Shown here piece by piece: positions 1 through 64,000 of a stretch of DNA of 64,000 nucleotides (positions are counted from its first letter, which is position 1; every line of letters begins with the position of its first letter). Below the pieces are notes generated by a model. That model ran no database searches, was not told the origin of the DNA, and worked only from the letters and a program-made list of their open reading frames with translations. Both the position numbers and the translations under genes were made by a program. Where the stretch lies: NCBI RefSeq assembly GCF_000027125.1, contig NC_017626.1. The stretch is one strand, 5' to 3'. This DNA comes from Escherichia coli 042. Its GTDB lineage: Bacteria; Pseudomonadota; Gammaproteobacteria; Enterobacterales; Enterobacteriaceae.

Positions 1-1008
<1,008 letters not shown>

Positions 1009-1009
1009 A

Positions 1010-1933
1010 GTGAAAAAATTACGTATCGGCGTAGTGGGATTAGGCGGCATTGCGCAAAAAGCGTGGTTACCGGTGCTGGCGGCAGCGTCTGACTGGATGT
1101 TACAAGGAGCCTGGTCGCCTACGCGCGCGAAAGCCCTGCCAATTTGTGAAAGCTGGCGCATTCCTTATGCCGATTCGTTATCCAGCCTTGCCGCCAGTTG
1201 CGATGCGGTTTTTGTGCATTCCAGCACCGCCAGCCACTTTGACGTGGTCAGTACGTTACTCAATGCGGGGGTACATGTCTGTGTCGATAAACCGCTGGCA
1301 GAAAATCTGCGCGATGCTGAACGGCTGGTGGAACTGGCGGCGCGGAAAAAACTGACGTTGATGGTCGGTTTTAACCGTCGTTTCGCACCACTCTACGGTG
1401 AGCTAAAAAAGCAACTCGCCACCGCAGCCTCGCTAAGAATGGATAAACATCGTAGCAATAGCGTCGGGCCACACGATCTTTATTTCACGTTGCTGGATGA
1501 TTATCTGCATGTGGTGGATACCGCGCTGTGGTTGTCGGGCGGCAAAGCCTCTCTGGATGGCGGTACGCTACTGACTAATGACGCTGGCGAAATGCTGTTT
1601 GCCGAGCACCATTTTTCGGCCGGTCCTTTGCAGATCACCACCTGTATGCATCGCCGTGCCGGAAGTCAGCGTGAAACCGTGCAGGCCGTGACTGACGGTG
1701 CGCTCATCGACATTACGGATATGCGCGAATGGCGTGAGGAGCGTGGGCAGGGTGTAGTGAATAAACCGATTCCTGGTTGGCAGAGTACGCTTGAGCAACG
1801 TGGATTTGTCGGCTGTGCGCGGCACTTCATTGAATGCGTGCAAAATCAGACAGTTCCGCAAACCGCCGGCGAACAGGCAGTGCTGGCGCAACGTATCGTT
1901 GACAAGATCTGGCGCGATGCGATGAGTGAATAA
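1010..1933 (+). CDS. yceM: Putative NAD(P)-dependent oxidoreductase YceM (MviM)
   Basis: ORF in track starts 977; GTG at 1010 gives the 307-aa form beginning VKKLRIGVVGLGGIAQ (Rossmann GxGxxA motif) directly after the yceH stop. Confidence 0.8.
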   Translation: MKKLRIGVVGLGGIAQKAWLPVLAAASDWMLQGAWSPTRAKALPICESWRIPYADSLSSLAASCDAVFVHSSTASHFDVVSTLLNAGVHVCVDKPLAENLRDAERLVELAARKKLTLMVGFNRRFAPLYGELKKQLATAASLRMDKHRSNSVGPHDLYFTLLDDYLHVVDTALWLSGGKASLDGGTLLTNDAGEMLFAEHHFSAGPLQITTCMHRRAGSQRETVQAVTDGALIDITDMREWREERGQGVVNKPIPGWQSTLEQRGFVGCARHFIECVQNQTVPQTAGEQAVLAQRIVDKIWRDAMSE

Positions 1934-1955
1934 ACCCTGTAACATCTGGCGGTAG

Positions 1956-3578
<1,623 letters not shown>

Positions 3579-3617
3579 CAATGTATTCCGGCCTGCAGTG
3601 CAGGCCGGAGATAATCT

Positions 3618-4034
3618 TCAGATCGAAATCTTTTTACTGCCGCGATGGGTTGTTGAGGTCTGACCGTTCGCTCCATATAGCGTCGGTTCCTGATGCGGTT
3701 TCAACATTTCCAGCGCCTGTTGATTGCGCTCAATCTGTCCTTCCAGTAACCAGCCGTTATGTTGATTCATTTGGCGTAGTTGCTGCGTTTTCACAGTAAT
3801 TTCCTGCCAGCGTTGACTAATATCAACGCTATTTGCTGCATTGGGTTCTTTCCTGCGTAACTGTTCGAGGTAATCCAGCGTCGCCAGCAGAGAGCTTTTT
3901 TGTTCTGTAATCCATTGCAACTGGCTGCCGTTGATCTGCCCCATAGAGAGATGTTGCTGCTCTTGATCCATTACCGTTTTGAGATCGTTAAGCACAGCGG
4001 ACATCTGGTCGAGGATCTCTGCAAGACGCGTCAT
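3618..4034 (-). CDS. flgN: Flagellar export chaperone FlgN
   Basis: 138-aa ORF, recognised FlgN sequence, downstream of flgM on the same strand. Confidence 0.9.
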   Translation of the reverse strand: MTRLAEILDQMSAVLNDLKTVMDQEQQHLSMGQINGSQLQWITEQKSSLLATLDYLEQLRRKEPNAANSVDISQRWQEITVKTQQLRQMNQHNGWLLEGQIERNQQALEMLKPHQEPTLYGANGQTSTTHRGSKKISI

Positions 4035-4038
4035 ACGA

Positions 4039-4332
4039 TCAGTTACTCTGCAAGTCTTGCTGCGCTTCGTTGATCAGCGCATCGGCAATTTTGCCGGTGT
4101 CCATTTTTAGTTCACCGTTACGAATCGCCAGTTTTAACGCTTCGACACGTTCAAGATTGATATCACTGCTGCCGGGTTGCATCAGTTTTGCTTGCGCGTC
4201 GCTTAACGTCACACTGGTGCTGGTGGAGGCGGTTGTTTTTGCCGCCCGGGTGTTCGTTACCGGCGCGTCAGTGTTTTCGCGCGGTTGAACGGTGCTTACG
4301 GGCTTCAGAGGCGAAGTGCGATCAATACTCAT
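4039..4332 (-). CDS. flgM: Anti-sigma-28 factor FlgM
   Basis: 97-aa ORF, recognised FlgM; sigma-28 type promoter immediately upstream. Confidence 0.9.
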
Positions 4333-4375
4333 GGTTTATTCCTCATTGAGGGCGCTTTTATCATGTGTTGCTTAT

Positions 4376-4402
4376 TTATCGGCAAGGGACGGGTAATCTT
4401 TA
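4376..4402 (-). promoter_or_regulatory. Sigma-28 (FliA) class 3 promoter for flgMN
   Basis: Minus strand reads TAAAGATT-N11-GCCGATAA, matching the FliA consensus TAAAGTTT-N11-GCCGATAA, about 45 nt upstream of the flgM ATG. Confidence 0.55.
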
Positions 4403-4407
4403 ACAGC

Positions 4408-5067
4408 TTACAGGTTTATAAGAATATTCCCATCTGCATCAACAACGCCGCTGACCACCTGTCCCGATACCATGCGCACCCGCGCATTCTGTGCGACGGC
4501 TGCATTGTTCAGCGCCTGACCTTCTGCGTTGGCGCTAAACCCATCACCACTGGCGATCACGTTGACGCGTTGTCCCGCTTTTACCCGCCATGCCTGGCGA
4601 AACTGGGTTAACTGGATAGGTTGATCGGGTGATAGATCGCGCAGGCTAACGGCATCAACAAGTTGATTGATATCCAGCACCGTACGCGGTGGCAAGGTGT
4701 CCAGCCGTCCGCGTTTCAGTTTGACATTGCCAGCTTCCAGCTTTCCTCCCCGCACAATGGGCATTGCGGCAACCACATAATTTCCTGTGGCCTGCACATT
4801 AACCTGTAAATATCGTTTGTCGTTACCGCAGCGTGCCAACACATTCACATTGCCCCACAGGCGGGAATTATTGCTCATCGAAAGCAATGGCTGCTCGCAC
4901 GGCGGTAGTAGATTGGGCGCTGTACGAATAGAAACACGAACCTCATCACTTACCCCCGCGAGCTGGGCGCTAAAAAAGGTGTGCAATTGCGATGTGAGAT
5001 TGCTCGCCGCACTTAACGGACTGAACAGTATCGCGATGATCGCCACGCTACGTTTTATTGCCAGCAT
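4408..5067 (-). CDS. flgA: Flagellar basal-body P-ring formation protein FlgA
   Basis: ORF in track extends to 5130; ATG at 5067 gives 219 aa starting MLAIKRSVAIIAILFSPLSAAS (signal peptide). Confidence 0.85.
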   Translation of the reverse strand: MLAIKRSVAIIAILFSPLSAASNLTSQLHTFFSAQLAGVSDEVRVSIRTAPNLLPPCEQPLLSMSNNSRLWGNVNVLARCGNDKRYLQVNVQATGNYVVAAMPIVRGGKLEAGNVKLKRGRLDTLPPRTVLDINQLVDAVSLRDLSPDQPIQLTQFRQAWRVKAGQRVNVIASGDGFSANAEGQALNNAAVAQNARVRMVSGQVVSGVVDADGNILINL

Positions 5068-5222
5068 TTTCGCCCCCCAGCCATATCTACAACGTGAATT
5101 GTACCTGTCCGCAATGACCATCAACGGCATAAATAGCGACCCATTTTGCGTTTATTCCGCCGATAACGCGCGCGTAAAGGCATTTAAGCTGATGGCAGAA
5201 TTTTGATACCTGCGGAGGAGAT
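5068..5222. promoter_or_regulatory. Divergent flgA / flgBCDEFGHIJ class 2 flagellar promoter region
   Basis: 155-bp divergent intergenic region between flgA and flgB; in E. coli this holds the FlhDC-dependent class 2 promoters (established knowledge, motifs not individually resolved here). Confidence 0.4.
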
Positions 5223-5639
5223 ATGCTCGATAAGCTCGACGCCGCCTTACGTTTTCAACAAGAGGCGCTCAATCTGCGCGCCCAGCGTCAGGAAGTGCTG
5301 GCAGCAAACATCGCCAATGCCGATACCCCTGGTTATCAGGCGCGCGATATCGATTTTGCCAGTGAACTTAAAAAAGTCATGCAACGTGGACGGGATGCAA
5401 CAAGCGTGGTTGCACTGACGATGACCTCAACGCAACACATTCCGGCGCAGGCGCTGACACCTCCTACCGCAGAACTGCAATACCGTATTCCGGACCAGCC
5501 TTCGCTTGACGGTAATACCGTCGATATGGATCGCGAACGCACCCAGTTTGCCGATAACAGCCTGCAATACCAGATGAGCCTTAGCGCGTTGAGCGGGCAA
5601 ATCAAAGGCATGATGAACGTTTTACAGAGCGGAAATTAA
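5223..5639 (+). CDS. flgB: Flagellar basal-body rod protein FlgB
   Basis: 138-aa ORF, recognised FlgB; first gene of the flgB-L cluster. Confidence 0.92.
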
Positions 5640-5642
5640 CGG

Positions 5643-6047
5643 ATGGCACTGCTGAATATTTTTGATATCGCCGGGTCGGCGTTAACTGCTCAGTCCCAGC
5701 GCCTGAACGTGGCGGCCAGTAATCTGGCGAATGCTGATAGCGTGACCGGTCCCGATGGACAGCCATATCGGGCAAAACAGGTGGTATTTCAGGTTAACGC
5801 TGCGCCAGGTGCTGCGACAGGCGGCGTAAAAGTTGCCGATGTTATAGAAAGTCAGGCCCCGGACAAACTGGTTTATGAACCGGGTAATCCGCTGGCGGAT
5901 GCAAAGGGCTACGTGAAAATGCCAAACGTTGATGTCGTCGGGGAGATGGTTAACACCATGTCGGCGTCACGCAGCTATCAGGCCAATGTTGAAGTGCTCA
6001 ACACGGTGAAAAGCATGATGCTGAAAACCCTTACGCTCGGTCAATAA
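5643..6047 (+). CDS. flgC: Flagellar basal-body rod protein FlgC
   Basis: 134-aa ORF, recognised FlgC. Confidence 0.92.
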
Positions 6048-6058
6048 AGGAGAAAGCT

Positions 6059-6754
6059 ATGTCCATTGCGGTAACCACCACCGATCCGACAAATACCGGC
6101 GTCAGCACCACCAGTAGTAGTTCGCTCACGGGCAGCAACGCCGCAGATTTACAAAGCAGTTTTCTGACTTTGTTGGTGGCGCAGCTGAAAAACCAGGACC
6201 CGACCAATCCAATGGAAAACAACGAGCTGACGTCGCAACTGGCACAAATCAGCACGGTCAGCGGGATTGAAAAACTCAATACCACGCTCGGATCTATTTC
6301 CGGACAGATTGATAACAGCCAGTCGTTACAGGCCAGTAACCTGATCGGTCACGGCGTGATGATCCCCGGCACCACTGTTCTTGCGGGAACAGGCAGTGAA
6401 GAAGGGGCTGTGACCACGACCACGCCGTTTGGTGTTGAGCTGCAACAGGCGGCAGACAAAGTGACGGCCACCATCACCGATAAAAACGGTGCGGTTGTCC
6501 GTACCATTGATATCGGTGAACTGACTGCCGGAGTCCACAGTTTCACCTGGGACGGTACGTTGACTGACGGCAGCACTGCGCCGAACGGTTCTTACAATGT
6601 AGCGATTAGCGCCAGTAACGGTGGTACACAACTGGTTGCCCAGCCGCTGCAGTTTGCTCTGGTGCAGGGTGTGATCCGCGGCAACAACGGTAATACGCTG
6701 GATCTCGGCACTTACGGCACCACCACCCTCGACGAAGTACGGCAGATAATTTAA
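6059..6754 (+). CDS. flgD: Flagellar hook capping/assembly protein FlgD
   Basis: 231-aa ORF with Thr/Ser-rich N-terminus, recognised FlgD. Confidence 0.9.
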   Translation: MSIAVTTTDPTNTGVSTTSSSSLTGSNAADLQSSFLTLLVAQLKNQDPTNPMENNELTSQLAQISTVSGIEKLNTTLGSISGQIDNSQSLQASNLIGHGVMIPGTTVLAGTGSEEGAVTTTTPFGVELQQAADKVTATITDKNGAVVRTIDIGELTAGVHSFTWDGTLTDGSTAPNGSYNVAISASNGGTQLVAQPLQFALVQGVIRGNNGNTLDLGTYGTTTLDEVRQII

Positions 6755-6778
6755 GCCTTCACATTTCAGGAGTCAGTC

Positions 6779-7987
6779 ATGGCCTTTTCTCAAGCGGTTA
6801 GCGGATTAAACGCTGCCGCCACCAACCTCGATGTTATTGGCAACAATATCGCCAACTCCGCCACCTACGGCTTTAAATCAGGCACGGCCTCTTTTGCCGA
6901 TATGTTTGCCGGTTCGAAAGTGGGACTGGGGGTAAAAGTTGCCGGTATCACTCAGGACTTTACCGATGGCACGACCACCAACACCGGGCGAGGTCTGGAC
7001 GTTGCTATCAGCCAGAACGGTTTTTTCCGTCTGGTGGACAGCAACGGTTCGGTGTTCTACAGCCGTAACGGACAATTTAAGCTGGATGAAAACCGTAACC
7101 TGGTGAATATGCAAGGTTTACAGCTGACGGGTTACCCGGCAACCGGTACGCCGCCGACTATTCAGCAAGGGGCGAATCCGACCAATATTTCGATCCCGAA
7201 TACCCTGATGGCAGCGAAAGCTACCACCACGGCGTCGATGCAGATCAACCTGAATTCCAGTGATCCGCTTCCTACTGTTACGCCATTCAGCGCCAGCAAT
7301 GCGGATAGCTATAACAAAAAAGGTTCGGTGACTGTTTTCGACAGTCAGGGTAATGCTCATGACATGAGCGTGTACTTTGTGAAGACCGGGGATAATAACT
7401 GGCAGGTCTACACCCAGGATAGCAGTGATCCAAACAGCATTGCGAAGACAGCGACAACACTGGAATTTAATGCTAATGGCACATTAGTGGATGGTGCGAT
7501 GGCGAATAATATCGCAACCGGCGCAATTAACGGCGCAGACCCCGCCACGTTTAGCCTGAGCTTCCTCAACTCCATGCAGCAAAATACCGGCGCTAACAAC
7601 ATTGTGGCAACCACCCAGAACGGCTATAAACCGGGCGATCTGGTGAGTTATCAAATCAATGATGACGGTACGGTTGTCGGCAACTATTCCAACGAACAAA
7701 CCCAACTGCTGGGGCAGATTGTACTGGCGAACTTTGCCAACAACGAAGGTCTGGCATCCGAAGGCGACAACGTCTGGTCCGCTACGCAATCTTCTGGCGT
7801 GGCGCTGTTAGGGACAGCCGGGACGGGCAACTTTGGCACCCTGACCAACGGTGCGCTGGAAGCGTCCAACGTCGATCTCAGTAAAGAACTGGTCAATATG
7901 ATCGTTGCCCAGCGTAACTATCAGTCTAACGCCCAGACCATCAAAACCCAGGACCAGATCCTCAACACGCTGGTTAACTTACGCTAA
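6779..7987 (+). CDS. flgE: Flagellar hook protein FlgE
   Basis: 402-aa ORF, recognised FlgE with the conserved rod/hook C-terminal motif. Confidence 0.92.
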   Translation: MAFSQAVSGLNAAATNLDVIGNNIANSATYGFKSGTASFADMFAGSKVGLGVKVAGITQDFTDGTTTNTGRGLDVAISQNGFFRLVDSNGSVFYSRNGQFKLDENRNLVNMQGLQLTGYPATGTPPTIQQGANPTNISIPNTLMAAKATTTASMQINLNSSDPLPTVTPFSASNADSYNKKGSVTVFDSQGNAHDMSVYFVKTGDNNWQVYTQDSSDPNSIAKTATTLEFNANGTLVDGAMANNIATGAINGADPATFSLSFLNSMQQNTGANNIVATTQNGYKPGDLVSYQINDDGTVVGNYSNEQTQLLGQIVLANFANNEGLASEGDNVWSATQSSGVALLGTAGTGNFGTLTNGALEASNVDLSKELVNMIVAQRNYQSNAQTIKTQDQILNTLVNLR

Positions 7988-8006
7988 TCGCTGACGGGAT
8001 AGCTCA

Positions 8007-8762
8007 ATGGATCACGCAATTTATACCGCGATGGGAGCAGCCAGCCAGACGCTGAATCAACAGGCGGTAACTGCCAGTAATCTGGCCAATGCCTCAACGC
8101 CCGGTTTTCGCGCGCAGTTAAACGCCTTGCGCGCAGTGCCGGTGGAAGGGCTTTCACTGCCTACGCGCACGCTGGTAACGGCGTCAACGCCGGGTGCAGA
8201 CATGACGCCCGGCAAGATGGATTACACCTCGCGCCCGCTGGACGTTGCGTTGCAGCAGGATGGCTGGCTGGCCGTGCAGACCGCTGACGGTAGCGAAGGG
8301 TATACGCGTAATGGCAGCATTCAGGTTGATCCCACCGGGCAACTGATAATTCAGGGGCATCCGGTGATAGGCGAGGCGGGGCCAATTGCTGTGCCGGAAG
8401 GGGCGGAAATCACTATTGCTGCCGATGGCACAATCTCGGCGCTGAATCCGGGCGATCCGGCAAATACGGTTGCGCCAGTGGGGCGTCTGAAACTGGTGAA
8501 AGCCACGGGCAGCGAAGTGCAGCGCGGTGACGACGGCATTTTTCGTTTAAGCGCGGAAAGCCAGGCCACGCGTGGGCCGGTACTGCAGGCAGATCCAACC
8601 TTGCGTGTGATGTCGGGAGTTCTGGAAGGCAGTAACGTCAATGCCGTTGCGGCAATGAGCGACATGATTGCCAGCGCGCGGCGTTTTGAAATGCAGATGA
8701 AGGTGATCAGCAGCGTCGATGATAACGCAGGCCGTGCCAACCAACTGCTGTCGATGAGTTAA
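8007..8762 (+). CDS. flgF: Flagellar basal-body rod protein FlgF
   Basis: 251-aa ORF, recognised FlgF. Confidence 0.9.
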   Translation: MDHAIYTAMGAASQTLNQQAVTASNLANASTPGFRAQLNALRAVPVEGLSLPTRTLVTASTPGADMTPGKMDYTSRPLDVALQQDGWLAVQTADGSEGYTRNGSIQVDPTGQLIIQGHPVIGEAGPIAVPEGAEITIAADGTISALNPGDPANTVAPVGRLKLVKATGSEVQRGDDGIFRLSAESQATRGPVLQADPTLRVMSGVLEGSNVNAVAAMSDMIASARRFEMQMKVISSVDDNAGRANQLLSMS

Positions 8763-8880
8763 TTGAACGATTGATGACATTGCAATAAAAGCGCGCGGAC
8801 TATTCTCTCGCCTATTTTGGGAGAGGTTAGGGTGAGGGGAAATTCGCACCGTCGCGTGCTTCTGCTTTGCTTGTCACTAA

Positions 8881-9681
<801 letters not shown>

Positions 9682-9733
9682 GGCATAACCGGTGGCAGAT
9701 TCACCGGTTTACTGATTTTTGAAGATAATAGCC

Positions 9734-10432
9734 ATGCAAAAAAACGCTGCGCATACTTATGCCATTTCCAGCTTGTTGGTGCTTTCACTAACCGGCTGCG
9801 CCTGGATACCCTCCACGCCGCTGGTACAGGGGGCGACTAGTGCACAACCGGTTCCCGGTCCGACGCCCGTCGCCAACGGTTCTATTTTCCAGTCTGCTCA
9901 GCCGATTAACTATGGCTATCAACCGCTGTTTGAAGATCGTCGACCACGCAATATTGGCGATACGCTGACCATCGTGTTGCAGGAGAACGTCAGCGCCAGC
10001 AAAAGCTCCTCTGCGAATGCCAGCCGTGACGGTAAAACTAATTTTGGCTTTGATACTGTGCCGCGCTATTTGCAGGGGCTGTTTGGTAACGCTCGTGCCG
10101 ATGTCGAAGCCTCCGGTGGTAACACGTTCAACGGAAAAGGCGGGGCCAATGCCAGCAATACCTTTAGCGGCACGTTGACGGTGACGGTTGACCAGGTACT
10201 GGCCAACGGCAACCTGCATGTGGTGGGTGAAAAACAGATCGCCATTAATCAGGGTACCGAATTTATTCGCTTCTCTGGCGTGGTTAATCCTCGCACCATC
10301 AGCGGCAGCAATACCGTACCGTCTACTCAGGTGGCGGATGCACGTATTGAATACGTAGGCAATGGCTACATTAACGAAGCGCAAAATATGGGCTGGTTGC
10401 AGCGTTTCTTCCTTAACCTGTCGCCAATGTAA
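9734..10432 (+). CDS. flgH: Flagellar L-ring lipoprotein FlgH
   Basis: ATG at 9734 gives 232 aa [22 protein letters not shown] (lipobox); the track ORF starts earlier at a TTG at 9719. Confidence 0.88.
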
Positions 10433-10443
10433 GTGAGGCTGTG

Positions 10444-11541
10444 GTGATTAAATTTCTCTCTGCATTAATTCTTCTACTGGTTACCACGGTGGCTCAGGCT
10501 GAGCGTATTCGCGATCTCACCAGTGTTCAGGGGGTAAGGCAAAACTCACTGATTGGCTATGGCCTGGTGGTGGGGCTTGATGGTACAGGTGACCAGACAA
10601 CTCAGACGCCGTTTACCACACAAACGCTTAATAACATGCTCTCACAGCTGGGAATTACCGTTCCGACGGGCACTAATATGCAGCTAAAAAACGTCGCTGC
10701 GGTTATGGTGACAGCGTCACTTCCACCGTTTGGACGTCAGGGGCAAACCATCGATGTGGTCGTTTCTTCCATGGGTAATGCCAAAAGCTTGCGTGGAGGT
10801 ACGTTGTTGATGACACCGCTTAAGGGCGTTGACAGTCAGGTGTATGCGTTGGCGCAGGGCAATATTCTGGTTGGCGGCGCAGGAGCCTCCGCTGGCGGTA
10901 GCAGTGTTCAGGTGAACCAACTGAACGGTGGACGGATCACCAATGGTGCGGTTATTGAACGTGAATTGCCCAGCCAGTTTGGCGTCGGGAATACCCTTAA
11001 TTTGCAACTTAACGACGAAGATTTCAGCATGGCGCAGCAAATCGCTGACACCATCAACCGAGTGCGTGGATATGGCAGCGCCACCGCGTTGGATGCGCGG
11101 ACTATTCAGGTGCGCGTACCAAGTGGCAACAGTTCCCAGGTCCGTTTCCTTGCAGATATCCAGAATATGCAGGTTAATGTCACCCCGCAGGACGCTAAAG
11201 TAGTGATTAACTCGCGCACCGGTTCGGTGGTGATGAATCGTGAAGTGACCCTCGACAGCTGCGCGGTAGCGCAGGGGAATCTCTCAGTTACAGTTAATCG
11301 TCAGGCCAATGTCAGCCAGCCAGATACACCGTTTGGTGGCGGGCAGACTGTGGTTACTCCACAAACGCAGATCGATTTACGCCAGAGCGGCGGTTCGCTG
11401 CAAAGCGTACGTTCCAGCGCCAGCCTCAATAACGTGGTGCGTGCGCTCAATGCGCTGGGCGCTACGCCGATGGATCTGATGTCCATACTGCAATCAATGC
11501 AAAGTGCGGGATGTCTGCGGGCAAAACTGGAAATCATCTGA
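10444..11541 (+). CDS. flgI: Flagellar P-ring protein FlgI
   Basis: GTG at 10444 gives 365 aa beginning (M)[18 protein letters not shown] (signal peptide); stop overlaps the flgJ ATG by 1 nt. Confidence 0.88.
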
Positions 11542-12482
11542 TGATCAGCGACAGCAAACTACTGGCAAGTGCGGCCTGGGATGCACAATCGCTCAACGAA
11601 CTTAAGGCGAAAGCGGGCGAAGATCCGGCGGCAAATATCCGTCCGGTGGCCCGCCAGGTGGAAGGGATGTTCGTGCAGATGATGTTGAAAAGCATGCGCG
11701 ACGCTTTACCAAAAGATGGCCTGTTCAGCAGCGAGCACACTCGCCTGTATACCAGTATGTATGACCAGCAGATTGCCCAACAGATGACGGCGGGCAAAGG
11801 TCTGGGGCTTGCAGAGATGATGGTTAAACAGATGACGCCAGAACAACCATTGCCAGAGGAGCCCACGCCAGCAGCACCGATGAAATTCCCGCTCGAAACT
11901 GTGGTGCGTTATCAAAATCAGACGCTTTCGCAGCTGGTGCAAAAGGCCGTACCACGTAACTACGATGATTCGCTGCCGGGTGACAGTAAAGCATTCCTCG
12001 CGCAACTCTCGTTGCCCGCCCAACTGGCAAGCCAGCAAAGCGGTGTGCCACATCATTTGATCCTCGCTCAGGCGGCGCTGGAATCTGGCTGGGGACAACG
12101 GCAAATCCGCCGTGAAAACGGCGAGCCGAGCTATAACCTGTTTGGCGTCAAAGCCTCTGGCAACTGGAAAGGGCCAGTCACTGAAATCACCACGACTGAA
12201 TATGAAAATGGCGAAGCGAAGAAAGTAAAAGCGAAGTTTCGGGTCTACAGCTCGTATCTGGAAGCATTGTCGGATTACGTTGGGCTGTTAACGCGTAACC
12301 CGCGCTACGCCGCCGTGACGACCGCCGCGAGTGCGGAGCAGGGGGCGCAGGCCCTACAGGACGCGGGCTATGCCACCGATCCTCACTATGCCCGCAAACT
12401 CACCAGCATGATTCAGCAGATGAAATCGATAAGCGACAAGGTGAGCAAAACTTACAGCATGAACATTGATAATCTGTTCTGA
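11541..12482 (+). CDS. flgJ: Flagellar rod assembly protein / peptidoglycan hydrolase FlgJ
   Basis: ATG at 11541 gives 313 aa beginning [23 protein letters not shown]-terminal glucosaminidase domain. Confidence 0.88.
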   Translation: MISDSKLLASAAWDAQSLNELKAKAGEDPAANIRPVARQVEGMFVQMMLKSMRDALPKDGLFSSEHTRLYTSMYDQQIAQQMTAGKGLGLAEMMVKQMTPEQPLPEEPTPAAPMKFPLETVVRYQNQTLSQLVQKAVPRNYDDSLPGDSKAFLAQLSLPAQLASQQSGVPHHLILAQAALESGWGQRQIRRENGEPSYNLFGVKASGNWKGPVTEITTTEYENGEAKKVKAKFRVYSSYLEALSDYVGLLTRNPRYAAVTTAASAEQGAQALQDAGYATDPHYARKLTSMIQQMKSISDKVSKTYSMNIDNLF

Positions 12483-12486
12483 ATAA

Positions 12487-12514
12487 CTCAAGTCCGGCGG
12501 GTCGCTGCCGATAA
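12487..12514 (+). promoter_or_regulatory. Sigma-28 (FliA) class 3 promoter for flgKL
   Basis: TCAAGTCC-N11-GCCGATAA; the -10 element is a perfect match to the FliA consensus GCCGATAA, about 35 nt upstream of flgK. Confidence 0.5.
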
Positions 12515-12547
12515 TACTCTGTAATTGAAGGCTTATAAGGAACCTCC

Positions 12548-14191
12548 ATGTCCAGCTTGATCAATAACGCCATGAGCGGACTGAACGCGGCCCAGGCGGC
12601 GTTAAATACGGCAAGTAATAATATCTCCAGCTATAACGTTGCCGGATATACCCGCCAAACCACTATTATGGCGCAGGCCAATAGCACGTTGGGCACTGGC
12701 GGCTGGGTTGGCAATGGCGTCTACGTTTCTGGTGTGCAGCGTGAGTATGATGCGTTTATTACCAACCAGTTACGTGCTGCGCAGACGCAAAGTAGCGGCC
12801 TGACTGCCCGCTATGAGCAGATGTCGAAAATCGACAATATGCTCTCCACCAGTACCTCTTCGCTGGCAACACAGATGCAGGATTTCTTCACCAGCCTGCA
12901 AACGCTGGTGAGTAACGCGGAAGATCCGGCAGCGCGCCAGGCGCTGATTGGGAAATCAGAAGGGTTGGTGAATCAGTTTAAAACCACCGATCAATATCTG
13001 CGCGACCAGGACAAACAGGTCAATATCGCGATAGGTGCCAGCGTTGATCAGATCAACAATTACGCTAAACAAATTGCCAGCCTGAACGATCAAATCTCGC
13101 GCCTGACAGGCGTGGGGGCAGGGGCGTCACCTAACAATCTGCTGGATCAACGCGATCAACTGGTGAGCGAATTAAACCAGATTGTTGGTGTAGAAGTCAG
13201 CGTTCAGGATGGTGGCACTTATAACATCACGATGGCCAATGGTTACTCACTGGTTCAGGGAAGTACGGCTCGGCAACTGGCGGCAGTTCCTTCCAGCGCT
13301 GACCCTTCTCGTACGACTGTCGCTTATGTTGATGGGACGGCAGGCAATATTGAGATCCCGGAGAAATTACTGAATACCGGGTCGCTGGGCGGCATTCTGA
13401 CATTCCGTTCTCAGGATCTTGACCAGACGCGTAATACGCTTGGACAACTGGCGCTGGCATTTGCCGAGGCTTTCAACACCCAACACAAAGCCGGATTTGA
13501 TGCTAACGGCGATGCCGGTGAAGATTTCTTTGCTATCGGTAAGCCCGCGGTACTGCAAAACACGAAAAACAAAGGTGACGTTGCGATCGGTGCCACGGTA
13601 ACTGATGCCTCCGCGGTACTGGCGACAGATTACAAAATCTCGTTCGATAATAATCAGTGGCAGGTCACCCGCCTTGCCAGCAATACCACTTTTACGGTGA
13701 CGCCGGATGCCAACGGTAAAGTGGCATTTGATGGTCTGGAGTTGACGTTTACAGGAACGCCTGCCGTTAACGATAGCTTCACGCTGAAACCGGTAAGTGA
13801 CGCCATCGTCAACATGGATGTATTAATCACCGACGAAGCGAAAATCGCCATGGCGAGCGCAGAAGATGCGGGTGATAGCGACAACCGCAACGGTCAGGCC
13901 CTGCTCGATCTGCAAAGTAACAGTAAAACGGTGGGCGGTGCGAAATCCTTTAACGACGCTTATGCCTCGTTAGTGAGTGATATCGGTAATAAAACCGCGA
14001 CGTTGAAAACCAGTAGCACCACGCAAGGTAATGTGGTGACGCAGCTTTCCAATCAGCAGCAGTCGATTTCCGGTGTCAATCTCGATGAGGAGTACGGAAA
14101 TCTGCAACGTTTTCAGCAGTATTACCTCGCGAATGCGCAGGTTCTGCAGACGGCAAACGCGATTTTTGATGCGCTGATTAACATTCGCTAA
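12548..14191 (+). CDS. flgK: Flagellar hook-associated protein 1 FlgK
   Basis: 547-aa ORF, recognised FlgK. Confidence 0.92.
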   Translation: MSSLINNAMSGLNAAQAALNTASNNISSYNVAGYTRQTTIMAQANSTLGTGGWVGNGVYVSGVQREYDAFITNQLRAAQTQSSGLTARYEQMSKIDNMLSTSTSSLATQMQDFFTSLQTLVSNAEDPAARQALIGKSEGLVNQFKTTDQYLRDQDKQVNIAIGASVDQINNYAKQIASLNDQISRLTGVGAGASPNNLLDQRDQLVSELNQIVGVEVSVQDGGTYNITMANGYSLVQGSTARQLAAVPSSADPSRTTVAYVDGTAGNIEIPEKLLNTGSLGGILTFRSQDLDQTRNTLGQLALAFAEAFNTQHKAGFDANGDAGEDFFAIGKPAVLQNTKNKGDVAIGATVTDASAVLATDYKISFDNNQWQVTRLASNTTFTVTPDANGKVAFDGLELTFTGTPAVNDSFTLKPVSDAIVNMDVLITDEAKIAMASAEDAGDSDNRNGQALLDLQSNSKTVGGAKSFNDAYASLVSDIGNKTATLKTSSTTQGNVVTQLSNQQQSISGVNLDEEYGNLQRFQQYYLANAQVLQTANAIFDALINIR

Positions 14192-14202
14192 GGGGAGATA
14201 AA

Positions 14203-15156
14203 ATGCGTTTCAGTACCCAGATGATGTACCAGCAAAACATGCGCGGCATCACCAACTCTCAGGCAGAATGGATGAAGTACGGCGAACAGATGTCGACGGG
14301 TAAGCGAGTCGTTAACCCTTCAGATGATCCCATTGCTGCATCACAAGCTGTTGTTCTCTCCCAGGCACAGGCGCAAAACAGCCAGTACACGCTGGCGCGT
14401 ACTTTCGCCACTCAAAAAGTGTCACTGGAAGAGAGTGTACTTAGCCAGGTCACCACCGCTATCCAGAATGCTCAGGAAAAAATTGTCTACGCCAGCAATG
14501 GCACCTTGAGTGACGATGACCGGGCCTCGCTGGCTACGGATATTCAGGGGCTTCGTGACCAGTTGCTGAATCTGGCGAACACCACTGACGGTAACGGGCG
14601 CTACATTTTTGCCGGTTATAAAACAGAATCCGCACCGTTTAGCGAGGCGGATGGCAAATACGAAGGCGGAGCAGAAAGTATTAAACAACAGGTCGATGCT
14701 TCGCGTTCGATGGTGATAGGGCACACGGGTGACAAAATTTTCGACAGTATTACCAGCAACGCGGTAGCGGAACCAGACGGTAGCGCTTCTGAAACCAATC
14801 TTTTTGCCATGCTGGATAGCGCCATCGCAGCCCTGAAAACGCCGGTCGCGGATAGCGAAGCGGATAAAGAAACCGCCGCTGCGGCGTTAGATAAAACCAA
14901 CCGCGGACTGAAAAACTCGCTGAACAATGTCCTGACCGTTCGCGCGGAATTAGGCACGCAGCTGAACGAACTGGAGTCGCTGGATTCATTAGGTAGCGAT
15001 CGCGCATTAGGGCAAACGCAGCAGATGAGCGATCTGGTTGATGTGGACTGGAATGCAACTATTTCATCTTACATCATGCAGCAAACGGCATTGCAGGCAT
15101 CGTATAAAGCATTTACCGATATGCAGGGATTGTCGCTCTTCCAGCTCAACAAATAA
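14203..15156 (+). CDS. flgL: Flagellar hook-associated protein 3 FlgL
   Basis: 317-aa ORF, recognised FlgL; last gene of the cluster. Confidence 0.92.
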   Translation: MRFSTQMMYQQNMRGITNSQAEWMKYGEQMSTGKRVVNPSDDPIAASQAVVLSQAQAQNSQYTLARTFATQKVSLEESVLSQVTTAIQNAQEKIVYASNGTLSDDDRASLATDIQGLRDQLLNLANTTDGNGRYIFAGYKTESAPFSEADGKYEGGAESIKQQVDASRSMVIGHTGDKIFDSITSNAVAEPDGSASETNLFAMLDSAIAALKTPVADSEADKETAAAALDKTNRGLKNSLNNVLTVRAELGTQLNELESLDSLGSDRALGQTQQMSDLVDVDWNATISSYIMQQTALQASYKAFTDMQGLSLFQLNK

Positions 15157-15249
15157 GCTCGCTTTAAAACATATCATGAAACTGGGTATGTTTTCTCTGC
15201 CTGCTCTGGGATCGCCGGGGCGGGCATTTTTTGCATGAGACATAACGAA

Positions 15250-16034
<785 letters not shown>

Positions 16035-16065
16035 AAATATATCCTTCGGCTTTGCATGGATGATA

Positions 16066-16095
16066 ATTATACAGCGCATGTAACGCTAATGTCAT
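16066..16095 (-). promoter_or_regulatory. Putative sigma-70 promoter of the toxin-antitoxin operon
   Basis: Minus strand reads ATGACA-N18-TATAAT, about 30 nt upstream of the antitoxin ATG; overlaps a short imperfect inverted repeat (GTAATGACATTAGCGTTAC) that could be the operator. Confidence 0.45.
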
Positions 16096-16117
16096 TACAA
16101 CAAAGATGCTACCCTGA

Positions 16118-16146
16118 AATAAAAAAGCCCTGGCAGTTACCAGGGC
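16118..16146 (-). terminator. Intrinsic terminator downstream of rne
   Basis: Perfect 7-bp stem GCCCTGG / CCAGGGC with 6-nt loop (16127-16146), followed on the minus strand by TTTTTTATTT; lies just after the rne stop codon. Confidence 0.6.
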
Positions 16147-16166
16147 TTGATTGCTTGAGCTAATTA

Positions 16167-19100
16167 TTACTCAACAGGTTGCGGACGCGCAGGAGCGGCA
16201 GAGGCATGATGCGTTGCCGTATGACCACCTGCGGCACCTTTGCCTTCGAAGGCAAAAGTAGGGCGCTGCCAGTCACTGTGACGCGGTGCCTCCGGAACAT
16301 ATTCCGGTGCCGGAGCGCGCGTCATTGGCGCGGTAGCGTGGTTATGCTCAACGGTGACCTCAGGTTTAACCGCGGCTACCGTTTCAACTTCTGCTGCGAC
16401 TTCAGCGACGACAGGCGCGGCAGGTTGAGCAACAACTTCAGGTTCAGCAACCACAACCTCAGCAGTTTCGGCAACTTCTTCAATATCTGCCGTCTCTTCC
16501 TGCGGTTCAACCACCGGTTCTGCGTGTTCTGCAACTTCCTGGGCTACGGCAACATCAGTCTCGGTAATCACCTGCGGCTGTTCAGTTACCGCGGCGGCAA
16601 TCACTTCAGGATGCGTCGTTTCAACCACTTCCGGTTGCGGTTCGGCAACCTGAACGGGGGCTTCTACAACTTCAGCCACTTCTTCAACAACCGGTGCGCT
16701 AACAACAGGTTCGACAGCGGCGGCGACAGGGACCTCAGTCACCATCGGCTGCACTTGTACTTCTTCCTGTTCGCGCTGCTCTTCGACCTGTACATCTTGC
16801 GGACGTACAATTGGATAGCGGATCCAGACTTTGCCAGAGGCCAGTTCCGGAGATGCGCACGCTACGGTCAACGGCATTGGCGATTGGGTTGGATAACGCT
16901 CGTCACGATAGCGACGACGACGCTGACCACTCACGCGCAGGTGACGAGGCGAGCGGCGAGAACGACGCGGCATGCCACCGTTGTCACGGTTATCGGCATT
17001 GTTCTCTTCTTGCTGTTCTGGTGCAGCTTGCGCTACGACTGGCAGCGGGACTTTCACCAGTTCTGTGCGTGGAGCTGGCGCTTCCTGAACAATTGGTTCG
17101 GCAGCGACAGTTTCTTCAACCACCGGTGCGACTACCGCTTCTTCGGCTACGCTTTGCTCGTAACGCACTTTCTGATTGAGCTGACGCTGTTTACGACGCG
17201 GCTGAACCGGACGTACACGTTCTTCCTGTTCGGTTTCCTGAACAGATTGCTCTTCAACATTCAGCGCCTTCGCTTCTTGTTGCGCCTGACGTTTATCATC
17301 GTTACGGCGGCGGCTACGTTCACGACGCGGCGCTTGCTGCTCGTCGGTGGTACGCGCTTTTTCCGTTACCTCAGCCTGCTGACGGCTCTCACGCGTCTCG
17401 GCAGTCTGCTGCTGTGCCTGGCGACGATTACGACGGTTTTCTTCGCGATTATCGCTGCCTTCTGTACGTTCACTACGGGTATCGCGGCGCTCATTACGGT
17501 CACGGCGGTTGTTCTGACGAGGCTTGCGACGATCCTGTTGACGTTCCGGTTTCGCTTCTGCTTTCGGTGCTGGTTGCTCGGTCGGTTTGGTTTCTTCACC
17601 ACCGCTGAACAGCGCTTTCAGTGCGCCGAAGAAGCGGCTTAACAGCCCAGGTTGTGCAGGAGCTGCTGGTGTTGCCGGTGCAGCTTTAGGTGCTGGGGCT
17701 ACGACAGGCGCGGCAGGTTCAGCTGGGGTTGGTGCTGGCGGCACATCCGGCATGGCAAAGGTAGCCAGCGCAGGTTGTTCCGGACGCTTACGTTCAGCGA
17801 ACTCTTCTTCAGACGGCAGCGCCATCGCTTCTTCATGCAGCTTCGGCAGCATGTAGCTTAAGGTTGGGGTTTCTTCCCCTTTGCGCACGCGCAGCACATG
17901 GTAGTGCGGGGTTTCCATCTGATCGTTTGGCACAATCACACAGCGCACGCCGTCCTGACGAGTTTCAATCGCATTCACTGCAGAACGTTTTTCATTCAGC
18001 AGATAAGAAGCGATTGGCACAGGAACAATGGCGTGAACTTCCTGGGTGTTCTCTTTCAGCGCTTCTTCTTCGATCAGACGCAGAATAGAGAGCGACAGCG
18101 ATTCGTTGTCACGCACGGTACCGGTACCGGAGCAGCGCGGGCAGACGTGATGGCTGGATTCACCCAATGATGGGCTCAGGCGCTGACGGGACATTTCCAG
18201 CAGGCCAAAGCGAGAAATATGGCTGATTTGAATACGCGCACGGTCCTGACGCACCGCTTCACGCAGACGGTTTTCTACCGCACGCTGGTGGCGTACTGGC
18301 GTCATGTCGATGAAGTCGATAACAATCAGGCCGCCGAGGTCACGCAGGCGCAGCTGACGAGCAATCTCATCGGCAGCTTCGAGGTTGGTGTTAAACGCGG
18401 TTTCTTCGATATCGCCGCCGCGGGTCGCGCGTGCGGAGTTGATGTCGATGGCCGTTAACGCTTCGGTGCTGTCGATAACAATGGAACCACCAGACGGCAG
18501 ACGAACTTCACGCTGGAAGGCGGACTCAATCTGTGACTCGATCTGGTAGTGGCTGAACAGCGGGATCTCGCCGGTGTACAGTTTGATTTTGCTGCTGAAA
18601 TCCGGGCGACCTAATGCAGCGATATGCTGACGTGCCAGTTCGAGCACTTTCGGGTTATCGATAAGGATTTCGCCGATGTCCTGACGTAAGTAATCGCGGA
18701 ATGCGCGAACGATGACGTTGCTCTCCTGATGAATCAGGAACGGAGCCGGGCGGCTTTCAGCGGCTTTTTTGATGGCTTCCCAGTGTTTCAGACGGAAGCT
18801 TAAATCCCATTGCAGCGCCTCAGCAGATTTGCCGACGCCAGCGGTGCGCACGATTAGCCCCATGCCTTCCGGCAGTTCAAGGCTTGCCAGTGCTTCTTTT
18901 AATTCGGTACGGTCGTCGCCTTCGATACGACGAGAAATGCCACCCGCGCGCGGGTTGTTCGGCATCAGAACCAGATAGCTACCCGCCAGACTGATAAAGG
19001 TGGTTAATGCCGCGCCTTTGTTGCCGCGCTCTTCTTTATCGATCTGAACAATGACTTCCTGACCTTCACGCAACACATCTTTAATGTTGGGACGACCATG

Positions 19101-19352
19101 TGCACTGTAGTTAGCAGGGAAATATTCGCGGGCAATTTCTTTTAGTGGGAGGAAACCGTGACGTTCAGCGCCGTAATCAACAAAAGCAGCTTCCAGACTC
19201 GGTTCAATGCGGGTGATTTTACCTTTGTAGATGTTTGCCTTTTTCTGCTCGTGCCCTGGACTTTCGATATCCAGGTCATACAGACGCTGCCCATCTACAA
19301 GGGCAACGCGCAACTCTTCCTGCTGAGTTGCGTTGATTAACATTCTTTTCAT
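16167..19352 (-). CDS. rne: Ribonuclease E
   Basis: 1061-aa ORF; N-terminal catalytic domain [30 protein letters not shown] and Arg/Pro/Glu-rich low-complexity C-terminal scaffold region. Confidence 0.95.
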
Positions 19353-19713
19353 CGTAACTTACTCATTATTCTTACATTGACGACTAAGCTGCGGGCAAAG
19401 TAACGCCTTTCCGGGTGTGAACCGATGGCCTCGTGTCTAGTCGCGTCGCCAACCTCACGGTTATCGTTAGCTCAAAGAGGCGCAGAGTGTCGGTTGCCCG
19501 TTTTTCATGCGGAAAAACAGCGCAATTATCAAAGAAACAGACTGGGTATTACTCTCCAGAAATATTTCCATCTACCGGTAAGGACTGCAACCCGCAGCCC
19601 GCTAACTGCCTGAAAGATCAATACGTCTTACGCCATTGCTGCGTGGATGATCGGTCGGGCAAAATGGGTTATTCCGTAAAATTTCTTGTTTTAACAAGGA
19701 TGGACACGGAAAC
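19353..19713 (-). promoter_or_regulatory. rne 5' untranslated leader (autoregulatory) and promoter-proximal region
   Basis: About 360 nt between the rne ATG and the upstream region; E. coli rne is known to have a long structured 5' UTR that mediates RNase E autoregulation (established knowledge; boundaries approximate). Confidence 0.45.
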
Positions 19714-19924
19714 GGCCTCATTATTCCACTGCAAGCCTTGTTATAGCAAGATGACTTTTACCATTTATCACCCGCTTACTCACAGTTTTTTCACTTCTTG
19801 CTGGTGATTGGTTTAATAACCATCAATAAAGTGATCACGTAGTGAAGTAATAAGGTGCAAAACTAAATATAAGCATAGAAAAATGAGTGGCGCGAATCCT
19901 GTTGGCTAATTAGAATCGCCCACC

Positions 19925-20884
19925 ATGAAAACAGAGACTCCATCCGTAAAAATTGTTGCTATCACCGCTGACGAAGCGGGGCAACGTATCGATAACTTTT
20001 TGCGTACCCAATTGAAAGGCGTACCAAAAAGTATGATTTACCGTATTTTGCGTAAAGGCGAAGTGCGGGTGAACAAAAAACGTATTAAGCCTGAATATAA
20101 ACTCGAAGCGGGTGATGAGGTGCGTATCCCACCGGTTCGCGTTGCTGAACGGGAAGAAGAGGCGGTTTCGCCACATCTGCAAAAGGTGGCAGCGCTGGCG
20201 GACGTCATCTTATATGAAGATGACCATATCCTGGTGCTGAATAAACCTTCCGGTACGGCGGTACATGGCGGCAGTGGTTTAAGCTTCGGCGTTATCGAAG
20301 GTTTGCGGGCGTTGCGCCCGGAAGCGCGGTTCCTTGAACTGGTTCATCGTCTCGACCGGGACACTTCAGGTGTGTTGCTGGTAGCGAAAAAACGCTCGGC
20401 GTTGCGTTCTCTGCATGAGCAATTACGTGAAAAAGGGATGCAAAAAGATTACCTGGTGCTGGTGCGCGGTCAGTGGCAGTCGCATGTGAAGAGCGTTCAA
20501 GCGCCGTTGCTGAAAAATATTCTGCAAAGCGGCGAACGTATCGTGCGTGTGAGTCAGGAAGGCAAACCGTCGGAAACACGCTTTAAAGTGGAAGAACGCT
20601 ATGCTTTTGCCACCCTGGTGCGTTGTAGCCCGGTAACAGGGCGTACTCATCAGATCCGTGTTCATACACAGTATGCGGGTCATCCGATTGCCTTTGACGA
20701 TCGCTACGGTGACCGTGAATTTGACAGACAGCTCACTGAAGCCGGCACGGGATTAAATCGTCTGTTCCTGCACGCCGCAGCGTTGAAGTTTACCCATCCG
20801 GGGACCGGTGAGGTGATGCGTATCGAAGCGCCGATGGATGATGGTTTGAAGCGTTGTTTGCAAAAACTGCGTAACGCGCGCTAA
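19925..20884 (+). CDS. rluC: 23S rRNA pseudouridine synthase RluC
   Basis: 319-aa ORF with N-terminal S4 domain and RluA-family catalytic core (HRLDRDTSGVLLVAK); synteny with rne. Confidence 0.9.
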   Translation: MKTETPSVKIVAITADEAGQRIDNFLRTQLKGVPKSMIYRILRKGEVRVNKKRIKPEYKLEAGDEVRIPPVRVAEREEEAVSPHLQKVAALADVILYEDDHILVLNKPSGTAVHGGSGLSFGVIEGLRALRPEARFLELVHRLDRDTSGVLLVAKKRSALRSLHEQLREKGMQKDYLVLVRGQWQSHVKSVQAPLLKNILQSGERIVRVSQEGKPSETRFKVEERYAFATLVRCSPVTGRTHQIRVHTQYAGHPIAFDDRYGDREFDRQLTEAGTGLNRLFLHAAALKFTHPGTGEVMRIEAPMDDGLKRCLQKLRNAR

Positions 20885-20885
20885 T

Positions 20886-20932
20886 ACGAGCATATAAGCA
20901 TGATAATGGGCGGTTGGCCTGATAAGGCGTTT
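20886..20932. repeat. REP / palindromic unit (left half of the BIME interrupted by the IS)
   Basis: GGCCTGATAAGGCGTTT type REP sequence immediately flanking the IS left end. Confidence 0.5.
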
Positions 20933-21840
<908 letters not shown>

Positions 21841-22364
21841 TCCAGGAGATGCTCCTGCATGGCTTTCAGATATGCATTTTCTGCGCGAAGATAACGCAGC
21901 TCATTCTTCATCTCTTCCGGCGTCATGTTTGCCTCGTTTTCATGGGTATCATCAGAACGGGTCATGCTTTTCTCCTTCCTGCGCCTGATAAAGGCCTCAT
22001 TACCAGATTTGCGGTAGCCTTTTATCCAGTTTTTAACCGTGTTGTGGCTGGGAATGTTAAACCGGGCAGCTACCCGGGGTAGAGACTCAGAATGCCCGAG
22101 AGCATAAAGAACCACGCAAAGTTTATCTTCAGGAGAATAGCTACGCTTGTGTCTGCAATCCAGTGCCCGAGGACCGTGAAGAAGAAAAAGATTAATCCAG
22201 TGTGAGAGGCTGGTGTGAGAAAGTTGAAAGAGTTTTGCCGTAGAAATGATGCCTGCATGACCAGCCAGGTAATGATTTACAGCGGCAAGTTTTACTTCAA
22301 ATGAATGTTTCATAAACTGCACCTTCAGATGTCAGATTATGTCCAACATTTGGGGTGCAGTTCA

Positions 22365-22431
22365 GTTTACGCCGCATCAGGCTGCCAGCACCGATTGCCG
22401 GATGCGACGTAAACGCATCCGGCGCAGAAAA
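22365..22431. repeat. REP / palindromic units (right part of the BIME interrupted by the IS)
   Basis: GTTTACGCCGCATCAGGC...GCCGGATGCGACG...CGCATCCGGCGC: canonical REP palindromes. Confidence 0.5.
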
Positions 22432-23016
22432 CTATCCCATCAGCGGGTTTTTCCCTTCCCGACGTAACATCTGACACAGCGCGATTAGCGGTAAACCAAC
22501 CAGCGTGTTAGGATCACGCCCCTCTAAACGCTCAAACAGCGTAATGCCAAATCCTTCACTCTTAAAGCTACCCGCGCAGTGCAGGGGATGCTCTTTACGC
22601 ACGTAATTATCAATCTCCGCCTCGCTCAGGTGACGGAAATGGACGTCAAAAGGCTCCACTTCTGTTTGCAGATGCCCATTCGCCGAATTAAACAACGCCA
22701 GCCCAGTATAGAAGGTGACGATATTGCCGCTGGCTTTGCGTAATTGCAGACGGGCATTTTCTTCCGTTAACGGTTTACCGGTGATTTCGCCATCAAGAAC
22801 ACATACCTGGTCTGAACCAATAATTAAATGATCCGGATAACGTGACGCCAGAGATTGCGCTTTTTCTTGTGCCAGTCGAAGCACCAACTGTCGCGGTGAT
22901 TCGTCGCCGCGTGGGGTTTCGTCGACCTCGGGTGCTGCACATTCAAAAGAGATTTGCAGTTTTTCCAGAAGAGCGCGACGCCAGGGCGAGGTGGAGGCTA
23001 AAATAAGTTTAGGCAT
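22432..23016 (-). CDS. yceF: Maf-like nucleotide pyrophosphatase YceF
   Basis: ATG at 23016 gives 194 aa [21 protein letters not shown]; Maf family. Confidence 0.85.
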
Positions 23017-23202
23017 ATTTTTTTCCATCAGATATAGCGTATTGATGATAGCCATTTTAAACTATGCGCTTCGTTTTGCAGGTTGATGTTCGTTATCAGC
23101 ACTGAACGAAAATAAAGCAGTAACCCGCAATGTGTGCGAATTATTGGCAAAAGGCAACCACAGGCTGCCTTTTTCTTTGACTCTATGACGTTACAAAGTT
23201 AA

Positions 23203-23736
<534 letters not shown>

Positions 23737-23775
23737 TTGGTGCTCCCCGTTGGATCGGGGATAAACCGTAATTGA

Positions 23776-23961
<186 letters not shown>

Positions 23962-24041
23962 TCACGCGTCTGCGTGATGAAGCTTAGTGAGGATTTTCCC
24001 CAGGCAACTGGGGAAAGACCAAACCGGGCGGCGACGATACC

Positions 24042-25112
24042 TTGACACGTCTAACCCTGGCGTTAGATGTCATGGGAGGGGATTTTGGCCCTTCCGTGAC
24101 AGTGCCTGCAGCATTGCAGGCACTGAATTCTAATTCGCAACTCACTCTTCTTTTAGTCGGCAATCCCGACGCCATCACGCCATTACTTGCTAAAGCTGAC
24201 TTTGAACAACGTTCGCGTCTGCAGATTATTCCTGCGCAGTCAGTTATCGCCAGTGATGCCCGGCCTTCGCAAGCTATCCGCGCCAGTCGTGGGAGTTCAA
24301 TGCGCGTGGCCCTGGAGCTGGTGAAAGAAGGTCGAGCGCAAGCCTGTGTCAGTGCCGGTAATACCGGGGCGCTGATGGGGCTGGCAAAATTATTACTCAA
24401 GCCCCTGGAGGGGATTGAGCGTCCGGCGCTGGTGACGGTATTACCGCATCAGCAAAAGGGCAAAACGGTGGTCCTCGATTTAGGGGCCAACGTCGATTGT
24501 GACAGCACAATGTTGGTGCAATTTGCCATTATGGGCTCAGTCCTGGCTGAAGAGGTGGTGGAAATTCCCAATCCTCGCGTGGCGTTGCTCAATATTGGTG
24601 AAGAAGAAGTAAAGGGTCTCGACAGTATTCGAGATGCCTCAGCGGTGCTTAAAACAATCCCTTCTATCAATTATATCGGCTATCTTGAAGCCAATGAGTT
24701 GTTAACTGGCAAGACAGATGTGCTGGTTTGTGATGGCTTTACAGGAAATGTCACATTAAAGACGATGGAAGGTGTTGTCAGGATGTTTCTTTCTCTGCTG
24801 AAATCTCAGGGTGAAGGGAAAAAACGGTCGTGGTGGCTACTGTTATTAAAGCGTTGGCTACAAAAGAGCCTGACGAGGCGATTCAGTCACCTCAACCCCG
24901 ACCAGTATAACGGCGCCTGTCTGTTAGGATTGCGCGGCACGGTGATAAAAAGTCATGGTGCAGCCAATCAGCGAGCTTTTGCGGTCGCGATTGAACAGGC
25001 AGTGCAGGCGGTGCAGCGACAAGTTCCTCAGCGAATTGCCGCTCGCCTGGAATCTGTATACCCAGCTGGTTTTGAGCTGCTGGACGGTGGCAAAAGCGGA
25101 ACTCTGCGGTAG
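24042..25112 (+). CDS. plsX: Phosphate acyltransferase PlsX
   Basis: 356-aa ORF, recognised PlsX. Confidence 0.9.
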
Positions 25113-25179
25113 CAGGACGCTGCCAGCGAACTCGCAGTTTGCAAGTGACGGTATATAACCGAAAAGTGACTGAGCGTAC

Positions 25180-26133
25180 ATGTATACGAAGATTATTGGT
25201 ACTGGCAGCTATCTGCCCGAACAAGTGCGGACAAACGCCGATTTGGAAAAAATGGTGGACACCTCTGACGAGTGGATTGTCACTCGTACCGGTATCCGCG
25301 AACGCCACATTGCCGCGCCAAACGAAACCGTTTCAACCATGGGCTTTGAAGCGGCGACACGCGCAATTGAGATGGCGGGCATTGAGAAAGACCAGATTGG
25401 CCTGATCGTTGTGGCAACGACTTCTGCTACGCACGCTTTCCCGAGCGCAGCTTGTCAGATTCAAAGCATGCTGGGCATTAAAGGTTGCCCGGCATTTGAC
25501 GTTGCAGCAGCCTGCGCAGGTTTCACCTATGCATTAAGCGTAGCCGATCAATACGTGAAATCTGGGGCGGTGAAGTATGCTCTGGTCGTCGGTTCCGATG
25601 TACTGGCGCGCACCTGCGATCCAACCGATCGTGGGACTATTATTATTTTTGGCGATGGCGCGGGCGCTGCGGTGCTGGCTGCCTCTGAAGAACCGGGAAT
25701 CATCTCCACCCATCTGCATGCCGACGGTAGCTATGGTGAGTTGCTGACGCTGCCTAATGCTGACCGTGTGAATCCAGAGAATTCAATTCATCTGACGATG
25801 GCGGGCAACGAAGTCTTCAAGGTTGCGGTAACAGAACTGGCGCACATCGTAGATGAGACGCTGACGGCGAATAATCTTGACCGTTCTCAACTGGACTGGC
25901 TGGTTCCGCATCAGGCTAACCTGCGTATTATCAGTGCAACAGCGAAAAAACTCGGCATGTCGATGGACAATGTCGTGGTGACGCTGGATCGCCACGGTAA
26001 TACCTCTGCGGCCTCTGTCCCGTGCGCGCTGGATGAAGCTGTACGCGACGGGCGCATTAAGCCGGGGCAGTTGGTTCTGCTTGAAGCCTTTGGCGGTGGA
26101 TTCACCTGGGGCTCCGCGCTGGTTCGTTTCTAG
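25180..26133 (+). CDS. fabH: 3-oxoacyl-ACP synthase III FabH
   Basis: 317-aa ORF, recognised FabH (active-site Cys in AAACAGF). Confidence 0.95.
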
Positions 26134-26148
26134 GATAAGGATTAAAAC

Positions 26149-27078
26149 ATGACGCAATTTGCATTTGTGTTCCCTGGACAGGGTTCTCAAACCGTTGGAA
26201 TGCTGGCTGATATGGCGGCGAGCTATCCAATTGTCGAAGAAACGTTTGCTGAAGCTTCTGCGGCGCTGGGCTACGACCTGTGGGCGCTGACCCAGCAGGG
26301 GCCAGCTGAAGAACTGAATAAAACCTGGCAAACCCAGCCAGCGCTGTTGACTGCATCTGTTGCGCTGTATCGCGTATGGCAGCAGCAGGGCGGTAAAGCA
26401 CCGGCAATGATGGCCGGTCACAGCTTGGGGGAATACTCCGCGCTGGTTTGCGCTGGTGTGATTGATTTCGCTGATGCGGTGCGTCTGGTTGAGATGCGCG
26501 GTAAGTTTATGCAGGAAGCCGTACCGGAAGGAACGGGTGCTATGGCGGCAATCATCGGTCTGGATGATGCGTCTATTGCGAAAGCGTGTGAAGAAGCTGC
26601 AGAAGGTCAGGTCGTTTCTCCGGTAAACTTTAACTCTCCGGGACAGGTGGTTATTGCCGGTCATAAAGAAGCAGTTGAGCGTGCTGGCGTTGCCTGTAAA
26701 GCTGCGGGCGCAAAACGCGCTCTGCCGTTACCAGTGAGCGTACCGTCTCACTGTGCGCTGATGAAACCAGCAGCCGACAAACTGGCAGTAGAATTAGCGA
26801 AAATCACCTTTAACGCATCAACAGTTCCTGTTGTGAATAACGTTGATGTGAAATGCGAAACCAATGGTGATGCCATCCGTGACGCACTGGTACGTCAGTT
26901 GTATAACCCGGTTCAGTGGACGAAGTCTGTTGAATACATGGCAGCGCAAGGCGTAGAACATCTCTATGAAGTCGGCCCGGGCAAAGTGCTTACTGGCCTG
27001 ACGAAACGCATTGTCGACACCCTGACCGCCTCGGCGCTGAACGAACCTTCAGCGATGGCAGCGGCGCTCGAGCTTTAA
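26149..27078 (+). CDS. fabD: Malonyl-CoA:ACP transacylase FabD
   Basis: 309-aa ORF with GHSLGE active-site motif. Confidence 0.95.
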   Translation: MTQFAFVFPGQGSQTVGMLADMAASYPIVEETFAEASAALGYDLWALTQQGPAEELNKTWQTQPALLTASVALYRVWQQQGGKAPAMMAGHSLGEYSALVCAGVIDFADAVRLVEMRGKFMQEAVPEGTGAMAAIIGLDDASIAKACEEAAEGQVVSPVNFNSPGQVVIAGHKEAVERAGVACKAAGAKRALPLPVSVPSHCALMKPAADKLAVELAKITFNASTVPVVNNVDVKCETNGDAIRDALVRQLYNPVQWTKSVEYMAAQGVEHLYEVGPGKVLTGLTKRIVDTLTASALNEPSAMAAALEL

Positions 27079-27090
27079 AAGAGGAAAATC

Positions 27091-27825
27091 ATGAGTTTTG
27101 AAGGAAAAATCGCACTGGTAACCGGTGCAAGCCGCGGAATTGGCCGCGCAATTGCTGAAACGCTCGCAGCCCGTGGCGCGAAAGTTATTGGCACTGCGAC
27201 CAGTGAAAATGGCGCTCAGGCGATCAGTGATTATTTAGGTGCCAACGGCAAAGGTCTGATGTTGAATGTGACCGACCCGGCATCTATCGAATCTGTTCTG
27301 GAAAAAATTCGCGCAGAATTTGGTGAAGTGGATATCCTGGTCAATAATGCCGGTATCACTCGTGATAACCTGTTAATGCGAATGAAAGATGAAGAGTGGA
27401 ACGATATTATCGAAACCAACCTTTCATCTGTTTTCCGTCTGTCAAAAGCGGTAATGCGCGCTATGATGAAAAAGCGTCATGGTCGTATTATCACTATCGG
27501 TTCTGTGGTTGGTACCATGGGAAATGGCGGTCAGGCCAACTACGCTGCGGCGAAAGCGGGCTTGATCGGCTTCAGTAAATCACTGGCGCGCGAAGTTGCG
27601 TCACGCGGTATTACTGTAAACGTTGTTGCTCCGGGCTTTATTGAAACGGACATGACACGTGCGCTGAGCGATGACCAGCGTGCGGGTATCCTGGCGCAGG
27701 TTCCTGCGGGGCGCCTCGGCGGCGCACAGGAAATCGCCAACGCGGTTGCATTCCTGGCATCCGACGAAGCAGCTTACATCACGGGTGAAACTTTGCATGT
27801 GAACGGCGGGATGTACATGGTCTGA
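27091..27825 (+). CDS. fabG: 3-oxoacyl-ACP reductase FabG
   Basis: 244-aa SDR-family ORF (TGASRGIG; YAAAK). Confidence 0.95.
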   Translation: MSFEGKIALVTGASRGIGRAIAETLAARGAKVIGTATSENGAQAISDYLGANGKGLMLNVTDPASIESVLEKIRAEFGEVDILVNNAGITRDNLLMRMKDEEWNDIIETNLSSVFRLSKAVMRAMMKKRHGRIITIGSVVGTMGNGGQANYAAAKAGLIGFSKSLAREVASRGITVNVVAPGFIETDMTRALSDDQRAGILAQVPAGRLGGAQEIANAVAFLASDEAAYITGETLHVNGGMYMV

Positions 27826-28035
27826 CCGCGATTTGCACAAAATGCTCATGTTGCGCGCAGTCTGCGTGGTTATGAGTAATAATTAGTGCAAAATGATTTG
27901 CGTTATTGGGGGGTAAGGCCTCAAAATAACGTAAAATCGTGGTAAGACCTGCCGGGATTTAGTTGCAAATTTTTCAACATTTTATACACTACGAAAACCA
28001 TCGCGAAAGCGAGTTTTGATAGGAAATTTAAGAGT

Positions 28036-28272
28036 ATGAGCACTATCGAAGAACGCGTTAAGAAAATTATCGGCGAACAGCTGGGCGTTAAGCAGGAAGA
28101 AGTTACCAACAATGCTTCTTTCGTTGAAGACCTGGGCGCGGATTCTCTTGACACCGTTGAGCTGGTAATGGCTCTGGAAGAAGAGTTTGATACTGAGATT
28201 CCGGACGAAGAAGCTGAGAAAATCACCACCGTTCAGGCTGCCATTGATTACATCAACGGCCACCAGGCGTAA
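28036..28272 (+). CDS. acpP: Acyl carrier protein
   Basis: 78-aa ORF with [20 protein letters not shown] phosphopantetheine attachment site. Confidence 0.97.
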
Positions 28273-28283
28273 GTGAACATCTC

Positions 28284-29602
<1,319 letters not shown>

Positions 29603-29627
29603 GTTGTCATTTCCCACCCTTATAAAA

Positions 29628-44036: not shown

Positions 44037-44576
44037 GTGAATAAATCAATGTTGGCGGGTATCGGGATTGGTGTCGCAGCTGCGCTGGGCGTAGCGGCAG
44101 TGGCCAGTCTGAACGTGTTTGAACGTGGCCCGCAATACGCTCAGGTTGTTTCTGCAACCCCAATCAAGGAAACGGTTAAAACACCGCGTCAGGAGTGTCG
44201 CAACGTCACAGTGACCCATCGTCGACCGGTGCAGGATGAAAATCGCATTACCGGGTCGGTGCTCGGCGCTGTTGCTGGCGGCGTGATAGGGCATCAGTTT
44301 GGTGGTGGTCGTGGTAAAGATGTCGCCACCGTTGTGGGGGCGCTGGGTGGTGGATATGCCGGTAACCAGATCCAGGGCTCTCTCCAGGAAAGCGATACTT
44401 ACACGACTACGCAACAGCGTTGTAAAACGGTGTATGACAAGTCAGAAAAAATGCTCGGTTATGATGTGACCTATAAGATTGGCGATCAGCAGGGCAAAAT
44501 CCGCATGGACCGCGATCCGGGTACGCAGATCCCGCTAGATAGTAACGGGCAACTGATTTTGAATAACAAAGTATAA
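44037..44576 (+). CDS. ycfJ: Glycine-zipper (Rick 17 kDa antigen-like) outer membrane protein YcfJ
   Basis: GTG at 44037 with AGGAGG upstream gives 179 aa; Gly-rich GAVAGGVIGHQFGGGRGK segment. Confidence 0.8.
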   Translation: MNKSMLAGIGIGVAAALGVAAVASLNVFERGPQYAQVVSATPIKETVKTPRQECRNVTVTHRRPVQDENRITGSVLGAVAGGVIGHQFGGGRGKDVATVVGALGGGYAGNQIQGSLQESDTYTTTQQRCKTVYDKSEKMLGYDVTYKIGDQQGKIRMDRDPGTQIPLDSNGQLILNNKV

Positions 44577-44637
44577 CAAGGCTGTACTCTGCAATTTGGC
44601 CCCTCATTCGCTCAGGCTGAGGGGCTTTTTTTGCGAC

Positions 44638-45270
44638 TTATTTCAGCAGTTCCGGCCATAAACGCAAAGTCGTTCGGGCAATTTGCATCAGTTTTTCCAG
44701 CGATGCACCTTCGCGTGCGCTGATCGACATCCCCTGAATAATACAATTAAGGAATTCTGCCAGATGCGTCACGTCACAGTGGGTCGGGATTTCCCCGCGC
44801 GCTTGTCGTTGACATAAAAACTGCTGCAAAGTGCGCTCTTGCATCGCATGGCGTGATTTCAGCGTATTGGCGATATCTCCGGAATCCGGGGAGAGGGTGG
44901 TGCAGTTGTTGATCATGAAGCAGCCTGCCGGGGTGTCTTTGCTGGTAAAGCAGTTGGCGATGGCAGCAAAATAGTCAGCCAGCGCAGACTCCACGCTTTT
45001 CTCTTCACAAAACAGCTGTGCTTCATGCTTAGCGGCAAAACGATCGATATAGCGGTCGAGAACGGCGCGAAATAACCCCTCTTTGTTGGTAAATTCCGCG
45101 TATAGCGTTGGCGCTTTGGCTCCGGTCGCTTCGACGAGGTCCGCAAGAGAAGTCGCTTCATAACCGTGTTGCCAGAACAATTTCATGGCCTTATCAAGCG
45201 CGGCATCCCTGTCGAACACTTTTGGGCGGCCACGGCTTTTTTTTACACATTGTGTTGAGTCAGTTGCCAT
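44638..45270 (-). CDS. comR: TetR-family transcriptional repressor ComR (YcfQ)
   Basis: ATG at 45270 gives 210 aa MATDSTQCVKKSRGRPKVFDRDAALDKAMKLFWQHGYEATSLADL (TetR HTH). Confidence 0.85.
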   Translation of the reverse strand: MATDSTQCVKKSRGRPKVFDRDAALDKAMKLFWQHGYEATSLADLVEATGAKAPTLYAEFTNKEGLFRAVLDRYIDRFAAKHEAQLFCEEKSVESALADYFAAIANCFTSKDTPAGCFMINNCTTLSPDSGDIANTLKSRHAMQERTLQQFLCQRQARGEIPTHCDVTHLAEFLNCIIQGMSISAREGASLEKLMQIARTTLRLWPELLK

Positions 45271-45510
45271 GATGCCGTTGTACCTGGTGACTGTGAATGA
45301 AAGGTTATTATAAAAATAATCACCTCCGTTCACCAGTCCAGATCCCATAAAAATAATTGCTTTCTATTTAACTGAAATTTAAAGATTTTTAAATTAATTA
45401 ATGATTGTTATAAAAAATATCTTGTATGTGATCCAGATCACATCTATCATTTAGTTATCGATCGTTAAGTAATTGCTTGCGACGTCATTCATCTGCATAA
45501 GGCCACTATT

Positions 45511-45768
45511 ATGAAAAACGTAAAAACCCTCATCGCTGCGGCGATTTTAAGCTCAATGTCATTTGCCAGCTTTGCGGCTGTCGAAGTTCAGTCAACGCCA
45601 GAAGGCCAACAAAAAGTCGGTACTATCAGTGCTAACGCGGGGACAAATCTGGGATCGCTGGAAGAGCAGCTGGCGCAAAAAGCGGATGAGATGGGCGCAA
45701 AATCTTTCCGTATTACTTCTGTAACCGGTCCGAATACCCTCCATGGAACAGCAGTAATTTATAAATAA
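45511..45768 (+). CDS. bhsA: Multiple stress resistance protein BhsA (YcfR), DUF1471 family
   Basis: 85-aa ORF with signal peptide, recognised BhsA. Confidence 0.88.
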   Translation: MKNVKTLIAAAILSSMSFASFAAVEVQSTPEGQQKVGTISANAGTNLGSLEEQLAQKADEMGAKSFRITSVTGPNTLHGTAVIYK

Positions 45769-45850
45769 GCATTAACCCTCATTAATGCCTGCTACTGCTG
45801 ATTTTTTTCCCCGCGACATGCCGTGTCGCGGGGATTTTTTTATCCAGGAT

Positions 45851-46816
45851 TTACAAAGTTTGTGGGCTCACTTGATGACGGCGGACATCCACCGGCATCC
45901 CGGAACGGACATCCATCACATGCTGCATCACTTCAGCGTCAGTTTGCGCTGCATCTTTAAATGATTGCATTGCGCTATTCAGTGTAATTGGCAGCAGCTG
46001 CGGATCGTCATCAATCTTCTCTGACAGCGGCTGATGTACTTCAACCAGACGCGCACCGTTTGGTTCGGCAGAGACTTTAATCGGGGTGTTGATGATATTT
46101 ACTTTGGTACCTGGGGTGACCTGGCTAAAGAGTGTTTTGATATCGTCATCCCGCAGACGAATACAGCCAGAACTTACCCGCATGCCAATGCCGAAATCGG
46201 CGTTCGTACCGTGAAGCAAATAAACGCCGCCATAGGCCGCCAGACGAATCGCATGATGACCCATTGGATTATCCGGTCCTGCCGGAACTACCGCAGGCAA
46301 CTCAATTCCCTGTGCCTTATACCGCGCGCGGATGTTTGCCGTTGGCGTCCAGGTTGGGTTTGCACGCTTGTCAGAAACGGTAGTCACCATCGTTGGCGTC
46401 AGCGTGTCACCACCTAACTGACCTATGCCGATGGGATACACGGTTACCGAATTTTTACCCGGCGGGTAGTAATAGAGACGCAGCTCCGCAATGTTGATCA
46501 CAATACCTTCGCGCGGCGCGTCTGGAAGTAGGGTTTGCAACGGGATCGTTAACACGCTACCCGCGCGCGGTACGTAAGGATCAACGCCGGGGTTAGCCTG
46601 TAACAGAGCGAGAAAGCCGACGTTATATTTTTTGGCGATGGCTTCCAGAGAACCACCGTCATTTTCCACCACATGAAATTTGTTTTCACCAACCAGACGA
46701 CTGCCCGCTGGCGGCAGCGGCCAGGTGTTGGCTTTTGCCGGTAGCGCCAGCGCTACGGCAGCGGCGAACGTAAAAAACGTTAGCCAGCGAGAAAAACGCG
46801 TTTTGATCATCACCAA
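45851..46816 (-). CDS. ldtC: L,D-transpeptidase LdtC (YcfS)
   Basis: About 320-aa ORF with LysM and YkuD domains (catalytic SSGCIRL). Confidence 0.88.
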   Translation of the reverse strand: MVMIKTRFSRWLTFFTFAAAVALALPAKANTWPLPPAGSRLVGENKFHVVENDGGSLEAIAKKYNVGFLALLQANPGVDPYVPRAGSVLTIPLQTLLPDAPREGIVINIAELRLYYYPPGKNSVTVYPIGIGQLGGDTLTPTMVTTVSDKRANPTWTPTANIRARYKAQGIELPAVVPAGPDNPMGHHAIRLAAYGGVYLLHGTNADFGIGMRVSSGCIRLRDDDIKTLFSQVTPGTKVNIINTPIKVSAEPNGARLVEVHQPLSEKIDDDPQLLPITLNSAMQSFKDAAQTDAEVMQHVMDVRSGMPVDVRRHQVSPQTL

Positions 46817-46956
46817 AAATCCATAATAAATATAAGGTTATTGTAATAAACAGATAAGCCTGAATTATGGATGGTGACAGTGTCGGATAGTGCAGGGAAG
46901 TGCAAAGAATTTGTAAATGTTGCAGATGGGGGCGCAGAAACGCCCCCGATTTACCA

Positions 46957-49900
46957 TTAAGCGATGGCGTTCTCTTCCAGTTCACGCATAAACTGGCGTA
47001 CCCATTCGATACGCGTTTTCCGCTCACTCAAATCCTGAATAAACTTCAGGCGCGTCGGACCATCAAGGCGGTAATGCTGCGGCTGTTTTTGCAGCAAACC
47101 AATCAACCAGGCCGGATTAACGTGATTCTTCTCGGCAAATTCGATCACGCCGCCTTTCTCATTACCTTCCAGCTTCCTGATCCCCAGTTTCTGCGCTTGC
47201 TGGCGCAGACGGGCAATATCCAGCAGGGTACGCGCCGGATCCGGCAGCAGGCCGAAGCGATCGATAAGCTCAACTTTGATCTCTTCCAGTTCGTTTTCCG
47301 TTTTGGCGCTGGCAATACGTTTATAGAACGACAAACGCGTATTCACGTCAGGAATGAAATCATCCGGCAATAGCGACGGCATCCGCAGCTCGACTTCTGT
47401 TTGCTGGCTGGTGAGATCTTCCAGCGACGGCTCGCGTCCGGCTTTCAGTGCATCGACGGCGTTTTCCAGCAACTCCATATACAGCGAGAAACCGATGGTT
47501 TCCATTGAGCCGCTTTGTTCTTCGCCAAGCAGTTCACCCGCGCCGCGAATCTCCAGATCGTGCGTTGCCAGCGCAAAACCTGCCCCGAGATCTTCCAGCG
47601 AGGCAATCGCTTCAAGACGTTTTTGCGCATCGGTAGTCATCGCTTTTGGATGCGGCGTCAGCAGCCATGCATATGCCTGATGATGCGAACGTCCGACGCG
47701 ACCGCGCAACTGGTGCAGCTGCGCCAGACCGAAGTGATCCGCCCGTTCAATGATAATGGTGTTGGCTGTCGGGATGTCGATCCCGGTTTCGATAATGGTG
47801 GTACAAACCAGCACGTTGAAACGTTGATGATGGAAATCATTCATCACCCGTTCCAGTTCGCGCTCGCGCATCTGCCCGTGACCGATGGCGATCCGCGCTT
47901 CTGGCACCAGTTCTGCCAGCCGTTCGGCGGCTTTCTGGATGTTTTCCACATCATTGTAAAGATAATAAACCTGCCCCCCGCGCAAAATTTCACGCAGGAT
48001 CGCCTCCCTGACCACCAGGCTGTCATACTCACGGACAAAGGTTTTAACTGCCAGACGACGGGCGGGCGGCGTGGCGATAATCGACAGGTCACGCATTCCG
48101 CTCATTGCCATATTCAGCGTACGTGGGATCGGCGTAGCGGTAAGCGTCAGAATATCCACGTTCGCGCGCATCGCTTTAATGCGCTCTTTATGACGCACCC
48201 CGAAGCGGTGTTCTTCATCGACAATCAGCAGGCCTAAATCTTTAAACTTGACGTCACTTTGCAGCAGTTTGTGCGTACCGATCAGAATATCGATTTTCCC
48301 TTCCGCCACTTCCGCAAGGATTTGCGTCTGCTCTTTGGCGCTGCGGAAACGGGAGATCATTTCGATACGTACCGGCCAGTTGGCGAAACGGTCGCGGAAG
48401 TTGTCGTAATGCTGCTGCGCGAGAAGGGTGGTAGGCACCAGCACCGCCACCTGCTTGTGGTTATCTACTGCCAGGAAAGCGGCGCGCATCGCCACTTCTG
48501 TTTTACCAAAGCCAACATCGCCGCACACCAGACGATCCATTGCCAGCGGCTGACACATGTCGCTAAGTACCGCATTAATGGCCTGTGCCTGATCCGGCGT
48601 GGTTTCAAACGGGAAGCTGTCGCAGAACAACTGATACTGCTCACGATCGTGTTTAAACGCGAAGCCCTCTTTTGCGGCGCGTTGCGCGTAGATATCCAGC
48701 AATTCTGCTGCCACATCACGCACTTTTTCCGCCGCTTTCTGCCGCGCGCGTGACCACGCATCGCCGCCAAGTTTATGCAGCGGGGCGTTTTCTTCCGCGC
48801 CACCCGCGTAACGGCTAATCAGATGCAGTGACGACACCGGAACATACAGTTTGGCGTCGTTGGCATAGGTGAGCATCAAATACTCGCCAGTAATGCCTCC
48901 AGCTTCGAGCGTGGTCATTCCGGCATAACGACCGACACCGTGCTCCAGATGGACCACCGGCTGACCAATATGCAGCTCCGCAAGGTTACGGATCAGTGTA
49001 TCGGGGTTGATGGCGCGGCGAGAATCCTGACGACGACGGGCAACGCGTTCACCGAGCAGATCGCTTTCGCAAATCAGCGCCAGGTTACGTACCGTATCGA
49101 CAAAACCATGTTCGGCAGCGCCAATCATCAAATAACGCCCACGGTCGCTGGCTTCATCAAGACGCATAATGCGTTGCGGAGCAATTTTAATTCGCGCGAG
49201 CAGTTCACCCAGCGCTTCACGGCGACCTTCACTTTCTACCGAGAACACCACCGGACCGTCGAAAGTCTCGAGGAACTTACGTAGCGCATCCAGCGGCGCT
49301 TTTTGTTGTGCCTGAACGGCCAGGTCTGGCAGTTTCTGGAAACCTAAATTGGCATTCGCGGCTTTTGTCGGTAAATGTTCAGTTTTTAGCTGCACACGCG
49401 GCCAGTTTTTCAGCTCTGAAAAGAGCTCGTCTACCCGCAGCCAGAGCGATTGTGGTGGCAACAGTGGACGCATCGGATCGACGCCGCGATTCTCAAAACG
49501 CGCCAGCGTGTCAGCCTGGAAACGTTCGGCACTGTTTTCCAGATCGCCAGTATTCACCAGCAAGGTATTGGCAGGGAAATAACTGAACAGCGGCGGCAGT
49601 GGTTCGCTGAAGAACAATGGCTGCCAGTACTCGATCCCGGCAGGTAATGTGCCTTTACTCACTTGCTGATAAATATGTTCCGGGTCGCGCTTCACTTCGA
49701 AGGTATCACGCCACTGGCTGCGGAACAGTTCAATTGCCGCTTTATCGGTCGGAAATTCGTGCGCGGGCAGCAGATTGATCTCTTCTACTTCCTCCAGCGT
49801 GCGCTGGCTATCGACGTCAAACACCCGCAGGCTGTCGATTTCATCATCAAAGAAATCAAGACGATAAGGCAGCTCACTCCCCATCGGGAAGAGATCCAGC

Positions 49901-50403
49901 AACGCGCCGCGCGTGGCGTATTCGCCGTGCTCCATCACCTGGTCAACATGGCGATAACCGGCGCTGTCCAGTTGGGTTCGTAATGCATCTCGTGACAGGC
50001 GCTGACCTTTTTTCATCACCAGCGCATGACCGTGGAGAAAACTGTGCGGGCAAACGCGCTGCATAAGCGTATTCACCGGAACAATCAGTACGCCACGCTG
50101 CATCGTCGGTAGCTGGTAAAGGGTGGAAAGGCGCGAGGAGATAATGTCCTGATGAGGCGAAAAACTGTCGTAGGGAAGAGTTTCCCAGTCCGCCAGATTC
50201 ATCACCATTTGATCGGTAAACTGGCTGATTTCATCATGCAAACGCAGAGCATTTTGCATATCTGGTGCAATGAGTACCACCGGACCGGCGTGACGTTCGG
50301 CAATTTCCGCTACCAGCGTCGCGCAGGCAGCGCCGGTTAACTCGCCCAGCAGACGCTGCTCACCCGCTTTGACGGGCAGCGTATAACGATATTGTTCAGG
50401 CAT
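46957..50403 (-). CDS. mfd: Transcription-repair coupling factor Mfd
   Basis: ATG at 50403 gives 1148 aa MPEQYRYTLPVKAGEQRLLGELTGAACATL; helicase motifs (GDVGFGKTE, DEEH). Confidence 0.95.
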   Translation of the reverse strand: MPEQYRYTLPVKAGEQRLLGELTGAACATLVAEIAERHAGPVVLIAPDMQNALRLHDEISQFTDQMVMNLADWETLPYDSFSPHQDIISSRLSTLYQLPTMQRGVLIVPVNTLMQRVCPHSFLHGHALVMKKGQRLSRDALRTQLDSAGYRHVDQVMEHGEYATRGALLDLFPMGSELPYRLDFFDDEIDSLRVFDVDSQRTLEEVEEINLLPAHEFPTDKAAIELFRSQWRDTFEVKRDPEHIYQQVSKGTLPAGIEYWQPLFFSEPLPPLFSYFPANTLLVNTGDLENSAERFQADTLARFENRGVDPMRPLLPPQSLWLRVDELFSELKNWPRVQLKTEHLPTKAANANLGFQKLPDLAVQAQQKAPLDALRKFLETFDGPVVFSVESEGRREALGELLARIKIAPQRIMRLDEASDRGRYLMIGAAEHGFVDTVRNLALICESDLLGERVARRRQDSRRAINPDTLIRNLAELHIGQPVVHLEHGVGRYAGMTTLEAGGITGEYLMLTYANDAKLYVPVSSLHLISRYAGGAEENAPLHKLGGDAWSRARQKAAEKVRDVAAELLDIYAQRAAKEGFAFKHDREQYQLFCDSFPFETTPDQAQAINAVLSDMCQPLAMDRLVCGDVGFGKTEVAMRAAFLAVDNHKQVAVLVPTTLLAQQHYDNFRDRFANWPVRIEMISRFRSAKEQTQILAEVAEGKIDILIGTHKLLQSDVKFKDLGLLIVDEEHRFGVRHKERIKAMRANVDILTLTATPIPRTLNMAMSGMRDLSIIATPPARRLAVKTFVREYDSLVVREAILREILRGGQVYYLYNDVENIQKAAERLAELVPEARIAIGHGQMRERELERVMNDFHHQRFNVLVCTTIIETGIDIPTANTIIIERADHFGLAQLHQLRGRVGRSHHQAYAWLLTPHPKAMTTDAQKRLEAIASLEDLGAGFALATHDLEIRGAGELLGEEQSGSMETIGFSLYMELLENAVDALKAGREPSLEDLTSQQTEVELRMPSLLPDDFIPDVNTRLSFYKRIASAKTENELEEIKVELIDRFGLLPDPARTLLDIARLRQQAQKLGIRKLEGNEKGGVIEFAEKNHVNPAWLIGLLQKQPQHYRLDGPTRLKFIQDLSERKTRIEWVRQFMRELEENAIA

Positions 50404-50530
50404 AACGGTTGTCAGATTCTCGTTAGGATATGCCTCAACATATGGGGGCATATCTCTGATAAGCAATGCTGTTCATTATCCGTAATCGACATGGTTTAGC
50501 AAATTGAATCGCCCCGGCTGGGGCGATGGC

Positions 50531-51604
50531 TTAGCGGGAGTAACTGACGGCAGCGGGCAGTGAAGGCGGGGAGAACAACAGATCGCTGAATGCACGCTGT
50601 GAAAGTTTTCTTACCAGCAAGCCCGCAACAGTACAGATGAACAAACTGACAAAGGGATAAACCAGCAGGAGTGTCAGTTCGACTTGCGGCGACCAGTGTG
50701 CCGCGTTCATTTGCGGAATCAGGCTTAAGCTGAATATTTCTACCAGAATGCGATGGGTGGTGTAGATAGCAATGGTGTTGGAGCCAATCACATTCAGCAG
50801 GCTGGTGGAGCGCATACCGAAACGTTGCTCGTACTGATAAAACAGTTTCATGATCACCACAATCGATACCAGCGACAACAGCAGCGAGATAGTAAACAAC
50901 CAGGCACCGACCGCCAGAACGGTCAGCAAAGAAGCCATCAGCAGATGGCGGCGCAACGGCACCTCTTTAACGTAGGTCATTAATGTTGCGCCAAACCATG
51001 CGCCAAGGCTGTAATAAGGCAAATTGCGGATCACACTGTTCATTCCCCACCACGGCGTGGGAACGAAATTAACCGCCACACTCAGCAGTACAAACAAGGC
51101 GAATAGTGGCAGCGCCAGACGGCTAAAAATTTTACATACCACGAAATAGACAATTAACGCATACAGATACCACAAGCTGGTGCTGGCGGTGATCATCCCG
51201 TGCAGGAACTCACCGGTGGAATCGGCATACGCGGCATTGGAGGCATTGCTTAAATCGCGCTCAGGTGCCAGCCACTGGTTCAGCGCACTTAACGCCAGCC
51301 ACTGCACCACGCCCCAAAGCGCCAGCACCCAGAAGATGTTCCAGATCCGTTTATCGAGACAATTTCCCCAGGGTACGCTGTCGATATAGCGGCGAATCAA
51401 ATAGCCGGATATAAAGAAAAAAACCGGCATACGAAAGGGTGCAAGGTAAAGATTGAAATAGATCCAGCATTTGCTCAGGACTTCCGATAACGGATGCTGG
51501 AAAGTGGTCAGATGCGGATAAAAGGTAATAACCGAGTGATAAATCACCACCAGACAAATACATAACCCTTTGATCTGGTTAATCCATAGCTCTTTTTGTT
51601 TCAT
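50531..51604 (-). CDS. ycfT: Inner membrane acyltransferase-3 family protein YcfT
   Basis: 357-aa polytopic membrane ORF, recognised YcfT. Confidence 0.85.
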   Translation of the reverse strand: MKQKELWINQIKGLCICLVVIYHSVITFYPHLTTFQHPLSEVLSKCWIYFNLYLAPFRMPVFFFISGYLIRRYIDSVPWGNCLDKRIWNIFWVLALWGVVQWLALSALNQWLAPERDLSNASNAAYADSTGEFLHGMITASTSLWYLYALIVYFVVCKIFSRLALPLFALFVLLSVAVNFVPTPWWGMNSVIRNLPYYSLGAWFGATLMTYVKEVPLRRHLLMASLLTVLAVGAWLFTISLLLSLVSIVVIMKLFYQYEQRFGMRSTSLLNVIGSNTIAIYTTHRILVEIFSLSLIPQMNAAHWSPQVELTLLLVYPFVSLFICTVAGLLVRKLSQRAFSDLLFSPPSLPAAVSYSR

Positions 51605-51753
51605 CAGGACAACACGCTCTTTTTATTTAACATGCTGTTGATCCTGAGGGGCCAGTCGCGTGGTGTAATGCGTATCTGTCTGTATTTGGTTATTTTTCAG
51701 ATAAAGATCAGGCCATAAGGCCAATGAGAAAATGAGGCCCTTTAGTCGATTGA

Positions 51754-55002
<3,249 letters not shown>

Positions 55003-55030
55003 AGGCAGTACATTAAAACAAGGAGCGGCA

Positions 55031-55942
55031 ATGTATTACGGGTTTGATATTGGTGGAACAAAAATTGCGCTTGGCGTGTTTGATAGCGGTCGGCAGTTGC
55101 AGTGGGAAAAGCGGGTGCCGACACCGCGTGACAGCTATGACGCATTTTTAGATGCAGTGTGCGAGCTGGTGGCTGAAGCCGATAAGCGTTTTGGCTGTAA
55201 AGGTTCTGTCGGCATCGGTATTCCGGGAATGCCGGAAACAGAAGATGGTACGCTGTATGCCGCCAATGTCCCCGCTGCCAGCGGTAAACCGCTGCGTGCC
55301 GACCTGAGCGCACGTCTTGATCGCGATGTCCGCCTTGATAACGATGCCAACTGTTTTGCCCTTTCAGAAGCCTGGGATGATGAATTTACTCAATATCCAC
55401 TAGTGATGGGGTTGATTCTCGGCACCGGCGTTGGCGGCGGGCTGATTTTCAACGGTAAACCAATTACCGGTAAAAGCTATATTACCGGCGAGTTTGGCCA
55501 TATGCGTCTGCCGGTTGATGCGTTAACCATGATGGGGCTGGATTTCCCGTTACGCCGCTGCGGCTGTGGTCAGCATGGCTGCATTGAAAATTATCTGTCT
55601 GGTCGCGGTTTTGCGTGGCTGTATCAACACTATTATCATCAACCGTTGCAGGCTCCCGAAATTATTGTGCTTTATGATCAAGGTGATGAGCAGGCAAGGG
55701 CGCACGTTGAGCGTTATCTGGATTTATTAGCGGTTTGTCTGGGAAATATCCTGACCATTGTTGACCCTGACCTGGTCGTCATTGGTGGTGGCTTATCGAA
55801 TTTCCCGGCAATCACAACGCAACTGGCGGACAGGCTGCCTCGTCATCTCTTACCTGTAGCTCGTGTTCCGCGCATTGAACGCGCGCGCCACGGTGATGCG
55901 GGAGGAATGCGTGGTGCGGCCTTCCTACATCTAACCGATTAA
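55031..55942 (+). CDS. nagK: N-acetyl-D-glucosamine kinase NagK
   Basis: ATG at 55031 gives 303 aa [18 protein letters not shown] (ROK family). Confidence 0.9.
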
Positions 55943-55957
55943 ACAACAGAGGTTGCT

Positions 55958-56779
55958 ATGCTGTCGCGTCGGGGTCATCGGTTAAGTCGTTTTCGTAAAA
56001 ATAAACGCCGTCTGCGCGAGCGTTTGCGTCAGCGTATTTTTTTCAGAGATAAAGTGGTGCCGGAAGCAATGGAAAAACCAAGAGTACTCGTACTGACAGG
56101 GGCAGGTATTTCTGCGGAATCAGGTATTCGTACCTTTCGCGCCGCAGATGGCCTGTGGGAAGAACATCGGGTTGAAGATGTGGCAACGCCGGAAGGTTTC
56201 GATCGCGATCCTGAACTGGTGCAAGCGTTTTATAACGCCCGTCGCCGACAGCTGCAGCAGCCAGAAATTCAGCCTAACGCCGCGCATCTTGCGCTGGCTA
56301 AACTGCAAGACGCCCTCGGCGATCGCTTTTTGCTGGTAACGCAGAATATAGACAACCTGCATGAACGCGCAGGTAATACCAATGTCATTCATATGCATGG
56401 GGAACTGCTAAAAGTTCGTTGTTCGCAAAGTGGTCAGGTTCTCGACTGGACCGAAGACGTTACGCCAGAAGATAAATGCCATTGTTGCCAGTTCCCGGCA
56501 CCCTTGCGCCCGCACGTCGTTTGGTTTGGCGAAATGCCACTCGGCATGGATGAAATTTATATGGCGTTGTCAATGGCCGATATTTTCATTGCCATTGGTA
56601 CATCAGGGCATGTTTATCCGGCGGCTGGGTTTGTTCACGAAGCGAAACTGCATGGCGCACACACCGTGGAACTGAATCTTGAACCAAGCCAGGTCGGTAA
56701 TGAATTTGCCGAGAAATATTACGGCCCGGCAAGCCAGGTGGTGCCAGAGTTTGTTGAAAAGTTGCTGAAGGGCTTATAA
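55958..56779 (+). CDS. cobB: NAD-dependent protein deacylase CobB (sirtuin), long isoform
   Basis: 273-aa ORF; Arg-rich 37-aa N-terminal extension followed by internal Met ([20 protein letters not shown]) that would give the short isoform. Confidence 0.9.
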
Positions 56780-56905
56780 AGCAGGAAGCATTGCCTGATG
56801 CGCTACGCTTATCAGGCCTACAAGGGGACGCAATTAATTGAATTTGCGGGTTTTGTGGGCCAGATAAGGCGTTCGCGCCGCATCCGGCATAATAGACGCA
56901 CACTT
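56780..56905. repeat. REP / BIME cluster downstream of cobB
   Basis: GCCTGATGCGCTACGCTTATCAGGCC and GGCGTTCGCGCCGCATCCGGC palindromic units. Confidence 0.5.
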
Positions 56906-56916
56906 TACTGCCTCTT

Positions 56917-57702
56917 TTACCGTTTACTCGTCAATAACAACGCGGCAATAAACGTACAGACACCAATCAGCCCTGCCCAGAGCGGCGATATTCTGGTAAT
57001 CGCAAAGCTATTATCGATGTACAAACATAAAGCCTGATAACCCATATTGGCAATAGTCATCGCCACTGCAAACTTTAATGCATAATTAAGGCGCGTCGTG
57101 TAGTAAAAAAATGCAGTAAAGAAGATGAATGCAACTGCCCAGGCAAAAAGACCTAATATCGTGGTACTGCCGGGAGGATCATTCTCCTGCTGTTGTCCGG
57201 GATGCGGATAATATGTCAGTGGCGGCGTCGGTTGTTTTAATATCTGTGCTTGTAAAACAGCCAATGCATTATTGATTCCCTGATACCAGAGGTCCGCATG
57301 TAAATAAGCATGAGTGTGATTTTCTACCAGAAGGCCGAGATGTTTATCGTCCAGACCGCTTTCAACCTGGCCGTTGGTTATCATAATTAACCGTGGCTCG
57401 CGGGTGGTAAAAAGTAACAGGACGCTGCCTTTTACATCACTCAATGAAGATGACGCATGCGCCAGCATCGCTTTGCCATTTTGCCTGAAGCTTGCTTCAT
57501 TAACGTCAGGTACAACCACGATAAACGGCGCAATCCCGGTTTGGTGACGAAAAAGCTCCGCTTTCCGCGCAATCTCCTCAGCATCCGGTACAGTACCTGT
57601 AACATCCGTAAAAAGTGTCTTCATTATTGGGATTAAGGGCTTACTGGTTGCTGTCAGAGGCAGCAGTATCAGTAAACTGAGCAGTATTATGATTTTTTTC
57701 AT
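56917..57702 (-). CDS. ycfZ: Inner membrane protein YcfZ (uncharacterised)
   Basis: 261-aa ORF with signal peptide and C-terminal transmembrane segments; 4-nt overlap with ymfA upstream. Confidence 0.8.
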
Positions 57703-58160
57703 GGACGGGACTTCCGTTTCTTGCGTGACTTTTTAGAGGAGGGCATACTGATTAATAAACCGACGGCGATAAAAATAACGCCCATAATGCCGATAAACCC
57801 CCATTTAAAAAAATTAACCCACGGGTTATTTATCTCAGCCTTTTCAGGATGCCCTGGAGAATAATAAACATTAACTTTATCGCCTTCGCTGTCTTCATAA
57901 AAATCGCTGCCGATACTCGAATTGAAAATTAGCGTGTAATCAGGCGTCGGTCGAAAGGCAACGACGGGATACCACGAACCATTTTTACCCGTGCGATGAG
58001 AATGACTGGAGTGCCAGACGGTATCAACAATGACGCCTTCAGTATGAATCGCGTCTTTGCTATAGGTGAACTGGTTATAAAAGATAACAACAGAAATGAG
58101 GATCAGTACCAGACCGATACCGAGGAATATACGAAAGAAAACTTTACTGTCCTGACTCAT
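57699..58160 (-). CDS. ymfA: Inner membrane protein YmfA (DUF3592, uncharacterised)
   Basis: ATG at 58160 gives 153 aa [19 protein letters not shown]; the track ORF starts earlier at a GTG at 58202. Confidence 0.75.
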
Positions 58161-58217
58161 TAGCCACATCCTTGCTAAATAAAAAACGGGCGGTAATACC
58201 ACCGCCCGCTTGCTGAA

Positions 58218-59264
58218 TTAACGTCCTGCTTTCAGCTTCTGATAATACTCTTCATAAATGCTGCTGGCTGCGCCAACGTCATTCTGCCATTCACCATTTT
58301 TAATGGTTTCAGCATCCGGGTAGAGCGTTTTATCGTTCGCCACTTCCGGACTTAACAGCTTACGCGCCGCAAGGTTTGGCGTTGGATAACCGATAGTTTC
58401 AGCAACCTGTTTTGCCACATCCGGGCGCAGCAGGAAGTTGATCAATTTCAGTGCGCCTTCTTTGTTTTTGGCATTTGCCGGGATCGCCAGGCTGTCCATC
58501 CAGAAAATGCCGCCTTCTTTCGGCCACACCACATCAATTGGCGTACCCGCCTGGCGTGCAACGAAAGCAGAACCGTTCCAGATCATGCCGAGGTTAACTT
58601 CGCCTTCCATATACGGGTTCGCCGGGTTATCGGAGTTAAACGCCGCGACGTTTGGCATCAGTTTTTTCAGCTCGTTGTATGCAGCTTCAATCTCTTTCGG
58701 ATCGGTAGTGTTACCGGAGTAGCCCAGTTTGCGCAGCGCCATCTGGAACACTTCACGGGCATCGTCGGTCAGCAGCAGGCTGCCTTTGTACTCAGGCTTC
58801 CACAGATCGGCCCAGCTGGTAACGGATTTGGGATCCACCGCATCACCATTAACACCAATCGCCGTCGCACCCCAGATATACGGAATGGAGTAGTCGTTAT
58901 TCGGGTCAAACGGCTTATTGAGCATGTCTGGATCGAGGTTGCTGAAATTGCTTAACTTCGACTTGTCGATCTTCTGGATCATCCCTTCTTTACGCATTTT
59001 ATCGACGTAATAGGTTGAAGGAACCACCAGGTCATAGGCACCGTCTTTGTACGTTTTCAGCTTCGCGTACATGGTTTCGTTCGACTCGTAAGTCGAATAG
59101 ATAACCTTAATACCGGTTTCTTTGGTGAACTGTTCAAGCAGTCCTGGCGGCACGTACTCGGTCCAGTTGTAGAAATACAGCGTGTTGTTGTCATCGGCGT
59201 GAGCGGCGCTCATGCCCAGTGCCAGAGCACCCGCCGCGAGCAGGTGGCGTGACCATTTTTTCAT
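58218..59264 (-). CDS. potD: Spermidine/putrescine ABC transporter periplasmic binding protein PotD
   Basis: 348-aa ORF with signal peptide, recognised PotD. Confidence 0.93.
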   Translation of the reverse strand: MKKWSRHLLAAGALALGMSAAHADDNNTLYFYNWTEYVPPGLLEQFTKETGIKVIYSTYESNETMYAKLKTYKDGAYDLVVPSTYYVDKMRKEGMIQKIDKSKLSNFSNLDPDMLNKPFDPNNDYSIPYIWGATAIGVNGDAVDPKSVTSWADLWKPEYKGSLLLTDDAREVFQMALRKLGYSGNTTDPKEIEAAYNELKKLMPNVAAFNSDNPANPYMEGEVNLGMIWNGSAFVARQAGTPIDVVWPKEGGIFWMDSLAIPANAKNKEGALKLINFLLRPDVAKQVAETIGYPTPNLAARKLLSPEVANDKTLYPDAETIKNGEWQNDVGAASSIYEEYYQKLKAGR

Positions 59265-60055
59265 TTAACGTCCCCTGTGTTACCTTTCGTTTTATCACGA
59301 GCAATAAGCTGGCTGACAATTACCATCACCAGCGACAGCACCAGTAATATGGTTGCCAGAGCGTTAACTTCCGGCGATACGCCGACTTTAACCATCGAAT
59401 AAATTTTTAATGGCAGAATTTCATAACTTGGTCCGGTGACGAACGAAGAAACCACCACATCGTCCATCGACAGGGTAAAGCTTAACACCCAGCCCGCCGC
59501 CACCGCAGGCATTGCCAGTGGCAGAATGATTTTTCGCAGAATGGTAAATTCGCTGGCACCGAGATCTTTCGCCGCTTCCAGCATCCGCACGTCAAAACCT
59601 TTCAGGCGCGAATACACTGTCACCACCACAAATGGCAGGCAGAAGGTGATATGCGAGAACAGCAGCGACCAGAAGCCAAGCTGAATACCCAGCAGCATAA
59701 ACAGCACCAGCAGAGAAATCGCCATCACAATATCTGGCGACATCATCACCACAAACAGCATTCCGCTAACGAACGGCTTACCGCGAAAGCGATAACGGTA
59801 CAGCGCAACTGCAGTCAGTGAACCGATAAGCGTAGCAAACGTCGCTGAAAACACCGCCATCGTCAATGAATGCTGAGCTGCCTGCAACAGACTGTCGTTG
59901 TTCATCAGCAGGCTATACCATTTAGTGGTAAAACCCTGCCAGTTGATGCCAAAGCGCGAGCTGTTAAAGGAGTTCACAATCAAAATAATGATTGGGATAT
60001 ACAGGTACGCGTAGATAGCGGTCATAAAACCGCCGCGAAGCAGTCGACCGATCAT
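59261..60055 (-). CDS. potC: Spermidine/putrescine ABC transporter permease PotC
   Basis: 264-aa ORF; 4-nt overlaps with potD and potB. Confidence 0.93.
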   Translation of the reverse strand: MIGRLLRGGFMTAIYAYLYIPIIILIVNSFNSSRFGINWQGFTTKWYSLLMNNDSLLQAAQHSLTMAVFSATFATLIGSLTAVALYRYRFRGKPFVSGMLFVVMMSPDIVMAISLLVLFMLLGIQLGFWSLLFSHITFCLPFVVVTVYSRLKGFDVRMLEAAKDLGASEFTILRKIILPLAMPAVAAGWVLSFTLSMDDVVVSSFVTGPSYEILPLKIYSMVKVGVSPEVNALATILLVLSLVMVIVSQLIARDKTKGNTGDVK

Positions 60056-60879
60056 TCGAGTTCCACCTTCTTATTCAGCAAACGAGAAGCGCGCCAGTAA
60101 ACCAGCAACATCAGGCCCATTACGATAGTCAGCGTAATGCTGGTGGCTGCACCAAACGGCCAGTCACGAATATTGAGGAACTGTACTTTGATGACGTTAC
60201 CGATCAGCAGGTTTTTCGCACCGCCCATCAGGTCGGACACATAGAACAGGCCCATCGCTGGCAGCATCACCAACAGGCATCCGGCAATAATTCCTGGCAT
60301 CGTCAGTGGAATAATGATGCGGATAAAAGTCTGTAACTTGCTGGCACCGAGATCGCGCGCCGCCTCAAGCAACGGCTTATCCAGTTTTTCGATACTGGAG
60401 TACAGCGGCATCACCATAAACGGCAGCAGAATGTAAACCAGACCGATAATCACCGCACTGGGTGTGAACATGATGCGAATTGGTGTATCGATAACGCCCA
60501 GCCAGAGCAAAAACTCGTTGAGATAGCCTTTGGTGCTGAGGAAAATTTTCAGCCCGTAGATACGAATCAATGAGTTGGTCCAGAACGGAACAATCAGCAG
60601 AAACAGCAGCAGCGGACGCACCTTGTGTGGCAGCTTCGCCAGAAACCAGGCAAAAGGATAGCCCAGCACCAGGCAGGCGAGGGTGGCGATCAGCGCCATA
60701 TTCAGCGAGTGCAATAGCACTTCAAAATAGAGCGGATCAAGCAGACGCGTGTAGTTATCCAGCGTAAAGACCATTTTGACGAAACTGGCGTCGTCGCGGG
60801 TCAAAAAGCTGGTGCCAATGATCATCAGGTTGGGCAGAAAGACAAACAACACAAGCCAACCGACAATAGTGACAATCAC
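60052..60879 (-). CDS. potB: Spermidine/putrescine ABC transporter permease PotB
   Basis: GTG at 60879 gives the 275-aa form (M)IVTIVGWLVLFVFLP, chosen from the remembered length; an upstream ATG at 60909 would give 285 aa. Confidence 0.85.
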   Translation of the reverse strand: MIVTIVGWLVLFVFLPNLMIIGTSFLTRDDASFVKMVFTLDNYTRLLDPLYFEVLLHSLNMALIATLACLVLGYPFAWFLAKLPHKVRPLLLFLLIVPFWTNSLIRIYGLKIFLSTKGYLNEFLLWLGVIDTPIRIMFTPSAVIIGLVYILLPFMVMPLYSSIEKLDKPLLEAARDLGASKLQTFIRIIIPLTMPGIIAGCLLVMLPAMGLFYVSDLMGGAKNLLIGNVIKVQFLNIRDWPFGAATSITLTIVMGLMLLVYWRASRLLNKKVELE

Positions 60880-60892
60880 TACATTCTGGAAC

Positions 60893-62029
60893 TTACTTGT
60901 GTTCTTCATCAGCCAGTACGACCTCCCAGCTTTCTACCCAATTAATGGCCATTTTTTGGTCGAGAGAGTGGTCAAAGTCAGGATCGTCTTCATTGAAGAA
61001 TTCGCTGACCATCACCATCTTGCCATTTTCCAGTTCAACAACCGACTCCAGCGTCATGCCTTTGTAGTTACGCTCGCGAACGTAACCAATCAGCCCTTCA
61101 GCGTGGTTGTCGTCGTTAATCTCTTCAACACGTAAGTCTTCCGGGCGCAGCAGAACATGCAGTTTTTGCCCCGGTTCAACGGCGAAGTTAACGTAGATAT
61201 TACATTCGCGGCCTTCAACGTTGGCGCGTACGCGCTGCTCGTCTAGACGTTCGATGACAGTGGCGTTAAACATATTGATTTCGCCAATAAACCCAGCAAC
61301 AAACAGGTTTTTCGGCTCTTCATAGATTTCACGCGGCGTGCCGTCTTGCTCAATGCGACCATCGCGCATCACCACAATCCTGTCCGACATGGTGAGTGCT
61401 TCTTCCTGGTCGTGAGTCACGAAGACGAATGTAATGCCAAGCTTACGCTGTAACGCTTTCAGCTCGTTCTGCATTTGCTTGCGCAGTTTGTAATCCAGCG
61501 CTGAGAGCGACTCATCCAGCAACAACAGACGAGGCTTGTTAACCACCGCGCGGGCAATGGCGACGCGTTGCTGTTGACCACCAGAGAGCTGATGCGGTTT
61601 GCGTTGAGCGAAGGTTTCCAGCTGCACCATCCGCAGGGCTTCCATCACGCGGGGCGTAATTTCAGCAGCGGGGGTTTTTTGCATGCGTAACCCAAAGGCC
61701 ACATTTTCGAACACGGTCATGTGGGGGAAAAGTGCGTAGCTTTGGAAAACAGTGTTCACATAGCGGTTTTCCGCCGGAACGTGGGTGATGTCCTCGTTAT
61801 CCAGCATGATGCGTCCGGAATCAACAGTTTCCAGACCTGCAATCAGGCGAAGAACGGTTGTTTTACCGCAGCCAGAAGGGCCAAGCAGCGTGAGGAACTC
61901 GCCATTGTTGATAGTCAGATCCAGCTGGGGAATGACCTCTTTACCATCAAAGCATTTGCGAATTCCCGCCAATTGCACCAGCGGTGAAAGCGAACTCGGT
62001 TGTTTATTCAATTTTTTACTCTGTCCCAT
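60893..62029 (-). CDS. potA: Spermidine/putrescine ABC transporter ATPase PotA
   Basis: 378-aa ORF with Walker [10 protein letters not shown] and signature LSGGQQQR. Confidence 0.95.
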
Positions 62030-62278
62030 GTAAACGCAACGGATGGCTTACCGATGCGGGGTTTGTGGTTAACCACCTTGGTGACTCTTAATGAGGGCGG
62101 TAATTCTACGGCAAACCGCTTGAATCGCCAATCTTTGTTGTGAATTACTGGCTTAGCTTTATATTCATTAAGGTAATGCTGATAAATATTCCCGCTTGCA
62201 GGGGTAAAAGTGACCTGACGCAATATTTGTCTTTTCTTGCTTCTTAATAATGTTGTCACAAAAAGTGAGGGTGACTAC

Positions 62279-63505
62279 ATGGATAAACTACTTGAGCGAT
62301 TTTTGAACTACGTGTCTCTGGATACCCAATCAAAGGCAGGGGTGAGACAGGTTCCCAGCACGGAAGGCCAATGGAAGTTATTGCATCTGCTGAAAGAGCA
62401 GCTCGAAGAGATGGGGCTTATCAATGTGACCTTAAGTGAGAAGGGCACTTTGATGGCGACGTTACCGGCTAACGTCCCTGGCGATATCCCGGCGATTGGC
62501 TTTATTTCTCATGTGGATACCTCACCGGATTGCAGCGGCAAAAATGTGAATCCGCAAATTGTTGAAAACTATCGCGGTGGCGATATTGCGCTGGGTATCG
62601 GCGATGAAGTTTTATCACCGGTTATGTTCCCGGTGCTGCATCAGCTACTGGGTCAGACGCTGATTACCACCGATGGTAAAACCTTGTTAGGTGCCGATGA
62701 CAAAGCAGGTATTGCAGAAATCATGACCGCGCTGGCGGTATTACAACAAAAAAACATTCCGCATGGTGATATTCGCGTCGCCTTTACCCCGGATGAAGAA
62801 GTGGGTAAAGGGGCGAAACATTTTGATGTTGACGCCTTCGATGCCCGCTGGGCTTACACCGTTGATGGTGGTGGCGTAGGCGAACTGGAGTTTGAAAACT
62901 TCAACGCCGCGTCGGTCAATATCAAAATTGTAGGCAATAACGTTCACCCAGGCACAGCGAAAGGTGTAATGGTGAATGCGCTGTCGCTGGCGGCACGTAT
63001 TCATGCGGAAGTTCCGGCGGATGAAAGCCCGGAAATGACAGAAGGCTATGAAGGTTTCTATCACCTGGCGAGCATGAAAGGCACCGTTGAACGGGCCGAT
63101 ATGCACTACATCATCCGTGATTTCGACCGTAAACAGTTTGAAGCGCGTAAACGTAAAATGATGGAGATCGCCAAAAAAGTGGGCAAAGGGTTACATCCTG
63201 ATTGCTACATTGAACTGGTGATTGAAGACAGTTACTACAATATGCGCGAGAAAGTGGTTGAGCATCCGCATATTCTCGATATCGCCCAGCAGGCGATGCG
63301 TGACTGCGATATTGAACCGGAACTGAAACCGATCCGCGGCGGTACCGACGGCGCGCAGTTGTCGTTTATGGGATTACCGTGCCCGAACCTGTTCACTGGC
63401 GGTTACAACTATCATGGTAAGCATGAGTTTGTGACTCTGGAAGGTATGGAAAAAGCGGTGCAGGTGATCGTCCGTATTGCCGAGTTGACGGCGCAACGGA
63501 AGTAA
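62279..63505 (+). CDS. pepT: Peptidase T (tripeptide aminopeptidase)
   Basis: ATG at 62279 gives 408 aa [18 protein letters not shown] (M20 family). Confidence 0.92.
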
Positions 63506-63513
63506 GCGAAAAG

Positions 63514-63538
63514 GGATGCGGCATGTGATGCCGCATCC
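63514..63538. terminator. Bidirectional hairpin between convergent pepT and roxA
   Basis: Perfect 11-bp stem GGATGCGGCAT / ATGCCGCATCC with 3-nt loop between two convergent stop codons. Confidence 0.5.
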
Positions 63539-63553
63539 GGCTTAACTTCAAAC

Positions 63554-64000
63554 TTACCCTTCGAAGAACCAATACCCGCTATTGACTAGTGCCGCAAGCA
63601 TCGCGAGAAATGACGGATCTTCCAGTGCATCACCAAAATTCTCCGCGGTCAGCGCAATGTTGCTGGCGAGCGCATCCAGTGCCGGACGGTGTGGGGAATC
63701 GATCTTCTCACCATTGGCATACACGTCGTCGCCAATGCGCAATACGCGCAGACCACCCAGGCGCACCAGCACATCACCTTGTTTCAGCGCATCGTAGATT
63801 TCATCCGGCTGATAAGGCGGCTCTGGCGGCGCGATATCCAGTTCATGACGTGACTGGGATATAAACTCGCCAAACCATTGCTTAAAGTGTTCCGGCTGGT
63901 TGATCAATTCGAGCATCATCTCACGCAGTTTATCCATCTCTTGCGGCAGTACGTCCGCAGGATGAGCGCGAGGTGGAACATCCGGATCGCTGTAGTAGTT
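63554..64000 (-). CDS. roxA: Ribosomal protein L16 Arg81 hydroxylase RoxA (YcfD), C-terminal part (5' end outside window)
   Basis: Minus-strand ORF running off the window end; C-terminal 127 aa (...DALKQGDVLVRLGGLRVLRIGDDVYANGEKID...WFFEG) recognised as YcfD. Confidence 0.75.
   Translation of the reverse strand, partial: NYYSDPDVPPRAHPADVLPQEMDKLREMMLELINQPEHFKQWFGEFISQSRHELDIAPPEPPYQPDEIYDALKQGDVLVRLGGLRVLRIGDDVYANGEKIDSPHRPALDALASNIALTAENFGDALEDPSFLAMLAALVNSGYWFFEG

Follow-up and report, generated by a model that had tools for sequence, protein, structure and literature searches.

A two-gene toxin-antitoxin cassette lies on the minus strand between flgL and rne in the 64-kb stretch of E. 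coli chromosome analyzed here (the window, 64,000 nucleotides in full). The genes flgJ, flgK and flgL occupy the plus strand, rne is located upstream of the cassette on the minus strand, and rluC lies beyond rne. The original prediction had singled out 16035-16120, next to the rne terminator, as a candidate promoter with an autoregulatory operator. We examined this interval by comparison with E. coli genomes that carry an empty site, with homologous loci in other bacteria, and with the operators of known antitoxins.

Cassette boundaries and gene content

The cassette ends were defined by alignment against two empty-site genomes (L001 and L002). The sequence shared with these genomes spans the rne stop codon (TAA, 16169..16167), the terminator hairpin and the T-tract, and it stops at 16115. 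The following 882 bases, from 16114 to ~15233 on the minus strand, are private to the window and comprise promoter, antitoxin and toxin; they stand in place of 66 unrelated bases in the flgL-rne spacer of the empty genomes. The right junction is accurate to about 2 bp owing to an A-run, and the shared chromosomal backbone picks up again at the flgL terminator, whose hairpin (15198..15226, plus strand) is found just past the right end of the cassette. The rne coding sequence (RNase E; 16167..19352, minus strand) is a 1061-aa ORF that carries the rne annotation in matching E. coli records. Of 5,426 complete E. coli genomes, every one except a single genome matched the cassette flanks, and the cassette itself is present in about 686 (685-686, ~13%), always as a single chromosomal copy; the carriers include the O127:H6 strain of record NZ_LT903847.1, APEC O2-211, and a strain named ST648. 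When plasmids were searched, the exact cassette turned up only in two records (H24 and H25), evidently chromosome-sized sequences filed as plasmids, and the search gives no evidence for a plasmid-borne E. coli copy. Elsewhere in the window, an ORF with IS3-family transposase-like (integrase-core) sequence directly after rluC (20965..21687, minus strand) suggests an insertion sequence that is absent from some E. coli.

The rne intrinsic terminator (16115..16148, minus strand) was detected by terminator scan and RNA folding. It has a 10-bp stem and a 4-nt loop (16148..16125), followed by the T-tract TTTTATTTCA down to 16115, and from its sequence it looks strong and efficient. An Rfam scan of 14900..16500 gave sub-threshold matches only, all centred on the terminator hairpin. 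Since the terminator is identical in the cassette-less genomes and the shared sequence ends at 16115, we concluded that the terminator is native to rne and that the rest of the 16035-16120 interval came with the cassette. The first cassette base (16114) is one base past the T-tract and only 14 nt upstream of the predicted 23-bp operator described below (16 nt upstream of its core palindrome), indicating that the control region travels with the genes; homology to a Klebsiella cassette begins at query position 10, about 16104. The element had been placed within about 50 bp of the rne hairpin, which agrees with a -35 hexamer that begins 29 nt past the terminator stem. Because the cassette starts one base past the terminator tail, the geometry would allow read-through from rne into the operon. 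When such a read-through RNA is folded by prediction (16020..16100, minus strand), the -10 region pairs with the Shine-Dalgarno sequence and AUG of the antitoxin gene. The z-score of -2.8 for the 156-nt segment derives largely from the terminator and belongs to a single-sequence prediction; the pairing, if real, would make read-through transcripts poor templates.

The antitoxin gene (15741..16034, minus strand) encodes 97 aa and matches PF08681 (TacA1/DUF1778, E = 1.2e-26), with a ribbon-helix-helix (RHH) N-terminus; matches to RHH_1 and NikA-like families are weak and sub-threshold. Its start codon, ATG at 16034, is the start in the RefSeq annotation of an identical cassette (97 aa). The second gene (15250..15744, minus strand) encodes a GNAT acetyltransferase toxin of 164 aa, as identified by the Pfam GNAT families, chain A of PDB 7AK7, and RefSeq annotation, and its ATG overlaps the antitoxin stop codon in the tetranucleotide ATGA (15744..15741). 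Antitoxin first, GNAT toxin second, with the two genes overlapping in one operon, is the gene order of a type II GNAT/RHH module. Both proteins have their closest solved structure in PDB 7AK7 (antitoxin against chain C, E = 1.2e-45 and about 81% identity over 97 aa; toxin against chain A, E = 7.7e-76), which we take to be the Salmonella TacA2-TacT2 complex (Grabe et al. 2021). The toxin carries K29, the residue that tells TacT2 isoforms apart (PMC5959882), consistent with that presumed identity of 7AK7. Salmonella TacT2 and TacT3 arrest growth by acetylation of aminoacyl-tRNA and are neutralised by their antitoxins (PMC5959882). The 7AK7 entry contains four antitoxin and two toxin chains, a ratio consistent with a T-A2-A2-T hexamer, and the antitoxin is homologous to the solved RHH antitoxins of 7AK7, 7ZG6, and 5ZGN. 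Judged from these homologies, the E. coli cassette encodes a predicted type II GNAT/RHH module of the TacAT/KacAT/AtaRT/ItaRT group. Identity with ItaRT of E. coli HS was considered and rejected, ItaRT being another locus (EcHS_A0501). Within the antitoxin coding sequence, an imperfect palindrome GCGCAAATTTAAAGATTCGC (15984..16003, 77% complementary) coincides with the codons of the DNA-reading beta-strand and is probably due to chance.

Predicted promoter and inverted repeat upstream of the antitoxin gene

The predicted promoter, ATGACA-N18-TATAAT on the minus strand (16095..16066), is present as described and scores 11/12 as a sigma-70 promoter, with the -35 hexamer ATGACA at 16090..16095 and the -10 hexamer TATAAT at 16066..16071. 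No other sigma-70 match of at least 11/12 was found on either strand of the 64-kb window, and this score was reached in 0.24% of mononucleotide shuffles of the 132-nt rne-antitoxin intergenic region (P about 0.002). The 18-nt spacer is one nt over the optimum and within the 16-18 nt expected for a sigma-70 promoter with hexamers near TTGACA/TATAAT; the arrangement of the two hexamers is kept in the homologues. The proposed AAGGA ribosome binding site was likewise confirmed at 16046..16042 (minus strand), 7 nt before the ATG, and GGAGG or AGGA occupies the equivalent place in homologous loci. From the position of the -10 hexamer, transcription is predicted to start in the zone 16053..16065 (minus strand), at about 16061..16057. 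Just after the -10 hexamer, the box TTATCATCCATGC (16065..16053, minus strand) is the counterpart of TTAATATCCAGAG, conserved in the Enterobacterales loci L005-L033; this box might supply context for the start site, serve as a further protein site, or pair with the ribosome binding site GGAGGAT.

The -35 hexamer had also been described as lying inside a short imperfect inverted repeat with 6-bp arms. An inverted repeat does exist at this place (GTAATGACATTAGCGTTAC, 16098..16080, minus strand), but it is not significant from the window sequence alone: 6 of its 9 pairs match, a symmetry equalled by 1.1% of all 19-nt windows, and ~1.3 such repeats are expected by chance in the intergenic region. 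An automated repeat search of the region did not report it; the direct repeat D1 and the palindrome I2 that this search did report look like chance and were dropped. The significance of GTAATGACATTAGCGTTAC comes from comparison with other genomes, and the functional unit appears to be larger than the 6-bp arms, 19 to 23 bp with four hexads (16100..16078).

The predicted operator is a 23-bp site, TTGTAA·TGACAT·TAGCG·TTACAT (16078..16100, minus strand), read as four hexads in the order a> <b c> <d and supported by the conserved palindrome and by a 13-mer shared with relO. The hexads are TTGTAA (a), ATGTCA (b), TTAGCG (c), and ATGTAA (d), and the core 19-bp pseudo-palindrome GTAATGACATTAGCGTTAC (16080..16098) is a degenerate copy of the family sequence GTAATGACA-n-TGTCATTAC; by pattern scan the operator motif occurs only once in the window. 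The -35 hexamer corresponds to palindrome positions 4-9 in the left arm (hexad b), and what remains of the palindrome takes up 10 nt at the start of the 17-18-nt spacer, a relation constant across homologous loci; the -10 hexamer follows 8 nt past the palindrome. The pseudo-palindromic site at 16100..16078 overlaps the -35 hexamer and part of the spacer of the module's own promoter. With the -35 hexamer inside the left arm, a bound repressor should occlude RNA polymerase and would have to compete with sigma region 4. Hexad c, TTAGCG in the window, is degenerate throughout the Enterobacterales copies; this renders the E. coli operator asymmetric, and a repressor may bind it asymmetrically or less tightly than the ancestral palindrome. 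Inspection of the upstream sequence by eye revealed no second complete hexad pair that could form a second operator, only a lone CTGTAT overlapping the -10 hexamer.

Conservation of the palindrome in homologous loci

A scan with the antitoxin protein, limited to one genome per species, yielded 66 loci from Enterobacterales, Xanthomonas, Marinobacter, Methylocaldum, beta-, alpha-, and delta-proteobacteria, and Acidobacteria. Right-alignment of the upstream regions on the start codon brought out a single block shared by almost every locus. The upstream regions of 59 loci were scanned, and in 56 of these, from four proteobacterial classes and Acidobacteria, the top match to GTAATGACA-n-TGTCATTAC is located 29-78 nt (mostly 48-67) before the start codon; with few exceptions, a -10-like TAnnnT follows 7-8 nt past the palindrome. 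Cassettes with the same promoter-operator are found in many unrelated surroundings that lack an upstream rne. The most symmetric copies are found in distant members of the family, GTAATGACATTGTCATTAC of L063 with 9/9 pairs and those of L053, L046, and L059 with 8/9. In Sphingomonas (L036) the site GTAGTGACATTGACACTAC, of the form GTAGTG...CACTAC, is changed on both arms with the symmetry kept. When 25 distinct distant loci are aligned, only the palindrome and the -10 hexamer carry information, and the flanks score about 0.

To put these alignments into numbers, we compared 348 well-diverged pairs, in which the 45-aa RHH stretch is at most 80% identical. Mean identity over these pairs was 0.74 for the 19-nt palindrome, compared to 0.25 for the 20-nt upstream flank, 0.27 for the spacer after the operator, and 0.34 for third codon positions; first and second codon positions reached 0.82. 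The palindrome at 0.74 against 0.25-0.34 for flank, spacer and third positions indicates purifying selection about as strong as that on the protein. The left arm, at 0.86, is the better conserved of the two, a value that is confounded with -35 function. The right arm (0.64) belongs to the promoter spacer, whose sequence is read only sparsely by RNA polymerase, so its conservation is not explicable by -35 function. As a mirror image of the left arm, it points to a symmetric DNA-binding protein. We concluded from these comparisons that the 19-bp palindrome conserved across bacterial phyla is very probably, as a sequence-based prediction, the operator of this GNAT-module subfamily.

Several loci depart from the common pattern or carry additional features. 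Two paralogous cassettes occur in some genomes, such as L011/L012 of Pectobacterium carotovorum (on one contig, about 4 kb apart) and L016/L017 of P. aroidearum. The operators of L011 (GTAATGAGATAAGCTTTAC) and L044 (GTAATGGGATAATCTTTAT) are diverged, and the corresponding antitoxin strand reads RVTLNLRIK or RATLNLRIK, not RETLNLRIK; this co-variation of operator and strand hints that paralogues may be insulated from each other. The copies L024, L032, and L039 (Brenneria and relatives) look like decaying cassettes: their -10 is damaged (GGATAAT), their right arm is degraded (GCGCTGC), and the N-terminus of their antitoxin carries substitutions (C for R11, and H for R17 in L024). A fragment resembling a tRNA T-arm, CCTTCGGTTCGATTCC, is present just upstream of the cassette in many Enterobacterales homologues (L005-L023 and others), about 25-45 nt upstream of the operator (locus coordinates about 1395-1415), and is missing from the E. 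coli copy. ARAGORN found no complete tRNA at this fragment in the homologous upstream regions; a tRNA-Phe gene is found about 650 bp downstream in L033. The fragment may be the remnant of an island attachment site.

Proposed operator recognition, relation to relO, and alternative explanations

RHH antitoxins of the DUF1778 type had been put forward as repressors of their own promoters, which fits the PF08681 assignment here and the literature on analogous modules: KacAT and AtaRT (PMC6698736), TacAT (PMC5449658), and ItaRT (PMC6125619) are related DUF1778 antitoxins or complexes that bind palindromes in their own promoters, and ItaRT represses its own promoter (PMC6125619). Our literature search returned no experiment on the E. 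coli locus, no binding, reporter or start-site work on its closest relative, and no operator description for the 7AK7-type subfamily. The kacAT locus of Klebsiella pneumoniae and ataRT of E. coli O157:H7 are of the same module type, with a DUF1778 RHH antitoxin and a GNAT toxin, and are regulated by conditional cooperativity; the KacA4KacT2-DNA structure is 5ZGN (PMC6698736). KacA is a distant relative of the window antitoxin (E = 2e-7); in an ungapped alignment its DNA-contacting residues R8, D10, and R12 correspond to S13, N15, and R17 here. The kacAT/ataRT palindrome differs in sequence and spans the transcription start site, whereas the site described here covers the -35 hexamer.

In Salmonella, the TacAT complex binds to its own promoter no more than 81 nt from the start codon (VanDrisse et al. 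2017, PMC5449658). The tacAT locus (STM3651-52) is also a DUF1778/GNAT module, and TacA is a paralogue of the window antitoxin (E = 1e-15) with the reading strand QLNLRAK (residues Q-N-R plus K); TacA K12A abolishes binding (PMC5449658), and the equivalent of K12 is K19 here. The tacAT promoter has two separate sites, each with hexads paired 10 nt apart, and shows no alignable similarity to the window operator. Direct transfer of the TacAT gel-shift map (-81..-6) was therefore rejected, since TacA is a different paralogue with a promoter that is not alignable, and TacAT was used as an analogue only. The EMSA-positive TacAT probes, as reconstructed from primer sequences, contain one inverted hexad pair each (ATGTAT-N10-ATACAT and TTGTAA-N10-ATACAA), and by analogy these inverted xTGTAx hexads lend some support to the hexad reading. 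A closer relative was found in Salmonella enterica subsp. diarizonae (L019), whose antitoxin is 81% identical to that of the window, begins with MPAANSMAMK as in 7AK7, and is preceded by an operator of the same type, GTAATGACATCTGCGTTAC; the E. coli copy differs in its location between flgL and rne and in having T, not C, in both outer hexads.

A literal motif search of the literature led to relO, and the relB upstream sequence was taken from an E. coli genome (TTGTAATGACATTTGTAATTACAA). RelB occupies four [A/T]TGT[A/C]A hexads arranged as two abutting 12-bp half-sites (PMC2812701, Overgaard et al. 2009). The 13-mer TTGTAATGACATT is identical in the window operator and relO. The relO hexads TTGTAA, ATGTCA, TTGTAA, and TTGTAA run in the same order (> < > <) as TTGTAA, ATGTCA, TTAGCG, and ATGTAA of the window, and three of the four window hexads fit the RelB hexad, TTAGCG being the one that does not; the third hexad is degenerate in the window site and intact in relO. 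The family-wide hexad consensus is xCGTAA, ATGTCA, TTGTCA, and xCGTAA, with outer hexads of xCGTAA and not xTGTAA. Both antitoxins are RHH proteins, the one described here as a predicted binder, with the beta-strand SLNLRI compared to SINLRI in RelB, and S13, N15, and R17 correspond to S3, N5, and R7 of RelB; RelB R7A abolishes operator binding (PMC2812701). The geometry of the two sites differs: relO is 24 bp with abutting half-sites and tolerates no insertion or spacing change between them (PMC2812701), whereas the window site is 23 bp with a 1-bp overlap, its dimer centres are about 11 bp apart rather than 12, and it lacks the abutting 12-bp half-sites of the relO type. Furthermore, relO covers the -10, start site, and leader, in contrast to the -35 and spacer here, and the toxin is a GNAT acetyltransferase here and RelE in relBE. 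Homology of RelB and the antitoxin beyond the beta-strand was rejected (BLASTP E = 0.18, different Pfam families). As the two antitoxins are not detectably similar outside the strand, the likeness amounts to a shared reading head and way of working, not to membership in the RelB family.

The 13-base identity and the shared S-N-R reading head make it conceivable that RelB (or RelB2E) and the GNAT-module antitoxin bind each other's operators, and that a portable reading head/hexad pair has been exchanged between RelB- and DUF1778-type antitoxins, although on the sequences at hand we regard this as unlikely. Even less probable is control of the site chiefly by a non-cognate RHH protein such as RelB. 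The left half is the relO left half-site through TTGTAATGACATT, the reading residues are the same, and 1,242 of the 5,426 E. coli genomes contain relO; these points would suit such control, but the motif goes with TacA-type antitoxin genes irrespective of relBE, and RelB needs abutting 12-bp half-sites (PMC2812701) where this site has a 1-bp overlap and a degenerate hexad c. Transcription driven mainly by read-through from the highly expressed rne, with ATGACA/TATAAT as a minor promoter, is similarly improbable. The operon and rne run in the same direction, the cassette begins one base past the terminator tail, and intrinsic terminators are rarely 100% efficient; this terminator, however, has a 10-bp, 6-GC stem and a long T-tract, the same promoter/operator is found in many unrelated contexts without rne upstream, and the predicted RNA fold, if weakly, pairs the Shine-Dalgarno sequence and AUG with the -10 region.

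Two further explanations concern the palindrome itself. It is quite unlikely that the element is a promoter only and that the conserved block reflects -35/spacer needs or the binding of a general host factor. The most conserved part, the left arm (0.86), does contain the -35 hexamer, the repeat is insignificant within the window, and the right arm is degenerate in Enterobacterales; against this, the right arm in the spacer is conserved at 0.64 over a background of 0.27-0.34 even though sigma-70 spacers carry little sequence information, the arms mirror each other up to perfect 9+9 palindromes, including the two-sided change in Sphingomonas, and the motif accompanies the antitoxin gene across phyla with different host factors. 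That the palindrome is a recombination or mobility site marking the cassette end is hardly credible: the fixed distance to the -10 hexamer and start codon is characteristic of a promoter, the other end of the cassette has no matching site (there is one copy in the window), and the cassette has no recombinase gene, even if the palindrome comes within 14-16 nt of the left junction of the E. coli insertion, between-genus homology begins near it, and the tRNA-like fragment adjoins many relatives.

We concluded that 16035-16120 is likely the promoter and autoregulatory operator of the toxin-antitoxin cassette, a prediction that agrees with the original one and is supported by the unique promoter match and by a palindrome conserved at a fixed distance from the -10 hexamer and the start codon. 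In the mechanism that we propose, 16035..16114 would be the control region of the cassette itself, and a strong sigma-70 promoter (ATGACA/TATAAT, start near 16059) would drive the antitoxin-toxin operon, with the predicted 19-23-bp operator (16100..16078) covering the -35 hexamer and the first 10 nt of the spacer. The N-terminal ribbon-helix-helix domain of the antitoxin is expected to dimerise, and two antitoxin dimers, most likely in a toxin-antitoxin2-antitoxin2-toxin heterohexamer, would take the two operator halves. Bound about 11 bp apart on one face of the DNA, the dimers would keep RNA polymerase from the -35 hexamer and spacer, and by analogy to related systems repression should depend on the toxin:antitoxin ratio. 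We infer the cognate antitoxin or complex as the operator-binding protein, together with the stoichiometry, the transcription start, and conditional cooperativity; the stoichiometry and conditional cooperativity are carried over from KacAT and AtaRT, two systems with other reading residues and another operator sequence.

An antitoxin that represses its own promoter at a palindrome is a textbook kind of element. What the comparison would add is a concrete 23-bp target (16100..16078) with a hexad model for the autoregulation of GNAT toxin-antitoxin modules, and a family-wide operator consensus that may be used for annotating TacA2-type promoters. Together, the relO identity and the S-N-R residues common to both antitoxins suggest a simple rule linking the RHH reading strand to the DNA hexad. 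Cross-binding, if true, would tie two unrelated toxin families into one regulatory circuit wherever a strain has both.

Follow-up and report, generated by a model that had tools for sequence, protein, structure and literature searches.

The rne–rluC spacer of Escherichia coli 042 as a control region of rne, with the yceQ-type frame most likely a chance ORF

In Escherichia coli 042, the divergent spacer between rne and rluC acts as the regulatory region of rne on the minus strand. Its structured leader would serve RNase E autoregulation, and the yceQ-type open reading frame (ORF) on its plus strand would be a product of chance; we hold this joint reading with very high confidence. The locus is an ordinary one, already known from Rfam and several papers. 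In the stretch of 64,000 nucleotides that was analyzed (hereafter, the window), the ORF list places rne (RNase E, 1061 aa) at 16167..19352 (minus strand) and rluC (23S rRNA pseudouridine synthase, 319 aa) at 19925..20884 (plus strand), and K-12 and the RefSeq genome closest to the window carry the same two annotations. By the same list the spacer runs from 19353 to 19924, and the counted 572 bp agree with the "about 570 bp" of the initial annotation. Alignment with K-12 over 601 positions shows 4 differences, and the spacer is found at 99% or higher identity in 5391 of the 5425 matching complete E. coli genomes; over 15100..22500, the genome closest to the window is that of E. coli JNE12-007 (coverage 100%, identity 99.4%). 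PGAP placed no feature in the spacer in any of 20 genomes sampled, nor in the one closest to the window.

First of all, the minus strand of the spacer carries a complete, known RNA element. The Rfam family RF00040 (rne5, the RNase E 5' UTR element) matched 19377..19713 on this strand with 259.8 bits (E 4.9e-82), the gathering score being 180 bits, and the match spans model positions 1-333 of 333, i.e., it is not truncated; no other Rfam match was found in 18800..20500 at E<=1. The rne5 match stops 24 nt short of the rne ATG (19352) and lies on the rne strand, as RF00040 does upstream of rne in all loci that were checked, and full-length matches upstream of rne were also obtained in Yersinia, Salmonella, Enterobacter, Klebsiella and Citrobacter loci. 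When compared with RF00040 of E. coli K-12, the element is alike in position, strand, the invariant loop of its second hairpin (hp2), full-length match and implied 361-nt length, and nothing of substance differs. The leader departs from that of K-12 at a single base (19468, T in the window instead of C), which is unpaired, and it was indeed found that every leader difference within Escherichia falls at an unpaired RNA position, those of E. albertii near 19532 and 19548 among them.

The Rfam consensus structure was then mapped onto the window, all on the minus strand. It places a 5'-terminal stem-loop at 19672..19711, which we take to be the one named hp1 in the nomenclature of Diwa and colleagues from 2000. 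It is followed by an hp2-type stem-loop at 19606..19662, with the invariant loop GCAGCAAUGGCGUAAGACGU at 19623..19642, and by a multi-branched hp3-type domain at 19386..19600, closed by an 11-bp long-range helix in which 19590..19600 pairs with 19386..19396. An alignment with the K-12 leader and its hairpins had been suggested as a check in the initial annotation; the alignment with K-12 returned the 4 spacer differences, and the mapping of the Rfam structure gave the hp1, hp2 and hp3 domains.

That the structure is real can be judged from a set of 47 Enterobacterales leaders, ranging from Escherichia to Xenorhabdus, on whose alignment the pairs of the Rfam structure were mapped. Standard pairs occupied 88.7% of the cells, as opposed to 32-43% when the 3' partners were slid by 1-3 columns, and double-sided changes were seen in 44 of the 84 leader pairs (227 cells). 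None of 500 shuffles reached any of the observed covariation measures; however, the shuffle control ignores phylogeny, and the structure was taken from Rfam and not from the 47-leader alignment, so that the slid-partner control is the fairer of the two, and this control is decisive for the leader pairing. The helices of hp1 were the weakest (helices 1 and 2, 67-83% paired), with double-sided changes in 3 of 6 and 5 of 5 pairs, respectively. The pairs of helix 4 showed CG/AU/UA swaps in 18-21 of the 47 sequences, and in the hp3 domain helix 7 was 97.5% paired, with compensatory changes in helices 8-15. RNAalifold, run on the 47-leader alignment, independently recovered the long-range closing helix and the inner hairpins. 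The 20-nt hp2 loop motif GCAGCAATGGCGTAAGACGT is exact at 19623..19642 on the minus strand, and at least 120 species genomes contain it unchanged; in this sample, defined by an exact match to the motif (at least 120 matches), rne and rluC flank it in nearly all genomes, at distances almost as in E. coli.

The leader is preceded by a candidate promoter at the appropriate place. A consensus scan of 19300..20000 returned a single sigma-70-like site, the putative rne promoter P1 at 19749..19720 on the minus strand, with TTGCTA as -35, an 18-nt spacer and a TG-extended -10 AATAAT (9 of 12 matches). Since about 1.3 such sites are expected by chance, it is the position of the site and the invariance of its hexamers that argue for P1: the -10 block (CATTATTCC on the plus strand) and the -35 block (GTTATAGCAAG) are invariant in 35 Enterobacteriaceae. 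With +1 expected about 7 nt downstream of the site, transcription would start at ~19713, where the RF00040 match begins, and near-identity to K-12 would likewise place the P1 start there. Goodall et al. 2018 and Price et al. 2016 (10.1101/038851) do locate the rne promoter inside yceQ. The Rfam match, the P1-like site and the length of 361 nt cited for the E. coli rne leader in PMC10989929 together point to a 5' UTR of 361 nt from P1, at 19353..19713 on the minus strand. It had been claimed that the roughly 360 nt upstream of rne are the autoregulatory 5' UTR, and the full-length RF00040 match, the covariation and a promoter-like site giving 361 nt all bear this out.

Autoregulation of RNase E through its 5' UTR in E. 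coli K-12 was reportedly worked out by Jain and Belasco in 1995, by Diwa and colleagues in 2000 and by Schuck and colleagues in 2009. In K-12, RNase E speeds up the decay of the rne mRNA upon recognition of a stem-loop in the 5' UTR of that mRNA (PMC10989929 and PMC11321048), and hp2 is described as the hairpin that senses or binds RNase E (Diwa 2000; Schuck 2009, cited through PMC11321048). The feedback is established for K-12, and the 99% identity and family membership of the present leader suggest that it would operate here in the same way. Transcription from P1 would begin near 19713 and yield a 361-nt structured leader, with hp1, hp2 with its invariant loop, the multi-branched hp3 and the ribosome-binding region in this order. 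Whenever RNase E activity exceeds substrate demand, the enzyme would recognize hp2 (19606..19662) in its own leader, with hp3 adding to the sensing of hp2, and this recognition would lead to faster decay of the rne mRNA, i.e., to homeostatic negative feedback. Small minus-strand ORFs within the leader (30-39 codons) were also considered as leader peptides and were rejected, with 7-12 stops per minus frame and dN/dS of 0.5-1.5.

It is to be noted that the leader carries an insertion in other genera. An insert of 89-129 nt is present at one point of the leader in Citrobacter youngae/braakii, Pseudocitrobacter, Klebsiella oxytoca, Pluralibacter, Kluyvera and others (locus L035, at 709-834; also L038, L070, L034, L060, L081, L063, L054, L039, L088, L104, L031, L094 and L110). 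The site corresponds to ~19570-19574 of the window, just after CCUUACCGGUA and inside the hp3 domain; the window itself lacks the insert. Raoultella and Enterobacter sp. 10-1 carry ~252-258 nt at the same site, apparently as two copies. The insert is a dispersed repeat, since it also occurs elsewhere in several of the loci, and it presumably resembles ERIC/IRU repeats, with 17 of 22 matches to each of what we take to be the ERIC primer sequences. RF00040 is still matched at full length in the insert-bearing loci L081 and L035, and the Raoultella locus L110 gave no RF00040 match at the gathering threshold.

We now turn to the plus strand, where the ORF list holds a yceQ-type ORF of 124 codons from GTG at 19433..19807 (stop at 19805..19807). 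A 124-aa ORF had been reported at the position of K-12 yceQ, and it is indeed there, with frame and stop unchanged. The position therefore stands, with the refinement that the K-12 annotation is a 106-codon version and not the 124-codon maximal ORF: yceQ of MG1655 (b1085, 1144502..1144822) corresponds to 19487..19807 of the window, sharing frame and stop but starting 18 codons further in, at GTG 19487, and the sequence is identical within these annotated 106 codons. The ORF had also been said to overlap the leader. This holds for most of its length, but not for the last ~95 nt, which lie upstream of the leader and over P1 and a DnaA double box. The 3' third of the ORF consists of P1 together with this double box, which has been described in the literature. 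Neither is an ORF of 124 codons remarkable in itself, since 27 ORFs of at least 120 aa are nested in longer ORFs in the window, including one of 487 aa that is antisense to rne.

Most likely, then, the yceQ-type ORF is a chance ORF and not a gene. It would be an accidental stop-free frame across the antisense of the leader and promoter, from which no functional protein would be translated. The opposite reading, that yceQ is a real protein gene, young and Escherichia-restricted, antisense to the leader and translated at a low level or in particular conditions, is in our judgment very improbable, although several features appear to speak for it. The ORF is intact and has identical boundaries in the window, in K-12 and in E. 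albertii; however, at the near-universal 99% identity of the DNA noted above, integrity within Escherichia is uninformative. A Shine-Dalgarno-like AGAGG lies 6 nt before GTG 19487 and is complementary to a conserved CCUCU in hp3. In the K-12 RefSeq record, yceQ is retained and its product is named 'DUF2655 domain-containing protein', a name that NCBI also gives in Salmonella, Citrobacter and Lelliottia. DUF2655 nonetheless survives in record names only, and neither version of the ORF matched any family model in Pfam-A at E<=10 or in NCBIfam at E<=1. The scan that found P1 also returned no promoter-like site on the plus strand upstream of the ORF.

The coding tests go against a protein still more directly. 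In 14 species pairs, the frame of the ORF had dN/dS of 0.57-1.25, which was not below that of five control frames, the +1 frame often being lower, whereas the flanking codons in the same pairs gave 0-0.06 (the first 80 rne codons 0-0.01 against 14 other species, and the first 71 rluC codons 0.007-0.059). At the same time, dS was 0.09-0.23 in the ORF versus 0.43-1.06 in the rne and rluC codons, i.e., the "synonymous" sites of the ORF were 3-8 times more conserved, while its replacement sites were far less conserved than those of the flanking genes. A low dS combined with a dN/dS around 1 means that the constraint is on nucleotides, and not on codons or protein. Codon usage led in the same direction: the log-odds score of the ORF was -0.25, under that of every long ORF of the window (all 48 ORFs of at least 200 aa scored 0.07 or higher), and 74% of the nested spurious ORFs (mean -0.13 +/- 0.17) scored above it; GC at the first codon position was 0.40 in the ORF as compared to 0.60 in real genes. 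Within the genus, 3 of the 5 ORF changes between E. albertii and E. coli are non-synonymous, one E. coli-like sister lineage (L052) has lost the stop codon, and three E. coli YceQ entries (P0001, P0007 and P0009) are frameshifted or truncated.

Outside Escherichia, the boundaries of the frame dissolve. In 121 sequences among the matches listed, the yceQ frame around GCAGCAATGGCGTAAGACGT had 84 different boundary pairs, and the boundaries of the E. coli ORF were common only to E. albertii. Indels of 1-2 nt are common within the ORF region in other genera, inserts of 105-258 nt also occur there, and a few genera retain a long ORF through offsetting +1/-1 indels. The median open stretch in the same 121 sequences was 68 codons in the yceQ frame versus 29 and 20 in the other two plus-strand frames, and the yceQ frame reached 100 codons or more in 28 of them. 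This excess has a simple source: the other two plus frames are closed in nearly every species by stops at -9 and -17 from the motif, inside the invariant core, so that one open plus frame is inherited together with the conserved RNA sequence. The database 'homologues' of YceQ tell the same story, being 68-156 aa long with unrelated N- and C-termini, and sharing nothing but a peptide that results from translating the invariant hp2 loop and the hp3 base in antisense. Thus, yceQ looks conserved because the leader RNA and the promoter are conserved, and the locus neatly illustrates that a structured RNA and a promoter, when conserved, can make an antisense ORF and its 'homologues' resemble a conserved small protein. 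Codon usage and conservation had been named in the initial annotation as tests of its view that the ORF is more likely non-coding; the score of -0.25, the dN/dS near 1, the low dS and the unconserved boundaries, together with the lack of a family model and of a PGAP call, all fall on the side of that view.

Published work had arrived at the same point by other routes. According to Price et al. (10.1101/038851), ribosome profiling in three growth conditions gave no reads for YceQ, which is without homologues and is disrupted in some strains; the ribosome footprints that the initial annotation would have taken as a sign of translation are, therefore, reported absent in these data. Within yceQ, transposons are tolerated only when oriented so that they can drive rne (10.1101/038851; Goodall et al. 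2018), and the 'essentiality' of yceQ in the Keio and PEC lists, where it once figured, was later read as an effect on the rne promoter and leader that a non-gene overlaps (TraDIS; Goodall et al. 2018). The strand effects of CRISPRi at yceQ similarly point to rne (Rousset et al. 2018). The comparative tests presented here lead, on their own evidence, to the conclusion already published, namely that what is essential is the promoter and leader of rne and not a protein. Their main value is one of annotation hygiene, as yceQ, formerly counted as essential, persists in the K-12 reference record.

A different use of the plus strand was also considered, namely that it gives rise to a non-coding antisense RNA, forming with rne a divergent 'excludon' that tunes rne through transcriptional interference or through cleavage of the duplex by RNase III. 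PMC12288877 does list rne-yceQ as one of 16 divergent excludons derived from RNA-seq coverage in E. coli. Such a call, however, follows automatically from the overlap of the rne 5' UTR with the yceQ annotation and is no evidence of a plus-strand transcript. Moreover, 19300..20000 contains no sigma-70-like site on the plus strand, and the structure and promoter on the minus strand fully account for the conservation. We consider this reading extremely improbable. When the two ideas are put in their broadest form, i.e., yceQ as an Escherichia-specific de novo gene that acts under special conditions, or plus-strand transcription that tunes rne, the chance that either holds is judged to be very small. 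The preferred reading of the plus strand thus remains that of a chance ORF lying over the antisense of the rne leader and promoter.

Conservation of the spacer does not end at P1. A candidate double DnaA box, TTTATCACCCGCTTACTCACAG, lies at 19764..19785, 51-72 nt upstream of the P1 start, and is highly conserved across the genera of Enterobacteriaceae. It was assigned by identity, as these 22 nt are the same as the DnaA ChIP-seq site '(yceQ) rne' at K-12 1144772 in PMC11317965, a paper that gives no regulatory outcome for rne. Its conservation hints that control of replication initiation may be linked with RNase E synthesis, and a DnaA input at 19764..19785 is possible. In the alignment of 35 Enterobacteriaceae, conservation drops sharply from ~19797 and returns in two blocks near rluC, ~19865..19893 (AAATATAAGCATAGAAAAATGAGTGGCGC) and ~19908..19921 (ATTAGAATCGCC), the surrounding stretch being variable. 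The conserved DNA upstream of P1, comprising the DnaA box and these further blocks, may serve the transcription of rne, of rluC or of both.

PMC8361080 describes a reporter with rne promoters 'P1 to P4' that comprises 555 bp upstream of rne and hence would reach ~19907, and a search of PMC2532720 gave no positions for the upstream rne promoters. We infer that these promoters and that of rluC may be expected in the stretch 19865..19921; inspection by hand revealed no convincing promoter there on either strand, and the consensus scan gave P1 only. The block at 19908-19921 contains TAGAAT, 8-13 nt before the rluC ATG; were this hexamer to act as the -10, the rluC mRNA would have almost no leader.

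A natural insertion in this part of the spacer was also encountered. In the mastitis isolate E. coli CM IVRI KOL-1 (L122), an IS1 lies between rne and rluC, at a point that would correspond to ~19835-19842, as estimated from the annotated transposase coordinates and not from sequence. It appears to leave rne with P1 and the DnaA boxes but to detach rluC and the distal conserved blocks, and if its position is correct, the DNA beyond ~19840 would be dispensable for rne expression. The same IS1 was considered as a natural disruption of yceQ and was rejected in this role, since it appears to lie downstream of the ORF stop and is thus uninformative on the ORF.

On the 3' side of rne, 15250-16079 on the minus strand encodes a toxin of the GNAT acetyltransferase family (169 aa) and, overlapping it by 19 nt, an antitoxin of the TacA type (112 aa; PF08681, E 1.7e-26). 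The pair fills an insertion of ~800 bp between flgL and the 3' end of rne, where K-12 has a gap of only 195 bp that carries the sRNA FlgO, and it is annotated alike in the closest RefSeq genomes. On the other side, an IS3-family element at ~20950-22400 on the minus strand (transposase orfB at 20965..21687) lies between rluC and yceF, which in K-12 are without an IS element between them; in RefSeq relatives this element is named IS1397 and has a programmed frameshift.

Follow-up and report, generated by a model that had tools for sequence, protein, structure and literature searches.

A 240-bp spacer separates two divergently transcribed genes of Escherichia coli 042, both placed by annotation and sequence comparison: comR (ycfQ; 44638-45270, minus strand), which encodes a TetR-family repressor, and bhsA (ycfR/comC; 45511-45768, plus strand), which encodes a DUF1471 outer-membrane stress protein. 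(Positions are those of the window, the whole 64,000-nucleotide stretch of contig NC_017626.1 that was analyzed.) Few stress genes of E. coli are regulated in as many ways as bhsA, whose control region carries an eye-catching dyad, read directly from the window as TGTGATCCAGATCACA at 45427-45442. An initial annotation, made from the sequence alone, took this dyad for a plausible ComR operator and drew attention to the Dam methylation site (GATC) in each of its halves. Here, we ask which protein the dyad serves and what its GATC sites signify.

Symmetry of the dyad

The dyad does lie in the comR-bhsA divergent region and does contain two GATC sites, at 45430-45433 and 45436-45439. The distance of about 70 bp to bhsA that had been given for it is also fair, as the ATG follows 68 bp after its 3' edge and 76.5 bp after its centre. 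Its description as a perfect 16-bp palindrome was right for the arms of the inverted repeat but not for the 2-bp centre: with a central CA, which is not self-complementary, the 16-mer falls short of perfect symmetry, and its reverse complement reads TGTGATCTGGATCACA. The arms measure 7 bp inside 45427-45442; an inverted-repeat search returned 8-bp arms over 45426-45443, where ATGTGATC and GATCACAT pair perfectly around the same CA.

As a generic inverted repeat, the dyad is nothing unusual. The 64-kb window contains 25 inverted repeats with 8-bp arms and a spacer of 0-6 bp (raw count, versus 9.3 +/- 2.9 in Markov simulations), the majority of which are terminator-like. What stands above chance is the specific pattern TGTGA-N6-TCACA, together with its conservation. 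This pattern was expected 0.06 times per window and was found once, with 0 mismatches, making the dyad its sole instance in the 64 kb.

The dyad as a CRP site

TGTGA-N6-TCACA is the two-fold symmetric core of canonical E. coli sites for CRP (the cAMP receptor protein, also called CAP), whose consensus is AAATGTGATCTAGATCACATTT. We scored the window with a symmetric position weight matrix (PWM) trained on 106 other CRP ChIP-seq sites (Haycocks et al. 2015, PMC4287617). The dyad reached 21.33 of a maximum of 21.96 bits and exceeded all 106 training sites (best, 20.09; median, 13.02), while the runner-up match within the 64-kb window scored 12.1. With respect to the matrix consensus, TGTGATCTAGATCACA, it differs at one central position (15/16 match). 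The full 22-bp site, GTATGTGATCCAGATCACATCT, spans 45424-45445, with the 16-bp core at 45427-45442 and the centre at 45434.5. The dyad thus resembles canonical CRP sites in its core and, as described below, in its occupancy by CRP in vivo, and differs from them in matching the consensus more closely than all 106 other ChIP-seq sites do.

Direct evidence of binding is already in the literature. Table 1 of Haycocks et al. (2015, PMC4287617) lists a CRP ChIP-seq peak at position 1274886 of enterotoxigenic E. coli (ETEC) H10407, assigned to the genes ycfQ/bhsA, with the site TGTGATCTGGATCACA. As this listed site is the exact reverse complement of the 16-mer, in vivo occupancy of the 16-mer by CRP has been published. 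When we searched open-access full texts for the 16-mer in either orientation, just two papers contained it, each of them on CRP. Consistent with these findings, an EcoCyc-derived table lists bhsA as regulated by CRP-cAMP, and a RegulonDB/EcoCyc compilation places bhsA in an incoherent type-2 feed-forward loop with CRP, a class in which, according to that compilation, CRP acts as a repressor. A CRP gel shift (EMSA) on ycfR upstream DNA is also cited in a secondary source, and the main text of Shimada 2011 makes no mention of the ycfQ or bhsA genes.

The 15/16 match to the CRP consensus and the ChIP-seq site bear out the view of the dyad as a protein-binding operator within the control region of bhsA. 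We consider it very probable that it is a documented, near-consensus CRP site inside the bhsA core promoter and, as such, already known. A natural misreading is thereby corrected: an eye-catching palindrome beside a TetR-family gene belongs to the global regulator CRP and not to the local repressor. The current understanding of CRP or of Dam is unchanged by this result.

Conservation of the CRP site

A scan with BhsA yielded 80 Enterobacteriaceae loci, 79 of which had enough upstream sequence and were used for alignment; E. fergusonii, a species reported to lack ycfQ, is absent from the 80. The divergent comR-bhsA pair is kept in nearly all 80 loci, with a spacer of 236-253 bp. In all 79 aligned loci, the best match to the CRP matrix lies 72.5-84.5 bp 5' of the bhsA ATG, with a median score of 19.8 and a minimum of 12.7. 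GTGA and TCAC never vary, nor does the 6-bp spacing between the two pentamers, while the central 4 bp of the core are variable (0.3-0.8 bits), the central hexamers including TCCAGA, CCTGGA, GCTGGA, TGCAGA, TGTAGA, TATAGG and others. The dyad is therefore conserved in the manner of the CRP information profile, with fixed pentamers, a free centre and a spacing of 6. Given the variability of core positions 6-9 and of the flanks, reading of the full arms by a repressor would not be expected. Among the 79 loci, the 8-bp arms and the left GATC occur in Escherichia only, and outside this genus the symmetry of the dyad is reduced to the CRP pentamers.

Of 5421 complete E. coli genomes, 5271 (97%) carry the 60 bp surrounding the CRP site without a single difference, and the flanking 1.2 kb mostly shows 95-99% identity. 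The 240-bp spacer is base-for-base the same as in MG1655 (window coordinate = MG1655 coordinate - 1123562), so that the K-12 literature is directly applicable to it.

While the spacer is identical, comR differs from its MG1655 counterpart by 11 nucleotides and 3 amino acids; and of the 5424 E. coli records that match the 1.2-kb region, just 125 are at least 99% identical to it. Both observations point to a stronger constraint on the control region than on the flanking genes.

A further observation concerns core positions 10-11 (45436-45437), the GA of the right GATC. In the orthologues, the G is invariant and the A is 94% conserved, although across CRP sites at large these positions carry just 0.10 and 0.32 bits, respectively, and their mirror positions, 6-7, are variable. 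Conservation this far beyond what CRP needs suggests that an additional constraint may act on the right half-site.

It is scarcely credible that the dyad has no role in DNA binding and is a palindrome by chance or an RNA hairpin. The window has, as noted above, no shortage of inverted repeats this long, but neither the near-universal identity within E. coli nor the invariance of the pentamers across genera would be expected of such a sequence, and no T-run follows the dyad. A search of Rfam gave no match over the dyad, and the only terminator-like matches, which were sub-threshold, lay downstream of bhsA. The dyad is also 5' of the probable bhsA start (see below), and so would fall outside the main transcript. 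On the basis of the Rfam search, the missing T-run, the conservation and the ChIP-seq data, we rejected the reading of the dyad as a hairpin or small RNA (sRNA).

Position within the bhsA promoter

Each of the 79 loci has a -35-like TTGAC(G) directly against the left side of the CRP core (in Escherichia, TTGTAT overlaps the first T of the core) and a TAnnnT hexamer 1-2 bp past the right edge, most often as TATGAT (34 loci), TATCAT (29 loci) or TATTAT (12 loci). The CRP core thus makes up the 17/18-bp spacer between the conserved -35 and -10 (TATSAT) elements of a near-consensus sigma-70 promoter. In the window, the putative -35 hexamer is TTGTAT at 45422-45427 (plus strand; TTGACG in most other genera), overlapping the left edge of the core, and the putative -10 hexamer is TATCAT at 45445-45450 (plus strand), 2 bp 3' of the core; the 79-locus alignment and the Salmonella data described next point to both.

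In the differential RNA-seq (dRNA-seq) data for Salmonella SL1344 of Ramachandran et al. (2012; PMC3293720, supplement), the primary ycfR start is 55 nt 5' of the start codon. The associated promoter, ATTATAAAAAGAGGTTGACGTGTGATGTAGATCACATCTATGATTAACTTA, is labelled 'Sigma 70 (-10 & -35)', and its sequence includes ...GGTTGACGTGTGATGTAGATCACATCTATGATTAACTTA (PMC3293720). This 51-mer aligns without gaps to window positions 45407-45457. By homology, then, transcription of bhsA in E. coli would start at the A at 45457 (plus strand), 54 nt 5' of the ATG, which would put the centre of the CRP site at -22.5. The Cappable-seq supplements contained no matching coordinates for a bhsA start in E. coli. 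A simple promoter scan also missed the bhsA promoter, since TTGTAT matches only 3/6 positions of the -35 hexamer, and the promoters that Shimada 2014 picked from SELEX fragments differ from those supported by start sites.

A CRP site in this position is unlikely to activate. CRP sites are mostly near -40.5 or -92.5 (Haycocks et al., PMC4287617), and the dyad, at about -22.5 in the promoter spacer, differs from canonical sites in occupying no activating position. As the CRP core fills the spacer between -35 and -10, a bound dimer would have to exclude RNA polymerase. We conclude that repression by occlusion is the most likely action of CRP at the dyad, in agreement with the repressor sign given in databases. 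CRP sites that overlap core promoter elements, such as that of cyaA P2, lead to repression and not activation. The bhsA promoter is like these in having its CRP site within the RNA polymerase footprint; it differs in the exact fit of the site to the -35/-10 spacer and in the presence, on either side, of a candidate operator of a second, local repressor.

The arrangement suggests how bhsA could follow carbon status. A cAMP-CRP dimer on the dyad would be centred at about -22.5, in the -35/-10 spacer of the bhsA sigma-70 promoter. At high cAMP, CRP would bind, bend the DNA and exclude RNA polymerase, and bhsA would be repressed; when glucose lowers cAMP, the site would be vacated, and bhsA expression would be set by other regulators, chiefly ComR.

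On the other side of the spacer, two comR starts can be placed by homology with the SL1344 ycfQ starts, which are 29 and 98 nt 5' of the start codon (PMC3293720). The proximal start, which is accompanied by a conserved block, would correspond to 45300 (minus strand) and the distal one, the primary start in SL1344, to 45368 (minus strand), the latter by a weak mapping with 32/51 identities. Relative to these starts, the CRP centre would lie at about -134.5 and about -66.5, respectively, and neither is a canonical activating position. The block in question, TTATTATAAAAATAATC at 45305-45321, is invariant, contains a perfect TATAAT on the minus strand (45312-45307) and matches the Salmonella ycfQ proximal promoter, whose start is 29 nt 5' of the start codon.

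Candidate ComR operators

If the dyad serves CRP, where does ComR bind? The proposal that the dyad itself is the ComR operator supposes a TetR-family dimer on both arms that represses bhsA and is released by copper. It has in its favour the location of the dyad in the comR-bhsA divergent region and the fact that TetR-family operators are usually palindromes. A review (PMC10141476) also states that ComR binds the comC (bhsA) promoter region in vitro, at a site '60 bp upstream' of comC. A point 60 bp upstream is 8-9 bp from the edge of the dyad and 5 bp from a second palindrome, described next; with both distances this small, the statement is not decisive between the two.

Conservation in the spacer peaks outside the dyad, in the block 45456-45472, TATCGATCGTTAAGTAA. 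This block begins with a 12-bp palindrome, TATCGATCGTTA (45456-45467), which has a central GATC at 45460-45463, is one mismatch away from the perfect palindrome TAACGATCGTTA and would cover about -1 to +11 of bhsA. A site with at most two mismatches to TAACGATCGTTA occurs at +26/+27 from the CRP centre in 79/79 loci, and a second site of this type is found at -29 to -31 in 73/79. In E. coli, this distal site is the degenerate, palindrome-like TAATGATTGTTA at 45399-45410, which in other genera reads TAACGATCGTTA. The two E. coli palindromes are 57 bp apart, one 30 bp 5' and the other 27 bp 3' of the CRP centre. By homology, the distal one overlaps the -35 region of the upstream comR promoter, and the sequence of the Salmonella ycfQ primary promoter contains TAATGATCGTTA (PMC3293720).

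Distant comR homologues separate the two kinds of site. In one genome (GCA_046449555.1, 30-2000), a ComR homologue of 53% identity is divergent from an 85-aa gene that is followed by three tandem genes for BhsA-like paralogues, giving four 85-aa genes in all. The upstream regions of all four have the same order of elements, namely, distal palindrome, -35, 17 bp, -10 and proximal palindrome, with a spacing of 56 bp between the palindromes. The CRP core in the promoter spacer is absent from two of these four regions, degenerate in one (TGTGATCCAGGTCTAA) and replaced by a CRP site further upstream in the remaining one. A second homologue (locus L089), 49% identical and with no BhsA neighbour, has two related sites 57 bp apart upstream of it and no CRP core between them. 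As the palindrome pair is kept beside distant comR genes and the CRP core is not, the pair travels with comR, and the CRP site is a separable module. The CRP-like dyad itself does not travel with comR, being absent, degenerate or displaced at the 53% and 49% homologues.

The assignment of the dyad to ComR is consequently not supported. The long arms and the left GATC are peculiar to Escherichia, the exact 16-mer is occupied by CRP in vivo (PMC4287617), and the dyad is not kept beside distant comR homologues, where the TAACGATCGTTA-type pair is. We regard a ComR operator at the dyad as very unlikely. ComR would most likely act on the two TAACGATCGTTA-type palindromes, one on the 5' side of the CRP centre and one on the 3' side over the bhsA start, and from their pattern of conservation we infer that these flanking palindromes are probably, though far from certainly, the ComR operators.

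The closest solved relative of ComR is CifR of Pseudomonas aeruginosa (E=2e-32), which reportedly uses two binding sites in its own divergent intergenic region. The two conserved palindromes between comR and bhsA parallel the two CifR sites, and the dyad is neither of these palindromes.

An intermediate possibility is dual use of the dyad: contacted by both CRP and ComR, in competition or in cooperation, its 18 bp would integrate carbon status with copper or oxidative stress. The candidate ComR operators bracket the CRP site exactly, at -30 and +27, the right half-site is conserved beyond the need of CRP, and bhsA belongs to seven iModulons, indicating many inputs. However, the extra conservation is limited to two bases, and the flanking palindromes suffice for control by ComR. 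Such dual use is, in our judgment, unlikely. The useful product of the analysis is a testable control map of bhsA that consists of the -35 element, the CRP site in the spacer, the -10 element and two flanking candidate ComR operators.

GATC sites and Dam methylation

The comR-bhsA spacer contains four GATC sites (starting at 45341, 45430, 45436 and 45460), compared with 0.68 expected from the composition of the 240 bp. Two of the four are inside the CRP core, one per half-site. The left one (45430-45433) occurs in Escherichia only, and the right one (45436-45439) is kept in 50 of 53 distinct orthologous sequences and reads GGTC in Raoultella. The GATC in the proximal palindrome is invariant. 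The optimal CRP half-site, TGTGATC, includes a GATC, which accounts for the two sites in the dyad with no need to invoke Dam.

Methylation upstream of bhsA does vary. In a SMRT sequencing study of E. coli ZK126, one GATC in the non-coding DNA 5' of bhsA (both strands, 1072523/4), annotated as CRP-cAMP, was among 66 sites whose methylation signal changed in long-term culture (Westphal et al. 2016). A 2023 Salmonella study found a partially methylated GATC at 1,255,516 of strain 14028S, in the ycfR regulatory region; its methylated fraction correlated with ycfR mRNA under H2O2 (R=0.68), and ycfR rose from ~25 to ~7000 FPKM in the same data. The variably methylated GATC of both studies could be in the CRP site, or it could be the invariant one in the proximal palindrome.

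We calibrated the ZK126 coordinates against MG1655 and W3110 with yccS, fadR, ldcA, glnP and ybbB. glnP and yccS agree on an offset of 98438/9 with respect to W3110, and this offset places ZK126 1072523/4 at 361-481 bp from every candidate GATC at bhsA. Put differently, the ZK126 offsets from W3110 at bhsA are 361-481 bp smaller than those at glnP and yccS, and at fadR and ldcA the offset from MG1655 is smaller again than at bhsA, by ~23 kb. Offsets that shift in this way imply that the ZK126 assembly carries additional DNA between these markers.

One would expect CRP on the dyad to shield its two GATC sites from Dam. GATC sites within CRP sites are said to be protected from Dam in vivo at mtlA, cdd, ppiA, gut/srl and flhD, in work attributed to Wang & Church 1992, Hale et al. 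1994 and Tavazoie & Church 1998. Since protection is established at these other loci, passive protection is plausible here as well. The dyad is like these sites in having GATC embedded in a TGTGATC half-site; it differs from them in that the variable GATC at bhsA is one of four upstream and is not assigned to the CRP site. mtlA is also, like bhsA, among the CRP-cAMP-annotated non-coding GATC sites with a changing SMRT signal (Westphal et al. 2016). The earlier suggestion that a bound protein could protect the dyad's GATC sites from Dam therefore remains plausible by analogy, and protection is not tied to this dyad or to ComR, as there are four candidate GATC sites in the spacer.

A stronger form of the idea is that the GATC pair is a Dam-dependent epigenetic switch of the pap/agn43 type, in which methylation blocks the regulator, the regulator blocks Dam and bhsA is heritably ON or OFF. 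The excess of GATC sites in the 240 bp, the site 5' of bhsA whose methylation changes over time in ZK126 and the correlation of partial methylation with mRNA in Salmonella would all fit such a switch. Against it, no genus but Escherichia has the left GATC, and Raoultella lacks the right one; the literature that we searched contained no report of phase variation of bhsA; and a tightly bound protein would be expected to cause partial methylation passively. We know of no effect of adenine methylation on CRP binding. A methylation-dependent switch at bhsA is thus not supported, and we consider the GATC pair highly improbable as one.

A more elaborate scheme would combine the three protein sites into a nucleoprotein switch. 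The bend introduced by CRP, midway between ComR operators 56-57 bp apart, would set the cooperation of ComR; Dam methylation would record occupancy, on the grounds that three of the four GATC sites are inside protein sites, and might even bias it; and the invariance of the right GATC would reflect selection for coupling to methylation. We think it quite unlikely that the locus works in this way, and favor CRP acting by occlusion, with passive shielding of the GATC sites.

Additional features of the locus

In the AT-rich part of the spacer (31% GC), 45376-45395 forms another perfect inverted repeat, AATTTAAA-N4-TTTAAATT. The comR-bhsA spacer is marked as bound by H-NS in Shimada et al. 2014.

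Downstream, the MG1655 annotation places an sRNA, BhsB, over the 3' end of bhsA and its terminator, corresponding to 45741-45840 of the window, where a hairpin at 45811-45831 is followed by a T-run. Rfam returned only sub-threshold matches to unrelated sRNA families over 45741-45840.

Three loci depart from the common arrangement. In Buttiauxella agrestis and B. izardii, comR and bhsA are separated by ~1.25 kb of additional DNA, and the CRP site and the proximal palindrome remain with bhsA. In Citrobacter koseri NCTC10786, the best tblastn match to ComR spans residues 84-210 only, pointing to a comR that is disrupted or frameshifted. The locus retains an intact CRP site and two intact palindromes.

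Follow-up and report, generated by a model that had tools for sequence, protein, structure and literature searches.

An arginine-rich N-terminal extension and a constrained internal start at the 5′ end of Escherichia coli cobB

The cobB locus and its nested reading frames

The 64-kb stretch of Escherichia coli DNA analysed here (the window, to whose positions all coordinates refer) carries cobB directly 3′ of nagK, with an intergenic gap of 15 nt. Going 5′ to 3′, lolE (53758–55002) is followed by nagK (N-acetylglucosamine kinase; 55031–55942, plus strand), whose product of 303 aa is recognized by NCBIfam NF009835 (589 bits) as well as by Pfam ROK and whose homologous RefSeq locus is likewise named nagK, and then by the plus-strand reading frame of the long form of CobB (CobB-L; 55958–56779), which encodes 273 aa plus stop, has the family matches given below and equals in length a cobB coding sequence of RefSeq E. 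coli. At the near-identical RefSeq locus, the order is lolC-lolD-lolE-nagK-cobB, followed on the opposite strand by ycfZ, ymfA and potD.

The identity of the gene as cobB, encoding an NAD+-dependent sirtuin protein deacylase and the main lysine deacetylase of E. coli, is secure. Its product matches Pfam SIR2 (PF02146) over residues 48–221 (E = 1.4e-54; 185.2 bits against a cutoff of 24) and the NCBIfam equivalog NF001755 over residues 1–272 (597.5 bits against a cutoff of 318), the latter model therefore taking in the N-terminal extension described below. In a 50-sequence alignment, G48, G50 and S52 of the NAD-binding GAGxS motif are invariant, while the catalytic histidine and zinc-binding cysteines (H147, C155, C174 and C177), all found in the window protein, are kept in 90% or more of the sequences. 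This protein is also approximately 99% identical to the solved E. coli CobB structures 1S5P and 6RXJ (residues 39–273).

A 1.2-kb cobB region is present in 5,403 of 5,426 complete E. coli genomes, most of them 95–99% identical to the window and only 50 records reaching at least 99%, and a 161-nt segment at the 5′ end of the gene (55930–56090) is found at 95% identity or more in 5,425 of the 5,426. Five of 5,426 places matching this segment fall in records classed as plasmids; these replicons may have been misassigned, or large plasmids may carry this piece of the chromosome. The best species-level match of the window CobB, at 100% protein identity, comes from ‘Escherichia sp. E1V33’, and the window seems to derive from an Escherichia lineage that is less often sequenced. 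Immediately 3′ of cobB lie REP-type palindromic repeats (56771–56899), where the Rfam families naRNA4 and ES036 match weakly, below their gathering thresholds; the 1.2-kb query, which includes these repeats, has a median of 14 matching places per E. coli genome.

Codon 38 of the long frame is an ATG (56069–56071) that opens a nested plus-strand frame of 236 aa (56069–56779), the short form CobB-S, which holds the whole SIR2 domain. A first-pass annotation of this DNA had described 37 very basic codons ahead of an internal methionine (MEKPRVL), and this is confirmed, codon 38 being ATG followed by EKPRVL and the 23-letter basic string quoted there corresponding to residues 4–26 of the reading frame. 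With the extension on codons 1–37 and the ATG at 56069–56071, the span 55958–56071 is therefore made up of these 37 codons and the internal ATG and nothing else. The MG1655 RefSeq genome assigns two coding sequences to b1120, namely cobB (1179520–1180359; NP_415638.3) and ‘CobB-S’ (1179631–1180359; YP_010051180.1), the second beginning 111 nt into the first.

A basic tail conserved as protein

The Arg-rich N-terminal extension that belongs to CobB-L only (55958–56068, plus strand) matches that of K-12 in every amino acid and contains 12 arginines, 3 lysines and 1 histidine against 3 acidic residues, giving a net charge of +12 and a pI of 12.0, while the remaining 236 aa of CobB are acidic with a pI of 5.2. 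Such a charge is rare, being reached by only 13 of 21,415 windows of 37 residues drawn from stop-free segments of at least 150 aa across the 64 kb.

To this sequence we compared 80 other Enterobacteriaceae loci taken from a scan of one genome per species, with cobB products of 83–100% protein identity. The first ATG (ATG1), a Shine–Dalgarno-like motif and the extension occur in all 81 sequences, and many extension residues, R8, L9, R22, L23, R24 and R26 among them, never change although their codons vary freely at synonymous sites (synonymous diversity of 0.61–0.68 at R8, L9, R22 and L23), so the tail is under selection as a translated peptide. One member of this set comes from a record under the name Chryseobacterium sp. 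18061. Its cobB is of the Enterobacteriaceae type and encodes the same first 48 residues as that of ‘Citrobacter sp. 18056’, a record from the same study; the assembly has probably been mislabelled or contaminated.

An over-extended annotation, in which the 111 nt would be an untranslated leader and the basic ‘peptide’ an accident of the reading frame, might be suspected from the crystal structures and many older annotations, which start near residue 39, and from the architecture of most sirtuins elsewhere. When we searched 1.84 billion representative proteins and located the GAGxS motif in 128 of the best 150 hits, 89 of these 128 had ten or fewer residues before the core. We give this reading virtually no credence. 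Besides the protein-level selection just described and the span of the equivalog model, ATG1 is preceded at 5 nt by a good Shine–Dalgarno sequence (AGAGG; 55948–55952, plus strand) whose predicted anti-Shine–Dalgarno duplex of −6.5 kcal/mol is stronger than that of approximately 93% of random ATGs in the window, and whose position is occupied by GAGG, GGGG or GGAG in 80 of 80 related loci. Moreover, CobB-L has been seen by western blot, purified, and reported to bind cyclic di-GMP (c-di-GMP) and polyphosphate through its tail (PMC12926920, PMC6209979 and bioRxiv 10.1101/362293).

Solved CobB structures all begin at residue 39 or 40 and thus omit the extension. An AlphaFold2 model built on the 50-sequence alignment predicts the CobB core with confidence (pLDDT above 90) and, ahead of it, a single helix at residues 2–28 of low-to-moderate confidence (pLDDT 54–72) joined by a disordered linker at 28–36, suggesting a flexibly tethered basic appendage. 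We also considered an amphipathic alpha-helix as the organizing principle of the tail and rejected it: the helical hydrophobic moment of residues 8–29 (0.29) does not exceed the mean of shuffles (0.31), so we do not endorse that label, and the pattern is one of arginines alternating with other residues and not of a helical amphipath.

Several ligands and modifications have been reported for this tail. Deletion of residues 1–37, or the substitutions R8A, R17A and E21A, abolish c-di-GMP binding and inhibition (Xu et al., bioRxiv 10.1101/362293). CobB-L is the only form that binds polyphosphate and, to a lesser degree, DNA (NAR 2026; PMC12926920), oligomerization of Salmonella CobB-L is driven by the tail (Beura et al. 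2024; PMC10965786), and reviews attribute to Parks & Escalante-Semerena 2020 an inhibitory N-terminal acetylation of CobB-L by YiaC/NatA. In the window, codons 17–21 (56006–56020, plus strand) read R-R-L-R-E; this is the ‘RXLXE’ motif to which, jointly with R8, c-di-GMP binding has been ascribed. Its tail has R8, R17 and E21, as would be expected of a c-di-GMP-responsive CobB-L; across 69 species R8 and R17 are invariant, and E is the commonest residue at position 21 (64%). The suggestion in the first-pass annotation that the extension affects localization or substrate choice remains a proposal.

Two isoforms and a constrained segment around the internal start

That annotation had further proposed two CobB isoforms, one from a promoter inside nagK and one from an internal promoter and start, which is essentially right and coincides with published E. 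coli results. We take from this literature the presence of both proteins in vivo, the intervals assigned to the promoters and the binding of ligands by the tail; both forms are already annotated in the reference genome. Umehara et al. 2018 (PMC6209979) detected CobB-L and CobB-S as two His-tagged species and used deletion analysis to trace the promoter of CobB-L to the nagK-internal interval −417 to −30 and that of CobB-S to the interval +1 to +111 within cobB; they also cite an earlier reporter study in which promoter activity was absent directly upstream of E. coli cobB. In the same work, plasmids with only 30 nt 5′ of cobB, or with the cobB-L reading frame alone, made CobB-S and not CobB-L, and a construct beginning at ATG38 made no product, which locates the promoter within +1 to +111. 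Both species have thus been documented in vivo in DH10B and MG1655 (PMC6209979 and PMC12926920), in the latter strain with an anti-CobB antibody (PMC12926920). The original demonstration of two forms, in Salmonella, with two mapped transcription start sites, is credited by reviews to Tucker & Escalante-Semerena 2010. Over the first 120 nt of the gene a single synonymous base separates the window from K-12, so that the K-12 isoform results carry over.

Sequence by itself falls short of proving two isoforms, consensus promoter scans giving only weak sites. A position-weight scan of −450 to +125 returned as its top site a candidate sigma-70-like CobB-L promoter inside nagK (55611–55639, plus strand; TTGCGT, 17-nt spacer, TATCAT; −347 to −319 relative to ATG1), scoring 9.4 against a mean maximum of 8.2 in shuffled sequence and occupying the position of the BPROM prediction of Umehara et al. 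2018 (−347 to −319; PMC6209979). Under relaxed settings the scan also recovers a weak candidate for the internal CobB-S promoter (56012–56040, plus strand; CTGCGC, 17-nt spacer, TATTTT; +55 to +83; score 4.3), overlapping the second published BPROM site (+51 to +83). Both scores lie within the range of shuffled sequence and a stricter sigma-70 consensus scan of 54900–57000 yielded no site, so the exact hexamers remain predictions. A paper on E. coli acetylation (PMC4299603) offers no information on promoters of nagK or cobB.

The internal start is itself poorly marked, with a weak Shine–Dalgarno sequence (−3.6 kcal/mol; approximately the 81st percentile of random ATGs), yet it is well kept: among the 81 sequences, including that of the window, codon 38 is ATG in 76, GTG in 3, GTA in 1 and ATA in 1. 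The GTA (Val) belongs to Yokenella regensburgei, which has an in-frame ATG five codons upstream, and the ATA (Ile) to an uncultured Klebsiella MAG; judged by their sequences, both may be without a canonical CobB-S start, and with a non-start codon in two species CobB-S is therefore possibly not universal. These two exceptions, the weak Shine–Dalgarno sequence and the lack of a Met at that position in two distant tail-bearing proteins (P0001 and P0017) are what would speak for codon 38 as a mere internal methionine, with the 273-aa protein alone physiologically relevant and the shorter band a proteolytic product. We consider this highly improbable, given that constructs unable to make CobB-L still make CobB-S (PMC6209979), that CobB-S is annotated in the reference genome, that ATG or GTG is retained in 79 of 81 sequences and that no part of the core is as constrained at synonymous sites as the flanks of ATG38.

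This constraint emerges when synonymous diversity is expressed as an amino-acid-matched residual. Codons 28–40 have a residual of −0.22, a value exceeded by all 216 core windows of the same length; codons 1–16 show a similar dip (−0.20), and codons 17–27 in between are core-like (approximately 0.00). The two dips fit two separate translation-initiation regions. Within the second, the rare AGA codon at R30 (56045–56047) is retained in 62 of 69 species, and another at R42 (56081–56083) is conserved across genera with a synonymous diversity of 0.17, so that AGA codons flank the internal ATG on either side. We accordingly delimit a frozen synonymous block at codons 28–42 (56039–56083, plus strand), which would comprise a short leader, a weak Shine–Dalgarno-like GTGGTG/GGAAG and the first CobB-S codons, and where synonymous constraint would place the conserved control sequence of CobB-S. 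In nagK, synonymous diversity across 75 species does not dip at the predicted promoter or elsewhere in −417 to −30.

Conserved RNA structure around the internal start was considered and rejected: RNAalifold on 18 species gave −1.29 kcal/mol and no compensatory pairs. The single-sequence fold at ATG38 (z = +0.98) is if anything less structured than shuffles. A known RNA family was likewise dismissed, the sole hit in the region, to STnc500, being a chance match (15.1 bits against a gathering threshold of 44) that is absent from the homologous Salmonella loci.

Frozen codons 28–40 and unstructured local RNA would suit an internal ribosome-entry region equally well, and with it a scheme in which CobB-S arises solely by internal initiation at ATG38 on a long (nagK-)cobB mRNA, with no promoter of its own. 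The promoter-like matches inside cobB, weak (score 4.3) or in the stricter scan absent, lean the same way, as does the NAR 2026 paper in ascribing the isoforms to ‘alternative translation start codons’ (PMC12926920). Against this stand the constructs of Umehara et al. 2018 that produce CobB-S without CobB-L and confine its promoter to +1 to +111 (PMC6209979), as well as the two Salmonella transcription start sites that reviews describe as mapped, and internal initiation as the only source of CobB-S seems to us unlikely. Internal promoter and internal initiation may both contribute.

We therefore return to expression of the cobB 5′ end as two nested proteins from two transcripts, CobB-L with a regulatory tail and CobB-S, which we regard as very probable. 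A transcript arising within or before nagK and read from ATG1 (55958) would yield CobB-L of 273 aa, its first 37 residues forming a highly basic, probably helical and flexibly tethered tail; a second transcript, beginning inside the first 111 nt of cobB and read from ATG38 (56069), would yield CobB-S of 236 aa, the bare catalytic core. Both proteins are active deacylases, with the tail acting as a regulatory polyanion-binding appendage for c-di-GMP (through R8, R17 and E21, inhibiting the enzyme), for polyphosphate and, more weakly, for DNA, driving oligomerization and serving as the target of inhibitory N-terminal acetylation. CobB-L is the sole form responding to c-di-GMP and polyphosphate, and the ratio of long to short form is therefore a real regulatory variable.

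What is new here is comparative only: approximately 45 nt around the internal start are pinpointed by nucleotide-level constraint as a conserved control region, and the proposed nagK-internal promoter has no comparable conservation footprint. We interpret the frozen block as the part of the CobB-S mRNA that holds its leader and ribosome-binding region; to account for the pattern, a short leader with an initiation region is sufficient. It is doubtful that the block, including its AGA codons at R30 and R42, encodes more than a weak promoter, leader and ribosome-binding site; an additional role might be, for example, that of a protein or small-RNA binding site or a ribosome-pausing element, and such an element, if real, would set the long-to-short ratio of CobB by growth state.

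CobB isoforms and sirtuin tails in other systems

The closest known system, CobB-L/CobB-S of K-12, shares with the window the locus (lolCDE-nagK-cobB-ycfZ), an identical 37-aa extension, the internal ATG at codon 38 and both predicted promoter sites, which are identical in sequence. The cobB genes are approximately 97% identical in nucleotides, and over 273 aa the proteins differ at a single residue, E166 in the window and G in K-12. The C termini diverge, the window protein ending in KGL (273 aa) and that of K-12 in KGLKAGSIA (279 aa), owing to a 1-nt indel at the cobB stop (56770–56800; GGCTTATAAAGCAGG in the window, GGATTAAAAGCGGG in K-12) that creates or removes a TAA. A 273-aa CobB is found in 69 of the 81 Enterobacteriaceae sequences, and the K-12 C-terminal tail therefore looks derived.

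Salmonella enterica CobB-L and CobB-S, with 273 and 236 aa, equal the window forms in length and share the 37-aa Arg-rich tail, the nagK (ycfX) neighbour and the production of two isoforms from two transcription starts. Two Salmonella loci in our set (L027 and L030) align with the window over the tail without gaps and with few substitutions, and have Met at both codon 37 and codon 38.

Beyond this family, the best 150 hits of the wider search show the Arg-rich tail in just two distant proteins (P0001 and P0017) apart from the enterobacterial clusters, and the tail is thus a lineage-restricted addition. P0001/P0151 and P0017 have an Arg/Lys-rich extension of approximately 40 aa with a ...RKNKR...RQR...F motif on a core 59–60% identical to that of the window, and, unlike the window CobB, P0001 and P0017 have no Met at the internal-start position. 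The P0151 locus (L082; Logan contig from SRR1587384, 2501–3337) encodes a 60%-identical CobB with a 40-aa basic tail (MRSCHRHRTRINRYRKNKRKMRQRFQQQLF...) and no internal Met, and lies directly after lolCDE without nagK, followed by roxA-like and phoQ genes. These distant tail-bearing homologues probably make the long form only; the dual-start arrangement is narrower in distribution than the tail itself.

A looser parallel comes from eukaryotic sirtuins, whose isoforms arise by splicing and whose appendages have no sequence relationship to the CobB tail. By analogy only, they too are described in reviews as carrying flexible N- and C-terminal appendages on a conserved core, which bind ligands, carry modifications and differ between isoforms.
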